Source: Escherichia phage BYEP01
Reading direction: 5' to 3' (one strand)
Sequence record: OR757453.1
Length of the DNA: 64,000 nt
Numbering within the stretch: position 1 is the stretch's first letter; each line of letters starts with the position of its first letter. Shown in pieces: positions 1 to 64,000 of this stretch. Both the position numbers and the translations under genes were made by a program. The notes below the pieces were generated by a model, which saw only the letters and a program-made list of their open reading frames with translations, did no database searches and was not told the origin of the DNA.

Positions 1-39
1 TTATCTTCTACTGTAGCTAGTGATAACATTAAAAACTTT

Positions 40-720
40 ATGAAGCCGAGCTTCATTAAATCTGAGACATCTATAACCGATTTGGTTGAATTTACTATTG
101 TTAACGATGTTAAAAAGACCCATTTGGCTGATTGGTTATCTACCATTCCCGAAACTAAATTTGCTGATAAATTCGCTTGTCAATTCAATGACCAAGTGAA
201 TATGCTTTTTAAGCATGCTCGTAAACTATTTACCGCGGGCGATGACCGTACAAATACAGTTCATGTTAAGGATTGGGTTATTGCTGATGAAGTAACACAC
301 AAGCCAGGTGGTTCATCAGTATTAATTAATATCCAGGTTCCTTATTATTACTCACGTAATCTCGGCACCATGACAGCTAGAGAAATTAATAAGCACAACA
401 AAATTATTCGTTCGTTGTCTTATAAACTCTGCACGATGGTGGAGATGATGGACGTAGTAGAAATGTATGACGAAACCGAAGATAATGGTTCAATGCTGTA
501 CAGTTCACGCATTCTAATTAAACTGAAGAACCCTAATACATATAAGACAGTTGTAAAAGAGCCTAAAGTAGAAAAGATTGATAACTTGAGCGAAGAACGC
601 GAATATCTCAATGCTCGTTTGATTGAAGTTGAAGCCCAAATTGCAGAACACACCAAATTGTTAAAAGCTCTTAATGCAAAAGCAAATGGTTTACGTAATG
701 CTATTGAGGTATTGAAATGA
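40..720 (+). CDS. hypothetical early protein, 226 aa, coiled-coil C-terminus (nrdC-flanking ORF)
   Basis: Long ORF with ATG start; position matches nrdC.x ORF cluster of T4-like phages. Confidence 0.6.
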   Translation: MKPSFIKSETSITDLVEFTIVNDVKKTHLADWLSTIPETKFADKFACQFNDQVNMLFKHARKLFTAGDDRTNTVHVKDWVIADEVTHKPGGSSVLINIQVPYYYSRNLGTMTAREINKHNKIIRSLSYKLCTMVEMMDVVEMYDETEDNGSMLYSSRILIKLKNPNTYKTVVKEPKVEKIDNLSEEREYLNARLIEVEAQIAEHTKLLKALNAKANGLRNAIEVLK

Positions 721-1031
721 AAAAGCGTCTATTAGAAGACATTGCAGCTTCAAGTAATTCCAGTTTAATTAAAATTATTATGGCCGGTGAAGAAGACGAT
801 CTGGAAATGCGTGGAAAGATTCATGGTTGTGATGATTATAGCAGCCCTATTAATTGGGATTCTGTAATGGTCATGGTTAAACGTCGCGAACGTGCTTCTA
901 AAAACGTTCCTAATTGCCCTGAATGTGGAACTGAACAGGTGCAATTGGTCCATTGGCAGACTAATAATCTTCGTTATAAATGTCGCCATTGTAAACACCG
1001 ATTTGACCGAGAAGAAAATGACCAAGCGTAA
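717..1031 (+). CDS. hypothetical protein with C-terminal zinc-ribbon (CPECG...CRHCKH)
   Basis: ORF 104 aa; ATGA stop/start overlap with upstream ORF; CxxC...CxxC motif. Confidence 0.55.
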
Positions 1032-1260
1032 AGAATATATGGAGACTGCTGAAAAGGCAGTCCGTGAATTAGTAATAGCTTATTATAATGAACATGGTAA
1101 ATTTCCTGATAGATACAGCGTGCTTAAATCTGCTTTAACTCGTTCATATAAAAATATGCTATCAGAAGTAAGTGATATTATATACAAACATAAAGAACAA
1201 ACGGGCCAAAGTCTTGATTACGACGAGACTTTTAAACAAGTACTAGGAATTAAGGAATAA
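1018..1260 (+). CDS. hypothetical protein, 80 aa
   Basis: ATG at 1018 in frame of track ORF 892..1260; upstream extension overlaps previous gene and is rejected. Confidence 0.45.
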
Positions 1261-1261
1261 T

Positions 1262-1525
1262 ATGTTTAAAGTATATGGTTATGATAGCAACATCCATAAA
1301 TGCGTGTATTGTGATAATGCAAAACGTCTTTTGACCGTGAAGAAACAGCCATTTGAATTTATCAACATTATGCCGGAAAAAGGTGTTTTTGATGATGAGA
1401 AAATTGCTGAGCTTCTGACTAAACTAGGTCGTGATACTCAAATCGGCTTGACAATGCCTCAGGTATTTGCTCCTGATGGAAGTCATATTGGCGGCTTTGA
1501 CCAATTGCGGGAATACTTTAAATGA
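1262..1525 (+). CDS. nrdC: glutaredoxin/thioredoxin NrdC (87 aa)
   Basis: Protein MFKVYGYDSNIHKCVYCDNAKRLL... with CVYC active site recognised as T4 NrdC; length 87 aa. Confidence 0.95.
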   Translation: MFKVYGYDSNIHKCVYCDNAKRLLTVKKQPFEFINIMPEKGVFDDEKIAELLTKLGRDTQIGLTMPQVFAPDGSHIGGFDQLREYFK

Positions 1526-1737
1526 TGCTCGAAGGAACTGATTATATCCATGACTACCGCGGAAGCGCGGTATATGTAGGTGATGAAGTTGCAGTTTACT
1601 ATGGATATGGAACTTTGATGACAGCCAAAGTTATTCAAATTAAAAATAACCGTGCTAAACTTGAAGTTTATTATTCTAATGGCGAAAAGTCTATTTCTAA
1701 GTGGAAATACGGCGATTGTATGGTCAAACTGGGGTAA
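1522..1737 (+). CDS. hypothetical protein, 71 aa
   Basis: ORF with ATGA overlap to nrdC stop (translational coupling). Confidence 0.55.
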   Translation: MMLEGTDYIHDYRGSAVYVGDEVAVYYGYGTLMTAKVIQIKNNRAKLEVYYSNGEKSISKWKYGDCMVKLG

Positions 1738-1739
1738 AT

Positions 1740-1910
1740 ATGATTTACGATATTAGTGTAGCAAGAACTCCATCAATGGTTACTATTCCAGCTGAAGAAT
1801 TAGATCGTCTTCATAAAATTGAAGAACTTCTTTGGGAAATTGAATCTGATTTGCCATCAGGACTAGAATCCTGGATTGATTATGAAGAACTTAATAAGCT
1901 TCGGGGTTAA
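1740..1910 (+). CDS. hypothetical protein, 56 aa
   Basis: ATG at 1740 directly after upstream stop; in-frame part of track ORF 1701..1910. Confidence 0.45.
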   Translation: MIYDISVARTPSMVTIPAEELDRLHKIEELLWEIESDLPSGLESWIDYEELNKLRG

Positions 1911-1962
1911 ATCCTGGTGGGCGGCTAGATGGGAAACAGTAGAGCCAGAGCCGGAAGAACCG

Positions 1963-1992
1963 GTTTACACTGATGAAGAAACAGTATATAAT
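1963..1992 (+). promoter_or_regulatory. T4-type early promoter (GTTTAC -35, 18-bp spacer, TATAAT -10)
   Basis: gtttac at 1963-1968 and tataat at 1987-1992. Confidence 0.4.
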
Positions 1993-2032
1993 GAACCAAC
2001 GATAAATGACTTAATTGATATGGAGATGGGAC

Positions 2033-2479
2033 ATGATTACAGTAGATAAGTGGTTTAGAATTAATCGTGCTGATAAAGGGCTGTGTAATTACTGGCCGGA
2101 ACTTAGTGCAGGTACTGTCTTTAAAGTTCGTGAACTTGCAAAAGAATGCGAAGATGATATAGAACCTGATACTGGAATTATTGAAATTGAACTTTCTGAC
2201 GGAAAGGTTATTAACATCTATGATAAGCCAATTACGTATTGGTGCTTGTGGAATACTGAATCAGTAGAAAATGGCGAAATTGAAGAAGTTGTAGAACGAG
2301 CTGATCAAGCTCTTCATAAACCTAAAGCCGCTTTTCAAGGTGAACGCATTTCATACGCATTAGCTAAATTAGCTGCACAAGAAAATAACGATGGTTATGA
2401 AGGAAATTTGATGCAAGCTGCGGCAGAATATATTGAATGGCTTGAAACTCAAATTTCTTTTTCTGACCGAGCGTTTTAA
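2033..2479 (+). CDS. hypothetical acidic protein, 148 aa (occupies pin/49.x position)
   Basis: ATG at 2033 in frame of track ORF 2015..2479 (track start is TTG). Confidence 0.5.
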   Translation: MITVDKWFRINRADKGLCNYWPELSAGTVFKVRELAKECEDDIEPDTGIIEIELSDGKVINIYDKPITYWCLWNTESVENGEIEEVVERADQALHKPKAAFQGERISYALAKLAAQENNDGYEGNLMQAAAEYIEWLETQISFSDRAF

Positions 2480-2490
2480 TACTTGAAAAT

Positions 2491-2530
2491 AATAAATACC
2501 CTTATCTATTTAAGGTAAGGGTTTATTATG
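2491..2530 (+). promoter_or_regulatory. stem-loop overlapping ribosome-binding region of gene 49
   Basis: accctta (2498-2504) pairs with taagggt (2516-2522); ATG of gene 49 at 2528. Confidence 0.4.
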
Positions 2531-3001
2531 TTATTGACTGGCAAATTATATAAAGAAGAAAAACAGAAATTTTATGATGCACAAAATGGTAAATGCTTAA
2601 TTTGCCAACGAGAACTAAATCCTGATGTTCAAGCTAATCACCTTGACCATGACCATGAATTAAATGGACCAAAAGCAGGAAAGGTACGTGGATTGCTCTG
2701 TAATCTCTGTAATGCAGCAGAAGGTCAAATGAAGCATAAATTCAATCGTTCTGGCTTAAAGGGACAAGGTGTTGATTATCTTGAATGGTTAGAAAATTTA
2801 CTTACTTATTTAAAATCCGATTACACCCAAAATAATATTCACCCTAACTTTGTTGGAGATAAATCAAAGGAATTTTCTCGTTTAGGAAAAGAGGAAATGA
2901 TGGCTGAGATGCTTCAAAGAGGATTTGAATATAATGAATCTGACACTAAAACACAATTAATAGCTTCATTTAAGAAGCAGCTTAGAAAGAGTTTAAAATG
3001 A
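2528..3001 (+). CDS. 49: endonuclease VII (Holliday junction resolvase), 157 aa
   Basis: Protein MLLTGKLYKEEKQKFYDAQNGKCLICQ... recognised as T4 gp49; zinc-binding Cys cluster; length 157 aa. Confidence 0.9.
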   Translation: MLLTGKLYKEEKQKFYDAQNGKCLICQRELNPDVQANHLDHDHELNGPKAGKVRGLLCNLCNAAEGQMKHKFNRSGLKGQGVDYLEWLENLLTYLKSDYTQNNIHPNFVGDKSKEFSRLGKEEMMAEMLQRGFEYNESDTKTQLIASFKKQLRKSLK

Positions 3002-3535
3002 CGATTGAAAAAGAAATTGAAGGATTAATTCATAAAACTAATAAAGACCTTTTAAACGAGAATGCTAATAAAGATTCTCGTGTTTTTCCAACTCAACGGG
3101 ACCTTATGGCTGGTATTGTGTCTAAACATATTGCCAAAAATATGGTCCCGTCTTTTATTATGAAAGCGCATGAAAGCGGAATTATTCACGTGCACGATAT
3201 TGATTATTCCCCTGCTCTTCCATTTACTAATTGCTGTTTAGTAGATTTAAAAGGAATGCTTGAGAATGGATTTAAGCTCGGTAATGCACAGATTGAAACT
3301 CCTAAATCAATCGGTGTTGCTACTGCAATTATGGCACAAATTACTGCGCAGGTTGCTTCTCATCAATATGGCGGAACGACTTTTGCGAATGTAGATAAAG
3401 TACTTTCTCCTTATGTTAAACGCACCTATGCAAAACATATTGAGGACGCAGAAAAATGGCAAATCGCTGACGCGTTGAATTATGCCCAATCTAAAACAGA
3501 AAAAGACGTATACGATGCATTCCAAGCTTATGAGT
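2998..3535 (+). CDS. nrdD: anaerobic ribonucleotide reductase NrdD, exon 1
   Basis: ORF aligns to N-terminal third of class III RNR; ORF ends in stop 3541-3543 inside intron; 5' splice site after U3535 inferred from P1 pairing. Confidence 0.85.
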
Positions 3536-3868
3536 TAATTTAATTCAGGCTCATGTAAAACCGGTCTAAACGGGGAACCTCTCTAGTAGACAATCCCGTG
3601 CTAAATGTTCTTTTGAACTAAATGCCTAACGACTAACCGTGATGAATGTAGCGGTGTAGAATAGAAGCTAATGCTATTCGAAACGGCCGGCATCGAAAGA
3701 TGAAGATATAGTCTAATCTGCATGGCGACATGCAGCAGTCATCTTGTATAAATAAGATTATCTTATGAATACGAGGTGAAACAATGAAATGGATAAAAGA
3801 CGTTGCATATCTATGGACTATCCAAATTTTGTTGTTTCATATAAACGGGCATGAATTTGCGTCTCATG
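3536..3868 (+). ncRNA. group I self-splicing intron in nrdD, no homing endonuclease ORF (about 333 nt)
   Basis: P1: exon atgagt (3530-3535) pairs with intron gctcat (3549-3554) with U.G at splice site; P10: ttcag (3544-3548) pairs with exon-2 start ctgaa (3869-3873); conserved P (cggggaa), Q (aatcccgtgc), R (acgactaa) and S (aagatatagtc) elements; P9 hairpin ctgcatggcgacatgcag; omega-G at 3868. Confidence 0.75.
3747..3754 (+). promoter_or_regulatory. late-promoter consensus TATAAATA inside the nrdD intron
   Basis: Exact TATAAATA; followed by SD gaggtg and in-frame ATG at 3784. Confidence 0.4.
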
Positions 3869-5160
3869 CTGAATATAATGATGAAGTAAATACACTTTTC
3901 AGCTCTAATGGACAAACGCCTTTTGTAACAATTACGTTTGGTACGGGAACCGACTGGACTGAACGAATGATTCAGAAAGCAATTCTTAAAAACCGCATTA
4001 AAGGCCTTGGTCGTGATGGGATAACTCCTATTTTCCCTAAGCTTGTTATGTTCGTTGAAGAGGGTGTTAATCTTTATAAAGACGATCCGAACTATGATAT
4101 TAAGCAGCTTGCTTTAGAGTGCGCAAGCAAAAGGATGTATCCTGATATTATTTCAGCTAAGAACAATAAAGCTATCACGGGTTCATCTATTCCTGTTTCT
4201 CCAATGGGTTGTCGTAGTTTCTTGGGCGTATGGAAAGATTCCACTGGTAATGAAATTCTTGATGGACGTAATAATCTTGGCGTTGTAACACTGAATCTTC
4301 CTCGTATTGCGTTAGATTCTTATATTGGAACACAGTTCAATGAACAGAAATTTGCCGAATTGTTCAATGAACGAATGGATTTATGTTTTGAAGCTTTGAT
4401 GTGTAGAATTAGTTCCTTAAAAGGAGTTAAAGCGACTGTTGCTCCTATTCTTTATCAAGAAGGTGCATTCGGGGTTCGTCTTAAACCTGATGACGATATA
4501 ATTGAGTTATTTAAAAACGGTAGAAGTTCAGTGTCCCTAGGATACATTGGTATTCACGAATTGAATATTCTTGTCGGTCGTGATATTGGACAAGAAATTT
4601 TAACTAAAATGAATGCTCGTCTTAAGCAGTGGACTGAAAGAACCGGTTTTGCTTTTAGTTTGTATTCTACTCCTGCTGAAAACCTGTGCTATCGCTTCTG
4701 TAAACTTGATACCGAAAAATATGGAAGTGTAAAAGATGTTACCGATAAAGGCTGGTACACTAACAGTTTCCACGTTTCAGTAGAAGAAAATATTACTCCG
4801 TTTGAAAAGATTTCTCGCGAAGCCCCGTATCATTTCATTGCGACAGGTGGTCACATTTCTTATGTTGAACTTCCTGATATGAAAAATAACTTAAAAGGCC
4901 TTGAGGCCATATGGGATTATGCTGCACAACATTTAGATTATTTTGGTGTTAACATGCCGGTAGATAAATGTTTTACATGCGGAAGTACCCATGAAATGAC
5001 TCCTACTGAAAACGGATTTGTTTGTTCTATTTGTGGAGAAACTGATCCTAAAAAGATGAACACAATAAGAAGAACATGCGGATATCTTGGAACTCCTAGC
5101 GTTGTTCCATGGAATTTAGGTAAAATGAAAGAAATGGTAAAACGAGTAAAACATGCATAG
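3869..5160 (+). CDS. nrdD: anaerobic ribonucleotide reductase NrdD, exon 2 (glycyl-radical domain)
   Basis: Contains C-terminal Cys cluster CFTCG...CSICG and glycyl radical motif RRTCGYLG; frame continuous with exon 1 after splicing (…AYE-S-EYNDEV…); total about 609 aa. Confidence 0.85.
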
Positions 5161-5983
5161 GTATTATATAATTTATAAAATAACAAATATAATTAATTCA
5201 AAGGAATATATCGGTGCGCATAGCACCGATAACATAAATGACGGTTATATGGGGTCAGGAACATTGATTCGTGCCGCTTTATTAAAATATGGTAGAAAAA
5301 ATTTTAATAAAGAAATTTTACATGTTTTTGATAATGAAAAACAAATGTATGATAAAGAAGCTGAACTTGTAACCGAAGAGTATTGTCTAAAAGAAAATAC
5401 ATATAATATTAAACCTGGTGGAAAAGGTGGAACTGCCTATGAACAGACACTTGAACATCGCCGCAAAAATAGTTTAGCAAATAAAGGTAAAAAGAGAACA
5501 GAAGAAACTAAAATAGCTATTTCACGTGCTTTAAAGAAATATAAACGTACGCCAGCGCATCAAGCAAATTTAAATAAAGCCGTAAGCATAGCTATGAAGC
5601 GAAAAGATGTTAGAAGTAAATTAGCTGGAGAGCGGTCTGAGAAAGATAAATTATCTATATCAAACGGTGTTAAAAAATATTACAATTCTTTGAGTGAAGA
5701 AGAACGCGAACTTCATCGCAAGCGAATTATTGAAGGTAAAAAGAATTCTCCCATGTCATTGGAATCTAGACAAAAGCTTTCAAAAGCTTTAAAAGGACTT
5801 CAAGTTGGTTCAAAAAATCCAATGTATGGAAAAATTTCTCCAACTAGCAAAACCGTTTCAGTTGACGGTATTAAATATGATTCAATTAAAAAGTGCTCAA
5901 ATGCCATAAAAGTTTCTAGACATCTTATACTAAAACGCTGTAATTCTACTGATGAAGCTTGGAAAAATTGGATATTATTATGA
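5153..5983 (+). CDS. freestanding GIY-YIG homing endonuclease (276 aa)
   Basis: N-terminal YYIIYKITN...YIGAHS (GIY-YIG) motif, basic NUMOD-like middle, C-terminal HTH-like tail; start overlaps nrdD stop, stop overlaps nrdG start. Confidence 0.8.
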   Translation: MHRYYIIYKITNIINSKEYIGAHSTDNINDGYMGSGTLIRAALLKYGRKNFNKEILHVFDNEKQMYDKEAELVTEEYCLKENTYNIKPGGKGGTAYEQTLEHRRKNSLANKGKKRTEETKIAISRALKKYKRTPAHQANLNKAVSIAMKRKDVRSKLAGERSEKDKLSISNGVKKYYNSLSEEERELHRKRIIEGKKNSPMSLESRQKLSKALKGLQVGSKNPMYGKISPTSKTVSVDGIKYDSIKKCSNAIKVSRHLILKRCNSTDEAWKNWILL

Positions 5984-6450
5984 ATTATGACAGAATATAC
6001 CCGTGCTGCTTTGTTAATGGTCCTGGATGCAGGACAGTTCTTTTCGTTACAGGTTGTTTGCATAAATGCGAAGGGTGTTATAATAAATCAACATGGAATG
6101 CTAGAAATGGCGTTCCATTTACTGGTGAAACACTAGAACAATTAATTGAATGTTTGAATAATGATTATATAGAAGGATTAACTATAACTGGAGGTGACCC
6201 TCTTTATCCTGATAACCGAGATGATGTTCATTGCATTGTTCAAACTGTAAAAAATCTTTATCCAAATAAAAGCATTTGGTTGTGGACAGGGTACAAGTTT
6301 GAAGATATTAAACAACTAGAAATGCTTAAATATGTTGATGTTATTATTGATGGGAAGTATGAGAAAAATCTTCCAACCAAAAAGCTGTGGCGAGGTTCAG
6401 ATAATCAGCGACTTTGGTCAAATACCGATGGGGTGTGGAAACATGATTAA
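5980..6450 (+). CDS. nrdG: anaerobic RNR activating enzyme NrdG (radical SAM), 156 aa
   Basis: CxxxCxxC-type cluster (CLHKCEGCYN); length matches T4 NrdG; ATG at 5980 (ATGA overlap). Confidence 0.85.
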   Translation: MNYDRIYPCCFVNGPGCRTVLFVTGCLHKCEGCYNKSTWNARNGVPFTGETLEQLIECLNNDYIEGLTITGGDPLYPDNRDDVHCIVQTVKNLYPNKSIWLWTGYKFEDIKQLEMLKYVDVIIDGKYEKNLPTKKLWRGSDNQRLWSNTDGVWKHD

Positions 6451-6564
6451 ACTGAATTATATTATTGATACTATAAATGATATGATTTTTCATTTTGGTC
6501 CAGAATTTTATTCGCAGTATAGTTTAGTACTTATCAATGCTTGGTTAATCAATTAAGGGTAAAT

Positions 6565-6780
6565 ATGTATAAATTTCGTAAAGGTTTAGCTGATTTTCTT
6601 ACAACTGTAACGTTCTTTTTGTTTATGGCAGTTGGTGCTATTTTTCTTATTCCTTTTATTGCTATATTTTTCGTAATTAGCTTAATTTCTCCAGAAAAAG
6701 GCTTATCTTCTAGCGAGTTCAATGAGCGTCTGGATAAAATTACTAACAAGCTTAATGCTGTTCTTGATAAAAAGGCTTAA
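6565..6780 (+). CDS. hypothetical membrane protein, 71 aa
   Basis: ATG at 6565 with upstream AGGG; strongly hydrophobic segment. Confidence 0.55.
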   Translation: MYKFRKGLADFLTTVTFFLFMAVGAIFLIPFIAIFFVISLISPEKGLSSSEFNERLDKITNKLNAVLDKKA

Positions 6781-6782
6781 TT

Positions 6783-7094
6783 ATGATTAGTTTTGAGCAG
6801 TATGTGGTAGAGAGTTGGAAGGGGTTTGATATGTTTGGTAATGACTATTATTTCTATGAATGTAGTCTAAATCCTAGTTTTTGGGCTGGACGTGAACGAG
6901 ATCTCGAAGAAATTAATGCTCGTGCTGAATTGTTAGGTGAACTGCCTACGGTTTATTTTACCTTTGATGCATCTGGATTTGTTATCCAGGTTTATTTTCC
7001 TGAAGAAAATTCTGGCGATGATTCTGTTAACCCGCCATACTGGGCTTATCAAGGAATTATTTCTCGTGGAACAAAACTCGAACTTAAAGAATAA
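6783..7094 (+). CDS. hypothetical protein, 103 aa
   Basis: ORF with ATG start. Confidence 0.5.
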   Translation: MISFEQYVVESWKGFDMFGNDYYFYECSLNPSFWAGRERDLEEINARAELLGELPTVYFTFDASGFVIQVYFPEENSGDDSVNPPYWAYQGIISRGTKLELKE

Positions 7095-7389
7095 GATTGA
7101 AGTCTATGGAATTCCAGATGAAGTAGGTCGTTGTCCTGGATGTCAATCAGTTACAAAACTTCTAAAGGAGCTCAATGCTCCTTTTATTTTCTATAAAGTT
7201 CTTACAAATAATGGTAAGATTGAGTATGATCGTCCACTGATTGTATCTCTTGCTAAACGAGCTGGATTCACATCTCTTAACATTCGTTATCCAGTCATTT
7301 TCATTAATGATTCTAGACAAAAGAACATTAAACACTTCAAAGAAACTCTCATTTCGCTTGGATATGATAGAGATATCATAGAAGATTAA
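7066..7389 (+). CDS. nrdH: glutaredoxin-like protein NrdH (start uncertain, GTG proposed)
   Basis: KIEVYGIP...CPGC glutaredoxin fold signature; no ATG near N-terminus; GTG at 7066 preceded by aagga. Confidence 0.6.
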   Translation: MEQNSNLKNKIEVYGIPDEVGRCPGCQSVTKLLKELNAPFIFYKVLTNNGKIEYDRPLIVSLAKRAGFTSLNIRYPVIFINDSRQKNIKHFKETLISLGYDRDIIED

Positions 7390-7392
7390 GAC

Positions 7393-7414
7393 GGGCCCTC
7401 TGGGCCTTTCTTTC
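7393..7414 (+). terminator. putative rho-independent terminator
   Basis: ggccc-tct-gggcc hairpin followed by T-rich tract. Confidence 0.4.
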
Positions 7415-7487
7415 TCACATTCTGTATATTACCATTCTAAGCTATCGTTCCTTTCTTATCATTCCCTAAAATATTTTTCACAAAGTT

Positions 7488-7517
7488 GTTTACAACGAGC
7501 TCAAACTGTGGTATTAT
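7488..7517 (+). promoter_or_regulatory. T4-type early promoter
   Basis: gtttac 7488-7493, 18-bp spacer, tattat 7512-7517, upstream tttttcacaaa. Confidence 0.5.
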
Positions 7518-7547
7518 TAACATATGAATTGCCTTTGAGGATTTGAT

Positions 7548-7730
7548 ATGGTTGTGGTTGATAAAGAAATTAAAAAGGGACAGTATTATTTTATTAATGG
7601 TAGTGTTGTTCGTGTTACTTATGTAAACGGTTTTGAAGTTTATTATCTTATACTCAAGTTACATAAACAGATGATTTGTGACCGTGCTGTATTTAGTTCA
7701 GTTGCTAAGGAAATTAAACTCCATGGGTAA
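7548..7730 (+). CDS. hypothetical protein, 60 aa
   Basis: ATG with SD gagg upstream. Confidence 0.5.
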   Translation: MVVVDKEIKKGQYYFINGSVVRVTYVNGFEVYYLILKLHKQMICDRAVFSSVAKEIKLHG

Positions 7731-8016
7731 AACGTATCGTCGTAAAGACTTGAAAGTTCGTGATTATGACTATTTCGGAAAGCGTAAAGCTCCTGATGGT
7801 GTAAGTCATAAAGATATGGTTGAAAACATTTTTCGCTCTGATAAATGGCGTAGAATGAAAGGCATTGATTCAGAAGTTAAAGATGAGCTAAATCGTCAAT
7901 TACGTAGTGAAGTAAGAAAGTTGAAAAAATCAGTTTACATTGACGATGATTTTGATTATAATACTTCTCAACGAGTTGCTAAACGTAAATCAAACGAGTG
8001 TTATCGTTACAGCTGA
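7723..8016 (+). CDS. hypothetical basic protein, 97 aa
   Basis: ATG at 7723 in frame of track ORF 7678..8016. Confidence 0.5.
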   Translation: MGKTYRRKDLKVRDYDYFGKRKAPDGVSHKDMVENIFRSDKWRRMKGIDSEVKDELNRQLRSEVRKLKKSVYIDDDFDYNTSQRVAKRKSNECYRYS

Positions 8017-8023
8017 GGAAAAT

Positions 8024-8155
8024 ATGAATATCAAACGAATGCTTTTTAAACAAGGATTATACACTTTAAATGTTACTCCAAAAGGTGATACAACTAAGTG
8101 GTCAGTAAATGACTGGATTAAATTTATTGATGAAAACGGTAACTGGAAAATTTAA
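8024..8155 (+). CDS. hypothetical protein, 43 aa
   Basis: ATG at 8024 with SD gagga. Confidence 0.4.
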   Translation: MNIKRMLFKQGLYTLNVTPKGDTTKWSVNDWIKFIDENGNWKI

Positions 8156-8356
8156 ATGAATCCTGAATCTAAATTATCACAACGAATTGCCGAAGCTCGT
8201 CGTCAGTTCTTTGAAAATATGATAGCCCAAGGTATTGATGATGAAGTTTTTCTAAACTGGTTTTGGAATCACAAATATTCAAGTTGCTCAGGAGCAATAT
8301 TAATATCAGCCGCAATGATGTACGAAGGCTGGAAGGGTGCCAAACGGTTTAGCTAA
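8156..8356 (+). CDS. hypothetical protein, 66 aa
   Basis: ORF with ATG start, followed by terminator. Confidence 0.5.
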   Translation: MNPESKLSQRIAEARRQFFENMIAQGIDDEVFLNWFWNHKYSSCSGAILISAAMMYEGWKGAKRFS

Positions 8357-8373
8357 GGGCTTCGGCCCTTTTT
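8357..8373 (+). terminator. rho-independent terminator
   Basis: gggcttcggccc hairpin plus TTTTT. Confidence 0.6.
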
Positions 8374-8408
8374 GGATAATAAAATTTTAACGTAATTGAG
8401 GATAATGT

Positions 8409-8729
8409 ATGACTATTCAAATTAAAAACGTCATTAATTCTTACGCATATGATAAAGTAGTTTCTTTGCTAGAAAAAGGCGATATTGTAACTCCTCAAAT
8501 TTTGGATAAATGGGAAAAAGAGCTTCATCAAATGATGAAACAGAATGATCAGAAGATTGGACGCAATACTGTCCGTGAATTGTTGGTTCAATATATCTTG
8601 TCAGAATTTGATGTTAAAGCTTTTGGTGTAGAATCTAAAGCTTATCAAAAGCATGAAATTTCCGATAAAACTATTCGTCGCATGAAAAATCAACGCAAGA
8701 AAAAATTTGCAGACCTGAAAAATTGCTAA
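8409..8729 (+). CDS. hypothetical protein, 106 aa
   Basis: ORF with ATG and SD gagga. Confidence 0.55.
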   Translation: MTIQIKNVINSYAYDKVVSLLEKGDIVTPQILDKWEKELHQMMKQNDQKIGRNTVRELLVQYILSEFDVKAFGVESKAYQKHEISDKTIRRMKNQRKKKFADLKNC

Positions 8730-8738
8730 GGTATGAAT

Positions 8739-8954
8739 ATGAACGAAGCTCTTATTAACGATTTGCGTCTTGCCGGATATGAAGTAAATACAAACGGCAT
8801 TGGTTTAACTCAAATTGAAGGAAATGGATTCATCCTTGAGTATGAATTTAGCCAATGGTGGTTATACGCTAATTACGGCGAATTGATTGAATACGTTGAC
8901 CAATTTGATTCACTAGATGCAGCTCTTGAAGCGGCTAAGTTGATGAATGCATGA
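8739..8954 (+). CDS. hypothetical acidic protein, 71 aa
   Basis: Second ATG has correct SD spacing (aagg). Confidence 0.5.
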   Translation: MNEALINDLRLAGYEVNTNGIGLTQIEGNGFILEYEFSQWWLYANYGELIEYVDQFDSLDAALEAAKLMNA

Positions 8955-9220
8955 AATTTATTAATATTTCTATTACTATTGAAAATTATGGAATTTTCTA
9001 TGTTGACCAATATATGAAAATTTCATTTTTCCCAAATAAGACTGGTGTTGGATATTGGGAAAGCCATGTTTCTGAATTAAATGAAAGCGAATATGTTAGC
9101 ACACATGAAAAGTTTTTAGACTTTTTATATCATGCTGATTTAACTAGTCATTATATAGATATTCATGAATTTAAAAAGATGATGGAGAAAGTATTCCAAG
9201 CATACTGTTTACTTAGATAA
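8951..9220 (+). CDS. hypothetical protein, 89 aa
   Basis: ORF with ATGA overlap. Confidence 0.5.
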   Translation: MKFINISITIENYGIFYVDQYMKISFFPNKTGVGYWESHVSELNESEYVSTHEKFLDFLYHADLTSHYIDIHEFKKMMEKVFQAYCLLR

Positions 9221-9232
9221 CTGATATCCTCT

Positions 9233-9261
9233 ATGCTTTAAGATAGATCTTCAAATATTAT
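9233..9261 (+). promoter_or_regulatory. possible middle promoter (MotA box aTGCTTtA plus -10)
   Basis: atgcttta 9233-9240 upstream of gene 55. Confidence 0.3.
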
Positions 9262-9298
9262 GATATAATAGATCTATGAATTGAGCTAAGAGGTGAAA

Positions 9299-9856
9299 AT
9301 GTCAGAAACTAAGCCTAAATATAATTACGTAAACAATAAAGAGCTTTTACAAGCTATTATTGATTGGAAAACAGAATTAGCAAATAATAAAGACCCAAAT
9401 AAAGTAGTTCGTCAGAATGATACTATCGGATTAGCCATTATGCTTATTGCAGAAGGCTTATCTAAACGTTTCAACTTTTCAGGATACACCCAGTCTTGGA
9501 AACAAGAAATGATTGCAGATGGTATAGAAGCTTCTATTAAGGGGCTTCATAATTTTGATGAAACGAAATATAAAAACCCACATGCATATATAACTCAAGC
9601 TTGTTTTAATGCATTCGTCCAACGTATTAAAAAAGAACGTAAGGAAGTTGCAAAGAAATATAGTTACTTCGTTCACAATGTCTATGACAGTCGTGACGAC
9701 GATATGGTTGCGTTAGTAGATGAAACTTTTATTCAAGACATCTACGATAAAATGACGCATTACGAAGAATCAACCTATAGAACACCAGGGGCTGAAAAGA
9801 AAAGTGTTGTAGACGATTCTCCTAGTTTGGATTTTTTATATGAGGCTAACGATTAA
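9299..9856 (+). CDS. 55: late-transcription sigma factor gp55, 185 aa
   Basis: Protein [23 protein letters not shown]... recognised as T4 gp55; ATG 9299 with SD gaggtg. Confidence 0.95.
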
Positions 9857-10058
9857 CCTCTCCGGATTCTTGGAAGAAATACCTGAAGTTGAAGCTATTC
9901 CCTATTTACTTAAAATGTATCTCAGGGAAGTTTTAGCTCTTGACATTGATATTGATCCAGAAAATCCGTATGATACCGCTTTTAAATCTAATGGTGTAGA
10001 ATTAAACTATCGGTATCATTTAACAGATGATGATTTTTATTTTATATTAGAGAAATAA
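9840..10058 (+). CDS. hypothetical protein, 72 aa
   Basis: ORF overlapping end of gene 55. Confidence 0.45.
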
Positions 10059-10059
10059 T

Positions 10060-10377
10060 ATGACTGATAAACCCGAAATTAATGATGAAGTGGAAAAGCT
10101 TATTTCTTCTATTGAAGAAAAGAAGCGTCTTGAAGCAGAAAGAAAAGCAAATAAGTTATTGTCTAAAAATAAACGCGAACTGAACCGTCTTTATAAACAC
10201 GCTCAGATTGCAGCTGAAAACAATAATTTTGCTCAATACGAATATGCTATCAAGAAAAGTCGGGATATTCTAAAACAGCCATATAATGATGAACTCATTA
10301 GTATTCTTTGGAAGACTACTAGATCGCAGATTGAGGATATGATTGATGCTTACACACGTAAAATTCAAGCGTCTTAA
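10060..10377 (+). CDS. hypothetical coiled-coil protein, 105 aa
   Basis: ORF with ATG. Confidence 0.5.
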   Translation: MTDKPEINDEVEKLISSIEEKKRLEAERKANKLLSKNKRELNRLYKHAQIAAENNNFAQYEYAIKKSRDILKQPYNDELISILWKTTRSQIEDMIDAYTRKIQAS

Positions 10378-10549
10378 AATTAATGCAGGATTTACTGAAT
10401 CTTTGAACGGTCATCTTTGTGTGAAAATTTCTGAAAAAGAATACCATGATAGTTCAATTAAAGAAGTTAATCCTCCTATTGTAAGAGCAGATCCTAATAT
10501 GAAAGTGTGGGTTGATTCTTATCAAGTCAAAAAATGGTGGCAACTGTGA
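10343..10549 (+). CDS. hypothetical protein, 68 aa
   Basis: ORF with ATG. Confidence 0.45.
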   Translation: MMLTHVKFKRLKINAGFTESLNGHLCVKISEKEYHDSSIKEVNPPIVRADPNMKVWVDSYQVKKWWQL

Positions 10550-10552
10550 AAG

Positions 10553-10723
10553 ATGAACACCCAGACTTCTGAAAATTTCGATAAAATCCGTAAAGGCAAA
10601 GCAGAAAGAATGAGACGTTTTAAAGAGTCTTATGATAAAGCTAAAGCCGAAGGAACTATTACGTACAAGCCCATTCGATTTAAAAGTTCAAATGAGCCTC
10701 TGTATGACGTATTATGTGGATAG
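10553..10723 (+). CDS. hypothetical protein, 56 aa
   Basis: Short ORF not in track; ATG start, ends at terminator. Confidence 0.35.
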   Translation: MNTQTSENFDKIRKGKAERMRRFKESYDKAKAEGTITYKPIRFKSSNEPLYDVLCG

Positions 10724-10745
10724 GAGCTTCGGCTCCTATATTGCT
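10723..10745 (+). terminator. putative terminator
   Basis: ggagcttcggctcc hairpin. Confidence 0.4.
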
Positions 10746-10765
10746 TTATAAATTTTTGGTAAAAT
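10741..10765 (+). promoter_or_regulatory. possible middle promoter (MotA box TTGCTTTA)
   Basis: ttgcttta 10741-10748 upstream of alpha-gt. Confidence 0.3.
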
Positions 10766-10789
10766 AAACCAAAACAATGAGGACATTAA

Positions 10790-11992
10790 ATGAAAGTATG
10801 TATTTTTATGGCTCGAGGTCTTGAAGGTTGCGGTGTAACTAAATTTTCTCTTGAGCAACGTGATTGGTTTATTAAAAATGGTCATGAAGTAACTTTGGTT
10901 TATGCTAAAGATAAATCATTTACTCGTAATTGCGCGCATGATTATAAATCATTTTCAATTCCGGTTTTATTGGCAAAAGAATACGATAAAACACTTAAGC
11001 TGGTAAATGATTGTGATATTCTAATTATCAATTCAGTTCCTGCTACTTCAGTAGAAGAAGACACAATTAATAACTATAAAAAAATTATTGATAATATTAA
11101 ACCTTCGGTTCGTGTTGTAGTTTATCAGCATGACCATTCTTCTCTTTCTTTACGCCGAAATTTGGGATTAGAAGAAACTGTTCGTCGAGCTGATGTTATT
11201 TTTAGTCATTCTGATAATGGCGATTTTAATAAAGTTTTAATGAAAGAATGGTATCCAGAAACAGTTTCTCTGTTTGATGATATTGAAGAAGCACCGACCG
11301 TATATAACTTTCAGCCTCCTATGGATATTGCGAAGGTTCGATCAACCTACTGGAAAGATGTTTCTGAAATTAACATGAATATCAACCGTTGGATTGGTCG
11401 TACTACTACATGGAAAGGCTTTTATCAGATGTTTGATTTTCACGAAAAACATCTTAAACCTGCAGGACTAAGTACTATTATGGAAGGTCTGGAACGTTCT
11501 CCAGCGTTCATTCCTATTAAAGAAAAAGGAATTCCATACGAGTATTATCGTCTTCACCAAGTAGACCAAATTAAAATTGCTCCTAATTTGCCGACGCAAA
11601 TTCTCGACCGTTATGTAAATAGCGAAATGCTTGAACGCATGAGTAAATCCGGATTTGGTTATCAGCTGAGTAAGTTGGACAAAAAATATCTACAACGTTC
11701 TTTAGAATATACTCATCTCGAGCTTGGTGCATGTGGAACAATTCCGGTATTTTGGAAATCTACTGGCGAAAATTTAAAATTCCGTGTTGATAATACTCCA
11801 TTAATTTCACACGATAGCGGTATCGTTTGGTTTGATGAAAATGACATGGAATCAACATTTGAACGTATTAAAGAACTGTCATCTGACCGAGCTCTTTATG
11901 ACCGTGAACGTGAAAAAGCTTATGAATTTTTGTATCAGCATCAAGATTCAAGCTTCTGCTTTAAAGAACAGTTTGACATTATTACAAAATAA
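10790..11992 (+). CDS. a-gt: DNA alpha-glucosyltransferase, 400 aa
   Basis: Protein MKVCIFMARGLEGCGVTKFSLEQRDWF... recognised as T4 alpha-gt; length 400 aa. Confidence 0.9.
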   Translation: MKVCIFMARGLEGCGVTKFSLEQRDWFIKNGHEVTLVYAKDKSFTRNCAHDYKSFSIPVLLAKEYDKTLKLVNDCDILIINSVPATSVEEDTINNYKKIIDNIKPSVRVVVYQHDHSSLSLRRNLGLEETVRRADVIFSHSDNGDFNKVLMKEWYPETVSLFDDIEEAPTVYNFQPPMDIAKVRSTYWKDVSEINMNINRWIGRTTTWKGFYQMFDFHEKHLKPAGLSTIMEGLERSPAFIPIKEKGIPYEYYRLHQVDQIKIAPNLPTQILDRYVNSEMLERMSKSGFGYQLSKLDKKYLQRSLEYTHLELGACGTIPVFWKSTGENLKFRVDNTPLISHDSGIVWFDENDMESTFERIKELSSDRALYDREREKAYEFLYQHQDSSFCFKEQFDIITK

Positions 11993-11993
11993 A

Positions 11994-12010
11994 GGGCTTC
12001 GGCCCTTTAG
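11994..12010 (+). terminator. rho-independent terminator
   Basis: gggcttcggccc hairpin plus TTT. Confidence 0.55.
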
Positions 12011-12031
12011 CTTTATACGGAGTTTGATATA

Positions 12032-12172
12032 ATGATATTTCTTGGATATGTGATACTTTTTCTTGCATTTTATCTATTCACTAGAGCATGTTGGATTGGG
12101 TTCTTTAGCACTCCAGATGGATTTATTTCAATAATTTTATTTTGCATTTCAATGACGGTTCTTGATATATGA
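12032..12172 (+). CDS. small hydrophobic protein, 46 aa
   Basis: Untracked ORF; stop overlaps gene 47 ATG (ATGA). Confidence 0.35.
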   Translation: MIFLGYVILFLAFYLFTRACWIGFFSTPDGFISIILFCISMTVLDI

Positions 12173-13188
12173 AAATTTTAAATTTAGGTGATTGGCATTT
12201 AGGCGTTAAAGCTGATGATGAGTGGATTCGCGGTATTCAAATTGATGGAATTAAGCAAGCGATAGAATATTCTAAGAAAAACGGAATTACTGTATGGATT
12301 CAATATGGTGATATTTTTGATGTGCGAAAAGCGATCACGCATAAAACTATGGAGTTTGCTCGCGAAATAGTTCAAATGCTTGATGACGTTGGAATCACAT
12401 TACATACTATTGTAGGAAATCACGATCTCCACTATAAAAATGTAATGCATCCAAATGCCTCTACTGAGCTTTTGGCTAAATATCCTAATGTTAAAGTATA
12501 TGATAAGCCTACTACAGTAGATTTTGACGGATGTTTGATTGATTTAATTCCTTGGATGTGCGAAGAAAATACTGGTGAAATTCTTGAACACATCAAAACT
12601 TCATCTGCTTCTTTTTGTGTTGGTCACTGGGAGTTGAATGGATTTTATTTTTATAAAGGAATGAAATCTCACGGTCTTGAACCTGATTTCCTTAAGACTT
12701 ATAAAGAGGTGTGGTCTGGTCACTTCCATACTATCTCTGAGGCTGCTAACGTCAGATATATTGGGACACCATGGACACTAACTGCAGGTGACGAGAATGA
12801 CCCTCGCGGGTTCTGGATGTTTGATACAGAAACAGAACGAATGGAATTTATTCCAAACAACACTACCTGGCATCGTCGAATTCAGTATCCATTTAAGGGA
12901 AAAATTGACTATAAAGATTTTACAAATCTATCAGTGCGTGTTATAGTAACTGAGGTAGACAAAAATCTAACGAAGTTCGAATCTGAACTAGAAAAAGTTG
13001 TGCATTCATTACGAGTTGTGTCAAAGATTGATAACTCTGTCGAGTCAGATGATAGCGAAGAAGTTGAAGTTCAATCTCTTCAGACGTTGATGGAAGAATA
13101 CATTAATGCAATTCCAGACATCACTGATTCTGATCGCGAAGCACTTATTCAATATGCAAATCAGTTATATGTAGAGGCAACACAATGA
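12169..13188 (+). CDS. 47: recombination nuclease subunit gp47 (Mre11/SbcD-like), 339 aa
   Basis: Phosphoesterase motifs (DWHLG, GDIFD, GNHD); length matches T4 gp47. Confidence 0.9.
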   Translation: MKILNLGDWHLGVKADDEWIRGIQIDGIKQAIEYSKKNGITVWIQYGDIFDVRKAITHKTMEFAREIVQMLDDVGITLHTIVGNHDLHYKNVMHPNASTELLAKYPNVKVYDKPTTVDFDGCLIDLIPWMCEENTGEILEHIKTSSASFCVGHWELNGFYFYKGMKSHGLEPDFLKTYKEVWSGHFHTISEAANVRYIGTPWTLTAGDENDPRGFWMFDTETERMEFIPNNTTWHRRIQYPFKGKIDYKDFTNLSVRVIVTEVDKNLTKFESELEKVVHSLRVVSKIDNSVESDDSEEVEVQSLQTLMEEYINAIPDITDSDREALIQYANQLYVEATQ

Positions 13189-13635
13189 CTTTTGATGAAT
13201 TTAAAAATGTTATGATGAGTCAGCATTTTGAATGTGAAGTAAAAGATGATATTGGGCATAAAGAAATTATTGAATATTGGTTTGAACCGTTAGAGGTTGA
13301 AGATAATTGTATTAAAAAGGTCACGGTCTGCACTGACTGGGCTGTATCTTTTAACTTCAACATTTTAGATAATGACACACCTAAATCATTACAAGATATG
13401 GCTGTATCTTGTATTAAGGATGCATACTGTGAAGTTTTCGACATTTGACATTAACGATGAATTCATAGCAAATATTGATTACACCGAAGAAGATTCTAGA
13501 TATGTTGGAATAATTTATATCACATCAAAAGCAGCACAAGGTGTTGTTTGCATGGCTGAATTTGATGAATACTTTTTAGATTATGATGATATGATAGAAT
13601 GGTCTAAAAGATACATTAAAAGGAATCTTTTGTGA
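13185..13635 (+). pseudogene. ORF split by a 7-bp tandem duplication (fragments 13185..13448 and 13420..13635)
   Basis: Direct repeat gacatt-t-gacatt at 13440-13452; deleting 7 nt fuses the two frames into one 147-codon ORF. Confidence 0.45.
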
Positions 13636-14486
13636 AGAATTTTAAACTTGATATTAATGATGAATTTTTAATAAAGGAATTAGTTGAAAAATTAGTGTTG
13701 AGCGAAGAAGACGCCAAGTCTTACATTAATTTTATTTCTATGAATTCAACTGTTAAAACTCCAGGTAAAACGGAAGCACATCACGTGCTTCCTAAATCAA
13801 TATTTCCTGAATATTTAAAATCTACATGGAATTTAGTTAATTTAAGTCATTTCAATCATTTCAAAGCACATTTCTTATTAGCAAAAGGTAAAAATGGAAA
13901 AATGCTAAATGCTTTAAATAGAATGATGTCAGGAAAAACATATAAAAATTTATCTTTAGCCGAAGTTGATTTAATAGCTGCTGAATATAGTTTTATAAAA
14001 CAAGATGTAAGTGACACAATATCAAAAAGGCTTCAACAGTATTATTCAAATCCGCAAAATAGAAATGCTGCTAGAGAAAGGGCATTAAAATATTTTTCAG
14101 TAGCAAAAAATAGAAAAGATAACAAAGAAAGATTAAATAATTTTAAAACAAAACAAAAAATTTCAATGGCTTCAAGGGAATGGTTTAATAACGAAGAAAA
14201 TAAAATTAAACACCAAAGGGCTGTTCGCGCTGCTTTATCAAAACCTGAATATAAAATAGCTATATCAAATTCAGTAGCTGCTAGTTGGAAAAATCCGGAG
14301 ATTAGAAAAGCTCATATAGCATCTCGACGAAAAGGCTATCATTGGGATAATAAAGATAAATTGTATGAATTGTGGATATCATATAATCGTCCTAAACATG
14401 TGATGTTTAGGAAAATGTTAGTTAAGAATGGATATCCAATAGAGGCTTCATTACAGGCTTTAGTTAAAGAATTTTCTTCATTGTGA
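13632..14486 (+). CDS. freestanding HNH homing endonuclease, 284 aa
   Basis: HNH-type motif EAHHVLPKS...NLVNLSHFNHFKAH, NUMOD-like basic repeats; inserted between genes 47 and 46; GTG start. Confidence 0.7.
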   Translation: MKNFKLDINDEFLIKELVEKLVLSEEDAKSYINFISMNSTVKTPGKTEAHHVLPKSIFPEYLKSTWNLVNLSHFNHFKAHFLLAKGKNGKMLNALNRMMSGKTYKNLSLAEVDLIAAEYSFIKQDVSDTISKRLQQYYSNPQNRNAARERALKYFSVAKNRKDNKERLNNFKTKQKISMASREWFNNEENKIKHQRAVRAALSKPEYKIAISNSVAASWKNPEIRKAHIASRRKGYHWDNKDKLYELWISYNRPKHVMFRKMLVKNGYPIEASLQALVKEFSSL

Positions 14487-14501
14487 ACAATTGGATACAA
14501 A

Positions 14502-16184
14502 ATGAAATCATTTAAACTTAATAGAGTAAAATATAAAAATATAATGTCAGTTGGTCAAAATGGAGTTGACATTCAATTAGATAAGGTTCAAAAAACTCTT
14601 ATTACTGGACGAAATGGCGGTGGTAAGTCTACTATGTTAGAAGCCATCACATTTGGGCTTTTTGGCAAGCCATTCCGTGATGTAAAGAAAGGTCAATTAA
14701 TAAACAGCACAAATAAGAAAGAACTTTTAGTTGAACTGTGGATGGAATATGATGAGAAAAAGTACTATATCAAAAGAGGACAAAAACCAAACGTTTTCGA
14801 AATCACCGTTAACGGTACACGTCTTAATGAATCTGCCAGCAGTAAAGATTTCCAAGCAGAATTTGAACAGCTTATCGGAATGTCATATGCCAGTTTCAAG
14901 CAGATTGTTGTCCTTGGTACAGCAGGGTATACCCCTTTCATGGGTTTGTCGACCCCTGCGCGAAGAAAGCTTGTGGAAGACCTGCTTGAGGTAGGAACAT
15001 TAGCTGAAATGGATAAGCTTAATAAAGCACTAATACGTGAATTAAATTCACAAAACCAAGTGCTTGATGTTAAAAAAGATAGTATTATCCAACAAATTAA
15101 AATATATAATGATAACGTTGAACGCCAGAAAAAATTAACTGGTGATAACCTTACTCGTCTGCAGAATATGTATGATGATTTGGCAAAAGAAGCTAGAACG
15201 CTAAAATCGGAAATAGAAGAAGCTAATGAAAGATTAGTTAATATTGTTTTGGATGAAGACCCGACTGATGCATTTAATAAAATCGGTCAAGAAGCATTTT
15301 TAATTAAATCAAAAATTGACTCGTATAATAAAGTCATTAATATGTATCACGAAGGTGGATTATGTCCAACCTGTTTGTCACAATTAAGTTCCGGTGATAA
15401 AGTTGTTTCTAAAATTAAAGATAAAGTTTCTGAATGCACGCATTCATTTGAACAGCTTTCAACACATCGTGATAATTTAAAAGTTCTTGTTGATGAATAC
15501 CGAGATAATATTAAAACCCAACAGTCGTTGGCAAATGATATTCGCAATAAAAAGCAATCTCTGATCGCAGCAGTAGATAAAGCTAAAAAGGTTAAAGCGG
15601 CTATAGAAAAAGCATCTTCTGAGTTTATTGACCATGCTGATGAAATAGCACTGCTTCAAGAAGAACTTGATAAAATTGTTAAGACAAAAACTAATTTAGT
15701 AATGGAAAAATACCACCGAGGAATTTTGACTGATATGCTCAAAGATTCTGGTATTAAAGGTGCTATTATTAAAAAGTACATTCCATTATTTAATAAGCAG
15801 ATTAACCATTATCTTAAAATAATGGAAGCGGATTATGTGTTTACATTAGATGAAGAATTTAATGAGACAATTAAATCCCGTGGTCGTGAAGATTTTAGTT
15901 ATGCTTCATTTAGTGAAGGTGAAAAAGCACGAATTGATATTGCTCTTTTATTTACTTGGCGTGATATTGCTTCTATTGTATCTGGTGTTAGTATTAGTAC
16001 ATTAATTCTTGATGAAGTGTTTGATGGGTCATTTGATGCCGAAGGTATTAAAGGTGTAGCTAATATTATAAATTCAATGAAAAATACTAATGTTTTTATA
16101 ATTTCGCATAAAGACCATGACCCGCAAGAATATGGTCAGCATCTTCAAATGAAGAAAGTTGGTCGATTTACTGTAATGGTTTAA
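14502..16184 (+). CDS. 46: recombination ATPase gp46 (Rad50/SbcC-like), 560 aa
   Basis: Walker A GRNGGGKST, coiled-coil, zinc-hook CPTC, signature/Walker B at C-terminus. Confidence 0.9.
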   Translation: MKSFKLNRVKYKNIMSVGQNGVDIQLDKVQKTLITGRNGGGKSTMLEAITFGLFGKPFRDVKKGQLINSTNKKELLVELWMEYDEKKYYIKRGQKPNVFEITVNGTRLNESASSKDFQAEFEQLIGMSYASFKQIVVLGTAGYTPFMGLSTPARRKLVEDLLEVGTLAEMDKLNKALIRELNSQNQVLDVKKDSIIQQIKIYNDNVERQKKLTGDNLTRLQNMYDDLAKEARTLKSEIEEANERLVNIVLDEDPTDAFNKIGQEAFLIKSKIDSYNKVINMYHEGGLCPTCLSQLSSGDKVVSKIKDKVSECTHSFEQLSTHRDNLKVLVDEYRDNIKTQQSLANDIRNKKQSLIAAVDKAKKVKAAIEKASSEFIDHADEIALLQEELDKIVKTKTNLVMEKYHRGILTDMLKDSGIKGAIIKKYIPLFNKQINHYLKIMEADYVFTLDEEFNETIKSRGREDFSYASFSEGEKARIDIALLFTWRDIASIVSGVSISTLILDEVFDGSFDAEGIKGVANIINSMKNTNVFIISHKDHDPQEYGQHLQMKKVGRFTVMV

Positions 16185-16197
16185 TTTATAAGAGATT

Positions 16198-16222
16198 ATG
16201 CTTTAATTTATTAGAGTATAAT
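16198..16222 (+). promoter_or_regulatory. middle promoter (MotA box aTGCTTTA, 11-bp gap, TATAAT)
   Basis: tgcttta 16199-16205; tataat 16217-16222. Confidence 0.45.
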
Positions 16223-16239
16223 CTCTATGGAGGAAAAAC

Positions 16240-16428
16240 ATGGAATATTCAACTGGACAGCATCTATTAACTATTCCTGAAATAAAACGATATATTCTGA
16301 GAAATAATTTTTCTAATGAAGAGCATATAGTTACTGAATCTATGCTTAAGAATGCATTTAAATCAGAATATACGAAAATAATGTCCAACAGAAATGAAGC
16401 TTGGACTGTTACTGATTATTATGACTAA
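16240..16428 (+). CDS. hypothetical protein, 62 aa
   Basis: ATG with SD ggagg. Confidence 0.55.
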   Translation: MEYSTGQHLLTIPEIKRYILRNNFSNEEHIVTESMLKNAFKSEYTKIMSNRNEAWTVTDYYD

Positions 16429-16437
16429 AGGTGTATT

Positions 16438-16827
16438 ATGACTAAAATTACTGTGAATTATACTGTTGATGTAAAAGATATTCAGCCAAAACACGTGCGT
16501 TCTGATTCAAATCCACAAAACCAAAATAAAATTCGTCGAGCATGGGTTTTGTCTCTTTCTGATAACGCAATGGAAGTTATTCAGAACAAAATTAAATCTG
16601 CACCTGCTCGTCATGCGTATTATGAAGCTATCGATCGTGAAGTAAGTAATAAATGGATTGAACTAATGCGCAAACATACTACAGAATCCCTAAACGCCGG
16701 TGCTAAATTTATTATGACTTCATGTGGTGAACGCCTTGAAGATGAATATTGCGGTAATGCAGATGAACGTCTAATTGTTGCTGCTCAACTTGTTGCGGAA
16801 ACAATTGCGGCTGATTTTAATCGTTAA
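16438..16827 (+). CDS. rpbA: RNA polymerase-binding protein RpbA, 129 aa
   Basis: Length and position between 46 and 45 as in T4. Confidence 0.6.
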
Positions 16828-16851
16828 TTGCTTTATTAAATTAGTTATAAA
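16828..16851 (+). promoter_or_regulatory. possible middle promoter for gene 45
   Basis: ttgcttta 16828-16835, tataaa 16846-16851. Confidence 0.3.
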
Positions 16852-16882
16852 ATTAAATCTCATTTGAATTGAAGGAAATTAC

Positions 16883-17569
16883 ATGAAACTGTCTAAAGAT
16901 ACACTGAATATTTTGAAAAATTTCGCTACTATTAACTCCGGTATTATGCTTAAATCCGGTCAATTTATTATGACTCGCGCGGTTAATGGTACCACTTATG
17001 CGGAAGCAAATATTTCTGACGTTATTGATTTTGATGTAGCGATTTACGATTTGAACGGTTTTCTCGGTATTCTGTCTCTAGTTAATGATGATGCAGAAAT
17101 TTCCCAGTCAGAAGATGGTAATATTAAAATTGCTGATGCTCGCTCAACAATTTTTTGGCCAGCAGCCGATCCGAGTACAGTAGTTGCTCCTAATAAACCA
17201 ATTCCATTCCCGGTAGCATCTGTTGTTACTGAAATTAAAGCTGAAGACCTTCAACAACTGTTGCGTGTATCTCGTGGTCTGCAAATTGATACAATTGCTA
17301 TCACGGTAAAAGAAGGTAAAATCGTAATTAACGGTTTTAATAAAGTAGAAGATTCTGCTTTGACCCGTGTTAAATATTCTTTGACTCTTGGTGATTATGA
17401 TGGTGAAAATACATTTAATTTCATTATCAATATGGCAAATATGAAAATGCAACCAGGAAATTATAAACTTCTGCTCTGGGCAAAAGGTAAACAAGGTGCT
17501 GCTAAATTTGAAGGTGAACACGCGAATTATGTGGTAGCTCTTGAAGCTGATTCTACCCACGATTTTTAA
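16883..17569 (+). CDS. 45: sliding clamp gp45, 228 aa
   Basis: Protein MKLSKDTLNILKNFATINSGIMLK... recognised as T4 gp45. Confidence 0.95.
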   Translation: MKLSKDTLNILKNFATINSGIMLKSGQFIMTRAVNGTTYAEANISDVIDFDVAIYDLNGFLGILSLVNDDAEISQSEDGNIKIADARSTIFWPAADPSTVVAPNKPIPFPVASVVTEIKAEDLQQLLRVSRGLQIDTIAITVKEGKIVINGFNKVEDSALTRVKYSLTLGDYDGENTFNFIINMANMKMQPGNYKLLLWAKGKQGAAKFEGEHANYVVALEADSTHDF

Positions 17570-17573
17570 TAGA

Positions 17574-17590
17574 GGGCTTCGGCCCTTTAT
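17574..17590 (+). terminator. rho-independent terminator
   Basis: gggcttcggccc hairpin plus TTT. Confidence 0.55.
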
Positions 17591-17620
17591 AATTTACACT
17601 AAAACTTGAATGAGGAAATT

Positions 17621-18580
17621 ATGATTACCGTAAATGAAAAAGAACACATTCTTGAACAGAAATATCGTCCATCTACTATCGATGAATGTATTCTTCCCGC
17701 CTTTGATAAAGAAACCTTTAAATCTATTACAAGTAAAGGTAAGATTCCACATATTATTCTTCATTCTCCTTCTCCAGGAACAGGTAAAACAACTGTAGCA
17801 AAAGCATTGTGTCATGATGTAAATGCTGATATGATGTTTGTGAATGGATCAGATTGTAAAATTGATTTCGTTCGTGGTCCTTTGACTAATTTTGCCAGCG
17901 CCGCTTCATTTGATGGTCGTCAAAAAGTAATCGTTATTGATGAATTTGACCGTTCAGGGTTAGCAGAGTCTCAGCGACATCTTCGTTCCTTTATGGAAGC
18001 TTATAGTTCAAACTGTAGTATTATTATTACTGCTAACAATATTGATGGTATTATTAAACCACTTCAGTCACGCTGTCGAGTTATTACGTTCGGTCAACCG
18101 ACCGATGAAGATAAAATTGAAATGATGAAGCAGATGATTCGTCGATTGACTGAAATCTGTAAGCATGAAGGAATTGCTATAGCTGATATGAAAGTTGTAG
18201 CAGCTTTGGTTAAAAAGAATTTTCCTGATTTTCGTAAAACTATTGGTGAGCTCGATAGTTATTCATCTAAAGGTGTTTTGGATGCTGGTATTTTATCACT
18301 GGTTACTAACGATCGTGGTGCTATTGATGATGTTCTTGAGTCTCTCAAAAATAAAGATGTTAAACAACTCAGAGCTTTAGCACCAAAATATGCGGCTGAT
18401 TATTCGTGGTTCGTAGGTAAACTTGCCGAAGAAATCTATACACGCGTAACTCCGCAAAGTATTATTCGTATGTATGAAATTGTTGGTGAAAATAACCAGT
18501 ATCATGGAATTGCGGCTAATACTGAATTACATTTAGCATATCTTTTCATTCAATTGGCATGTGAAATGCAGTGGAAGTGA
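17621..18580 (+). CDS. 44: clamp loader large subunit gp44 (AAA+), 319 aa
   Basis: Walker A SPGTGKTT; SRC motif; ATG 17621 with SD gagga. Confidence 0.9.
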
Positions 18581-18581
18581 T

Positions 18582-19145
18582 ATGAGCTTATTTGAAGATG
18601 ATATTCAATTAAACGAGCATCAAGTTGCTTGGTATTCTAAAGATTGGACAGCTGTCCAATCCGCTGCTGATTCTTTTAAAGAAAAAGCTGAAAATGAGTT
18701 TTTTGAAATAATTGGAGCTATTAATAATAAAACTAAATGCTCTATTGCTCAAAAAGATTATTCAAAATACATGGTTGAGAATGCATTATCACAATTTCCA
18801 GAGTGCATGCCAGCTGTATATGCTATGAATTTAATTGGATCAGGTTTAAGTGATGAAGCTCATTTTAATTATCTGATGGCTGCTGTTCCTCGGGGTAAAA
18901 GATATGGTAAATGGGCAAAACTGGTTGAAGATTCCACCGAAGTATTGATTATTAAGTTACTTGCTAAACGGTATCAAGTTAATACAAATGATGCAATTAA
19001 CTATAAATCAATTCTTACTAAAAACGGAAAACTACCTTTAGTATTAAAAGAACTAAAAGGATTAGTCACGGATGATTTTTTGAAAGAAGTGACTAAGAAC
19101 GTAAAAGAACAGAAACAACTCAAAAAACTAGCATTGGAATGGTAA
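18582..19145 (+). CDS. 62: clamp loader small subunit gp62, 187 aa
   Basis: Position and length as T4 gp62. Confidence 0.85.
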
Positions 19146-19146
19146 A

Positions 19147-19515
19147 ATGATTGAAATTACTCTTAAAAAACCTGAAGATTTTCTGAAAGTAAAAGAAACT
19201 TTGACTCGTATGGGAATTGCTAATAATAAAGATAAAGTTCTGTATCAATCCTGTCATATTCTTCAGAAAAAAGGACTATACTATATCGTTCATTTTAAAG
19301 AAATGCTTCGTATGGATGGTCGCCAGGTTGAAATGACAGAAGAAGATGAAGTTCGTCGTGATTCAATCGCATGGCTATTAGAAGATTGGGGACTAATTGA
19401 AATCGTTCCTGGTCAAAGAACTTTTATGAAAGATTTAACTAATAACTTCCGAGTTATTTCTTTTAAACAAAAACATGAATGGAAACTCGTTCCTAAATAT
19501 ACGATTGGTAATTAA
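19147..19515 (+). CDS. regA: translational repressor RegA, 122 aa
   Basis: Protein MIEITLKKPEDFLKVKETLTRMGIANN... recognised as T4 RegA. Confidence 0.9.
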   Translation: MIEITLKKPEDFLKVKETLTRMGIANNKDKVLYQSCHILQKKGLYYIVHFKEMLRMDGRQVEMTEEDEVRRDSIAWLLEDWGLIEIVPGQRTFMKDLTNNFRVISFKQKHEWKLVPKYTIGN

Positions 19516-19517
19516 GC

Positions 19518-19537
19518 AAGGGGCTTCGGCCCCTTAA
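19518..19537 (+). terminator. stem-loop (possible terminator or RNA stability element)
   Basis: aaggggcttcggcccctt hairpin, weak T tract. Confidence 0.4.
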
Positions 19538-19593
19538 TTGGAGTATAATATATCAAGAGCCTAATAACTCGGGCTATAAACTAAGGAATATCT

Positions 19594-22290
19594 ATGAAAG
19601 AATTTTATATCTCTATTGAAACAGTCGGAAATAACATTGTTGAACGTTATATTGATGAAAACGGAAAGGAACGTACTCGTGAAGTAGAATATCTTCCGAC
19701 TATGTTTAGGCATTGTAAGGAAGAGTCAAAGTACAAAGACATTTACGGTAAAAACTGTGCTCCTCAAAAATTTCCATCAATGAAAGATGCACGAGATTGG
19801 ATGAAACGAATGGAAGACATCGGTCTCGAAGCTCTCGGTATGAACGATTTTAAACTCGCTTATATCAGTGATACATATGGTTCAGAAATTGTTTATGACC
19901 GAAAATTTGTTCGTGTAGCTAACTGCGACATTGAGGTTACTGGTGATAAATTTCCTGACCCAATGAAAGCAGAATATGAAATTGATGCTATCACTCATTA
20001 TGATTCAATTGACGACCGTTTTTACGTCTTTGATTTGTTGAATTCAATGTACGGTTCAGTATCAAAATGGGATGCAAAGTTAGCTGCTAAGCTTGACTGT
20101 GAAGGTGGTGATGAAGTTCCTCAAGAAATTCTTGACCGAGTAATTTATATGCCATTTGATAATGAGCGTGATATGCTCATGGAATATATTAATCTCTGGG
20201 AACAGAAACGACCTGCTATTTTTACCGGTTGGAATATTGAGGGATTTGACGTTCCGTATATCATGAATCGTGTTAAAATGGTTCTCGGTGAACGTAGTAT
20301 GAAACGCTTCTCTCCAATCGGTCGAGTAAAATCTAAACTAATTCAAAATATGTACGGTAGCAAAGAAATTTATTCTATTGATGGCGTATCTATTCTTGAT
20401 TATTTAGATTTGTACAAAAAATTCGCATTTACTAATTTGCCATCATTCTCTTTGGAATCAGTTGCTCAACACGAAACCAAAAAAGGTAAATTGCCGTACG
20501 ATGGTCCTATTAATAAACTTCGTGAGACTAATCATCAACGATACATTAGTTATAACATCATTGACGTAGAATCAGTTCAAGCAATTGATAAAATTCGTGG
20601 GTTTATCGATCTAGTTTTAAGTATGTCTTATTACGCTAAAATGCCTTTTTCTGGCGTAATGAGTCCTATTAAAACTTGGGACGCTATTATTTTTAACTCA
20701 CTGAAAGGTGAACATAAAGTTATTCCTCAACAAGGTTCGCACGTTAAACAGAGTTTTCCAGGTGCATTTGTATTTGAACCTAAACCGATTGCTCGTCGAT
20801 ACATTATGAGTTTTGACTTGACATCTCTGTATCCTAGCATTATTCGTCAGGTTAACATTAGTCCTGAGACTATTCGTGGACAATTTAAAGTTCATCCAAT
20901 TCATGAATATATCGCAGGAACAGCTCCTAAGCCAAGTGATGAATATTCTTGCTCTCCGAATGGATGGATGTATGATAAGCACCAAGAAGGTATCATTCCA
21001 AAGGAAATCGCTAAAGTATTTTTCCAGCGTAAAGACTGGAAAAAGAAAATGTTCGCTGAAGAAATGAATGCCGAAGCTATTAAAAAGATTATTATGAAAG
21101 GTGCAGGGTCTTGTTCAACTAAACCAGAAGTTGAACGATATGTTAAGTTCAATGATGATTTCTTAAACGAATTATCGAATTACACTGAATCTGTTCTTAA
21201 TAGTCTGATCGAAGAATGTGAAAAAGCAGCTACACTTGCTAACACAAATCAGCTGAACCGTAAAATTCTTATCAACAGTCTTTATGGTGCTCTTGGTAAT
21301 ATTCATTTCCGTTACTATGATTTGCGAAATGCTACTGCTATCACAATTTTCGGTCAAGTCGGTATTCAGTGGATTGCTCGCAAAATTAATGAATATCTGA
21401 ATAAAGTATGTGGAACTAATGGTGAAGATTTCATCGCCGCGGGTGATACTGATTCGGTATATGTTTGTGTAGATAAAGTAATTGAAAAAGTAGGTCTTGA
21501 CCGCTTTAAAGAACAAAATGATTTAGTTGAATTCATGAATCAGTTCGGTAAGAAAAAGATGGAACCTATGATTGATGTTGCATATCGTGAGTTATGTGAT
21601 TATATGAATAACCGCGAGCATCTGATGCATATGGACCGTGAAGCTATTTCTTGCCCTCCACTTGGTTCAAAGGGTGTTGGTGGATTTTGGAAAGCGAAAA
21701 AGCGTTATGCTCTGAACGTTTATGATATGGAAGATAAGCGATTTGCTGAACCACATCTAAAAATCATGGGTATGGAAACTCAGCAGAGTTCAACACCAAA
21801 AGCAGTACAAGAAGCTCTCGAAGAAAGTATTCGTCGTATTCTTCAGGAAGGCGAAGAGTCTGTCCAAGAATACTATAAGAACTTTGAGAAAGAATATCGT
21901 CAACTTGATTATAAAGTTATTGCTGAAGTAAAAACTGCGAACGATATAGCGAAATATGATGATAAAGGTTGGCCAGGATTTAAATGCCCATTCCACATTC
22001 GTGGGGTGCTAACTTATCGTCGAGCTGTTAGTGGTCTAGGTGTAGCTCCAATTTTGGATGGAAATAAGGTAATGGTTCTTCCATTACGTGAAGGAAATCC
22101 ATTTGGTGACAAGTGCATTGCTTGGCCGTCGGGTACAGAACTTCCAAAAGAAATTCGTTCTGATGTACTATCTTGGATTGACCACTCAACTTTGTTCCAA
22201 AAATCGTTTGTTAAACCGCTTGCGGGTATGTGTGAATCGGCTGGCATGGATTATGAGGAAAAAGCTTCGTTAGACTTCCTGTTTGGCTGA
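19594..22290 (+). CDS. 43: DNA polymerase gp43 (family B), 898 aa
   Basis: Exo motifs and pol motifs (YGDTDS); length 898 aa. Confidence 0.95.
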   Translation: MKEFYISIETVGNNIVERYIDENGKERTREVEYLPTMFRHCKEESKYKDIYGKNCAPQKFPSMKDARDWMKRMEDIGLEALGMNDFKLAYISDTYGSEIVYDRKFVRVANCDIEVTGDKFPDPMKAEYEIDAITHYDSIDDRFYVFDLLNSMYGSVSKWDAKLAAKLDCEGGDEVPQEILDRVIYMPFDNERDMLMEYINLWEQKRPAIFTGWNIEGFDVPYIMNRVKMVLGERSMKRFSPIGRVKSKLIQNMYGSKEIYSIDGVSILDYLDLYKKFAFTNLPSFSLESVAQHETKKGKLPYDGPINKLRETNHQRYISYNIIDVESVQAIDKIRGFIDLVLSMSYYAKMPFSGVMSPIKTWDAIIFNSLKGEHKVIPQQGSHVKQSFPGAFVFEPKPIARRYIMSFDLTSLYPSIIRQVNISPETIRGQFKVHPIHEYIAGTAPKPSDEYSCSPNGWMYDKHQEGIIPKEIAKVFFQRKDWKKKMFAEEMNAEAIKKIIMKGAGSCSTKPEVERYVKFNDDFLNELSNYTESVLNSLIEECEKAATLANTNQLNRKILINSLYGALGNIHFRYYDLRNATAITIFGQVGIQWIARKINEYLNKVCGTNGEDFIAAGDTDSVYVCVDKVIEKVGLDRFKEQNDLVEFMNQFGKKKMEPMIDVAYRELCDYMNNREHLMHMDREAISCPPLGSKGVGGFWKAKKRYALNVYDMEDKRFAEPHLKIMGMETQQSSTPKAVQEALEESIRRILQEGEESVQEYYKNFEKEYRQLDYKVIAEVKTANDIAKYDDKGWPGFKCPFHIRGVLTYRRAVSGLGVAPILDGNKVMVLPLREGNPFGDKCIAWPSGTELPKEIRSDVLSWIDHSTLFQKSFVKPLAGMCESAGMDYEEKASLDFLFG

Positions 22291-22303
22291 TAGAATAAAT
22301 CTA

Positions 22304-22325
22304 GGGACCTCCGGGTCCCTTTTTC
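22304..22325 (+). terminator. rho-independent terminator
   Basis: gggacctccgggtccc hairpin plus TTTTT. Confidence 0.6.
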
Positions 22326-22407
22326 ATACAAGTAATATAAATCTATACTTAGGAAAAATAGATGATTCTAGGACCTTTGAATTCATTAAAAAATTTTTCA
22401 CAAAGCT

Positions 22408-22437
22408 GTTTACAAGACTGTTCCTCTGTGGTACTAT
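22408..22437 (+). promoter_or_regulatory. T4-type early promoter (repeated cassette)
   Basis: gtttac 22408-22413, tactat 22432-22437; cassette near-identical to 51663 region. Confidence 0.5.
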
Positions 22438-22471
22438 ACAACTATCAACCAATACAAATTTGGAGAATGAA

Positions 22472-22852
22472 ATGAAAATCGCTATTTTGGTTATTGCATT
22501 GGGTCTTACTGGTTGTGTAGCTCAAGGACCAGTAGTAAATCAGTCTGATGCAGGAAAAATTGTAAACTGTTCAAGCAAATTTTATAATCCTAATGTCAAG
22601 TGTTATAAAGAAGCTCCAAAACAGACAGTAGAACAAATGCAGGCGAATTTTGACGAAGCTATTCGTCCAGATGAATCTGCTCAAGCATATCGTAATTCGG
22701 ATGTAATTACACGCGAAGAAAAAATTGAAAACTACTGTGCAGAACTTTGGGCAAATTGGGCTAATAATTACCAGTGGCGTACTGGTAAAAATGCTCCGAT
22801 GGAGTATGTAGTAAATTCTTATAATTCATGTGTAAAAAATTTGACTAAGTGA
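22472..22852 (+). CDS. putative lipoprotein, 126 aa
   Basis: Signal peptide with lipobox LTGC; ATG 22472 with SD ggag. Confidence 0.6.
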   Translation: MKIAILVIALGLTGCVAQGPVVNQSDAGKIVNCSSKFYNPNVKCYKEAPKQTVEQMQANFDEAIRPDESAQAYRNSDVITREEKIENYCAELWANWANNYQWRTGKNAPMEYVVNSYNSCVKNLTK

Positions 22853-22859
22853 GGAAAAC

Positions 22860-23111
22860 ATGGAAACTTTAGTAGCAGGTTCAATTTTTATGGTTTTAGT
22901 TTCAGGCGTGTTGGCTATTATTATATACATGCTTCCTTGGTTCATCGCCTTGATGCGCGGGTCAAAATCGACAGTAGGAATCTTTTTCACATCTTTACTG
23001 TTTAACTGGTCAATTATTGGTTGGTTTATTACATTTATTTGGTCAATTGCGGGTGAAACTAAAAAATCTGTACAGCAAAATCAAGTAATTATCATCAGAG
23101 AGAAGGAATGA
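22860..23111 (+). CDS. imm: superinfection immunity membrane protein Imm, 83 aa
   Basis: Two TM segments; sequence and length as T4 Imm. Confidence 0.85.
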   Translation: METLVAGSIFMVLVSGVLAIIIYMLPWFIALMRGSKSTVGIFFTSLLFNWSIIGWFITFIWSIAGETKKSVQQNQVIIIREKE

Positions 23112-23257
23112 AAAGCAAAATTTTAGCAGTATTGCTTTTAATCTTGATGATTATAATAAGTATATACTATAGCGTAACGGTTCCTTGCATGATTCCGACA
23201 CTTATTATAGGTTGGGGTTTATTACTGTTACAAGTTAAATATGAATGTATCAATTGA
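23108..23257 (+). CDS. small membrane protein, 49 aa
   Basis: Untracked ORF with ATGA overlap to imm stop; hydrophobic. Confidence 0.4.
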   Translation: MKSKILAVLLLILMIIISIYYSVTVPCMIPTLIIGWGLLLLQVKYECIN

Positions 23258-23264
23258 GGTTTAA

Positions 23265-24005
23265 ATGATTAATGACTCTATGACAGTTGAAGAAATCCGT
23301 CTTCATTTGGGAATTGCATTAAAGGAAAAAGATTTCGTAGTTGATAAAACTGGTGTTAAAACTATTGAAATTATTGGCGCATCATTTGTAGCAGATGAAC
23401 CGTTTATTTTTGGCGCTCTTAATGATGAATACATTCAGCGTGAACTTGAATGGTATAAATCTAAAAGCTTGTTTGTTAAAGATATTCCAGGTGAAACACC
23501 GAAGATTTGGCAACAAGTAGCATCTTCTAAAGGCGAAATTAACTCGAATTATGGTTGGGCTATCTGGTCAGAAGATAACTATGCCCAGTATGATATGTGT
23601 TTAGCTGAACTTGGTCAAAATCCTGATTCTCGACGTGGTATCATGATTTATACTCGTCCATCCATGCAGTTTGACTACAATAAAGATGGTATGTCAGATT
23701 TCATGTGTACGAATACAGTACAGTACCTGATTCGTGATAAGAAAGTCAATGCAGTTGTTAATATGAGAAGCAATGACTGCTGGGCAGGCTATCGTAATGA
23801 TTATGCATGGCAAAAATACGTACTAGATAAATTAGTATCTGATTTGAATGCAGGCGACCCATCGCGGCAATATAAAGCAGGTTCTATTATATGGAACGTT
23901 GGAAGTCTCCATGTGTACGAAAATCAGTTTTATTTAGTTGACCATTGGTGGAAAACTGGCGAAACTCATATTGCGAAAAAAGATTATAATGGTGAGTGGA
24001 AATGA
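23265..24005 (+). CDS. 42: dCMP hydroxymethylase gp42, 246 aa
   Basis: Thymidylate-synthase-like fold sequence recognised as T4 gp42. Confidence 0.9.
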   Translation: MINDSMTVEEIRLHLGIALKEKDFVVDKTGVKTIEIIGASFVADEPFIFGALNDEYIQRELEWYKSKSLFVKDIPGETPKIWQQVASSKGEINSNYGWAIWSEDNYAQYDMCLAELGQNPDSRRGIMIYTRPSMQFDYNKDGMSDFMCTNTVQYLIRDKKVNAVVNMRSNDCWAGYRNDYAWQKYVLDKLVSDLNAGDPSRQYKAGSIIWNVGSLHVYENQFYLVDHWWKTGETHIAKKDYNGEWK

Positions 24006-24844
24006 TTCAATTCGTAATTCCAAGCTATCAACGCGTAGGGGCAGTTTCTGCCCTTGATATGTTTCCATCTGATTATGAACCTCATATTGTAGTACGTAAA
24101 CACGAAGAAAAAGCTTATTATGACGCTTATGGGTCTAGAGCTAAAATTATAACTATTCCTGATGATGTCAATGGAATTGCTGGTACTCGTAAAGCAATTA
24201 CTGATATGTATGCAGGTCAACGAATCTGGATGATTGATGATGATACTACTATTCGTATGAGTTCAATGCGAAAGAAAGATGATCGTCGCTGCGTAGATAA
24301 AATTAATCAATTAACCCGTGAACAGTTCTATGAATTGATTCAATACGTTGAAGATGCCATGGATTGCGGGTATTATCATGGTCATGCTCGTCTACCTATT
24401 TTTAAAATTACTTCATCTTGGGGTAATTATCGTGAAAATTCATATGGATTCACAAATACATGGTATGACCTTGGAAAACTTACAACAGAACAAATTGGGT
24501 ATGGAAAAATTGATTTATGCGAAGATATGTATGCATTTCTCAATTTAATTAATCAAGGTTATCCGCATTTGGCCTTGTTCAAATATCTGGTTGTATCCGG
24601 AAAAGCACAAGCTCCTGGCGGATGTAGTTCAATTCGTAGTAATTCAAAACATAATAGAGCGCTCGAGCAAATCAATAGAGAGTTTCCAGAGCAAGCTCGT
24701 TGGAAAACTTCTAATATTGAAAAGAGAAAATCATTGGGTGAAGAAGACGAGCCATTAAAGGTTCTTCGCATGTGTGTTTCACGTAAAGAAAAATCAGAAG
24801 CGTTTCATAAGTTTAATGCTATTCATCCAATAGCAGTTGATTAA
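24002..24844 (+). CDS. glycosyltransferase at the beta-gt locus (not T4 beta-gt; possibly T2/T6-type beta-alpha-glucosyltransferase)
   Basis: 280-aa protein with DDD motif; differs in length and sequence from 351-aa T4 beta-gt; ATGA overlap with gene 42. Confidence 0.5.
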   Translation: MIQFVIPSYQRVGAVSALDMFPSDYEPHIVVRKHEEKAYYDAYGSRAKIITIPDDVNGIAGTRKAITDMYAGQRIWMIDDDTTIRMSSMRKKDDRRCVDKINQLTREQFYELIQYVEDAMDCGYYHGHARLPIFKITSSWGNYRENSYGFTNTWYDLGKLTTEQIGYGKIDLCEDMYAFLNLINQGYPHLALFKYLVVSGKAQAPGGCSSIRSNSKHNRALEQINREFPEQARWKTSNIEKRKSLGEEDEPLKVLRMCVSRKEKSEAFHKFNAIHPIAVD

Positions 24845-24847
24845 TGC

Positions 24848-24878
24848 CTAAATTTATTGTGTTATAATTACCCTATCT
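24848..24878 (+). promoter_or_regulatory. possible middle promoter for uvsX
   Basis: MotA-box-like tgcctaa then tataat 24873-24878. Confidence 0.3.
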
Positions 24879-24921
24879 TTAACCAGTGAGGAAAATATAA
24901 TGATGCCTATGGAAAAAATGA

Positions 24922-25851
24922 ATGTCTATTGCAGATTTAAAATCCCGTTTGATTAAAGCTTCCACTTCTAAAATGACTGCTGAACTGACTACATCTAAAT
25001 TCTTTAATGAAAAGGATGTAATTCGTACAAAAATCCCAATGCTTAATATCGCTATTTCTGGCGCGATTGATGGTGGTATGCAGTCTGGTTTAACCATTTT
25101 TGCAGGTCCTTCTAAACACTTTAAATCAAATATGTCTTTGACTATGGTTGCGGCGTATTTGAACAAATATCCTGACGCGGTTTGTCTATTTTATGATAGC
25201 GAATTTGGTATTACTCCAGCTTATTTGCGGTCCATGGGAGTTGACCCTGAACGAGTAATTCATACGCCAATTCAGTCAGTTGAACAACTGAAAATTGATA
25301 TGGTGAATCAGCTTGAAGCTATTGAGCGTGGTGAAAAAGTTATTGTATTCATCGACTCAATCGGTAATATGGCTTCTAAGAAAGAAACGGAAGATGCCTT
25401 GAATGAAAAATCTGTGGCAGATATGACTCGTGCTAAATCACTGAAGTCATTATTCCGTATTGTTACTCCTTATTTTAGCATTAAAAATATTCCATGTGTT
25501 GCGGTTAACCATACAATTGAAACAATTGAAATGTTTAGTAAAACCGTGATGACAGGTGGTTGTGTTATTGCTGGTACTAAAATCCAGATGTCCGATGGTT
25601 CTACTAAAGCAGTTGAAGATATTCGTCCAGGTGAGCGTGTTAAAACCATGGTCGGTGATAATGAAGTAACTTATGTTTGGGACCCCGAAACTCTGGCTGA
25701 AGGTACTCCTGAATGTTTCGAAATTGAATTCGAAGACGGTTATAAAGTAACTACTTCAGATACTCACAAGTTCCTGGTAATGGTTAAAGACATTCCAACT
25801 TGGGTTGAAGCTAAAGATTTAGTAGCTGGAATGGATTGTGTTGTAAGGTAA
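24922..25851 (+). CDS. uvsX: UvsX recombinase N-terminal extein (213 aa) fused to split-intein N-fragment (96 aa)
   Basis: N-part recognised as T4 UvsX up to ...FSKTVMTGG, then CVIAGTKIQM... intein block A and TTSDTHKF block B; TAA stop 25849-25851. Confidence 0.85.
   Translation: MSIADLKSRLIKASTSKMTAELTTSKFFNEKDVIRTKIPMLNIAISGAIDGGMQSGLTIFAGPSKHFKSNMSLTMVAAYLNKYPDAVCLFYDSEFGITPAYLRSMGVDPERVIHTPIQSVEQLKIDMVNQLEAIERGEKVIVFIDSIGNMASKKETEDALNEKSVADMTRAKSLKSLFRIVTPYFSIKNIPCVAVNHTIETIEMFSKTVMTGGCVIAGTKIQMSDGSTKAVEDIRPGERVKTMVGDNEVTYVWDPETLAEGTPECFEIEFEDGYKVTTSDTHKFLVMVKDIPTWVEAKDLVAGMDCVVR
25561..25848 (+). other. split intein N-terminal fragment (IntN)
   Basis: Begins with Cys codon 25561 after extein Gly; contains TxxH block B. 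Confidence 0.8.
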
Positions 25852-25854
25852 TAA

Positions 25855-25897
25855 ATATGGGTACCGGACTAATGTATATTTTTGAGGTACCCATATG
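25855..25897 (+). promoter_or_regulatory. 11-bp perfect stem-loop sequestering SD and start codon of the GIY-YIG gene
   Basis: atatgggtacc (25855-25865) pairs with ggtacccatat (25886-25896); ATG 25895. Confidence 0.6.
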
Positions 25898-26617
25898 AAT
25901 TTTGTCTATAAAATTGTGTTCAACGATAGAATTAAAAACGGCACTCCGCCATATTACTACATAGGGAGCAAGACAAATGCTTCTTATGTAGATGGTAAGA
26001 TTATTGACGCCCACGGTCGTGAGTACTATGGCTCATCGAGATATCCCGGATATCATGATTTTATCAATAATGTTACTGTTGAAATATTGGAGCAATATGA
26101 TGATATTAAACACACTAAACTGCTAGAGCGCGAAAATTTCTATCAGAAACAAGTAAATGTTAAAACAAATCCAGATTATTTTAATTTAGATTATGCTTGT
26201 GGGCATAATTCATATGCTAATGCTGATTTTGCATCATACAAGCATTATATAACAGGTAAATGTATTCGTCTTGAAAGAAACCATCCGCTTGTTAAATCTG
26301 GTGTGTATGTTGGCGTCACAAAAGGCGTGAAATCTTCTGATGAACACCGTAAGCACATATCAGAAGGTATTACCGGAGAAAACAATGGGTTCTATGGTAA
26401 GAAACACACTAAAGAAACAATTAATAAAATATCAGAAAAAGCAAAGAAAAGATTAAAGCATTCCCATCCTAGACAAAAAGGTGTTATCATAAACGGTATT
26501 GAATACCGGGGCGTCAGACCTGCTGCAAGAGCGTTGGGAATTAATCCTAACACAATTATCAACAAAATTAAAGCTAATATAAAAGGATGGGCTTATGCAG
26601 TAGATGCACGCGGTTAA
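25895..26617 (+). CDS. freestanding GIY-YIG homing endonuclease, 240 aa, between intein halves
   Basis: VYKIVFND...YYYIGSK GIY-YIG motif; NGFYGKKH NUMOD-like repeat; C-terminal HTH (AARALGIN). Confidence 0.8.
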   Translation: MNFVYKIVFNDRIKNGTPPYYYIGSKTNASYVDGKIIDAHGREYYGSSRYPGYHDFINNVTVEILEQYDDIKHTKLLERENFYQKQVNVKTNPDYFNLDYACGHNSYANADFASYKHYITGKCIRLERNHPLVKSGVYVGVTKGVKSSDEHRKHISEGITGENNGFYGKKHTKETINKISEKAKKRLKHSHPRQKGVIINGIEYRGVRPAARALGINPNTIINKIKANIKGWAYAVDARG

Positions 26618-26725
26618 GGCATTCGAAGATATGGTAAAAGAATTTGGAATGAACATGACAATCAAGATTATGCTTTCATGAAATATGTATATTGAAACTA
26701 GCTACTACGAAACACAAGGTAAAGT

Positions 26726-26830
26726 ATGAAAATTAAATCTGTTAAATCTGTTGGTAAAAAAGAAGTCTATGATTTGTCTGTTGCTGACGTCGAGCATTAT
26801 GTTTTAGAAAATGGTATCGTTACACACAAC
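26726..26830 (+). other. split intein C-terminal fragment (IntC)
   Basis: 35 aa ending HN followed by +1 Thr; resembles DnaE-type IntC. Confidence 0.8.
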
Positions 26831-27373
26831 ACAGGCGTAATGTATTCGGCTGATACTGTATTCATTATCGGTAAACGTCAGATTAAAGATGGTTCTGATC
26901 TTCAGGGGTATCAATTTGTTCTAAATGTAGAAAAATCTCGTACCGTTAAAGAAAAAAGTAAATTCTTTATTGATGTTAAATTTGACGGTGGTATCGATCC
27001 TTATTCTGGATTATTAGATATGGCTCTTGAATTAGGATTTGTGGTAAAACCTAAAAATGGCTGGTATGCTCGTGAATTTCTTGACGAAGAAACCGGCGAG
27101 ATGATTCGCGAAGAAAAATCTTGGCGTGCAAAAGATACCAATTGCACTACATTCTGGGGTCCTTTATTTAAGCATCAACCATTCCGAGATGCTATTAAAC
27201 GCGCTTATCAGTTAGGTGCTATTGATAGTAATGAAATTGTTGAAGCTGAAGTTGATGAATTAATTAACTCAAAGGTTGAAAAATTTAAATCTCCAGAAAG
27301 TAAAAGTAAATCAGCAGCTGATTTAGAAACTGACCTAGATCAGTTAAGTGATATGGAAGAATTTAATGAATAA
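26726..27373 (+). CDS. uvsX: split-intein C-fragment (35 aa) fused to UvsX C-terminal extein (180 aa)
   Basis: MKIKSVKSVGKKEVYDLSVADVEHYVLENGIVTHN then TGVMYSADTVFIIGK... matching T4 UvsX C-terminus; own SD aagg. Confidence 0.85.
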   Translation: MKIKSVKSVGKKEVYDLSVADVEHYVLENGIVTHNTGVMYSADTVFIIGKRQIKDGSDLQGYQFVLNVEKSRTVKEKSKFFIDVKFDGGIDPYSGLLDMALELGFVVKPKNGWYAREFLDEETGEMIREEKSWRAKDTNCTTFWGPLFKHQPFRDAIKRAYQLGAIDSNEIVEAEVDELINSKVEKFKSPESKSKSAADLETDLDQLSDMEEFNE

Positions 27374-27710
27374 AAATGATTTAGATTTAGATTTAGAAAT
27401 TATCGACGAATCCCCCTCTTCGGAGGGGGAAGAAGAAAGAAAAGAACGTCTTTTTAATGAATCTCTTAAGATAATTAAATCTGCCATGGAAAATGTTATC
27501 CAGGAGATTGTCATTAAACTAGAAGACGGTTCTACACACATTGTGTATGTGACAAAATTAGATTGGGTTGATGGAAAAGTCGTAATGGACTTTGCTGTTC
27601 TTGACCAAGAAAGAAAAGCTGAGTTAGCTCCTCATGTAGAAAAATGTATTACAATGCAACTACAAGATGCATTTAATAAAAGGTCAAAGAAAAAATTTAA
27701 ATTCTTTTAA
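27366..27710 (+). CDS. 40: head vertex assembly protein gp40 (start uncertain, 27348 or 27366)
   Basis: Position between uvsX and 41; ATGA overlap with uvsX stop. Confidence 0.6.
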   Translation: MNKNDLDLDLEIIDESPSSEGEEERKERLFNESLKIIKSAMENVIQEIVIKLEDGSTHIVYVTKLDWVDGKVVMDFAVLDQERKAELAPHVEKCITMQLQDAFNKRSKKKFKFF

Positions 27711-27719
27711 GGAGTAAGT

Positions 27720-29147
27720 GTGGTAGAAATTATTCTTTCTCATCTCATATTTGATCAAGCTTATTTTTCAAAAGTTTGGCCATATATGGATTCAGAATAT
27801 TTTGAAAGTGGTCCAGCTAAAAATACATTCAAATTAATTAAATCTCATGTTAATGAGTACCATAGCGTTCCATCCATTAATGCGTTAAATGTTGCATTAG
27901 AAAATAGTTCATTTACTGAAACAGAATATTCTGGTGTAAAAACACTTATTTCAAAACTAACCGATTCTCCGGAAGACCACAGCTGGTTAGTAAAAGAAAC
28001 AGAAAAATATGTTCAGCAAAGGGCGATGTTTAATGCTACGTCTAAAATAATTGAAATTCAAACTAATGCTGAGCTTCCTCCGGAAAAACGAAATAAGAAA
28101 ATGCCAGATGTAGGTGCTATTCCTGACATCATGCGCCAAGCATTATCAATTTCATTTGATAGCTACGTTGGTCATGATTGGATGGATGACTACGAAGCAC
28201 GTTGGCTATCTTATATGAATAAAGCTCGTAAGGTTCCATTTAAACTCAAAATTCTAAATAAAATTACTAAAGGCGGAGCTGAAACTGGAACACTGAACGT
28301 TTTAATGGCTGGTGTTAACGTTGGTAAGTCATTAGGTCTGTGTTCATTGGCAGCAGATTATTTACAGCTCGGTCATAATGTTCTTTACATTTCAATGGAA
28401 ATGGCAGAAGAAGTCTGTGCTAAGCGTATTGACGCTAATATGCTTGATGTTTCTCTTGATGACATTGATGATGGGCATATTTCTTACGCTGAGTATAAAG
28501 GAAAAATGGAAAAATGGCGTGAGAAATCTACTCTCGGCCGTTTAATCGTTAAACAGTATCCTACTGGTGGAGCAGACGCTAATACATTTCGGTCGCTTTT
28601 AAATGAATTAAAGCTCAAGAAGAATTTTGTTCCAACAATCATTATTGTTGACTATCTGGGTATTTGTAAATCTTGCCGCATCAGAGTTTATTCAGAAAAT
28701 AGTTACACAACTGTTAAAGCTATCGCAGAGGAATTGCGTGCTCTGGCTGTTGAAACCGAAACTGTTCTTTGGACTGCAGCACAGGTTGGTAAACAAGCTT
28801 GGGACTCTTCCGATGTTAACATGAGCGATATTGCAGAATCTGCTGGTCTTCCAGCGACAGCTGATTTTATGCTTGCGGTCATTGAAACCGAGGAGCTAGC
28901 AGCTGCTGAACAGCAACTCATTAAGCAAATCAAATCACGATACGGTGATAAGAATAAATGGAATAAGTTTTTGATGGGTGTTCAAAAAGGAAATCAGAAA
29001 TGGGTAGAAATTGAACAAGATTCTACTCCAACTGAAGTGAGTGAAGTAGCAGGTTCACAGCAGATTCAGGCTGAGCAGAATCGCTATCAAAGAAACGAAT
29101 CGACTCGAGCTCAGTTAGATGCTTTGGCGAATGAATTAAAATTTTAG
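27720..29147 (+). CDS. 41: replicative DNA helicase gp41 (DnaB-like), 475 aa
   Basis: Walker A GVNVGKS; GTG start with SD aaggag; length 475 aa. Confidence 0.9.
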   Translation: MVEIILSHLIFDQAYFSKVWPYMDSEYFESGPAKNTFKLIKSHVNEYHSVPSINALNVALENSSFTETEYSGVKTLISKLTDSPEDHSWLVKETEKYVQQRAMFNATSKIIEIQTNAELPPEKRNKKMPDVGAIPDIMRQALSISFDSYVGHDWMDDYEARWLSYMNKARKVPFKLKILNKITKGGAETGTLNVLMAGVNVGKSLGLCSLAADYLQLGHNVLYISMEMAEEVCAKRIDANMLDVSLDDIDDGHISYAEYKGKMEKWREKSTLGRLIVKQYPTGGADANTFRSLLNELKLKKNFVPTIIIVDYLGICKSCRIRVYSENSYTTVKAIAEELRALAVETETVLWTAAQVGKQAWDSSDVNMSDIAESAGLPATADFMLAVIETEELAAAEQQLIKQIKSRYGDKNKWNKFLMGVQKGNQKWVEIEQDSTPTEVSEVAGSQQIQAEQNRYQRNESTRAQLDALANELKF

Positions 29148-29176
29148 TTTACAAGCTGACAAGACTATGGTATAGT
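29147..29176 (+). promoter_or_regulatory. T4-type early promoter
   Basis: gtttac 29147-29152, tatagt 29171-29176. Confidence 0.45.
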
Positions 29177-29205
29177 AGTCTTGTTGGTTAAATGAGGAGA
29201 TTGTT

Positions 29206-29388
29206 ATGGAATTGGTAAAGGTAGTTTTTATGGGGTGGTTTAAGAATGAAAGCATGTTTACTAAAGAAATCACAATGATGAAAGATGACGTTCAATGGGC
29301 TACTACTCAATATGCTGAAGTTAATAAAGCACTAGTTAAAGCTTTCATTGATGACAAGAAAGTATGCGAAGTGGATTGCCGAGGATAA
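29206..29388 (+). CDS. dmd: Dmd (discriminator of mRNA degradation, antitoxin), 60 aa
   Basis: 60-aa protein at the 61.5 position; SD gaggag. Confidence 0.6.
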   Translation: MELVKVVFMGWFKNESMFTKEITMMKDDVQWATTQYAEVNKALVKAFIDDKKVCEVDCRG

Positions 29389-29389
29389 T

Positions 29390-29647
29390 ATGCACATTGT
29401 TTTATTTAAACCTACTCCGTATAATGTCAGGAAAAATACTCAATTCAAAGCACTTGTTGCAGATACGTGGGAATTGGTGTTAGATATTCCAGCAGAAGAA
29501 AGTCCTCCATTTGGTCGAGTGGAATTTATTAAATTTGCTGTGCGCCCTACGAAGCGACAGATTCGTCAATGCAAAAGATACTTTCGTAAAATCGTCAAGT
29601 TAGAGAAACAGTTTGTAACATGTGATTATGCAGAAGTTTTAAAATAA
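29390..29647 (+). CDS. hypothetical protein, 85 aa
   Basis: ATG 29390 with SD gagga. Confidence 0.5.
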   Translation: MHIVLFKPTPYNVRKNTQFKALVADTWELVLDIPAEESPPFGRVEFIKFAVRPTKRQIRQCKRYFRKIVKLEKQFVTCDYAEVLK

Positions 29648-29705
29648 GTGTTTACTTTTGTTGAAAATTGAGATACTATAAACATAAACTACTGAGGAGA
29701 TTATC

Positions 29706-29999
29706 ATGAAAAAATTTGTTTTTGCTGCAATTTTTGCTTTGGCTTCTTGTGCTGCTCAGCCTGCTATGGCAGGTTATGATAAAGATTTGTGTGAATGGTC
29801 TATGACCGCAGATCAGACTGAGGTTGAAACTCAAATTGAAGCGGATATTATGAATATCGTTGAGCGTGATCGTCCTGAAATGAAAGCTGAAGTACAAAAA
29901 CAACTTAAGTCTGGTGGTGTAATGCAGTATAATTATGTTCTGTATTGCGATAAAAACTTTAATAATAAAAATATCATCGCTGAAGTGGTAGGTGAGTAA
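29706..29999 (+). CDS. sp: periplasmic protein Spackle, 97 aa
   Basis: Signal peptide MKKFVFAAIFALASCAAQPAMA; length 97 aa as T4 Sp. Confidence 0.65.
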   Translation: MKKFVFAAIFALASCAAQPAMAGYDKDLCEWSMTADQTEVETQIEADIMNIVERDRPEMKAEVQKQLKSGGVMQYNYVLYCDKNFNNKNIIAEVVGE

Positions 30000-30011
30000 T
30001 TAGAGGCTAAT

Positions 30012-30176
30012 ATGAAAACATATAAAGAATTTATCAAAGAAGATATGGTCGCTGGAGATTCAGGTGGTAATCCTGAAAATATCTCTACTGGAACAACGTC
30101 AGGTGCTGTAGTAAATAAAGGTCCTGAACAGATTCCTAAAAAGAAAAAAGAGGAATCTAAAGAAAAAGAAGAGTAA
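30012..30176 (+). CDS. hypothetical lysine-rich protein, 54 aa
   Basis: Untracked ORF with SD gagg. Confidence 0.4.
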   Translation: MKTYKEFIKEDMVAGDSGGNPENISTGTTSGAVVNKGPEQIPKKKKEESKEKEE

Positions 30177-30178
30177 AA

Positions 30179-31207
30179 ATGTCATCAATACCTTGGATTG
30201 ATAATGAGTTTGCATACCGTGCATTAGCTCATTTACCTAAATTCACACAAGTAAATAATAGTTCAACTTTTAAATTACGGTTTAGATGCCCTGTTTGTGG
30301 AGATTCAAAAACCGACCAAAATAAAGCCCGTGGATGGTATTATGGCGATAATAATGAAGGAAATATTCATTGTTATAACTGCAACTATCATGCACCAATC
30401 GGAATATATTTAAAGGAGTTTGAACCTGATTTATATCGTGAGTATATCTTTGAAATAAGAAAAGAAAAAGGTAAAAGTCGTCCAGTAGAAAAACCTAAAG
30501 AACTTCCTAAACAACCTGAGAAGAAAATAATTAAATCTCTTCCGTCATGCATTAGATTAGATAAACTGGCGGAAGACCATCCAATTATAAAATACGTAAA
30601 AGCTCGCTGTATTCCAAAGGATAAATGGAAATATCTTTGGTTTACAACCGAATGGCCTAAATTAGTTAATAGCATAGCACCAGGAACATACAAAAAGGAA
30701 ATACCTGAGCCTCGTCTTGTTATTCCAATTTATAATGCTAATGGAAAAGCTGAGTCTTTTCAAGGACGTGCATTAAAGAAAGATGCTCCTCAAAAATATA
30801 TCACCATCAAAGCTTATCCTGAGGCAACAAAAATCTATGGAGTCGAACGAGTCAAAGATGGTGATGTATATGTTCTAGAAGGACCTATAGATTCACTTTT
30901 TATTGAAAATGGTATAGCTATTACAGGTGGTCAATTAGACCTAGAAATTGTTCCATTTAAAGATAGACGTGTATGGGTTTTAGATAATGAACCTCGTCAC
31001 CCTGATACTATTAAACGAATGACTAAATTAGTTGATGCAGGAGAAAGGGTTATGTTTTGGGACAAATCTCCCTGGAAATCAAAAGATGTTAATGATATGA
31101 TTAGAAAGGAAGGTGCAACCCCTGAACAAATTATGGAATATATGAAAAATAATATTGCGCAGGGGTTAATGGCTAAAATGCGGCTATCTAAATATGCTAA
31201 GATTTAA
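30179..31207 (+). CDS. 61: DNA primase gp61, 342 aa
   Basis: Zinc ribbon CPVCGDS...CYNC and TOPRIM region; length 342 aa. Confidence 0.9.
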   Translation: MSSIPWIDNEFAYRALAHLPKFTQVNNSSTFKLRFRCPVCGDSKTDQNKARGWYYGDNNEGNIHCYNCNYHAPIGIYLKEFEPDLYREYIFEIRKEKGKSRPVEKPKELPKQPEKKIIKSLPSCIRLDKLAEDHPIIKYVKARCIPKDKWKYLWFTTEWPKLVNSIAPGTYKKEIPEPRLVIPIYNANGKAESFQGRALKKDAPQKYITIKAYPEATKIYGVERVKDGDVYVLEGPIDSLFIENGIAITGGQLDLEIVPFKDRRVWVLDNEPRHPDTIKRMTKLVDAGERVMFWDKSPWKSKDVNDMIRKEGATPEQIMEYMKNNIAQGLMAKMRLSKYAKI

Positions 31208-31404
31208 ATTAACCCAACTAAAGCAAATGCTAAATCTACGAATGTATCAAGAGTAACTACTGGAATACTAACGCCATGAGCAATAGCAACTGGCGATAAA
31301 ACAAAATTCCAAAGTAAAATTCCTACCATAGCAGAAATAGTAAAAGCTATACGTTTTTTATTACCTTTTATGGCATTAACAAGTGCCATTAATTTTTGTA
31401 CCAT
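31204..31404 (-). CDS. small membrane protein, 66 aa, on opposite strand
   Basis: Strong SD (ggagg) 7 nt upstream of ATG on minus strand; hydrophobic; stop overlaps primase stop. Confidence 0.45.
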   Translation of the reverse strand: MVQKLMALVNAIKGNKKRIAFTISAMVGILLWNFVLSPVAIAHGVSIPVVTLDTFVDLAFALVGLI

Positions 31405-31452
31405 GTGTCGTCCTCCTTTAAATTAATATTTATCGCAAATTTTACAAAATTT

Positions 31453-31482
31453 GTTTACTTTCTCAGCTTGTTATGGTATTAT
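31453..31482 (+). promoter_or_regulatory. T4-type early promoter
   Basis: gtttac 31453-31458, tattat 31477-31482. Confidence 0.5.
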
Positions 31483-31507
31483 AAAATAAACTGCTGAGGA
31501 TAATATA

Positions 31508-32847
<1,340 letters not shown>

Positions 32848-32907
32848 CTGCTTATATATTCAAATGATATAATTATTTAACTTATTAATGAATTGAAAGG
32901 AAAAATA

Positions 32908-33423
32908 ATGGCATACTTTAATGAATGTTCACAACTGATCGAAGGCGCTGATAAAGCTCAAAATGAATACTGGGATATTCTCGGTGATGAAAAAGACCCA
33001 CTACAGGTTATGCTTGATATGCAGAAATCTTTGCAGGTTCGTTTAGCAAATGACCGCGAATACTGCTATCATCCAGATAAATTAGAAACTGCCGGTGATG
33101 TTGTTTCTTGGATGCGTGAACAAAAAGACTGTATTGATGATGAATTCCGCGAACTTCTGACTTCTCTTGGTGAAATGTCACGTGGTGAAAAAGATGCATC
33201 GGCAGTTTGGAAAAAATGGAAAGCACGTTATATTGAAGCGCAAGAAAAACGCATTGATGAAATGTCCCCAGAAGATCAGCTCGAAATTAAATTTGAGCTT
33301 GTGGATATATTTCATTTCGTATTAAATATGTTTGCTGGCCTTGGAATGAATGCGGAAGAAATTTTTAAACTTTATTATTTGAAAAATAAACATAATTTTG
33401 AACGTCAAGATAATGGGTATTAA
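32908..33423 (+). CDS. 56: dCTP pyrophosphatase gp56, 171 aa
   Basis: MazG-like sequence; ATG 32908 with SD aagga; length 171 aa. Confidence 0.85.
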   Translation: MAYFNECSQLIEGADKAQNEYWDILGDEKDPLQVMLDMQKSLQVRLANDREYCYHPDKLETAGDVVSWMREQKDCIDDEFRELLTSLGEMSRGEKDASAVWKKWKARYIEAQEKRIDEMSPEDQLEIKFELVDIFHFVLNMFAGLGMNAEEIFKLYYLKNKHNFERQDNGY

Positions 33424-34087
33424 ACAAAAATTTTATAGAACATATATAGTAAAAGTTAGGACGCCGAAAGGCGTCTTTTGGTACGCTGGGAAACATGAAT
33501 CATTTATTGTAAATCCATATGATGATAAATATCCGGGTTCAGGCAAAATACTATGGAACATATATCGTAAGTATGGTTTTAATTATAAAATACGTTGGTC
33601 AAAATGCCATGGTTCTAGAGAAAAATCATATGAAGTTGAACGCGAGCTAATATCTGCATTAAAACGTAAACACCCAGATACTTGCATTAATATTTCTCCT
33701 GGTGGTCAGGGTGGAGAAGGAAGAAAATGGACTGAGCAACAACGATTAGAACATAAACTTAGATTAAACAACCCTGAAACAAAAACTCGGATGAAGAATT
33801 CACAACGTATAGCCCAAAATAGAGCAGAACGAAAAGCTCGGCAATCTGAAGTAATGAAAAAGTTTTATTCAAATGGCGGAAATAAAAAGATTTCAGAAGG
33901 AACTTCAAGGGCGCAAAGAAAAGCACCGCATTGGCATGAACCACTTAAAAGCGAAATACACGAGTTATGGGTTTCTTTAGGTAAACCAGCAACAGGCCCG
34001 GTTGTAAAGGCGCTTAAAGGAAAATATGATGTAACAAGTTCAGCTCTTAAGAATTTAATTTACTTATTCAGAAAAGAAGATGTATAA
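33413..34087 (+). CDS. segF: GIY-YIG homing endonuclease SegF-like, 224 aa
   Basis: YIVKVRTPKGVFWYAGKH GIY-YIG variant; position between 56 and soc; length 224 aa. Confidence 0.75.
   Translation: MGIKQKFYRTYIVKVRTPKGVFWYAGKHESFIVNPYDDKYPGSGKILWNIYRKYGFNYKIRWSKCHGSREKSYEVERELISALKRKHPDTCINISPGGQGGEGRKWTEQQRLEHKLRLNNPETKTRMKNSQRIAQNRAERKARQSEVMKKFYSNGGNKKISEGTSRAQRKAPHWHEPLKSEIHELWVSLGKPATGPVVKALKGKYDVTSSALKNLIYLFRKEDV
33459..33480 (+). terminator. terminator-like hairpin inside the 5' end of segF coding region
   Basis: gacgcc-gaaa-ggcgtc plus TTTT, 36 nt after gene 56 stop. Confidence 0.45.
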
Positions 34088-34090
34088 ATA
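34083..34090 (+). promoter_or_regulatory. late promoter TATAAATA
   Basis: Exact TATAAATA about 30 nt upstream of soc ATG. Confidence 0.6.
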
Positions 34091-34120
34091 ATCATGTAAT
34101 TTAAATAAAAGGAGAATTAC

Positions 34121-34366
34121 ATGGCTAGTACTCGCGGTTATGTTAATATCAAAACATTTGAGCAGAAATTAGATGGAAATAAGAAAATTGAAGGAAAGGA
34201 AATTTCAGTAGCTTTCCCTCTTTATTCTGACGTTCACAAAATTTCTGGCGCTCATTACCAGACATTCCCTTCAGAAAAAGCAGCATATACTACTGTATAT
34301 GAAGAAAATCAGCGTACTGAATGGATTGCTGCAAACGAAGATTTGTGGAAAGTAACTGGCGGTTAA
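34121..34366 (+). CDS. soc: small outer capsid protein Soc
   Basis: Protein MASTRGYVNIKTFEQKLDGNKKIEG... recognised as T4 Soc. Confidence 0.9.
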   Translation: MASTRGYVNIKTFEQKLDGNKKIEGKEISVAFPLYSDVHKISGAHYQTFPSEKAAYTTVYEENQRTEWIAANEDLWKVTGG

Positions 34367-34373
34367 TAATTCA

Positions 34374-34399
34374 AGGACTCCTTCGGGAGTCCTTTTTTC
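34374..34399 (+). terminator. rho-independent terminator
   Basis: ggactccttcgggagtcc hairpin plus TTTTTT. Confidence 0.65.
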
Positions 34400-34408
34400 A
34401 TTTTACCG

Positions 34409-34438
34409 GTTTACTTTCCAAAACAAGTATGGTATAAT
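34409..34438 (+). promoter_or_regulatory. T4-type early promoter
   Basis: gtttac 34409-34414, tataat 34433-34438. Confidence 0.5.
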
Positions 34439-34464
34439 AGAATTATCTTATAGAGGAGAGCACT

Positions 34465-34671
34465 ATGTTAAATCGTTGGATTAAACCAAATGAAGATTTA
34501 GATATTATCATTTCACGGCATGTAATGAAGAAATATGAACTACAGCCATGGTCTACAGAAGTTGTTGTGCATTCATTTATGATGTATGCAGATGGTTCTG
34601 TCGAATTTAATGCAGAGATTCGATATGATTATGGTGAGAAGCAAGTCGAATTCAAGAGAGGCTTTTTGTAA
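34465..34671 (+). CDS. hypothetical protein, 68 aa
   Basis: ATG with SD gagga. Confidence 0.5.
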   Translation: MLNRWIKPNEDLDIIISRHVMKKYELQPWSTEVVVHSFMMYADGSVEFNAEIRYDYGEKQVEFKRGFL

Positions 34672-35012
34672 TGTTTATCTTTAATTGGTTTAAAAGTTTC
34701 TTTACGGATTTTTTCTCTACAACTCCCGGAGAAGGTGTAGTTCCTATTTCAAATGACTACCTTCCTTTAACTGTAGTTGAATATGTTTATATGGGAGATG
34801 GAACAGTAGAAGCAGTTACTATGACTTATGAAGAAGCCCAAGAATATTATAAAAATCCTTGGCGCTGGTCAACACCTGCTGCATCATCTAATACGCAGAA
34901 TACACAGTCTAGTTCTGATTCATATGACACTAATGTTCCTGTTCATGTATGGACGGGCGATTCGTGTGGAAGTTCTTGTGATTCTAGTTGTTCATCTGCA
35001 TCTTGTGATTGA
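34671..35012 (+). CDS. hypothetical Ser/Cys-rich protein, 113 aa
   Basis: ORF with ATG. Confidence 0.5.
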
Positions 35013-35020
35013 GGAAAATT

Positions 35021-35506
35021 ATGGAAGCGATTTTGTTTGAAATGTATATTAGCAGTAATAGTATGTCGTTTGCTAAAGACGTTCCAATTACTGTAGCAGT
35101 AATGATTGATAAGGGTTATTGTGACCCAATGTATCTTGTAGAAAATTTCGTTTCAATGCCAGTTCCAGAAGATGCTGAAATAAAACTTAAAAAGATCGGA
35201 ATTATTGAAACTGTACCAAATATTCCGTTTAGAGCAATTGAAGCATTTACTAAATCCGAATACATTAATGTTAGCGCAGAACAATATAATGATAAGCCTT
35301 TATCTTTTTATTCGTACGATTCACTATATAGTTGGAAAATAGATAAAGGAAATAAATTTATAATTGCAAGTGAAGATGCTTTATCATACTTTATTTCTTC
35401 TATATGGAATAGTTTACATCCAAATTTGCTAAAAATTCATGAATTTGATGATGCTCCTACTGTTGTTTTGGGTAAAGTAAATGAAAGTTCTGAAGAAAAT
35501 GTTTGA
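35021..35506 (+). CDS. mrh: Mrh-like protein (modulator of host RpoH), 161 aa
   Basis: ATG 35021 with SD gagg; length 161 aa matches T4 Mrh; position between soc and modB. Confidence 0.5.
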
Positions 35507-35684
35507 ATGGTTCAATAGACCAAACTCAATGTACATTGATGATGGTTGGGTTGAACAAGCAAATAAAGAAATGCAGAACGAACCAGAAGAATGGATGAAA
35601 TCAATGATTAGAATTGAGAAAGAAAAGAAATTAGAACGCTCAGCGCTTAAATTGATGAGAGACATCTATGGGGATAAATCATGA
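35499..35684 (+). CDS. hypothetical protein, 61 aa
   Basis: ATG 35499 in frame of track ORF. Confidence 0.45.
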
Positions 35685-35845
35685 ACAGAGATATGACGTT
35701 AGAAGAGGCCAAGGCTAAAGCAAATGAAGCATTGGATTTGCTTCTCAAAATTGGCAGTAAAATGATGGAAGAAAATGAGAAATATATCCAGGAAAACAAA
35801 ATTCCTGACGGCCCATTAGTAGGCAAGAGGAAATCGCATGATTGA
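35681..35845 (+). CDS. hypothetical protein, 54 aa
   Basis: Untracked ORF with ATGA coupling. Confidence 0.4.
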
Positions 35846-36308
35846 AGTAGCAAAACATTATTCAATAGAATTTATGTCTAAAGAAGGTAAATCAGTAAAT
35901 ACACTTGATAAAGAGTGCTCATTAATTATTCCTTTAGCAGAAAATCCGGATCTTTTAATTAAAGATATAAAAGAAAGAAAATATCCAGAAAATGTTATTC
36001 TAATTATAAAGCATACTGAAGATATTTTGCAGAATACTGATTCACCGTTTTCTTCTTCTGAAGCTTTAACTATTAAAGGCTATAAAAGAGCTCATGAATA
36101 TGGTCTTTTTGACCTGTTTGAAGACGATAAAGTTAAATTAGCGAGTCAACCTTCTAAAAGTAAAACATTCATTATTGAAGATATTAAAGATATAAATGCA
36201 TTTGTTAAGATGGTCTGGGCTCATTTTGATGTTGGACTACGCTGGAGAATGTCCGAAGAAGAAAGAAAGATTATTGAAACTAATCGTTATTTTGGTTTTT
36301 ATCGCTAG
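35838..36308 (+). CDS. hypothetical protein, 156 aa
   Basis: ORF with ATG. Confidence 0.55.
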
Positions 36309-36316
36309 GAATTAAT

Positions 36317-36499
36317 ATGGATTTATTTGAGATGTTAGAAGATAATCATTCTACGAATATCCAGAATGATTCTAGTGATTATAAGAAAGAGTACCGTATA
36401 GTATTACAGAATTATGGAATTGAAGCCCCAGATGCTCTTCTAGAAGAACTAGCTTCATACCATCTTGACCCTCCGCCTTGGGCTCCCTGGGCAAAATAA
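36317..36499 (+). CDS. hypothetical acidic protein, 60 aa
   Basis: ORF with ATG. Confidence 0.45.
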   Translation: MDLFEMLEDNHSTNIQNDSSDYKKEYRIVLQNYGIEAPDALLEELASYHLDPPPWAPWAK

Positions 36500-36510
36500 T
36501 TCAAAAAGTT

Positions 36511-36540
36511 GTTTACTTTCCTTCCTAACAATGATATGAT
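36511..36540 (+). promoter_or_regulatory. T4-type early promoter
   Basis: gtttac 36511-36516, tatgat 36535-36540. Confidence 0.45.
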
Positions 36541-36566
36541 AGCTTCTGAAGTATATGGAGGCTATC

Positions 36567-37190
36567 ATGATTATTAATCTTGCAGATGTTGAACAGTTAT
36601 CTATAAAAGCTGAAAGCGTTGATTTTCAATATGATATGTATAAAAAGGTCTGTGAAAAATTTACTGACTTTGAACAGTCAGTTCTTTGGCAATGCATGGA
36701 AGCCAAAAAGAATGAAGCTCTTCATCAGCAGTTGAATAAAATCGTTAAAAAGCATTTAACTAAATCGCCTTATCAGCTATATCGTGGTATATCAAAATCG
36801 ACAAAAGAACTCATTAAAGATTTACAAGTCGGAGAAGTGTTTTCAACGAACAGAGTAGATTCATTTACTACTAGTTTGCACACAGCATGTGGTTTTTCTT
36901 ATGTTGAGTATTTCACTGAAATAATATTTCGCTTAAAAACTGATAAAGCTTTTAATTATTCTGACCATATCAGCGATATTATACTTTCTTCTCCTAATAC
37001 TGAGTTTAAGTATACATATGAAGATACTGATGGATTAGATTCAGAACGTACTGATAACTTAATGATGATTGTGCGTGAACAAGAATGGATGATTCCAATT
37101 GGAAAGTATAAAATAACTTCTATTTCAAAAGAAAAATTACACGATTCATTTGGAACATTTAAAGTGTATGATATTGAGGTAGTTGAATGA
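36567..37190 (+). CDS. modB: ADP-ribosyltransferase ModB-like, 207 aa
   Basis: R-S-ExE signature (YRGIS, STN, EQEWMIP); SD ggagg before ATG 36567. Confidence 0.65.
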   Translation: MIINLADVEQLSIKAESVDFQYDMYKKVCEKFTDFEQSVLWQCMEAKKNEALHQQLNKIVKKHLTKSPYQLYRGISKSTKELIKDLQVGEVFSTNRVDSFTTSLHTACGFSYVEYFTEIIFRLKTDKAFNYSDHISDIILSSPNTEFKYTYEDTDGLDSERTDNLMMIVREQEWMIPIGKYKITSISKEKLHDSFGTFKVYDIEVVE

Positions 37191-37789
37191 AATATTCAGC
37201 AATGCAATTAAAAGATTTTAAAATCAAATCAATGGATGCATCGGTGCGTGCTTCTATTCGTGAAGAATTACTTTCTGAAGGATTTAATTTATCTGAAATT
37301 GAACTTTTAATTCATTGTATTACTAATAAGCCAGACGATCATTCTTGGTTAAATGAAATAATCAAATCTCGTTTGGTTCCAAACGATAAACCTCTTTGGA
37401 GAGGTGTTCCAGTTGAGACTAAACAGGTGTTAAATCAAGGAATTGATATTATTACATTCGATAAAGTAGTATCAGCTTCATATGATAAAAATATAGCTCT
37501 GCATTTTGCTTCTGGATTAGAATACAACACACAAGTTATTTTTGAATTCAAAGCTCCTATGGTATTTAATTTTCAGGAGTATGCTATAAAAGCTCTACGT
37601 TGTAAAGAATATAGTCCGAGTTTTAAATTTCCAGATAGCCATCGCTATCGTAATATGGAATTAGTTTCAGATGAACAGGAAGTAATGATACCAGCTGGAA
37701 GTGTATTTAGAATTGCGGATAGATATGAATATAAAAAGTATTCAACATACACTATCTATACTCTTGATTTTGAAGGATTTAATCTATAA
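37187..37789 (+). CDS. modA: ADP-ribosyltransferase ModA-like, 200 aa
   Basis: Paralog of upstream gene with LWRGV, SAS, EQEVMIP motifs. Confidence 0.65.
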   Translation: MKYSAMQLKDFKIKSMDASVRASIREELLSEGFNLSEIELLIHCITNKPDDHSWLNEIIKSRLVPNDKPLWRGVPVETKQVLNQGIDIITFDKVVSASYDKNIALHFASGLEYNTQVIFEFKAPMVFNFQEYAIKALRCKEYSPSFKFPDSHRYRNMELVSDEQEVMIPAGSVFRIADRYEYKKYSTYTIYTLDFEGFNL

Positions 37790-37845
37790 TGGAAGGACTT
37801 AGATTCATTATACAATGAAAGTTTTAAAGCATTTTTCATAAAGTT

Positions 37846-37875
37846 GTTTACAAGCTGAAGTAAAAATGTTATAGT
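37846..37875 (+). promoter_or_regulatory. T4-type early promoter
   Basis: gtttac 37846-37851, tatagt 37870-37875. Confidence 0.5.
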
Positions 37876-37904
37876 ATAAGTAGTTAACCGTCCGTGAGAA
37901 AAAT

Positions 37905-38654
37905 ATGAAACTGTCTAAAAATCAAATTCGTAAAATTACACGTCGTCTAGAGCACACTCAGGCATCTGCTAAAAGACGCTCTAAAGATTTTAACTTAGAC
38001 TTCAATTACATTAAGAACATTTTAGATCAGAAAGTTTGCGCTTACTCGGGAGAACCTTTTGATAATCGTATTGAAGGAGAGAAATTATCATTAGAACGTT
38101 TTAATAACGATATCGGCTACATTAAAGGTAATGTTATCCCAGTTAAGAAAAAATATAACACGGCTCGTTCTGATTTAACATTAGAAGAACTTATTGAGAA
38201 ACGTGACGCTATTGCAAGACGTATTGCTAATCCTTCTGCTCGTAAAGTAGAGAAACTTAATCTCGACGAGAAGAAATGGGCCCAAATTAAAAAGGTTTAT
38301 GGTACTATTTTAAAAATCCGAGCAAAGCGTGAAAATCGTGTTAAGCATATGGCGAACATGATGAAAAATCAACCTTTATCTAACGAATCTAAACTTAAAA
38401 TTGTTGCTTTGAAAGCACGCATTAATGGCTCACATCAAGCAGAAGGCCATGAACTTACTAAACTCAACGTTCTTCTTAAAGGCTCTGATTGGAAAACTAA
38501 AACTAAATTAACTGACGCTGAATCGCTTTTCGATACATATGATAAAGTTATCAAAGGTCTGCAACGTTTTGAAAAGATTGGTTTCATTGGTAAATTAAAA
38601 TTGAAACGTGGCTTACCACTTAGTGCATCATTATTCCAACTGATTAAAGGTTAA
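37905..38654 (+). CDS. srd: Srd-like basic protein, 249 aa
   Basis: Position between modA and dda; length as T4 Srd. Confidence 0.5.
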   Translation: MKLSKNQIRKITRRLEHTQASAKRRSKDFNLDFNYIKNILDQKVCAYSGEPFDNRIEGEKLSLERFNNDIGYIKGNVIPVKKKYNTARSDLTLEELIEKRDAIARRIANPSARKVEKLNLDEKKWAQIKKVYGTILKIRAKRENRVKHMANMMKNQPLSNESKLKIVALKARINGSHQAEGHELTKLNVLLKGSDWKTKTKLTDAESLFDTYDKVIKGLQRFEKIGFIGKLKLKRGLPLSASLFQLIKG

Positions 38655-38656
38655 TT

Positions 38657-38968
38657 ATGGTTTATGTATATGCAATAGTTTATCGAGATATGGAAGGATT
38701 TACTGTCCCGGTTCCGCTTGATGAGCATCGTCCTGCAGTATTTTTTAGAAAGGATATTGCAGATAAAGTTTTCGATACTTTGAAAACACAGTATAAAACA
38801 GATTTAAAAATGGGAGTTCTAAGAATGGTCGAAACTCCGCGTAAGTTCTGGTTTAATAAGCTTGAAATGAAACACGTTAAACTAGATGCGGAGACGCAAA
38901 GATTATATCGGCGAATTTTAGATACTGGGCGTATTGTTAGTATACCAATTGCAGGGAATTTACGATGA
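38657..38968 (+). CDS. hypothetical protein, 103 aa
   Basis: ORF with ATG. Confidence 0.5.
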   Translation: MVYVYAIVYRDMEGFTVPVPLDEHRPAVFFRKDIADKVFDTLKTQYKTDLKMGVLRMVETPRKFWFNKLEMKHVKLDAETQRLYRRILDTGRIVSIPIAGNLR

Positions 38969-40284
38969 CATTTGATGATTTGACAGAAGGCCAGAAAAAT
39001 GCCTTTAACATCGTTATGAGGGCTATTAAAGAAAAGAAACATCATGTAACTATTAATGGACCTGCTGGTACTGGTAAAACTACTCTTACTAAGTTCATCA
39101 TTGAAGCCTTAATATCTACGGGCGAAACTGGCATTATTTTAGCAGCTCCTACTCATGCAGCTAAAAAGATTCTTTCAAAACTGTCAGGGAAAGAAGCGAG
39201 TACTATTCACAGTATTCTTAAAATTAACCCAGTAACATACGAAGAAAACGTTCTTTTTGAACAAAAAGAAGTACCGGATTTGGCTAAATGCAGAGTATTA
39301 ATCTGCGACGAAGTGTCAATGTACGATAGAAAGCTATTTAAAATTCTGCTTTCAACTATCCCGCCGTGGTGTACTATAATTGGAATAGGCGATAATAAGC
39401 AAATTAGACCTGTTGACCCAGGAGAAAACACTGCTTATATTAGTCCATTCTTTACACATAAAGATTTTTATCAGTGTGAACTCACTGAAGTTAAACGCAG
39501 TAATGCTCCTATTATTGATGTAGCTACTGATGTTCGTAATGGTAAGTGGATTTATGATAAAATTGTTGACGGACATGGAGTACGTGGATTTACTGGTGAT
39601 ACCGCTTTACGCGATTTTATGGTAAATTATTTTTCAATCGTAAAATCACTAGATGATTTGTTTGAAAATCGCGTAATGGCATTTACGAATAAATCTGTTG
39701 ATAAGTTAAATAGCATTATTCGTAAAAAGATTTTTGAAACTGATAAAGATTTTATTGTCGGTGAAATTATTGTAATGCAGGAACCATTAATTAAAACATA
39801 TAAAATTGATGGAAAGCCTGTGTCAGAAATTATTTTTAATAACGGACAATTAGTTCGTATTATAGAAGCAGAGTATACATCGACGTTTGTTAAAGCTCGT
39901 GGTGTTCCTGGAGAATATCTAATTCGTCATTGGGATTTAACAGTAGAAACTTACGGCGATGATGAATATTATCGTGAAAAGATTAAAATAATTTCATCTG
40001 ATGAAGAGCTATATAAGTTTAACTTATTTTTAGGTAAAACGGCAGAAACTTATAAGAACTGGAATAAAGGCGGAAAAGCTCCGTGGAGTGATTTTTGGGA
40101 TGCTAAATCACAGTTCAGTAAAGTGAAAGCACTTCCTGCATCAACATTCCATAAAGCTCAGGGTATGTCTGTAGACCGTGCTTTCATTTATACGCCTTGT
40201 ATTCATTATGCAGATGCTGAATTGGCCCAACAACTTCTTTATGTTGGTGTAACACGTGGTCGTTATGATGTATTTTATGTATGA
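38965..40284 (+). CDS. dda: Dda DNA helicase (SF1B), 439 aa
   Basis: Walker A GPAGTGKTT; length 439 aa. Confidence 0.9.
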   Translation: MTFDDLTEGQKNAFNIVMRAIKEKKHHVTINGPAGTGKTTLTKFIIEALISTGETGIILAAPTHAAKKILSKLSGKEASTIHSILKINPVTYEENVLFEQKEVPDLAKCRVLICDEVSMYDRKLFKILLSTIPPWCTIIGIGDNKQIRPVDPGENTAYISPFFTHKDFYQCELTEVKRSNAPIIDVATDVRNGKWIYDKIVDGHGVRGFTGDTALRDFMVNYFSIVKSLDDLFENRVMAFTNKSVDKLNSIIRKKIFETDKDFIVGEIIVMQEPLIKTYKIDGKPVSEIIFNNGQLVRIIEAEYTSTFVKARGVPGEYLIRHWDLTVETYGDDEYYREKIKIISSDEELYKFNLFLGKTAETYKNWNKGGKAPWSDFWDAKSQFSKVKALPASTFHKAQGMSVDRAFIYTPCIHYADAELAQQLLYVGVTRGRYDVFYV

Positions 40285-40305
40285 TTAAATTTGAGGAAGC
40301 TATTC

Positions 40306-40551
40306 GTGGAAATAACTAAAGATCAGTTTTATCTTCTTCAAGATAAAGTAAGCGAAATTTATGAAATTGCTCATGGTAAAAATCGTAAAACTGTAAAAAT
40401 TGAATCTAGTAAGTTGATGCTTCAATTAGAAGAAATTGAACGAGATTTAATTGCGTTAGAATTCTTTTGCGGTGAAGTGAAAACTGTTACAATCAATGAT
40501 TACGTTTTAGGCGAAATTAGCTATCTTTATGAGGCGATTATTAATGATTGA
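40306..40551 (+). CDS. hypothetical protein, 81 aa (tandem paralog 1)
   Basis: GTG with SD gagga; paralogous to next ORF. Confidence 0.45.
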   Translation: MEITKDQFYLLQDKVSEIYEIAHGKNRKTVKIESSKLMLQLEEIERDLIALEFFCGEVKTVTINDYVLGEISYLYEAIIND

Positions 40552-40786
40552 ATTAAGTTGGTGGCAGTTTAAATCTCTTATGACAAGTGTTAAAGATGTC
40601 ATTGAAGAAAATCCAGGTCCTGAAAATATTACTATTCGCGAAAAAGCTTCAAAGATAGTATACAGTCTTGAAGAGATACAAAAAGACATTGAATCTGTGG
40701 CAAAATTTATTGATGAGCCCATTAATAAAGTTTATATTCAAGACTATACTGTAGGTCAAATTCGCGATTTAGCAAGGAAAATTTAA
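40544..40786 (+). CDS. hypothetical protein, 80 aa (tandem paralog 2)
   Basis: Shares LEEI..D...IQDY..G.I pattern with previous ORF. Confidence 0.45.
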   Translation: MIELSWWQFKSLMTSVKDVIEENPGPENITIREKASKIVYSLEEIQKDIESVAKFIDEPINKVYIQDYTVGQIRDLARKI

Positions 40787-41469
40787 TGTTTGATTTTATT
40801 ATAGATTTTGAAACAATGGGAAGTGGTGAAAAAGCAGCTGTTATTGATTTGGCTGTAATTGCTTTTGACCCTAATCCAGAAGTCGTTGAAACATTCGATG
40901 AATTAGTTTCACGTGGCATTAAAATCAAATTTGATTTAAAAAGCCAAAAAGGACATCGTCTTTTTACTAAAAGCACTATCGAATGGTGGAAGAATCAATC
41001 TCCTGAAGCTAGAAAAAATATTGCACCATCAGATGAAGATGTAAGCACTATCGATGGTATTGCAAAATTTAATGATTACATCAATGCACATAATATTGAT
41101 CCTTGGAAATCTCAAGGCTGGTGCCGTGGAATGTCGTTTGATTTTCCAATTTTAGTCGATCTCATTCGCGATATTCAACGTCTTAATGGCGTTTCTGAGA
41201 ATGAGCTTGATACGTTTAAGTTAGAACCATGTAAATTTTGGAATCAGCGTGATATTCGTACCAGAATTGAAGCACTTCTGCTTGTTCGTGATATGACCAC
41301 GTGTCCTCTTCCAAAAGGAACTTTAGATGGATTCGTTGCACATGATTCTATTCATGACTGTGCGAAAGACATCCTGATGATGAAGTATGCTTTGCGCTAT
41401 GCCATGGGTCTTGAAGATGCTCCGTCAGAGGAAGAATGCGATCCTCTATCTCTTCCAACAAAACGATAA
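40786..41469 (+). CDS. dexA: exonuclease A DexA (DEDDh 3'-5' exonuclease), 227 aa
   Basis: Exo motif DFETMG; length 227 aa. Confidence 0.85.
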   Translation: MFDFIIDFETMGSGEKAAVIDLAVIAFDPNPEVVETFDELVSRGIKIKFDLKSQKGHRLFTKSTIEWWKNQSPEARKNIAPSDEDVSTIDGIAKFNDYINAHNIDPWKSQGWCRGMSFDFPILVDLIRDIQRLNGVSENELDTFKLEPCKFWNQRDIRTRIEALLLVRDMTTCPLPKGTLDGFVAHDSIHDCAKDILMMKYALRYAMGLEDAPSEEECDPLSLPTKR

Positions 41470-41475
41470 AAAGTT

Positions 41476-41505
41476 GTTTACTTCCTCGGTTAGTTGTGGT
41501 ATTAT
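41476..41505 (+). promoter_or_regulatory. T4-type early promoter
   Basis: gtttac 41476-41481, tattat 41500-41505. Confidence 0.5.
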
Positions 41506-41532
41506 AACACCATAGCTACTGAGGATAATAAA

Positions 41533-41664
41533 ATGAAAATTTATCGTGTTGAATCATCGTTTAGTATTCTTGATTATGAAGATGGTGTTGAACTTCTGAA
41601 TGTTGTTCATGCAGGTGATTTTAGTGTAGTACCTCGTAGTGCAGTGGTAGCTATTTTGAATTAA
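41533..41664 (+). CDS. hypothetical protein, 43 aa
   Basis: Untracked ORF with SD gagga downstream of early promoter. Confidence 0.4.
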   Translation: MKIYRVESSFSILDYEDGVELLNVVHAGDFSVVPRSAVVAILN

Positions 41665-41666
41665 TA

Positions 41667-41702
41667 GTTTACAAACTCTTGGGACCAGAGTATAATGGTC
41701 CC
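41667..41702 (+). promoter_or_regulatory. T4-type early promoter with -10 element inside a hairpin loop
   Basis: gtttac 41667-41672, tataat 41691-41696; gggacc (41681-41686) pairs with ggtccc (41697-41702). Confidence 0.45.
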
Positions 41703-41742
41703 TCGTGGAGTATAAAATCTTTTTAACAAGTGAGAGATAACT

Positions 41743-42231
41743 ATGATTATTAATATTGGCGAAATTGCTCGTGTATCTGATAAATCCCGCTCTAAAGCAG
41801 CAGGAAAATTGGTCGAAATTGTAAGCATTCAGCTTAAACATGGCGTTAAAGATGAAGATTCTGAAGTAAAAGTGCGTATCATTCCTAAAGATGGAAAGTC
41901 TAAACCTCAGTTTGGCTATGTTCGTGCGAAATTTCTTGAGTCTGCGTTTTTGAAAGCTGTTCCTGCTAAAGGAATTGAAACGATTGATACTTCGCATGTA
42001 GGTGTAGACTTTAAGTGGAAACTCGGTCAAGCTATCAAGTTCGTTGCTCCTTGTGAATTTAACTTTATCAAAGACGATGGAAGGGTTGTTTATACTCGTG
42101 CTATGTGTGGATACATTACCGATCAATGGGTAGAAGATGGTGTTAAGCTGTACAATGTGGTATTTTTAGGAACATACAAAGTCATTCCTGAAAGTTGGAT
42201 TAAACACTATAGCAATGCTCTCTATGCATAA
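41743..42231 (+). CDS. motB: MotB-like protein, 162 aa
   Basis: Position next to dexA and length 162 aa as T4 MotB. Confidence 0.6.
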   Translation: MIINIGEIARVSDKSRSKAAGKLVEIVSIQLKHGVKDEDSEVKVRIIPKDGKSKPQFGYVRAKFLESAFLKAVPAKGIETIDTSHVGVDFKWKLGQAIKFVAPCEFNFIKDDGRVVYTRAMCGYITDQWVEDGVKLYNVVFLGTYKVIPESWIKHYSNALYA

Positions 42232-42401
42232 AGTTTAAATTTTTTCATAAAACTATATACATCAGTAGTTGATTATGGTACTATATCAATATCAACTACT
42301 GATACAGAAAACAACTTGGAGAATAAAATGGAAATTCGCTAAAGGTGTTGATACTCTTCTGAAACGTATCGCTCCACTGTTCAATTAATGAGGAAATTGT
42401 A

Positions 42402-42617
42402 ATGAAACGTAAAATTGTTCAGAACTGCACTAATGACGAATTTGAAGATGTATTATTCGATCCAGATTTAGTAGTGGTTCAAAAGGAACATACTGTTAAG
42501 TTTACTCACTTGACTTCGGTTTATGTGTATGAAAAGGTTGGTGATAAACAACCGATTTACGGTGTATTTCGTGAAATTACTGAAGATGGCACAACTTACT
42601 GGAAGGAAATTTATTAA
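42402..42617 (+). CDS. hypothetical protein, 71 aa
   Basis: ATG with SD gagga. Confidence 0.5.
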
Positions 42618-43036
42618 TGGCTATTAAATTTGAAGTTAATAAATGGTATCAATTTAAAAATAAACAAGCTCAAGAAAATTTTATTAAAGACCATACTGAT
42701 AACGGAATCTATGCACGACGTTTAGGTATGGAACCTTTTAAAATTTTAGATGTTGACTATTACGGGCGTCCTACTAAAATTGTGACATCTACTGGCACAA
42801 TTGGATATTCAACATGTGGTACAGTCATTGACGAAAACTTTATCTGGCTCTCTTCTAACGAAGCTGGGTTCTTTGATGAAGTTGAAAATCCATATCAGGC
42901 TGCTGAAGAACAAGAGCAGGAAGAGCAAGAACAAATAGAAGATTTCACAGAATTCCCGGTAATGAAAGTTACTATTGAAAATAATGAACAAGCATGGTCT
43001 TTGTATCAGATGTTGAAAGCTCACTTTAAGGAATAA
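42617..43036 (+). CDS. hypothetical acidic protein, 139 aa
   Basis: ORF with ATG; [10 protein letters not shown] tract. Confidence 0.5.
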
Positions 43037-43038
43037 TT

Positions 43039-43215
43039 ATGCCTCTTTATGATTATAAATGTCAATCCAAAGACTGCGCAAAAGAATACGAAAAAATCAA
43101 GAAAATTTCTGAAAGGGATACTGATGTATGTCCTGATTGTCATCGGATTGCTATTCGGTTAGTTTCCGCTCCTAAGCATGTGAATGGTGGATTTTACGAC
43201 TTACTTAAAGGGTAA
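43039..43215 (+). CDS. zinc-ribbon protein (FmdB-like), 58 aa
   Basis: MPLYDYKCQSKDCAKEYE...CPDCH two CxxC pairs; SD aagga. Confidence 0.5.
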   Translation: MPLYDYKCQSKDCAKEYEKIKKISERDTDVCPDCHRIAIRLVSAPKHVNGGFYDLLKG

Positions 43216-43217
43216 TT

Positions 43218-43589
43218 ATGTTTAAAATCGGTAAGAAATATCGTGTTCGCGAAGGTGAAGAAAAGAAATATCTGCTTTCTTCTATTTATAGGAATGGTTC
43301 TATTAATGCTGTAATATCTACAAGCGAATTTATCGTTGAAGATATGAAAGGCCATAATGTTACAATGATTAGTACCGCATCTGGAAATGATGGAAAAATT
43401 CTTCACAGTTTTCAGAGTAATGTTCTAATTTATGATGAAGAATTTGACTTCTTCGAAGAAGTTCCCGAAAATTTTGATTTTGGATGCACTATCACTATGA
43501 AATCTGGCGACCCTCTTTCTTTTACAGTTAAAGATGAAAGAAGTCGCTTGAGAATTATTAGTCTTCTTCAAGCCATTAAATTTAAGTGA
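43218..43589 (+). CDS. hypothetical protein, 123 aa
   Basis: ORF with ATG. Confidence 0.5.
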   Translation: MFKIGKKYRVREGEEKKYLLSSIYRNGSINAVISTSEFIVEDMKGHNVTMISTASGNDGKILHSFQSNVLIYDEEFDFFEEVPENFDFGCTITMKSGDPLSFTVKDERSRLRIISLLQAIKFK

Positions 43590-43855
43590 AAATTATGAAA
43601 TATGTTAATCGTTCTATCGCGGCGTTAGTATTAGCAGTATCTTTAGTAGGATGTACTGATGCTGATAATGCAACCAAAGTTTTGTCTTCGAGTGGTTTTA
43701 CTAATATTGAAATCACTGGATACAATTGGTTCGGTTGTTCTGAAAATGATTTCCAACATACTGGATTTCGTGCTATTGGACCTACCGGGCAGAAAGTAGA
43801 AGGAACAGTATGTTCTGGTCTATTCTTCAAGGATTCGACTATCCGTTTTAAATAA
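43586..43855 (+). CDS. putative lipoprotein, 89 aa
   Basis: Signal peptide with lipobox LVGC. Confidence 0.55.
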   Translation: MKIMKYVNRSIAALVLAVSLVGCTDADNATKVLSSSGFTNIEITGYNWFGCSENDFQHTGFRAIGPTGQKVEGTVCSGLFFKDSTIRFK

Positions 43856-43856
43856 A

Positions 43857-43878
43857 AGGCCTTCGGGCCTTTAGCTTT
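43857..43878 (+). terminator. putative terminator
   Basis: aggccttcgggcct hairpin plus T-rich tail. Confidence 0.5.
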
Positions 43879-43924
43879 ATGATTACCGGAGTATAATATT
43901 CCCGAAACCAAACGAGGATAAGTG

Positions 43925-45742
43925 ATGATTAAGAATGAAATTAAAATTCTGAGCGATATTGAACATATCAAAAAGCGTAGCGGCATGTACATTGGCTCTT
44001 CAGCTAATGAAATGCATGAGCGCTTTCTGTTTGGTAAATGGGAAAGTGTTCAGTATGTACCTGGTCTTGTTAAGCTTATTGATGAAATTATCGATAACTC
44101 AGTAGATGAAGGTATTCGTACTAAGTTTAAATTCGCAAATAAAATTAATGTTACCATTAAAAATAATCAGGTAACAGTTGAAGATAACGGTCGTGGTATT
44201 CCACAAGCGATGGTTAAAACACCTACCGGTGAAGAAATTCCTGGTCCTGTTGCTGCCTGGACTATTCCAAAAGCAGGTGGTAACTTTGGTGATGATAAAG
44301 AACGCGTCACCGGCGGTATGAATGGTGTTGGTTCTAGTTTAACTAACATTTTTTCTGTGATGTTTGTCGGTGAAACTGGCGACGGTCAAAATAATATTGT
44401 AGTTCGTTGTTCAAATGGCATGGAAAATAAATCATGGGAAACTATTCCTGGAAAATGGAAAGGAACTCGCGTTACTTTCATTCCTGATTTTATGTCATTT
44501 GAAACTAATGAGCTATCTCAGGTTTATCTTGACATTACACTGGATCGTCTCCAGACACTTGCAGTAGTTTATCCTGATATTCAATTTACCTTTAATGGTA
44601 AAAAGGTTCAGGGTAATTTTAAGAAATATGCACGTCAATATGATGAACATGCTATCGTTCAAGAACAAGAAAACTGTTCTATTGCGGTTGGTCGTTCGCC
44701 GGATGGTTTTCGTCAATTAACATACGTCAATAACATTCATACTAAGAATGGTGGCCATCACATTGACTGTGTTATGGATGATATTTGTGAAGACCTTATT
44801 CCACAAATCAAACGTAAATTTAAAATTGACGTAACTAAAGCACGTGTTAAAGAATGTTTGACTATCGTTATGTTTGTTCGTGATATGAAAAACATGCGAT
44901 TTGATTCTCAAACTAAAGAACGACTTACTTCTCCTTTTGGTGAAATTCGTAGTCATATTCAGCTTGATGCTAAAAAGATTTCACGTGCTATTTTAAATAA
45001 TGAAGCAATTTTAATGCCAATTATTGAAGCTGCCTTGGCTCGTAAATTGGCGGCAGAAAAAGCAGCAGAAACTAAAGCAGCTAAAAAGGCTTCTAAAGCT
45101 AAGGTTCATAAACATATTAAAGCGAATCTTTGCGGTAAAGATGCTGATACTACTCTTTTCTTGACTGAGGGTGATTCTGCTATCGGATATCTTATTGATG
45201 TTCGTGATAAAGAACTTCATGGTGGTTATCCATTGCGCGGTAAAGTTCTTAATAGCTGGGGTATGTCATATGCTGATATGCTTAAAAACAAAGAACTGTT
45301 TGATATTTGCGCAATCACTGGATTAGTTCTTGGCGAAAAGGCAGAGAATACGAACTATCGTAATATTGCAATTATGACTGACGCAGATCACGACGGTCTT
45401 GGAAGTATCTATCCGGCTTTGCTTGCTTTCTTTAGTAATTGGCCTGAATTGTTTGAACAAGGACGTATTCGCTTTGTTAAAACGCCTGTAATTATTGCAC
45501 AAATTGGCAAAACTCAAAAATGGTTTTATACTGTAGCTGAGTATGAAGAAGCTAAAGATGCTCTACCTAAGCATAGTATTCGATACATCAAGGGATTGGG
45601 CTCACTTCAGCGGGATGAATATAAAGAAATGATTCAAAACCCTGTGTACGACGTAGTTAAACTTCCTGAAAATTGGAAAGAACTATTTGAAATGCTCATG
45701 GGTAACGACCCTGAACTCCGTAAAGATTGGATGCTAGGATAA
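43925..45742 (+). CDS. 39: DNA topoisomerase II large subunit gp39, unsplit form (605 aa, covers T4 gp39 plus gp60)
   Basis: GyrB-like ATPase and TOPRIM regions in one ORF; ATG 43925 with SD gagga. Confidence 0.85.
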   Translation: MIKNEIKILSDIEHIKKRSGMYIGSSANEMHERFLFGKWESVQYVPGLVKLIDEIIDNSVDEGIRTKFKFANKINVTIKNNQVTVEDNGRGIPQAMVKTPTGEEIPGPVAAWTIPKAGGNFGDDKERVTGGMNGVGSSLTNIFSVMFVGETGDGQNNIVVRCSNGMENKSWETIPGKWKGTRVTFIPDFMSFETNELSQVYLDITLDRLQTLAVVYPDIQFTFNGKKVQGNFKKYARQYDEHAIVQEQENCSIAVGRSPDGFRQLTYVNNIHTKNGGHHIDCVMDDICEDLIPQIKRKFKIDVTKARVKECLTIVMFVRDMKNMRFDSQTKERLTSPFGEIRSHIQLDAKKISRAILNNEAILMPIIEAALARKLAAEKAAETKAAKKASKAKVHKHIKANLCGKDADTTLFLTEGDSAIGYLIDVRDKELHGGYPLRGKVLNSWGMSYADMLKNKELFDICAITGLVLGEKAENTNYRNIAIMTDADHDGLGSIYPALLAFFSNWPELFEQGRIRFVKTPVIIAQIGKTQKWFYTVAEYEEAKDALPKHSIRYIKGLGSLQRDEYKEMIQNPVYDVVKLPENWKELFEMLMGNDPELRKDWMLG

Positions 45743-46539
45743 TGAATTATCGTAAAATTTATGATAAACTTATCGCTGCGGCTAAAAACCGCAGCACTAT
45801 TCCTAATTATACTGAAACTCACCATATTTTGCCTAAATCTATGGGCGGGAGTAATGCTAAATCAAATCTAGTTAAAATGACCCCTAGAGAGCATTTTATC
45901 GCCCATTTATTGCTTTATAAAATTCATAAGAACCGTTCTATGCTTATGGCTATTAGAGCTTTTTACATGGGAGCTAGAAATTCTAGAGATTATGATTGGC
46001 TTAAACAAGAATTCTCTAAAGAGCACTCTAGATTTATGAAAGAATGGATTGCTAAAAATGGCAACCCATTTAAAGGTAAAAAACATACTAAAGCAACAAG
46101 AGAATTAATGTCACATATTGCTTCACAACGTATAGGCGAATTAAATCCATTTTATGGTAAAACTCATACGCAAGAAGCAATAGATAAAATAATACAGGCT
46201 AACAAGTTATCTTGGGAGAATGGGCGAAAAGCACCTGTAAAAACAAAAGAACACCAGGATAAAATAACTAAATCAAGAATGGAAACATTTAAAACAAAAG
46301 GATTTAAACCATACACTCCTAGGTCAGAAGAAACTAAAGCTAAGACTAGAGAGTTGTATAAATCTAAATATGAAAGAAGGCCTATAAGAATCACAAGTGT
46401 AAAAACAGGTGAAACTATTGATTTTAACTATCTTTATGAATTAAGGGAGTATTTAGATATAGGGTCTTCTAATATATTGAAAGCATTAAATAATCCTAAC
46501 AGAACCTGCAAAGGTTATAAAATGTGTTGGATGTCCTAA
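45742..46539 (+). CDS. freestanding HNH homing endonuclease, 265 aa
   Basis: ETHHILPKSMGGSNAKSNLVKMTPREHFIAH HNH motif; NUMOD repeats; TAATG overlap with gene 39 stop. Confidence 0.75.
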   Translation: MNYRKIYDKLIAAAKNRSTIPNYTETHHILPKSMGGSNAKSNLVKMTPREHFIAHLLLYKIHKNRSMLMAIRAFYMGARNSRDYDWLKQEFSKEHSRFMKEWIAKNGNPFKGKKHTKATRELMSHIASQRIGELNPFYGKTHTQEAIDKIIQANKLSWENGRKAPVKTKEHQDKITKSRMETFKTKGFKPYTPRSEETKAKTRELYKSKYERRPIRITSVKTGETIDFNYLYELREYLDIGSSNILKALNNPNRTCKGYKMCWMS

Positions 46540-46562
46540 GCTCCTTCGGGAGCTTCATTTTA
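46539..46562 (+). terminator. putative terminator
   Basis: agctccttcgggagct hairpin plus T-rich tail. Confidence 0.5.
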
Positions 46563-46655
46563 ATTTTAATAAGGCTTAATTATGAAAGTTATGTTTATCC
46601 CATCTCGTGCAGTCCCATTTAATCCTGACCTTCGTAAAGAATGGATGAGCCAATA

Positions 46656-46685
46656 GTTTACTTTACCACAAGGATGTGGTATAAT
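46656..46685 (+). promoter_or_regulatory. T4-type early promoter
   Basis: gtttac 46656-46661, tataat 46680-46685. Confidence 0.5.
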
Positions 46686-46710
46686 TAATTGGGCAAATGA
46701 GGATATTGAA

Positions 46711-46914
46711 ATGAAATCATATAGAGTAAATTTAGAACTTTTTGATAAAGCAGTTCATCGAGAATATAGAATCATTCAACGCTTTTTCGATATGGGAGAA
46801 GCCGAAGAGTTTAAAAACCGCTTTAAGGATATTAGAGATAAAATTCAATCCGACACTGCAACTAAAGACGAACTACTAGAAGTTGCTGAAGTTATTAAGC
46901 GTAATATGAATTAA
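46711..46914 (+). CDS. hypothetical protein, 67 aa (rIIA.1 position)
   Basis: ORF with SD gagga. Confidence 0.5.
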
Positions 46915-46924
46915 TGAGGAAATT

Positions 46925-49102
46925 ATGATTATCACCACTGAAAAAGAAACAATTCTTGGTAATGGTTCTAAATCAAAAGCATTTAGCATCACAGCATCTC
47001 CTAAAGTATTTAAAATTCTATCATCTGATTTGTATACAAACAAGATTCGCGCAGTAGTCCGTGAATTGATTACTAATATGATTGATGCCCATGCTCTTAA
47101 TGGAAATCCTGAAAAATTTATCATTCAAGTTCCTGGACGTTTAGATCCACGATTTGTTTGCCGAGATTTTGGTCCGGGTATGAGTGATTTTGATATTCAG
47201 GGTGATGATAATTCTCCTGGTTTGTATAATTCATACTTCAGTTCATCTAAGGCTGAATCTAACGATTTCATTGGCGGATTTGGTTTAGGTTCTAAATCTC
47301 CGTTTAGTTATACTGATACATTTAGTATTACTTCATATCATAAAGGTGAAATTCGTGGTTATGTAGCTTACATGGATGGTGACGGTCCACAGATTAAACC
47401 TACATTCGTAAAAGAAATGGGTCCAAATGATAAAACTGGTATTGAAATCGTAGTTCCAGTTGAAGAAAAAGACTTTAGAAACTTTGCTTATGAAGTTTCT
47501 TATATCATGCGACCATTCAAAGATTTGGCTATCATTAATGGTCTTGACCGCGAAATTGATTATTTTCCGGATTTTGATGACTATTACGGTGTAAATCCAG
47601 AAAGATACTGGCCAGATCGCGGTGGATTATATGCTATCTATGGTGGTATTGTTTATCCTATCGATGGCGTTATTAGAGACCGTAACTGGTTAAGCATCCG
47701 CAATGAAGTGAATTACATTAAGTTTCCAATGGGTTCACTTGATATTGCCCCATCGCGTGAGGCTCTTTCATTAGATGATCGTACTCGTAAAAATATTATT
47801 GAGCGTGTTAAAGAGCTCAGTGAGCAGGCATTTAATGAAGATGTAAAACGATTTAAAGAATCTACATCTCCTCGTCATACATATCGCGAATTAATGAAGA
47901 TGGGATATTCTGCTCGAGATTATATGATTAGTAATTCAGTCAAATTCACGACTAAAAATCTGTCATATAAGAAGATGCAAAGCATGTTTGAACCTGACAG
48001 TAAGTTATGCAATGCAGGGGTTGTGTATGAAGTAAATCTTGACCCTCGACTGAAACGCATTAAGCAAAGCCATGAAACTTCAGCCGTTGCATCAAGTTAT
48101 CGTCTGTTTGGTATTAATACGACAAAAATTAATATTGTTATTGATAATACTAAAAATCGTGTTAATATTGTCCGTGGATTAGCACGTGCATTAGATGATA
48201 GCGAATTTAATAACACCTTAAATATTCATCACAATGAGCGGCTTCTGTTTATTAATCCAGAAGTAGAATCGCAGATTGATTTGCTTCCTGATATTATGGC
48301 AATGTTTGAAAGTGATGAAGTTAACATTCATTATTTGTCAGAAATCGAAGCTTTAGTTAAAAGTTATATTCCAAAGGCAGTAAAAAGTACAGCTCCTCGT
48401 CCTAAAACTGCTACTGCATTTAAGTTTGAAATTAAAGACGGGCGCTGGGAAAAAGAGGAATTGTTTACACTTACGTCAGAAGCAGATGAAATTACTGGTT
48501 ATGTAGCATACATGCATCGTTCTGATATTTTCTCTATGGATGGTACTACATCGCTTTGTCATCCATCTACGAATATTTTGATTCGTATGGCTAATCTTAT
48601 TGGCATTAATGAATTTTATGTTATTCGTCCACTTTTACAGAAAAAGGTAAAAGAACTTGGTCAGTGCCAATGTATTTTTGAAACTTTGCGTGATTTATAT
48701 GTAGATGCTTTTGATGATGTAGATTATGATAAGTATGTAGGTTATTCAAGTTCAGCTAAACGATATATTGATAAAATTATCAAGTATCCTGAGTTAGATT
48801 TTATGATGAAGTACTTCAGTGTAGATGAAGTTTCTGAAGAATATACACGACTCGCTAATATGGTTAGTTCATTACAGGGTGTATATTTTAATGGTGGAAA
48901 AGGTACCATTGGTCATGACATCTGGACAGTAACTAATCTTTTTGAAACACTATCATATAATGCTTCAAAAAACAGTGATAAAATGGTTGCTGAGTTTACC
49001 AAGAAATTCCGTATTGTTTCCGACTTCATCGGTTATCGCAATTCTTTAAGTGATGATGAAGTTTCCCAAATCGCTAAAACTATGAAGGCCCTTGCGGCCT
49101 AA
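46925..49102 (+). CDS. rIIA: rIIA protein, 725 aa
   Basis: N-terminal HATPase-like region; length 725 aa as T4 rIIA. Confidence 0.9.
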
Positions 49103-49113
49103 TAAGGAAAATT

Positions 49114-50053
49114 ATGTACAATATTAAATGCCTGACCAAAAACGAACAAGCTGAAATTGTCAAACTGTATTCAAGTGGTAATTACACCCAACAGGAATTG
49201 GCTGATTGGCAAGGTGTATCGGTGGACACAATCCGTCGTGTTTTGAAAAATGCTGAAGAAGCTGAGCGCTCCAAAGTTACCATTAGCGGTGACATTACAG
49301 TTACAGTTAAGAGCGATGCAGCTATTGCTCCAGTTGCTAAATCTGACATTATTTGGAATGCATCTAAAAAATTCATTTCAATTACTGTTGACGGTGTAAC
49401 TTATAACGCAACTCCTAATACTCATTCAAACTTCCAAGAAATTCTTAATCTGCTTGTTGCAGATAAATTGGAAGAAGCGGCGCAAAAAATTAACGTTCGT
49501 CGCGCTGTTGAAAAATATATTTCCGGTGATGTTCGAATTGAAGGTGGAAGCTTGTTCTATCAAAATATTGAATTGCGGTCTGGTTTAGTTGATCGTATTC
49601 TCGATTCGATGGAAAAAGGTGAAAACTTTGAATTTTATTTTCCGTTCCTGGAAAATCTGTTAGAAAACCCAAGCCAAAAAGCGGTAATCTCGACTCTTTG
49701 ATTTCTTGGTAGCAAACGATATTGAAATTACAGAAGACGGTTACTTCTATGCTTGGAAAGTAGTTCGCAGTAATTACTTTGACTGCCATTCAAATACTTT
49801 TGATAACAGTCCTGGTAAAGTAGTTAAAATGCCACGTACTCGTGTGAATGACGATGATACACAAACTTGTTCTCGTGGTCTGCATGTGTGTTCTAAATCT
49901 TATATTCGTCACTTTGGCAGTTCAACCAGCCGAGTTGTAAAAGTTAAAGTACATCCTCGCGATGTAGTATCAATTCCGATTGATTACAACGATGCTAAAA
50001 TGCGTACCTGCCAATACGAAGTAGTTGAAGACGTTACTGAACAATTCAAATAA
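49114..50053 (+). pseudogene. rIIB: rIIB interrupted by a +1 frameshift (fragments 49114..49701 and 49706..50053)
   Basis: Two adjacent frames together span 940 nt, one more than the 939 nt needed for 312-aa rIIB; junction confined to 49688-49699 with TTT run at 49697-49699. Confidence 0.6.
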
Positions 50054-50067
50054 GGGCTTCGGCCCTT
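50052..50067 (+). other. stem-loop at rIIB 3' end
   Basis: aagggcttcggccctt hairpin without T tract. Confidence 0.35.
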
Positions 50068-50081
50068 AACTAAGGAAAATT

Positions 50082-50276
50082 ATGTTAGGTTATCAAGCAC
50101 GAGTAAAAGAAGAATACGATCAATTAATGCTCAAAATTAATGCACTGAGCAAATTTTTAGAAAGCACAAAGTTTCTAACGATTAATGAAGTCGAGCAAGA
50201 ATTACTGCTTTCACAGTTCATCTCAATGAAATCTTACGCAGATTGTTTAGAGAAAAGAATTGCACAATTCAAATAA
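50082..50276 (+). CDS. hypothetical protein, 64 aa
   Basis: ORF with SD aagga. Confidence 0.5.
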   Translation: MLGYQARVKEEYDQLMLKINALSKFLESTKFLTINEVEQELLLSQFISMKSYADCLEKRIAQFK

Positions 50277-50280
50277 AATA

Positions 50281-50303
50281 AAGGGCTTCGGCCCTTTTGT
50301 TTT
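50281..50303 (+). terminator. rho-independent terminator
   Basis: aagggcttcggccctt hairpin plus TTGTTTT. Confidence 0.6.
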
Positions 50304-50362
50304 AAGGGAAACTATGATTTATTATATTAACATCAGTGATTCCGACGTAAAAGGAAAGTTTA

Positions 50363-50920
50363 ATGCAGAAAACGAATCCGGGTTTACAGAGACTATTTCA
50401 GATTCCGACATTTACCCTATCGAACAGTGACTTGACTAGTGAAATGAAGGTCAAAATTGCTGATACAGCAAGATACTCTTTAAAACAAAATCCAAATCAG
50501 GATAAAGCAGAAGTTATCGAAAGATGCCGTATCGCGGTGTACGCAGAGTTTTTTGTAGCAGATTGGCTAAGCGGGTATGTTAACAAAGGCCAAGAGGATG
50601 TTAATGACCCGTATACATACGCATGGGATGTATTGGCGCATCCAAGATATTGCGGGCTTCGTGTAGAAGTTAAGACACACCAAACTGACTCACGTTGGAT
50701 TTCGGTAACAACCGGATGCAGCGGAGAGTATCCATACGGTTCTGGAATAAATCTAGGGCCCATTCTGAATCACCAAGTCGCTGACTGTATAATTATATTC
50801 AACACTAAAGAAATTCATCCAGGTGTCATCCAGTACACTCCGAAGTTCATCGGTGATAGAGAAGACCTTCGTAAGGTTGTAAGAAAAAGCAACTACAACG
50901 GATGGTATCTTTCCATTTAA
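50363..50920 (+). CDS. denB: endonuclease IV DenB, 185 aa
   Basis: Position after rIIB and length 185 aa as T4 DenB; SD aagga. Confidence 0.7.
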   Translation: MQKTNPGLQRLFQIPTFTLSNSDLTSEMKVKIADTARYSLKQNPNQDKAEVIERCRIAVYAEFFVADWLSGYVNKGQEDVNDPYTYAWDVLAHPRYCGLRVEVKTHQTDSRWISVTTGCSGEYPYGSGINLGPILNHQVADCIIIFNTKEIHPGVIQYTPKFIGDREDLRKVVRKSNYNGWYLSI

Positions 50921-50936
50921 AAATTTTCATAAAACG

Positions 50937-50966
50937 GTTTACATACCACAAGGACTGTGGTACTAT
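50937..50966 (+). promoter_or_regulatory. T4-type early promoter (repeated cassette)
   Basis: gtttac 50937-50942, tactat 50961-50966; leader shared with 22440 region. Confidence 0.5.
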
Positions 50967-51000
50967 ACAACTATCAACTGATACAGATTTGGAGAATAAA

Positions 51001-51207
51001 ATGTTTACTACAGCTGAATTAAAACGAGCAAAAGCTAAGAAAGGGCAAGGAAAATATAAAGCTGAATTAGTCAAAGAACTTCAGTTTGCTGAGGCTGAAT
51101 TGAATTCAATGATTATTCAAAATGCCCCAGAAACTGAAATTGCTCTTAAGCGTATTGCGAATAAGTGTCTTCGTGATGCAATCGTCGATCTTTTAGCGGA
51201 TTATTGA
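51001..51207 (+). CDS. hypothetical protein, 68 aa
   Basis: ATG 51001 with SD ggag; track extension upstream is promoter DNA. Confidence 0.5.
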   Translation: MFTTAELKRAKAKKGQGKYKAELVKELQFAEAELNSMIIQNAPETEIALKRIANKCLRDAIVDLLADY

Positions 51208-51476
51208 GTAAAATGAAATTTAAATTTTATTACGCTAAACATAAAATAACTGATGAGTTTGTGTCAGTTGAATATTCTAGCGATGATGAAGGTATGATTT
51301 ATACTCGCTTGGGACTATCGCATTGGGAGTCTGATACGCCTTATTTTTCAACTCCCGAAGAAATTACACGTTTAGTTAATGGTCATATGAATGACCACTG
51401 GAATGTAATTCTTTCAGATAGTCTTAAAGCGGCTATTAATAGTAATGAAATGAAAATCGCTGAGATTGAACTATGA
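51204..51476 (+). CDS. hypothetical protein, 90 aa
   Basis: ORF with ATGA coupling. Confidence 0.5.
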   Translation: MSKMKFKFYYAKHKITDEFVSVEYSSDDEGMIYTRLGLSHWESDTPYFSTPEEITRLVNGHMNDHWNVILSDSLKAAINSNEMKIAEIEL

Positions 51477-51555
51477 GTTCATTATGGTGGTGTTTTGTTT
51501 GGTTAATTAGTATTCCATTAATTTGTTTAGTATTTACTTTTGTGATGAGGTTATT

Positions 51556-51654
51556 ATGAAAATTTTGAATTCTGTACTTATTGCTTGTGCATGGTGGGTT
51601 GCGCAAGTTTCAGCAGTAGTAGTTGGTATTCACATTTATTACGAATATTTTTAA
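51556..51654 (+). CDS. small membrane peptide, 32 aa
   Basis: Untracked; SD gagg; hydrophobic. Confidence 0.35.
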   Translation: MKILNSVLIACAWWVAQVSAVVVGIHIYYEYF

Positions 51655-51662
51655 AAAAGTTG

Positions 51663-51691
51663 TTTACAAGACTGTTCCTCTGTGGTATTAT
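51663..51691 (+). promoter_or_regulatory. T4-type early promoter (repeated cassette)
   Basis: gtttac 51663-51668, tattat 51686-51691; about 30 bp identical to 22396-22430. Confidence 0.5.
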
Positions 51692-51719
51692 TACCCTATC
51701 AACTACGGAGGAACAGAAA

Positions 51720-51833
51720 ATGAAAAAGATTGTTAAAGCTATATGGAATGTAGTTATAATACTAATAGTTTTGAGTATATTCCCAATCGTTTTAATGATT
51801 GATGTATTAAACGCTTACTTTGGATTTATGTGA
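51720..51833 (+). CDS. small membrane peptide, 37 aa
   Basis: SD ggagg; hydrophobic. Confidence 0.4.
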   Translation: MKKIVKAIWNVVIILIVLSIFPIVLMIDVLNAYFGFM

Positions 51834-51840
51834 GGAAAAT

Positions 51841-52038
51841 ATGAAGCGTAAACGCAGTGCTTTTACATTTATGGAATGGTTTTTCGATAATATTTTTCCA
51901 GCTTTATTCATTTTCATGCTGATTTTCGCCTTGGGTTCAGTTGTGGTTGGAATCTATTTGATGGCAGTTGTCGGAATGGATATTCACCAAAATGGTTTGA
52001 AATCTGTGGTTGAAACAATTTGGAATGGCGTAAAATGA
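51841..52038 (+). CDS. small membrane protein, 65 aa
   Basis: ORF with SD gagga; hydrophobic. Confidence 0.5.
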   Translation: MKRKRSAFTFMEWFFDNIFPALFIFMLIFALGSVVVGIYLMAVVGMDIHQNGLKSVVETIWNGVK

Positions 52039-52145
52039 TGAATTTGCTGAGTGGTTGGTTTTATATTCTTATGTTTTACATTGGCGCAAATTTCCCATAT
52101 TGGATGGGATGGTCAACAACTGCATTTGGATTTTATACTCCTTGA
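52035..52145 (+). CDS. small membrane peptide, 36 aa
   Basis: Untracked; ATGA coupling; hydrophobic. Confidence 0.35.
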   Translation: MMNLLSGWFYILMFYIGANFPYWMGWSTTAFGFYTP

Positions 52146-52153
52146 GGTGAATT

Positions 52154-52369
52154 ATGAAAATCTTTAAAGATGTAAAAGTTGGTGAAATTTTTTGCTTAGA
52201 TAGCGGTGATCAGTTAATTCGTATTTCACCTCTTAAGAGCACTAGCGAGAAAATGACAGTTAATGCTACTTTAGCAAACAATAGCAATGAACGTTTCTGT
52301 ATTGAAAATGATACTGAAACTTATACTGTAGAAGAGTTCTGGGAATTAAGCGTCGACTGCGACGATTAA
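52154..52369 (+). CDS. hypothetical protein, 71 aa
   Basis: ORF with SD gaggtg. Confidence 0.5.
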   Translation: MKIFKDVKVGEIFCLDSGDQLIRISPLKSTSEKMTVNATLANNSNERFCIENDTETYTVEEFWELSVDCDD

Positions 52370-52429
52370 TTTAATGGCCGTGTGTATTCATGCGGCCTTG
52401 GAGTAGAAAATAATTTAGAGGAAATTAAT

Positions 52430-52888
52430 ATGAAATATATGACTGTTACTGATCTGAACAATGCAGGCGCTACCGTTATTGGTACAATCAAGAACGGTGA
52501 ATGGGTTTTTGGAACTCCACATAAAGACATTTTGTCTAACCCTGGATTTTACTTTTTAGTAGGTAAATTAGATGGTCGTCTATTTAGTAATCCATGTGTG
52601 TCTGCACGATTTTATGTAGGTAATCAACGTTCTAAGCAAGGATTCAGCGCAGTTCTAAGTCATATTCGTCAACGTCGGTCTCAGCTTGCGCGTACTATTG
52701 CAAATAACAATGTTCCATACGCGGTATTTTATTTACCTGCTTCTAAGATGAAACCTCTGACGACGGGATTTGGAAAAGGTCAGTTAGCTTTGGCGTTTAC
52801 TCGTAATCATCATTCTGAGTATCAAACGCTTGAAGAAATGAATCGTATGTTGGCTGATAACTTTAAATTTGTTTTGCAGGCATACTAA
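52430..52888 (+). CDS. ndd: nucleoid disruption protein Ndd, 152 aa
   Basis: Protein [21 protein letters not shown]... recognised as T4 Ndd. Confidence 0.85.
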
Positions 52889-52968
52889 TGAGTAATTTCC
52901 ATAACGAACATGTAATGCAGTTTTATCGTAACAATCTTAAAACTAAAGGCGTCTTCGGACGCCAGTGA
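52888..52968 (+). CDS. stp: Stp peptide, 26 aa
   Basis: Translation [26 protein letters not shown] recognised as T4 Stp; TAATG overlap with ndd. Confidence 0.8.
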
Positions 52969-52975
52969 GGAAAAT

Positions 52976-53134
52976 ATGAATATTGCAAAACTATTAGGAG
53001 TTATTTCATTTATTTGTTGGATAGTAGCATGTGTTTTAACTATCTGTATCGATGTTAGCAGTGTGTTTTCACAAGCTTTAGCCCAGGGTATGTGTGCATA
53101 TTTAACATTTGTGTTGTTATCTACCAATGATTAA
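52976..53134 (+). CDS. small membrane protein, 52 aa (possibly ac)
   Basis: Untracked; SD gagg; hydrophobic; position between stp and 52. Confidence 0.4.
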   Translation: MNIAKLLGVISFICWIVACVLTICIDVSSVFSQALAQGMCAYLTFVLLSTND

Positions 53135-53267
53135 GAAAATCTTGGGCTATTCATTAGCCCTTGCTACTTTATTGGTAGCGTTATATTATGGAGTAATGTT
53201 CGGATTAATTCAAGTCGTGCTTTTCATTTCTGATGTTATTATGGCACTACATTCACTAGTATGGTAA
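53127..53267 (+). CDS. small membrane protein, 46 aa
   Basis: Untracked ORF; hydrophobic. Confidence 0.35.
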   Translation: MIKKILGYSLALATLLVALYYGVMFGLIQVVLFISDVIMALHSLVW

Positions 53268-53271
53268 ATTT

Positions 53272-54600
53272 ATGCAACTGAATAATCGCGATTTAAAAAG
53301 TATCATTGATAATGAAGCACTGGCTTATGCTATGTACACGGTTGAAAATCGTGCTATTCCAAATATGATTGATGGATTTAAGCCAGTCCAACGATTTGTT
53401 ATTGCTCGAGCTCTTGATTTGGCGCGAGGAAATAAAGATAAGTTTCACAAACTCGCTTCTATTGCAGGCGGTGTAGCTGACCTTGGATATCATCATGGTG
53501 AAAACTCTGCGCAAGACGCGGGGGCTTTGATGGCTAATACTTGGAATAATAACTTTCCTCTGTTAGATGGTCAAGGAAACTTTGGTTCTCGTACCGTTCA
53601 AAAAGCAGCGGCAAGTCGTTATATTTTTGCTCGTGTAAGTAAAAATTTCTATAACGTATATAAAGATACTGAATATGCTCCGGTACATCAAGATAAAGAA
53701 CACATTCCGCCTGCTTTCTATTTGCCTATTATTCCTACCGTTCTTCTTAATGGTGTTTCCGGTATTGCAACTGGTTATGCAACTTACATTCTTCCTCATA
53801 GTGTTTCTTCTGTCAAGAAAGCTGTACTACAAGCTCTTCAAGGAAAGAAAGTAACTAAACCGAAGGTAGAATTCCCAGAATTTCGTGGTGAAGTCGTTGA
53901 AATTGATGGACAATATGAAATTCGTGGAACATATAAGTTTACTTCACGAACTCAAATGCATATCACTGAGATTCCGTATAAGTATGATCGTGAAACTTAT
54001 GTGAGTAAAATCTTAGACCCACTTGAAGATAAAGGCTTCATTACATGGGATGATGCTTGTGGTGAGCATGGTTTTGGCTTTAAAGTTAAATTCCGTAAAG
54101 AATATTCTTTGAGCGATAATGAAGAAGAACGCCATGCAAAAATTATGAAAGACTTCGGGTTGATTGAGCGTCGTTCCCAGAATATTACCGTTATTAATGA
54201 GAAAGGAAAGCTACAAGTTTACGATAACGTAGTTGATTTAATCAAAGACTTCGTTGAAGTTCGTAAAACTTATGTCCAAAAACGAATTGATAACAAAATC
54301 AAAGAAACTGAGTCAGCTTTTCGTTTAGCCTTTGCCAAGGCACATTTCATTAAGAAAGTAATTTCAGGTGAAATTGTTGTACAGGGTAAAACTCGTAAAG
54401 AACTGACCGAAGAACTTTCTAAAATTGAGATGTATTCTTCTTATGTTGATAAACTAGTCGGTATGAATATTTTTCATATGACTTCTGATGAAGCAAAGAA
54501 ACTTGCTGAAGAAGCTAAAGCTAAGAAAGAAGAAAACGAATATTGGAAAACTACTGATGTAGTTACCGAATACACCAAAGATTTAGAGGAAATCAAATGA
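53272..54600 (+). CDS. 52: DNA topoisomerase II medium subunit gp52 (GyrA-like), 442 aa
   Basis: Protein recognised as T4 gp52; length 442 aa. Confidence 0.9.
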   Translation: MQLNNRDLKSIIDNEALAYAMYTVENRAIPNMIDGFKPVQRFVIARALDLARGNKDKFHKLASIAGGVADLGYHHGENSAQDAGALMANTWNNNFPLLDGQGNFGSRTVQKAAASRYIFARVSKNFYNVYKDTEYAPVHQDKEHIPPAFYLPIIPTVLLNGVSGIATGYATYILPHSVSSVKKAVLQALQGKKVTKPKVEFPEFRGEVVEIDGQYEIRGTYKFTSRTQMHITEIPYKYDRETYVSKILDPLEDKGFITWDDACGEHGFGFKVKFRKEYSLSDNEEERHAKIMKDFGLIERRSQNITVINEKGKLQVYDNVVDLIKDFVEVRKTYVQKRIDNKIKETESAFRLAFAKAHFIKKVISGEIVVQGKTRKELTEELSKIEMYSSYVDKLVGMNIFHMTSDEAKKLAEEAKAKKEENEYWKTTDVVTEYTKDLEEIK

Positions 54601-54746
54601 GTCCATTCATTGGTATTACAAGCGCGGCGTTAGTATCTGGCGGCATTTTACTAGCGGGTTTAGGTGTTGTTCCAGCCGTAGCAGGAGGTCTTCTTGCGTT
54701 CGGCATTCAACGCGTTATCATGACAGTTATCACAGTCATGCAGTAA
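54597..54746 (+). CDS. small membrane peptide, 49 aa
   Basis: Untracked; SD gagga; ATGA overlap with gene 52; Gly/Ala-rich TM. Confidence 0.4.
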   Translation: MSPFIGITSAALVSGGILLAGLGVVPAVAGGLLAFGIQRVIMTVITVMQ

Positions 54747-54751
54747 TTTTA

Positions 54752-54778
54752 GGGAGAGCCTCGGCTCTCCCTTTTTTA
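54752..54778 (+). terminator. rho-independent terminator
   Basis: gggagagcctcggctctccc hairpin plus TTTTTT. Confidence 0.65.
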
Positions 54779-54831
54779 TTTCAAAAATTTTTTCACAAAA
54801 ACTACTGATACAGAATTACGGAGATTAGAAA

Positions 54832-55467
54832 ATGTCTAAAGTAACTTACATCATCAAAGCTTCTAACGATGTTCTGAATGAAAAAACTGCTGCGATTTTA
54901 ATTACCATTGCTAAGAAAGATTTCATTACAGCTGCAGAAGTTCGTGAGGTGCATCCAGATTTAGGTAATGCAGTAGTTAATAGTAATATTGGGGTATTGA
55001 TTAAAAAAGGCCTGGTGGAGAAATCTGGTGATGGATTAATCATTACTGGTGAAGCTCAGGATATTATTTCAAATGCAGCAACTTTATACGCACAGGAAAA
55101 CGCTCCGGAACTGCTGAAAAAACGAGCAACTCGTAAAGCTCGCGAGATTACTTCTGATATGGAAGAAGATAAAGACTTCATGTTAAAACTTTTAGATGAA
55201 AATGGATTTGTTCTTAAAAAGGTTGAAACTTATCGTAGTAACTATCTCGCTATTTTAGAAAAACGCACTCACGGAATTCGTAATTTTGAAATTAACAACA
55301 ATGGAAATATGCGAATTTTTGGATACAAAATGATGGAACATCATATTCAGAAATTTACTGATATCGGAATGTCATGTAAAATCGCTAAAAATGGTAATGT
55401 GTATCTTGACATTAAACGCTCAGCAGAAAACATTGAAGCTGTAATTACTGTAGCATCTGAACTGTGA
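54832..55467 (+). CDS. motA: middle-transcription activator MotA, 211 aa
   Basis: Protein MSKVTYIIKASNDVLNEKTAAILITIAKK... recognised as T4 MotA. Confidence 0.9.
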   Translation: MSKVTYIIKASNDVLNEKTAAILITIAKKDFITAAEVREVHPDLGNAVVNSNIGVLIKKGLVEKSGDGLIITGEAQDIISNAATLYAQENAPELLKKRATRKAREITSDMEEDKDFMLKLLDENGFVLKKVETYRSNYLAILEKRTHGIRNFEINNNGNMRIFGYKMMEHHIQKFTDIGMSCKIAKNGNVYLDIKRSAENIEAVITVASEL

Positions 55468-55477
55468 GGAATAAATA

Positions 55478-55807
55478 ATGAACAAGTTAGAAATTGTTAA
55501 TGAACTTCGTCGTTGTGCAGAACCCACTCAAGAGGGGTGGGACATCTGGTACCATGGAGCTTATCTTGGAACTATCGTAAAGATTAAGACTAGTAAATAC
55601 ATGATTATTCGTGAAAGTAAAGATGCTCCAGTAGGTATTCGCAATAATTTCATGGCAGCGATAAGTTCCTTTACAGATTCAGCTTACGAAATTTACCTTG
55701 CTGATTATAAAGAATTCCAGGAATCTCAACCGGTTATTCGCTCAATTGGTGTTAACAAAGCTCAACAGAAAACTTTGTGGCAACGTATTAAAGGATGGTT
55801 TAAATGA
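55478..55807 (+). CDS. hypothetical protein, 109 aa
   Basis: ORF with ATG. Confidence 0.55.
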
Positions 55808-56265
55808 ACCCATTTATTAATCGTTTAAAAATGCTGAATGTTCCTTTATCTCGTGAAACTCCAGAAAGTCTTGTTGAAAAATTTAAAGCGCATGGTTATA
55901 AATGCACAGAAGAAGATATTCTAAAAGAAGTTCCTGAAATCTGTTGGCAGTCTGCATACTGGGATGAAAACCAAAAGTATCAACGACGAATTGTTTGTGC
56001 AGCCAACCGTTTTAAATTAAAAGATGGACGAACTCTTGTTATTCCAGGTGCTCGTCATTATTCTAAAGATATGGCAGCAGTTTTAGATGTAGTTAAACCA
56101 CAATTAGTTACTCAACAAGTTTGTGATGATGACCAAGGGTTTATTGACCAATATAGTAATTATTGGACACGTGAAGAAGCAATGATTATTGCAACTTACG
56201 CTGGACAAGTACGTATTGAACGTGGTGGTAGTGAAAAAGAACTTTACTCTGAGGACCTTTACTAA
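55804..56265 (+). CDS. hypothetical protein, 153 aa
   Basis: ORF with ATGA coupling. Confidence 0.55.
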
Positions 56266-56561
56266 TGAATATTAAAAAGTTTCAAATTGATGGAATTACG
56301 AATCAAATTAAGGCATTGGAATATGCTAATAAAATGATGTCAACTAATTGGGGAATTTATACCAATGAGCCGGGATTTAAGTTCTGCGATATGGAATTCG
56401 CCAAAAAGCTTGTAGGAAAAGATTATGTATGCCCATTTAGTTCTCCGGTAAATGGAATGCTAAAACCTGCTCTACGCGATCTTTATATTGCGATGAACGA
56501 AGAGATGATAAAAGAGCTAAAACGTCAACTGAAGGTGATTCAATTTGGCCAGGGAAATTAA
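56265..56561 (+). CDS. hypothetical protein, 98 aa
   Basis: ORF with ATG. Confidence 0.5.
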   Translation: MNIKKFQIDGITNQIKALEYANKMMSTNWGIYTNEPGFKFCDMEFAKKLVGKDYVCPFSSPVNGMLKPALRDLYIAMNEEMIKELKRQLKVIQFGQGN

Positions 56562-56763
56562 TTCAAAATCCGATTATTTTAATTCTCTCAATGATAAAGA
56601 TAAAAATCTAATACGGCATTTTATCGTTGAGATGGGATATACTGATACACGTGATTTAAGAGAACATATATTTGAATGTGGTGTAGCTAAAAAGTTTTCA
56701 TTCACATGCAAATGTTTAAGAGAGGTAATTCAGCACTATGAACAATTTAGTCGCAAAACATAA
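56545..56763 (+). CDS. hypothetical protein, 72 aa (TTG start, uncertain)
   Basis: ORF without ATG start. Confidence 0.3.
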   Translation: MAREINSKSDYFNSLNDKDKNLIRHFIVEMGYTDTRDLREHIFECGVAKKFSFTCKCLREVIQHYEQFSRKT

Positions 56764-56846
56764 TTTTAATAAAGCTTCTGTTCATAAAGATAAGAAGAAA
56801 GCGTTTAAAGAATCTAATCGCAAACAGAAACATAAGGGGAAGGTCT

Positions 56847-57125
56847 ATGATTATTGATTCTCAATCTGTGGTTCAATACACAATCAAAATTGATATTCTA
56901 GAAAAGCTATATAAGTTTCTACCAAATTTATACCACTCAATTGTCAATGAATTAGTTGAAGAACTACATCTTGAGAATAATGATTTCTTGATTGGAACTT
57001 ATAAAGACCTCTCAAAAGCAGGATATTTTTACGTAATTCCAGCTCCAGGAAAAAGTATTGATGATGTATTAAAAACTATAATGATTTATGTCCATGATTA
57101 TGAAATTGAAGATTATTTCGAATGA
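56847..57125 (+). CDS. arn: anti-restriction nuclease Arn-like acidic protein, 92 aa
   Basis: Length 92 aa, acidic, adjacent to asiA as in T4. Confidence 0.5.
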   Translation: MIIDSQSVVQYTIKIDILEKLYKFLPNLYHSIVNELVEELHLENNDFLIGTYKDLSKAGYFYVIPAPGKSIDDVLKTIMIYVHDYEIEDYFE

Positions 57126-57274
57126 GTCATAATCTTGAAAAGGTAATCGAGCATAATGTAGCTCAGGAACGTGAGTCGTTCAAAGAATTCGTAGAAAAAA
57201 TTTTTGAAGAAAATAACACAGACCAGTTTACAAATCAAGCGTCTGATGATATTATAATAAAGTCAACTAATTGA
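57122..57274 (+). CDS. hypothetical protein, 50 aa
   Basis: Untracked ORF with ATGA coupling; contains early promoter for asiA. Confidence 0.35.
   Translation: MSHNLEKVIEHNVAQERESFKEFVEKIFEENNTDQFTNQASDDIIIKSTN
57226..57255 (+). promoter_or_regulatory. T4-type early promoter upstream of asiA
   Basis: gtttac 57226-57231, tattat 57250-57255. Confidence 0.45.
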
Positions 57275-57286
57275 GTGGTATAGTTA

Positions 57287-57559
57287 ATGAATAAAAACAT
57301 TGATACAGTTCGTGAAATTATTACTGTTGCGTCTATTTTGATTAAATTTTCCAGAGAAGATATTGTTGAAAATCGTGCTAATTTTATTGCATTTCTGAAT
57401 GAGATTGGAGTAACGCATGAAGGTAGAAAATTAAATCAGAATTCATTCCGTAAAATTGTTTCTGAATTAACTCAAGAAGATAAGAAAACCCTCATCGACG
57501 AATTCAACGAGGGTTTTGAGGGTGTATATCGATATCTAGAGATGTATACGAACAAATAA
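57287..57559 (+). CDS. asiA: anti-sigma-70 factor AsiA, 90 aa
   Basis: Protein MNKNIDTVREIITVASILIKFSREDIV... recognised as T4 AsiA. Confidence 0.95.
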   Translation: MNKNIDTVREIITVASILIKFSREDIVENRANFIAFLNEIGVTHEGRKLNQNSFRKIVSELTQEDKKTLIDEFNEGFEGVYRYLEMYTNK

Positions 57560-58216
57560 TTATTTAGCCCTTCCTAATATTCTGGCCGCCTGAGCACATA
57601 TTGATTCAAGGCGGTCATTACTTATATGATCATTTCTATACCAGTACATGGTTATTGTTCCAGCATAGATATTATCCAAATTGAAATATGGACAACTGTA
57701 CATGTAATTTATTTCGGGAGTAGGCTTTTTGGTTGGTAAAAAAGCAAATTTTGAGTTGGAATAATAATGACGTCCATTTAAATGAACTGCATATTCATCC
57801 ATAGTTTTATCAACAGGATATCCTCCAAGTGATTTTTCACTTATTGTTGAAGGTAATCTTCCTTCGTATGCTATAATATCAACAAAATAGTTTAAGTTTT
57901 TAGGGCGGAAAGAATACACCGCACTAAAGTCTGCCTCAGATGATATATGAACTATCTGGAGTTGTTCCAGGGCGACAGATTCAAAGCGTGCATTTCTTTC
58001 CTTTTCAATAATTTCACTGTATGTTTCATACTTTGATTGCTTATAGTACTCAAAGAAACTATCTCCCCTATACCAAACAATCGCCATCATAAACAAAAGA
58101 ATTACGACAGCTACCCGGGAAGCAAGAACTTTCCCGGTAGCGTTATCTTTGAACACGCGATCTAGAACACCCAACAGAATATCAGAGGGCGAAAATGATA
58201 TTCTAGGTGCTGCCAT
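57560..58216 (-). CDS. t: holin T, 218 aa
   Basis: N-terminal TM segment plus large periplasmic domain; length 218 aa; late promoter upstream. Confidence 0.9.
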   Translation of the reverse strand: MAAPRISFSPSDILLGVLDRVFKDNATGKVLASRVAVVILLFMMAIVWYRGDSFFEYYKQSKYETYSEIIEKERNARFESVALEQLQIVHISSEADFSAVYSFRPKNLNYFVDIIAYEGRLPSTISEKSLGGYPVDKTMDEYAVHLNGRHYYSNSKFAFLPTKKPTPEINYMYSCPYFNLDNIYAGTITMYWYRNDHISNDRLESICAQAARILGRAK

Positions 58217-58234
58217 AGACCCTCCTTTTTAAGA

Positions 58235-58242
58235 TATTTATA
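58235..58242 (-). promoter_or_regulatory. late promoter TATAAATA for t
   Basis: Plus-strand tatttata; SD aggagg between promoter and ATG. Confidence 0.6.
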
Positions 58243-58789
58243 CGTAATGCTTGAATAAACGCTTATACCAAGGCTTCCGTTCTTTTTCAGGCCATGCAGG
58301 GAATTCACCACCTAAATGCTCATGCTTTTCTAAAAGAGCAAAGAACCGTTTAAGGTTTTGATAATAGAATTTTTCCTTTTTATTTGCAGCTGAAGCTTCG
58401 ATCATATTACTCAATACTTGGAATTCTTTATATAATTCTTCAATTTTTCTATTACGAATTAAAACCCGTTTATATGTTTCATCTTCTTTCCAACCATCAT
58501 CAGTCCATATATCAAATTCGCCAGGCTCATCAAAAGTTATACCAACTGGGCTTCCAATGTCATTTATAAAAATTTCTTCTTTATTAAAAGTCCATGCCCG
58601 TTTGCCGCGATGGTCTTCTTCATAAACCCAATCCTGAATACGTTCATCAAATACAACTGCGTATCCTTCTTTAGGTTCTAAAGGTTTTTTAACTGTTGAA
58701 TGAGCAGGAAGACCGAGACCTTTAACCGGTTTGTAATTTTCTTCTTTGTAAAATTCTTTAGTGTCAAAATAATAATGATAGATTTTCAT
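58238..58789 (-). CDS. 38: tail fiber assembly protein gp38 (T4-type), 183 aa
   Basis: Protein MKIYHYYFDTKEFYKEENYKPVKGLGLP... recognised as T4 gp38. Confidence 0.9.
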   Translation of the reverse strand: MKIYHYYFDTKEFYKEENYKPVKGLGLPAHSTVKKPLEPKEGYAVVFDERIQDWVYEEDHRGKRAWTFNKEEIFINDIGSPVGITFDEPGEFDIWTDDGWKEDETYKRVLIRNRKIEELYKEFQVLSNMIEASAANKKEKFYYQNLKRFFALLEKHEHLGGEFPAWPEKERKPWYKRLFKHYV

Positions 58790-58816
58790 ATTTAGAAGGG
58801 GCCGAAGCCCCTCTCC

Positions 58817-61800
58817 TTATGCTAAACGAACGATATAGTTAAAAGCAATGTTTTTAACCGTGTTTTCTGTATTACCTGTACTATTTACAGTGATAGTATG
58901 ACCATGCGAACCAATCGCTACCGTGTGGGTATGAGCACCAATACCTACAGAGTGGGAATGGTTACCAGCATCGCTTGTAGTACCAGACCATGTGTGTGTA
59001 TGGTTACCAGTTGTGTTAGTGTTAGGGAACTTGTTATCACGTCTGTCAAGCCAGTCAAGTGTTCTAGGCAGACTGTTGCCAACGGTTGTATACCCGTACA
59101 AAGCATCACCGCCGTTAACTAATAGTAGACCTAAGTGATGAGCGTGGTTACCAGCAGCACTTGTTGTACCACTTACAGAGTGAGTGTGAGCACCAGTACT
59201 ATTAGTGTTCTTCGTACCATAGTCAAAGCTTGATGTGGTTTTAGTGCCTAAGTCAGTACTTGAAGCAGATGCACTATGGCTATGAGCCTTAACACCATCT
59301 TCTTCTGTGCTCAAAACAGCACGACCACTTGGTTTACCTTTGATAGTTTGCCCGCGCATATCTGGAATAACACCGCTAGGATATGCAACAGCTAGCTTTG
59401 GATATGCAGACTTATCAAAGGTCTGACCTTCCATAATAGCGTAACCGTTAGGAGGAGTATCTGTAGGCCATGGAATTGGAGCTCCAATAGGATAACTTGA
59501 AACAATATCAGTTTTAAGTGATTCAATTGTACTGTTTAAGTTAGCAAAATTACCAGAACCACCAGTAATATTACCATCAGTGCCAAGAGTGGCAGCGCCG
59601 GCAATAATTTTACCTGCCGCGCGGAAATCGCCTGTGCGACGGAATTCCCAACTCAAATCTACTCCATTGGTGCTAGTTCCCTGGTGATAATGGACGCGGA
59701 AGTCTCCCTGAGAAATCAAGGTACCAATAGAATAAGTACTATCTCCTTGAACGTAACGTTGCTTCAAAATTGGAATATAAGTACTATTATCACCACGGTC
59801 GATATTCATATAGAACGGTGCACGAACATTTTCGTTATTCTGTGAAGCAAACGAACCAGCACCTGCCGGGCGAACAGAGTTAGTGCATTCAACATCAATA
59901 TAAGACGAGTGGCCTATTTGCATGCGGAAATTAGGGCTTAATCTGGTATTAGAAGTTATCACAACAAGTTTACTATCATTATCAATAGTAACCATATTGC
60001 CGCCTAATCCATCGTCGCCTAATGTAACCGAATGACGCATTTGTACCATACCATTATTAAGACTAATACTTAATGGGCGGAGATTACTTATTCCACCACT
60101 TTCACCAGCATCTTTAGGAGTCGGGATAATATGTAATGCTGCTTCTGAACGACGGAAAATAGCACCGTATTCAGCATTCCAAATTCTCAATGCATCAGCT
60201 GTTCCACCAATTTTTACTTGGCCTGTAATAGAAGAACTCCCAGTTAAATTAAGCCCATTGCTCATTGTAACTGCGCCGACTAAAGTGCTCAATCCATTAA
60301 CTTTAAGATTTCCTGCAGTGCTAATAGAGCCGTTAGCATTAACTGGTCCATTGAACTGGGTTACAACGGGCCCAACAGTTTCAGAACCTTCTGGGCGCTG
60401 GCGTTGTGAATAAAAATAATAACCTTGTGAATCATATACTTCAAATACAGTTTCTCTAATACCGGGAACTGAGTTAAAGGCATTACCCCATGCTTTAATT
60501 GAAACAGTATTTTTATTCTGTCCGTTACGAGTGCCTGCATCCCAGTTAATAGTTTTGGTACCATCTACACCGGAAGGAGCTTTAAACGATAAAGCATTAG
60601 TATTATCATCACCATTTAAAAACAAGCCCGTACGCATAGAAATACGTTGGGTTGAGTCAAATGTACCATCTGCTCTAATAGCAACTCTATTAGACCCAGT
60701 TTTAATATCTAAAATACCTGGCTCAACAAGAAGTCCATCGCCCATGCTAACAGACATACGACCCGTGCCACGGAAATAGTGATACATTTTAGAATTACTG
60801 TTATAACCGATATGAGTTTGCCCATCACCGTTATTATTGCCATCAACATCAGTACGCGCAGTAAACATTGCTTGGTTGTTATTTGGGAAAACCCAAGTAG
60901 AACCGGAATCTCGACTATAACCAACCATCAATTTTTTAGTACTGTTAATACCATTATTAATAATAGTCGCCGCAGAAATACCGTTAGCCATTAGGTCATA
61001 AACACCGTCACGGACCCATTTAATACCGGTATCGTTATCGCCAATTGCAATACCAATGGAAATGGCAGACTCTAAAGGATAACGCCCATTTGTACCATTA
61101 TCAGGAAGACCTACTGAAATAGATTTACCTGCGGTAATACGTCCAGAGTTATCAAACGCCCACTGGAAAGATGAAGGTCCTACGCCGGTCCACCAAGAAA
61201 TTTCTTGCGGCTTACCTTTTCGACAATCGGCAATTTCATGGAAAATACTTGATGCACTTGATGCACGTAATTTACGCAAATAGTTCAATCCATTTGTAGT
61301 ATTGTCGGAACCATCAGCCGGTGGGTTATAAACCCAGGTAGGTAAAGAAACAATGTCATAACCCGTGTCATTATTCGGTATAAAGGTTTTAGAACTCAGG
61401 TTAATATTTTTTGTATTGACGCGCGGTGCAGAAACAAATCCAGTTGCCGAGTTAATATTACCTGAAGCCGAAATATTACCTGCACGGACTTCAATACTGC
61501 CAGAATCTACAATAAAATTACCGTTACGGTTAAAGACCCAGTGTTTAGAATTGTCTGGAGCTGTAGAATCAATGTAATGAACTCTAAATGAGCCTTCGCT
61601 TACTAATGTACCTACTGAAAAAGTACCGTCTTTATAACGTTGCTTAATCAAAGGGTGGTATTCAGAAGTTGAAGTAGTTGAACTCAAATCGGTAAAGATA
61701 GGAGCTTTATTTTTATGTTGGTTTGCCCAAGCACCATTACCCGCGGTTTTAGGCAGGAATTCAATATATTTACCAGCATAAACAAACTGGTTTCCATTAA

Positions 61801-62026
61801 GATTATATGTTCCATTTTGTAAATAATCACCAGTTTGAGTGATATTTCCACTGATATTACCGCCAGCGGAAATACTTAAATCAATGATATTTCCTGAATC
61901 ATCTTTAGTAAAAATTGTTCTATCTTTTAAGTTTATAGCCAATTCACCTTCGGCTAATACTGAAGCAGCAGGACGTGCACCTGCGGTTTTGCTTCTTTTA
62001 AATTGTATTTGTTTTAAAGTAGCCAT
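58817..62026 (-). CDS. 37: long tail fiber distal subunit gp37, 1069 aa
   Basis: N-terminus [33 protein letters not shown]; His-rich HxH repeats near C-terminal tip. Confidence 0.9.
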
Positions 62027-62034
62027 AAGTCCTC

Positions 62035-62700
62035 TTAATAATAGCCGAAATCTTGAACAGAATCCTTAATTACGATTTGGTCAAATCGTGGAACATGTGA
62101 AGGTTGAGATGCGGGATTCTGCGAGAAAAAGTTTGGCGCGGTTAAATTACCTGTCATAGTGTCGCCAGAACGCAACACTCTAGAGTTCGCATTTGCTGTA
62201 ACAGTATTTATTGCTCCATCAACATAGTCCTTTCTAGTAAGGTCATTTGCTGATACAGGAGAAACTGCATTACTTCTTATTTGACCTACTGCTGTCACAA
62301 CGCCTTTTGTACTAATATCACCATTACGTGCATTAATTACAACATTTCGTTCCGCTGAACCTTGTGATGATTTAAAACCAATACCATTCCACGAAACAAT
62401 ATCAATATTTGCTACAGCAAAAGTAGCATTATCACCGTTACCTGGATAAATACCGCATTGGTTTGTGTTGTTTATAGCATACGGAACTTGTACGCCACCG
62501 TTAAATGTTACCTTTGATGCATAAGTACCACCATTAGCTTTAGAAACGAAATCGTTATCAGTTGCCTGTGGTTTATTATATTCTGAATATATTTTAAATG
62601 ATTTATAGAGTACATCGTCACCGGCTGGATTCAATGGAAAATTTCCTTGATGCCAAATGACAGAGCCTCCGGTTGTTGAACCTACTTTTAAATCAGCCAT
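62035..62700 (-). CDS. 36: long tail fiber subunit gp36, 221 aa
   Basis: Position and length as T4 gp36; late promoter upstream. Confidence 0.85.
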
Positions 62701-62723
62701 TGTATGCCCCTTTATTTTAATAG

Positions 62724-62731
62724 TATTTATA
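62724..62731 (-). promoter_or_regulatory. late promoter TATAAATA for gene 36
   Basis: Plus-strand tatttata. Confidence 0.6.
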
Positions 62732-62758
62732 AAGAAAAAGGGAGCCCGAAGGCTCCCT
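62731..62758 (-). terminator. rho-independent terminator after gene 35
   Basis: gggagcccgaaggctccc hairpin; T-run on minus strand. Confidence 0.55.
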
Positions 62759-62762
62759 CAAT

Positions 62763-63878
62763 TTATACTTCTCTAAATTCTTGTCCAAACACTTTACCAG
62801 TTTTAGACGATGCTTGTGTAGGAAGTACCATTATATCCGGAGGTGAAGCGGATTCACAGATATAATTAACACGAATACCATTGACGCCAAATTCAGCAGG
62901 TTTCGAAATGCCGCCATTTCTTGATACTTCAGAAAAGCTTAAATTTCTCATGCCACCTTGGCCAGCTTGTGCAGTTCTTTGTGCATATATCGTAAATCCT
63001 ACTGCGTTTTCTGGAACAACTACATAATCTTCCTTTAATTCCCATGACCCAGCTTGCCCAGTAAATTCAGCCTGCGTTGAAGAAATATATCTGTTAGATG
63101 CATCATAAAATCGAATGGATATATTCGTAGTTCCAAGAGCAAGTAAATCAGCATCGGCGTATAGCTGTGTTTTAAGATAAAGAACATCACCAGGAATTAA
63201 ATTATAATCAGAGAGTTTACTTATTGCAGCCGAAGTTGGTAAACGCGCGATTTCGTTATTAGTTCCACCAACCGCTGACATAAATTGCTCAACGCTTTCA
63301 TACGTTCTTCTTGGAAACCCGGTAGCTCCAACATCTTCTAAACTGTCAAATACAACATCTAAAATAGTTTGATAATCATCTGTGCTTTTTCTATTACTCA
63401 GTTTAACATGCTCTAATGCAATAGCTCTTTTAGAAGAAGTATAAAAAGCAGCATATGATACGTCAAATCTTGACAATATAGAGTCAGATGGAAAAGCAGA
63501 CGTTCCTGCGGTTCTTAACCAAGATACTACTTCAGGAGGAAAATTAACCTTTCCGTTAGTTAATATAGCAACAAGTCTATTGCTTGAAATAGAATTCATG
63601 AAGCTAACAAAAGCGGCAGATGTAGTATCATTTGAAGTCGAAAAAGCATATGACTTACTATCAACTAATGCTCCGGTGGAAGGGTCAAAAACTCTTAAAT
63701 GAAGGCCTGCGCTAAATGTTTGATTTCCGATAGGATTATCCTGAAATTTAACGTATGGTCCTGCTGTAGAAAGCGGGCAAGAACCCGCTATGCTTATTTT
63801 GTATCTTACTGAATTGCTTTCCGATAAAAATGGCGTTTGGACATATCCTTGTCCAAACTCTGCCATAAATTTTTCCAT
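62763..63878 (-). CDS. 35: long tail fiber hinge subunit gp35, 371 aa
   Basis: Position and length as T4 gp35; SD gagg. Confidence 0.85.
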   Translation of the reverse strand: MEKFMAEFGQGYVQTPFLSESNSVRYKISIAGSCPLSTAGPYVKFQDNPIGNQTFSAGLHLRVFDPSTGALVDSKSYAFSTSNDTTSAAFVSFMNSISSNRLVAILTNGKVNFPPEVVSWLRTAGTSAFPSDSILSRFDVSYAAFYTSSKRAIALEHVKLSNRKSTDDYQTILDVVFDSLEDVGATGFPRRTYESVEQFMSAVGGTNNEIARLPTSAAISKLSDYNLIPGDVLYLKTQLYADADLLALGTTNISIRFYDASNRYISSTQAEFTGQAGSWELKEDYVVVPENAVGFTIYAQRTAQAGQGGMRNLSFSEVSRNGGISKPAEFGVNGIRVNYICESASPPDIMVLPTQASSKTGKVFGQEFREV

Positions 63879-63886
63879 AATACCTC

Positions 63887-64000
63887 TTATTCAACCCATT
63901 CAAATTTAACAGATTTATTCACTGGGTCAGGAACAATGCGAACATTACCAATTCGTAAGAAATCACGAATAGTAAGATTCCCCATTGTAGCATTATCAGA
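63887..64000 (-). CDS. 34: long tail fiber proximal subunit gp34, C-terminal 37 codons (partial, continues beyond window)
   Basis: Open frame to window edge ending ...KFEWVE; gene order 34-35-36-37. Confidence 0.6.
   Translation of the reverse strand, partial: SDNATMGNLTIRDFLRIGNVRIVPDPVNKSVKFEWVE

Follow-up and report, generated by a model that had tools for sequence, protein, structure and literature searches.

The rIIB locus of Escherichia phage BYEP01 (sequence record OR757453.1) raises the question of whether the gene is broken in the phage itself or in its record alone, and what the lesion would mean for the RIIB protein. The original prediction proposed that a +1 frameshift truncates RIIB at 195 residues, and that it reflects either a real rII mutation or a homopolymer sequencing error. 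Here the locus is analysed within a 64,000-nucleotide stretch of the record, referred to as the window, in whose coordinates all positions are given.

The rIIB locus and its neighbours

The window is a Tequatrovirus (T4-like) segment, reversed in orientation relative to the T4 map, in which the gene order is rIIA-rIIB-denB.1-denB, the synteny expected of an RIIB gene. rIIA (46925-49102, plus strand) is intact, comprises 725 codons and equals T4 rIIA in length (2178 nt); a tblastn scan of the window revealed no frame split in this gene. The rIIB locus (49114-50053) spans 940 nt, and 939 nt were aligned in each of the best 60 of 624 phage records when the 940 nt were used as a megablast query. 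The locus is therefore, as had been proposed, exactly one nucleotide longer than the gene requires.

The consequence of this additional nucleotide is that the single ORF of about 312 codons expected for RIIB is split into two, encoding 195 and 115 aa. The 5' ORF (49114-49701, plus strand) contains rIIB codons 1-191, after which four codons are read out of frame (ISTL) before a stop is reached, so that frame 0 comprises 195 codons and ends …QKAVISTL*. The premature TGA (49699-49701, plus strand), evident from both the ORF list and the sequence, lies where the original prediction had placed it, with the 195-residue product ending …KAVISTL* as described. The remainder of rIIB, codons 192-312 (49688-50053, plus strand), is in the +1 frame, which was also anticipated, and holds the best-conserved part of the protein. 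Within it the 3' ORF (49706-50053, plus strand), which encodes 115 aa, starts at a TTG, begins VANDIEITEDGYFYAWKVV and runs to the normal C-terminus; TTG 49706 is the sole possible start for a +1-frame rIIB ORF. The narrow overlap of the two frames was likewise upheld. Both are open only at 49688-49698 because the last upstream stop in the +1 frame is a TAA at 49685-49687 (plus strand), a codon that was created by the insertion and forms the 5' limit of the doubly open interval.

The identity of the gene is not affected by the split. The repaired product matches phrog_609 over residues 1-312 (E=3.8e-111) and is 98% identical to RIIB of phage a15, while Pfam PF26926 (Phage_T4_rIIB) is a precomputed assignment on the rIIB homologues. 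The rIIB of BYEP01 is a disrupted gene copy. The two halves are present in the protein collection in the form described here: the 195-aa ORF, including its ISTL tail, is identical to WPK17760.1, a 'hypothetical protein [Escherichia phage BYEP01]', while the sequence of the 115-aa C-terminal ORF is exactly that of WPK17761.1, the accession that follows it in this phage. These two 'hypothetical proteins' of the GenBank record should be flagged as disrupted rIIB.

Several features of the neighbourhood can be described alongside the locus. A terminator-like hairpin, GGGCTTCGGCCC (50051-50068, plus strand), is situated directly 3' of the rIIB stop codon, and denB.1 is flanked by two near-identical copies of it (50051-50068 and 50280-50297), which are terminator-like on both strands; among relatives the lengths of these hairpins differ by single G/C bases. 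On the other side of the operon, gene 39 consists of one uninterrupted ORF of 606 codons (43922-45742, plus strand), the gene 39/60 split and the 50-nt translational bypass of T4 being absent from the window. The 3' end of gene 39 is overlapped by a 270-aa HNH/NUMOD3 homing endonuclease ORF (45727-46539, plus strand), after which rIIA.1 is found at 46711-46914.

Placement of the extra base

Alignment to reference rIIB genes, which had been proposed as a check of the frameshift, confirmed a one-base insertion and located it at 49686/49687. A multiple alignment with IME339, Nami and EcNP1 contained a single gap, and the gap fell at the same place in pairwise BLAST comparisons with T4, sutha, five IMG/VR contigs and six Logan/ENA contigs. 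The window reads GCGGTAATCTCG and every other aligned sequence reads GCGGTATCTCG, such that GGTATC of the relatives is GGTAATC in BYEP01 (GTA-TC to GTA-A-TC). As all alignments place the gap here, the inserted base is one of the two A's at 49686-49687 (plus strand), a position at which all relatives have a single A.

This placement differs from that of the original prediction, in which the frame was restored by removing one T from the TTT run at 49697-49699. The arithmetic of that repair is sound, as deletion of a T does yield …AVISTLDFLVANDIE…, but the alignments place the extra base at the AA. The two repairs also differ in the protein that they generate. Removal of an A gives …QKAVSRLFDFLVANDIE… (AVSRLFDFLV), whereas removal of a T gives …QKAVISTLDFLVANDIE…, with ISTL in place of SRLF. 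The conservation of these residues was assessed in 117 full-length RIIB homologues with identities down to about 50%. V191, R193, L194, D196, F197 and L198 are invariant (117/117), and residue 195 is phenylalanine in 108 of the proteins and tyrosine in the other 9. Indeed residues 193-204 are the top-ranking 12-residue conservation block of RIIB in this set, with a mean column conservation of 0.94. The TTT-run repair, in which ISTL replaces three conserved residues (R193, L194 and F195), does not hold as the original sequence. Judged from this conservation, only the removal of an A fits the RIIB family; removal of a T restores the frame but not the gene. A frame-restoring repair such as the dropped T can thus mislead; here alignment and residue conservation put the lesion 11 nt further upstream.

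Genuine mutation, error or recoding

Swine wastewater, enriched on E. coli BYEC01, was the source of BYEP01; the phage was plaque-purified through at least three rounds, and was sequenced on the Illumina NovaSeq 6000 platform (PE150) and assembled with SPAdes (PMC12951479). The genome is given as 169,509 bp in that paper, and the contig of WPK17760.1 as 169,215 bp in the protein collection, a small and unexplained discrepancy that counts slightly against the reading of a real mutation.

The allele was sought in other sequences by a megablast search of 50,697 phage records with an 80-nt query centred on the insertion. Among the 489 records that matched, the identical allele was not found, the best identity being 97.5%. 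In exact searches the 28-mer that contains the insertion, AAAGCGGTAATCTCGACTCTTTGATTTC, was absent from viral, genome and metagenome contig collections, and the wild-type 27-mer was present in five IMG/VR viral contigs; neither the exact 195-aa product nor the exact rIIA product had an entry in the contig index. Within the collections searched the BYEP01 rIIB allele thus appears to be new, as no other sequence carries the insertion, and it went unremarked by its depositors. It should be emphasized that such uniqueness is equally expected from a recent mutation and from an error.

It could be argued that rIIB in the phage is of the normal 939 nt and that the extra A, an artefact of sequencing, assembly or record editing, exists only in the consensus. 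In line with this proposal the allele is absent from the 489 phage records and the three contig collections, error-broken rIIB genes do exist in public assemblies, and the depositors annotated two 'hypothetical proteins' with no discussion of rII; to judge from this annotation, and from the fact that rII is not mentioned in the BYEP01 paper (PMC12951479), nobody appears to have looked at the site manually. Against the proposal are the sequencing platform and assembler, NovaSeq with SPAdes, and the nature of the site. The choice between a real mutant and an error, as originally framed, was apt, but 'homopolymer sequencing error' is not the fitting alternative because a single A became AA; a site of this kind is not a run of about four or more bases, and a homopolymer error was rejected on these grounds.

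The remainder of the window is also at odds with an artefact. T4, sutha, N2 and IME339 together supplied 214 ORFs of 90 aa or longer, and when these were compared with the window by tblastn, rIIB was the only gene with a 1-nt frame split; uvsX was the one other split gene, as a result of a 1.2-kb insertion. A second scan used 628 ORFs of 40-89 aa, and the three adjacent frame splits that it returned were rejected as genes, being shadow ORFs of the non-coding strand at intergenic indels. The 64-kb window contains 428 homopolymer runs of at least 5 bases, including 67 of at least 6, and in the two ORF scans none of these was disturbed within a gene; no conserved ORF in the window other than rIIB contains a frameshift, which is a second respect in which the data do not resemble homopolymer error.

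The split uvsX (24922-27373, plus strand) is an observation in its own right. The gene is divided by a canonical naturally split intein together with a free-standing NUMOD3 homing endonuclease gene. Its 5' ORF (24922-25851, plus strand) encodes UvsX residues 1-213 and a 96-aa N-intein (Cys1, TxxH), the endonuclease gene (25895-26617, plus strand) lies between the uvsX halves, and the 3' ORF (26726-27373, plus strand) supplies a C-intein of 35 aa with HN at its end, then Thr+1 and a C-extein of 180 aa. Splicing in silico yields a UvsX of 393 aa, in which 354 of 391 residues match T4 UvsX. Of 493 related phage records, 8 share the fractured arrangement, including those of SYGD1, SP21535, pSe_SNUABM_01, HY03, ELT1 and RPN226, and their annotation of its parts does not go beyond hypothetical protein, recombinase or endonuclease; uvsX is not among the genes listed in the 'Fractured genes' paper (Dassa et al. 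2009). The fractured uvsX may merit a separate finding. In BLAST comparisons the stretch 25560-26830, which is the uvsX intein and homing endonuclease insert, is not covered by T4, sutha or N2, and the same is true of about 540 nt at 31440-31980.

Breaks that do resemble errors provide a further comparison. In three Logan contigs (L013, L014 and L017) rIIB contains two 1-nt deletions each, nearly all of them within runs of four to six A's (A4-A6); L013 also has a fragmented rIIA. These breaks look like sequencing errors, and in being multiple and located in A-runs they are unlike the lesion of BYEP01. In addition, rIIB frameshift and nonsense mutants are known to arise readily and to be selected as escapers of the gasdermin/CARD defence, at the cost of sensitivity to RexAB (PMC10312443). 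The Illumina platform, the non-homopolymer site and the lack of any other conserved-ORF frameshift in the window clearly favour a real mutation. We infer that the insertion is carried by the phage DNA and not by the record alone; there is a good likelihood that the mutation is real rather than artefactual, and an artefact, while deserving consideration, is unlikely. BYEP01 is thus probably a wastewater Tequatrovirus with a genuine loss-of-function allele of rIIB that arose by spontaneous duplication of an A.

Truncation of rIIB is not unusual among public sequences: fragments from vB_Eco_EH2, T4_ev240 and further records fall into the same protein clusters. Two contigs from independent sequencing runs, L015 (SRR5150002) and L016 (SRR19497814), have in common a different 1-nt rIIB deletion, TTGGAAAAC to TTGAAAAC. 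It lies at the equivalent of window position 49662, 24 nt upstream of the BYEP01 lesion, and results in a 198-aa product and the same 115-aa C-terminal ORF. The deletion may represent an rIIB-null allele that circulates or that has arisen more than once.

One phenotypic observation bears on whether the phage is rII-null. [quoted passage not shown] That the plaques are small, and not of the large r type, is a point against a null allele. The point is a weak one, since the r plaque type of rII mutants is limited to certain hosts, E. coli B among them.

A mutation could be real and yet fall short of abolishing RIIB. The premature stop lies in the context ACU CUU UGA U, and the sequence CTT TGA T (49696-49702, plus strand) is a chance match to the CUU UGA core of the heptamer at the prfB +1 frameshift site, CUU UGA CNN (PMC5289835). 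Ribosomes might slip by +1 on the CUU of CUU-UGA (49696-49701), or reinitiate at TTG 49706, and so confer partial rII function. A computed slip from CUU to UUU does restore the frame and yields a 312-aa RIIB with ISTL for SRLF, the TTG lies 4 nt past the stop, and low compensatory frameshifting in combination with a 'savior' indel has been described as a concept (PMC5009743). The likeness to prfB (RF2), where the motif is CUU UGA C, is nevertheless confined to the identical core and to a slip that restores the frame. No Shine-Dalgarno-like stimulator is located 3 nt upstream, where the sequence is GTAATCTCGACT. The base after the UGA is U, which favours termination, while prfB has C and so a weak terminator (PMC5289835). 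The shift site was made by the mutation itself and is not conserved. The slip product would, moreover, contain R193S, L194T and F195L, substitutions at positions that are invariant or nearly so in the 117 homologues, and TTG 49706, which has no ribosome-binding site, would give rise to a C-terminal fragment only. Unstimulated CUU UGA sequences shift at a low level, of the order of percent. Residual function is rated as very unlikely because a stimulator is lacking, the +4 base is U, and invariant or near-invariant residues would be damaged. A particular form of it, in which the cut in RIIB would evade defences while rare slippage or reinitiation left a trace of activity sufficient against Rex-type exclusion, a savior indel in effect, is highly improbable.

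The chance CUU UGA motif is also all that would speak for a programmed event, in which rIIB is normally expressed through a +1 frameshift. At this site the gene is uninterrupted (939 nt) in the 489 related records and in all the other contigs, the interrupted arrangement occurring in none of these records and in no contig of the three collections. Stimulatory elements are lacking, and the recoded peptide would destroy invariant residues. As conservation is wholly lacking, programmed recoding is effectively excluded.

Consequences for RIIB and for the phage

The lesion consists of an A inserted at 49686/49687, in codon 192 of 312, and a premature TGA downstream, as is typical of a null frameshift. 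The region of RIIB that would be affected was assessed with an AlphaFold2 prediction for an RIIB of 98% identity, constructed with 44 homologues (mean pLDDT 78.6). In the model a three-helix HTH (residues 9-50) forms the N-terminal part; a disordered linker, an α/β middle region and helices at residues 157-167, 172-182 and 188-200 come next, and a β-rich domain predicted with confidence (residues 211-306, block pLDDT 74-95) makes up the C-terminal part. In this model the frameshift, at residue 192, falls at the start of helix 188-200, and because of its position the 195-aa product would lack both this helix and the entire C-terminal domain. The PHROG RIIB families of distant phages align only to the C-terminal portion of the protein, from residue 160, 166 or 191 to 310. 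Family alignments and the model together indicate that the region predicted to be lost is the best-conserved part of RIIB, and that the HTH and the middle region would be retained. In a PDB sequence search and a Foldseek search with the AlphaFold2 model only the N-terminal HTH was matched, and weakly; neither search returned a solved relative of the C-terminal domain.

The course of events that we propose would begin when a single A at codon 191/192 was duplicated spontaneously (GTA TCT to GTA ATC T), which would shift the frame and cause translation to end at the TGA four codons past the duplication. As the lesion lies outside the dispensable N-terminal segment, the allele is expected, by analogy with known rII mutants, to be null and to confer rII-minus behaviour. 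Mutants in rII are harmless on hosts that lack Rex-type exclusion and lethal on lambda lysogens. The rIIB-null phage would accordingly be fit on hosts without RexAB-type exclusion and excluded by lambda lysogens, and may escape defences that sense RIIB. The allele may have become fixed through a bottleneck or selection during the enrichment and three plaque purifications, or may already have been present in the environmental population.

How the allele relates to known rII variation can be considered by comparison with three well-described cases. The classical frameshift mutants in T4 rIIB are reportedly those of Benzer and of Crick, Barnett, Brenner and Watts-Tobin (1961). Frameshift alleles of T4 rIIB were sequenced by Shinedling et al. 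1987, as cited in bioRxiv 10.1101/2025.10.21.683753. As in the classical mutants, a one-base insertion in BYEP01 leads to a premature stop a few codons on, and the operon order, rIIA-rIIB-denB.1-denB, and the gene length are likewise those of T4. In contrast to these mutants BYEP01 is not a laboratory stock but a wastewater isolate proposed for therapy, and the position of its lesion (codon 191/192, A to AA) occurs in no other public sequence searched. The BYEP01 allele is an ordinary rII frameshift mutant of the textbook type, and it carries little scientific weight, given that the triplet code was established on this very class of mutants, those with frameshifts in rIIB.

The second case is provided by the T6 escapers of the gasdermin/CARD defences of Lysobacter and Pedobacter, a defence that is triggered by RIIB and evaded by its loss (PMC10312443). 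In these phages, as in BYEP01, RIIB is lost through frameshift or nonsense mutation, and the same trade-off is predicted for BYEP01, in which escape from defences that sense RIIB comes at the price of sensitivity to RexAB. All of the T6 escapers were selected on a known defence system, and five of the six alleles are early frameshifts (PMC10312443), whereas the BYEP01 frameshift occurs two-thirds of the way into rIIB. The third case is the contingency loci of the T-even phages, exemplified by an A6 run in rIIA at which a reversible ±1 frameshift switches Rex-resistance and lysis timing (bioRxiv 10.1101/2025.10.21.683753). The BYEP01 lesion resembles these in being a ±1 frameshift in an rII gene. 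The contingency loci, however, are runs of at least six bases, and as the BYEP01 site is a single A that became AA, slippage or reversion at high frequency is not expected.

The rIIB genotype bears on the host range of BYEP01 because of the predicted exclusion by RexAB and the possible escape from defence. BYEP01 has been proposed for therapy, and an rII-null genotype predicts that the phage would be excluded by hosts that harbour lambda-like prophages encoding RexAB; the same genotype may enable the phage to escape defences that sense RIIB.
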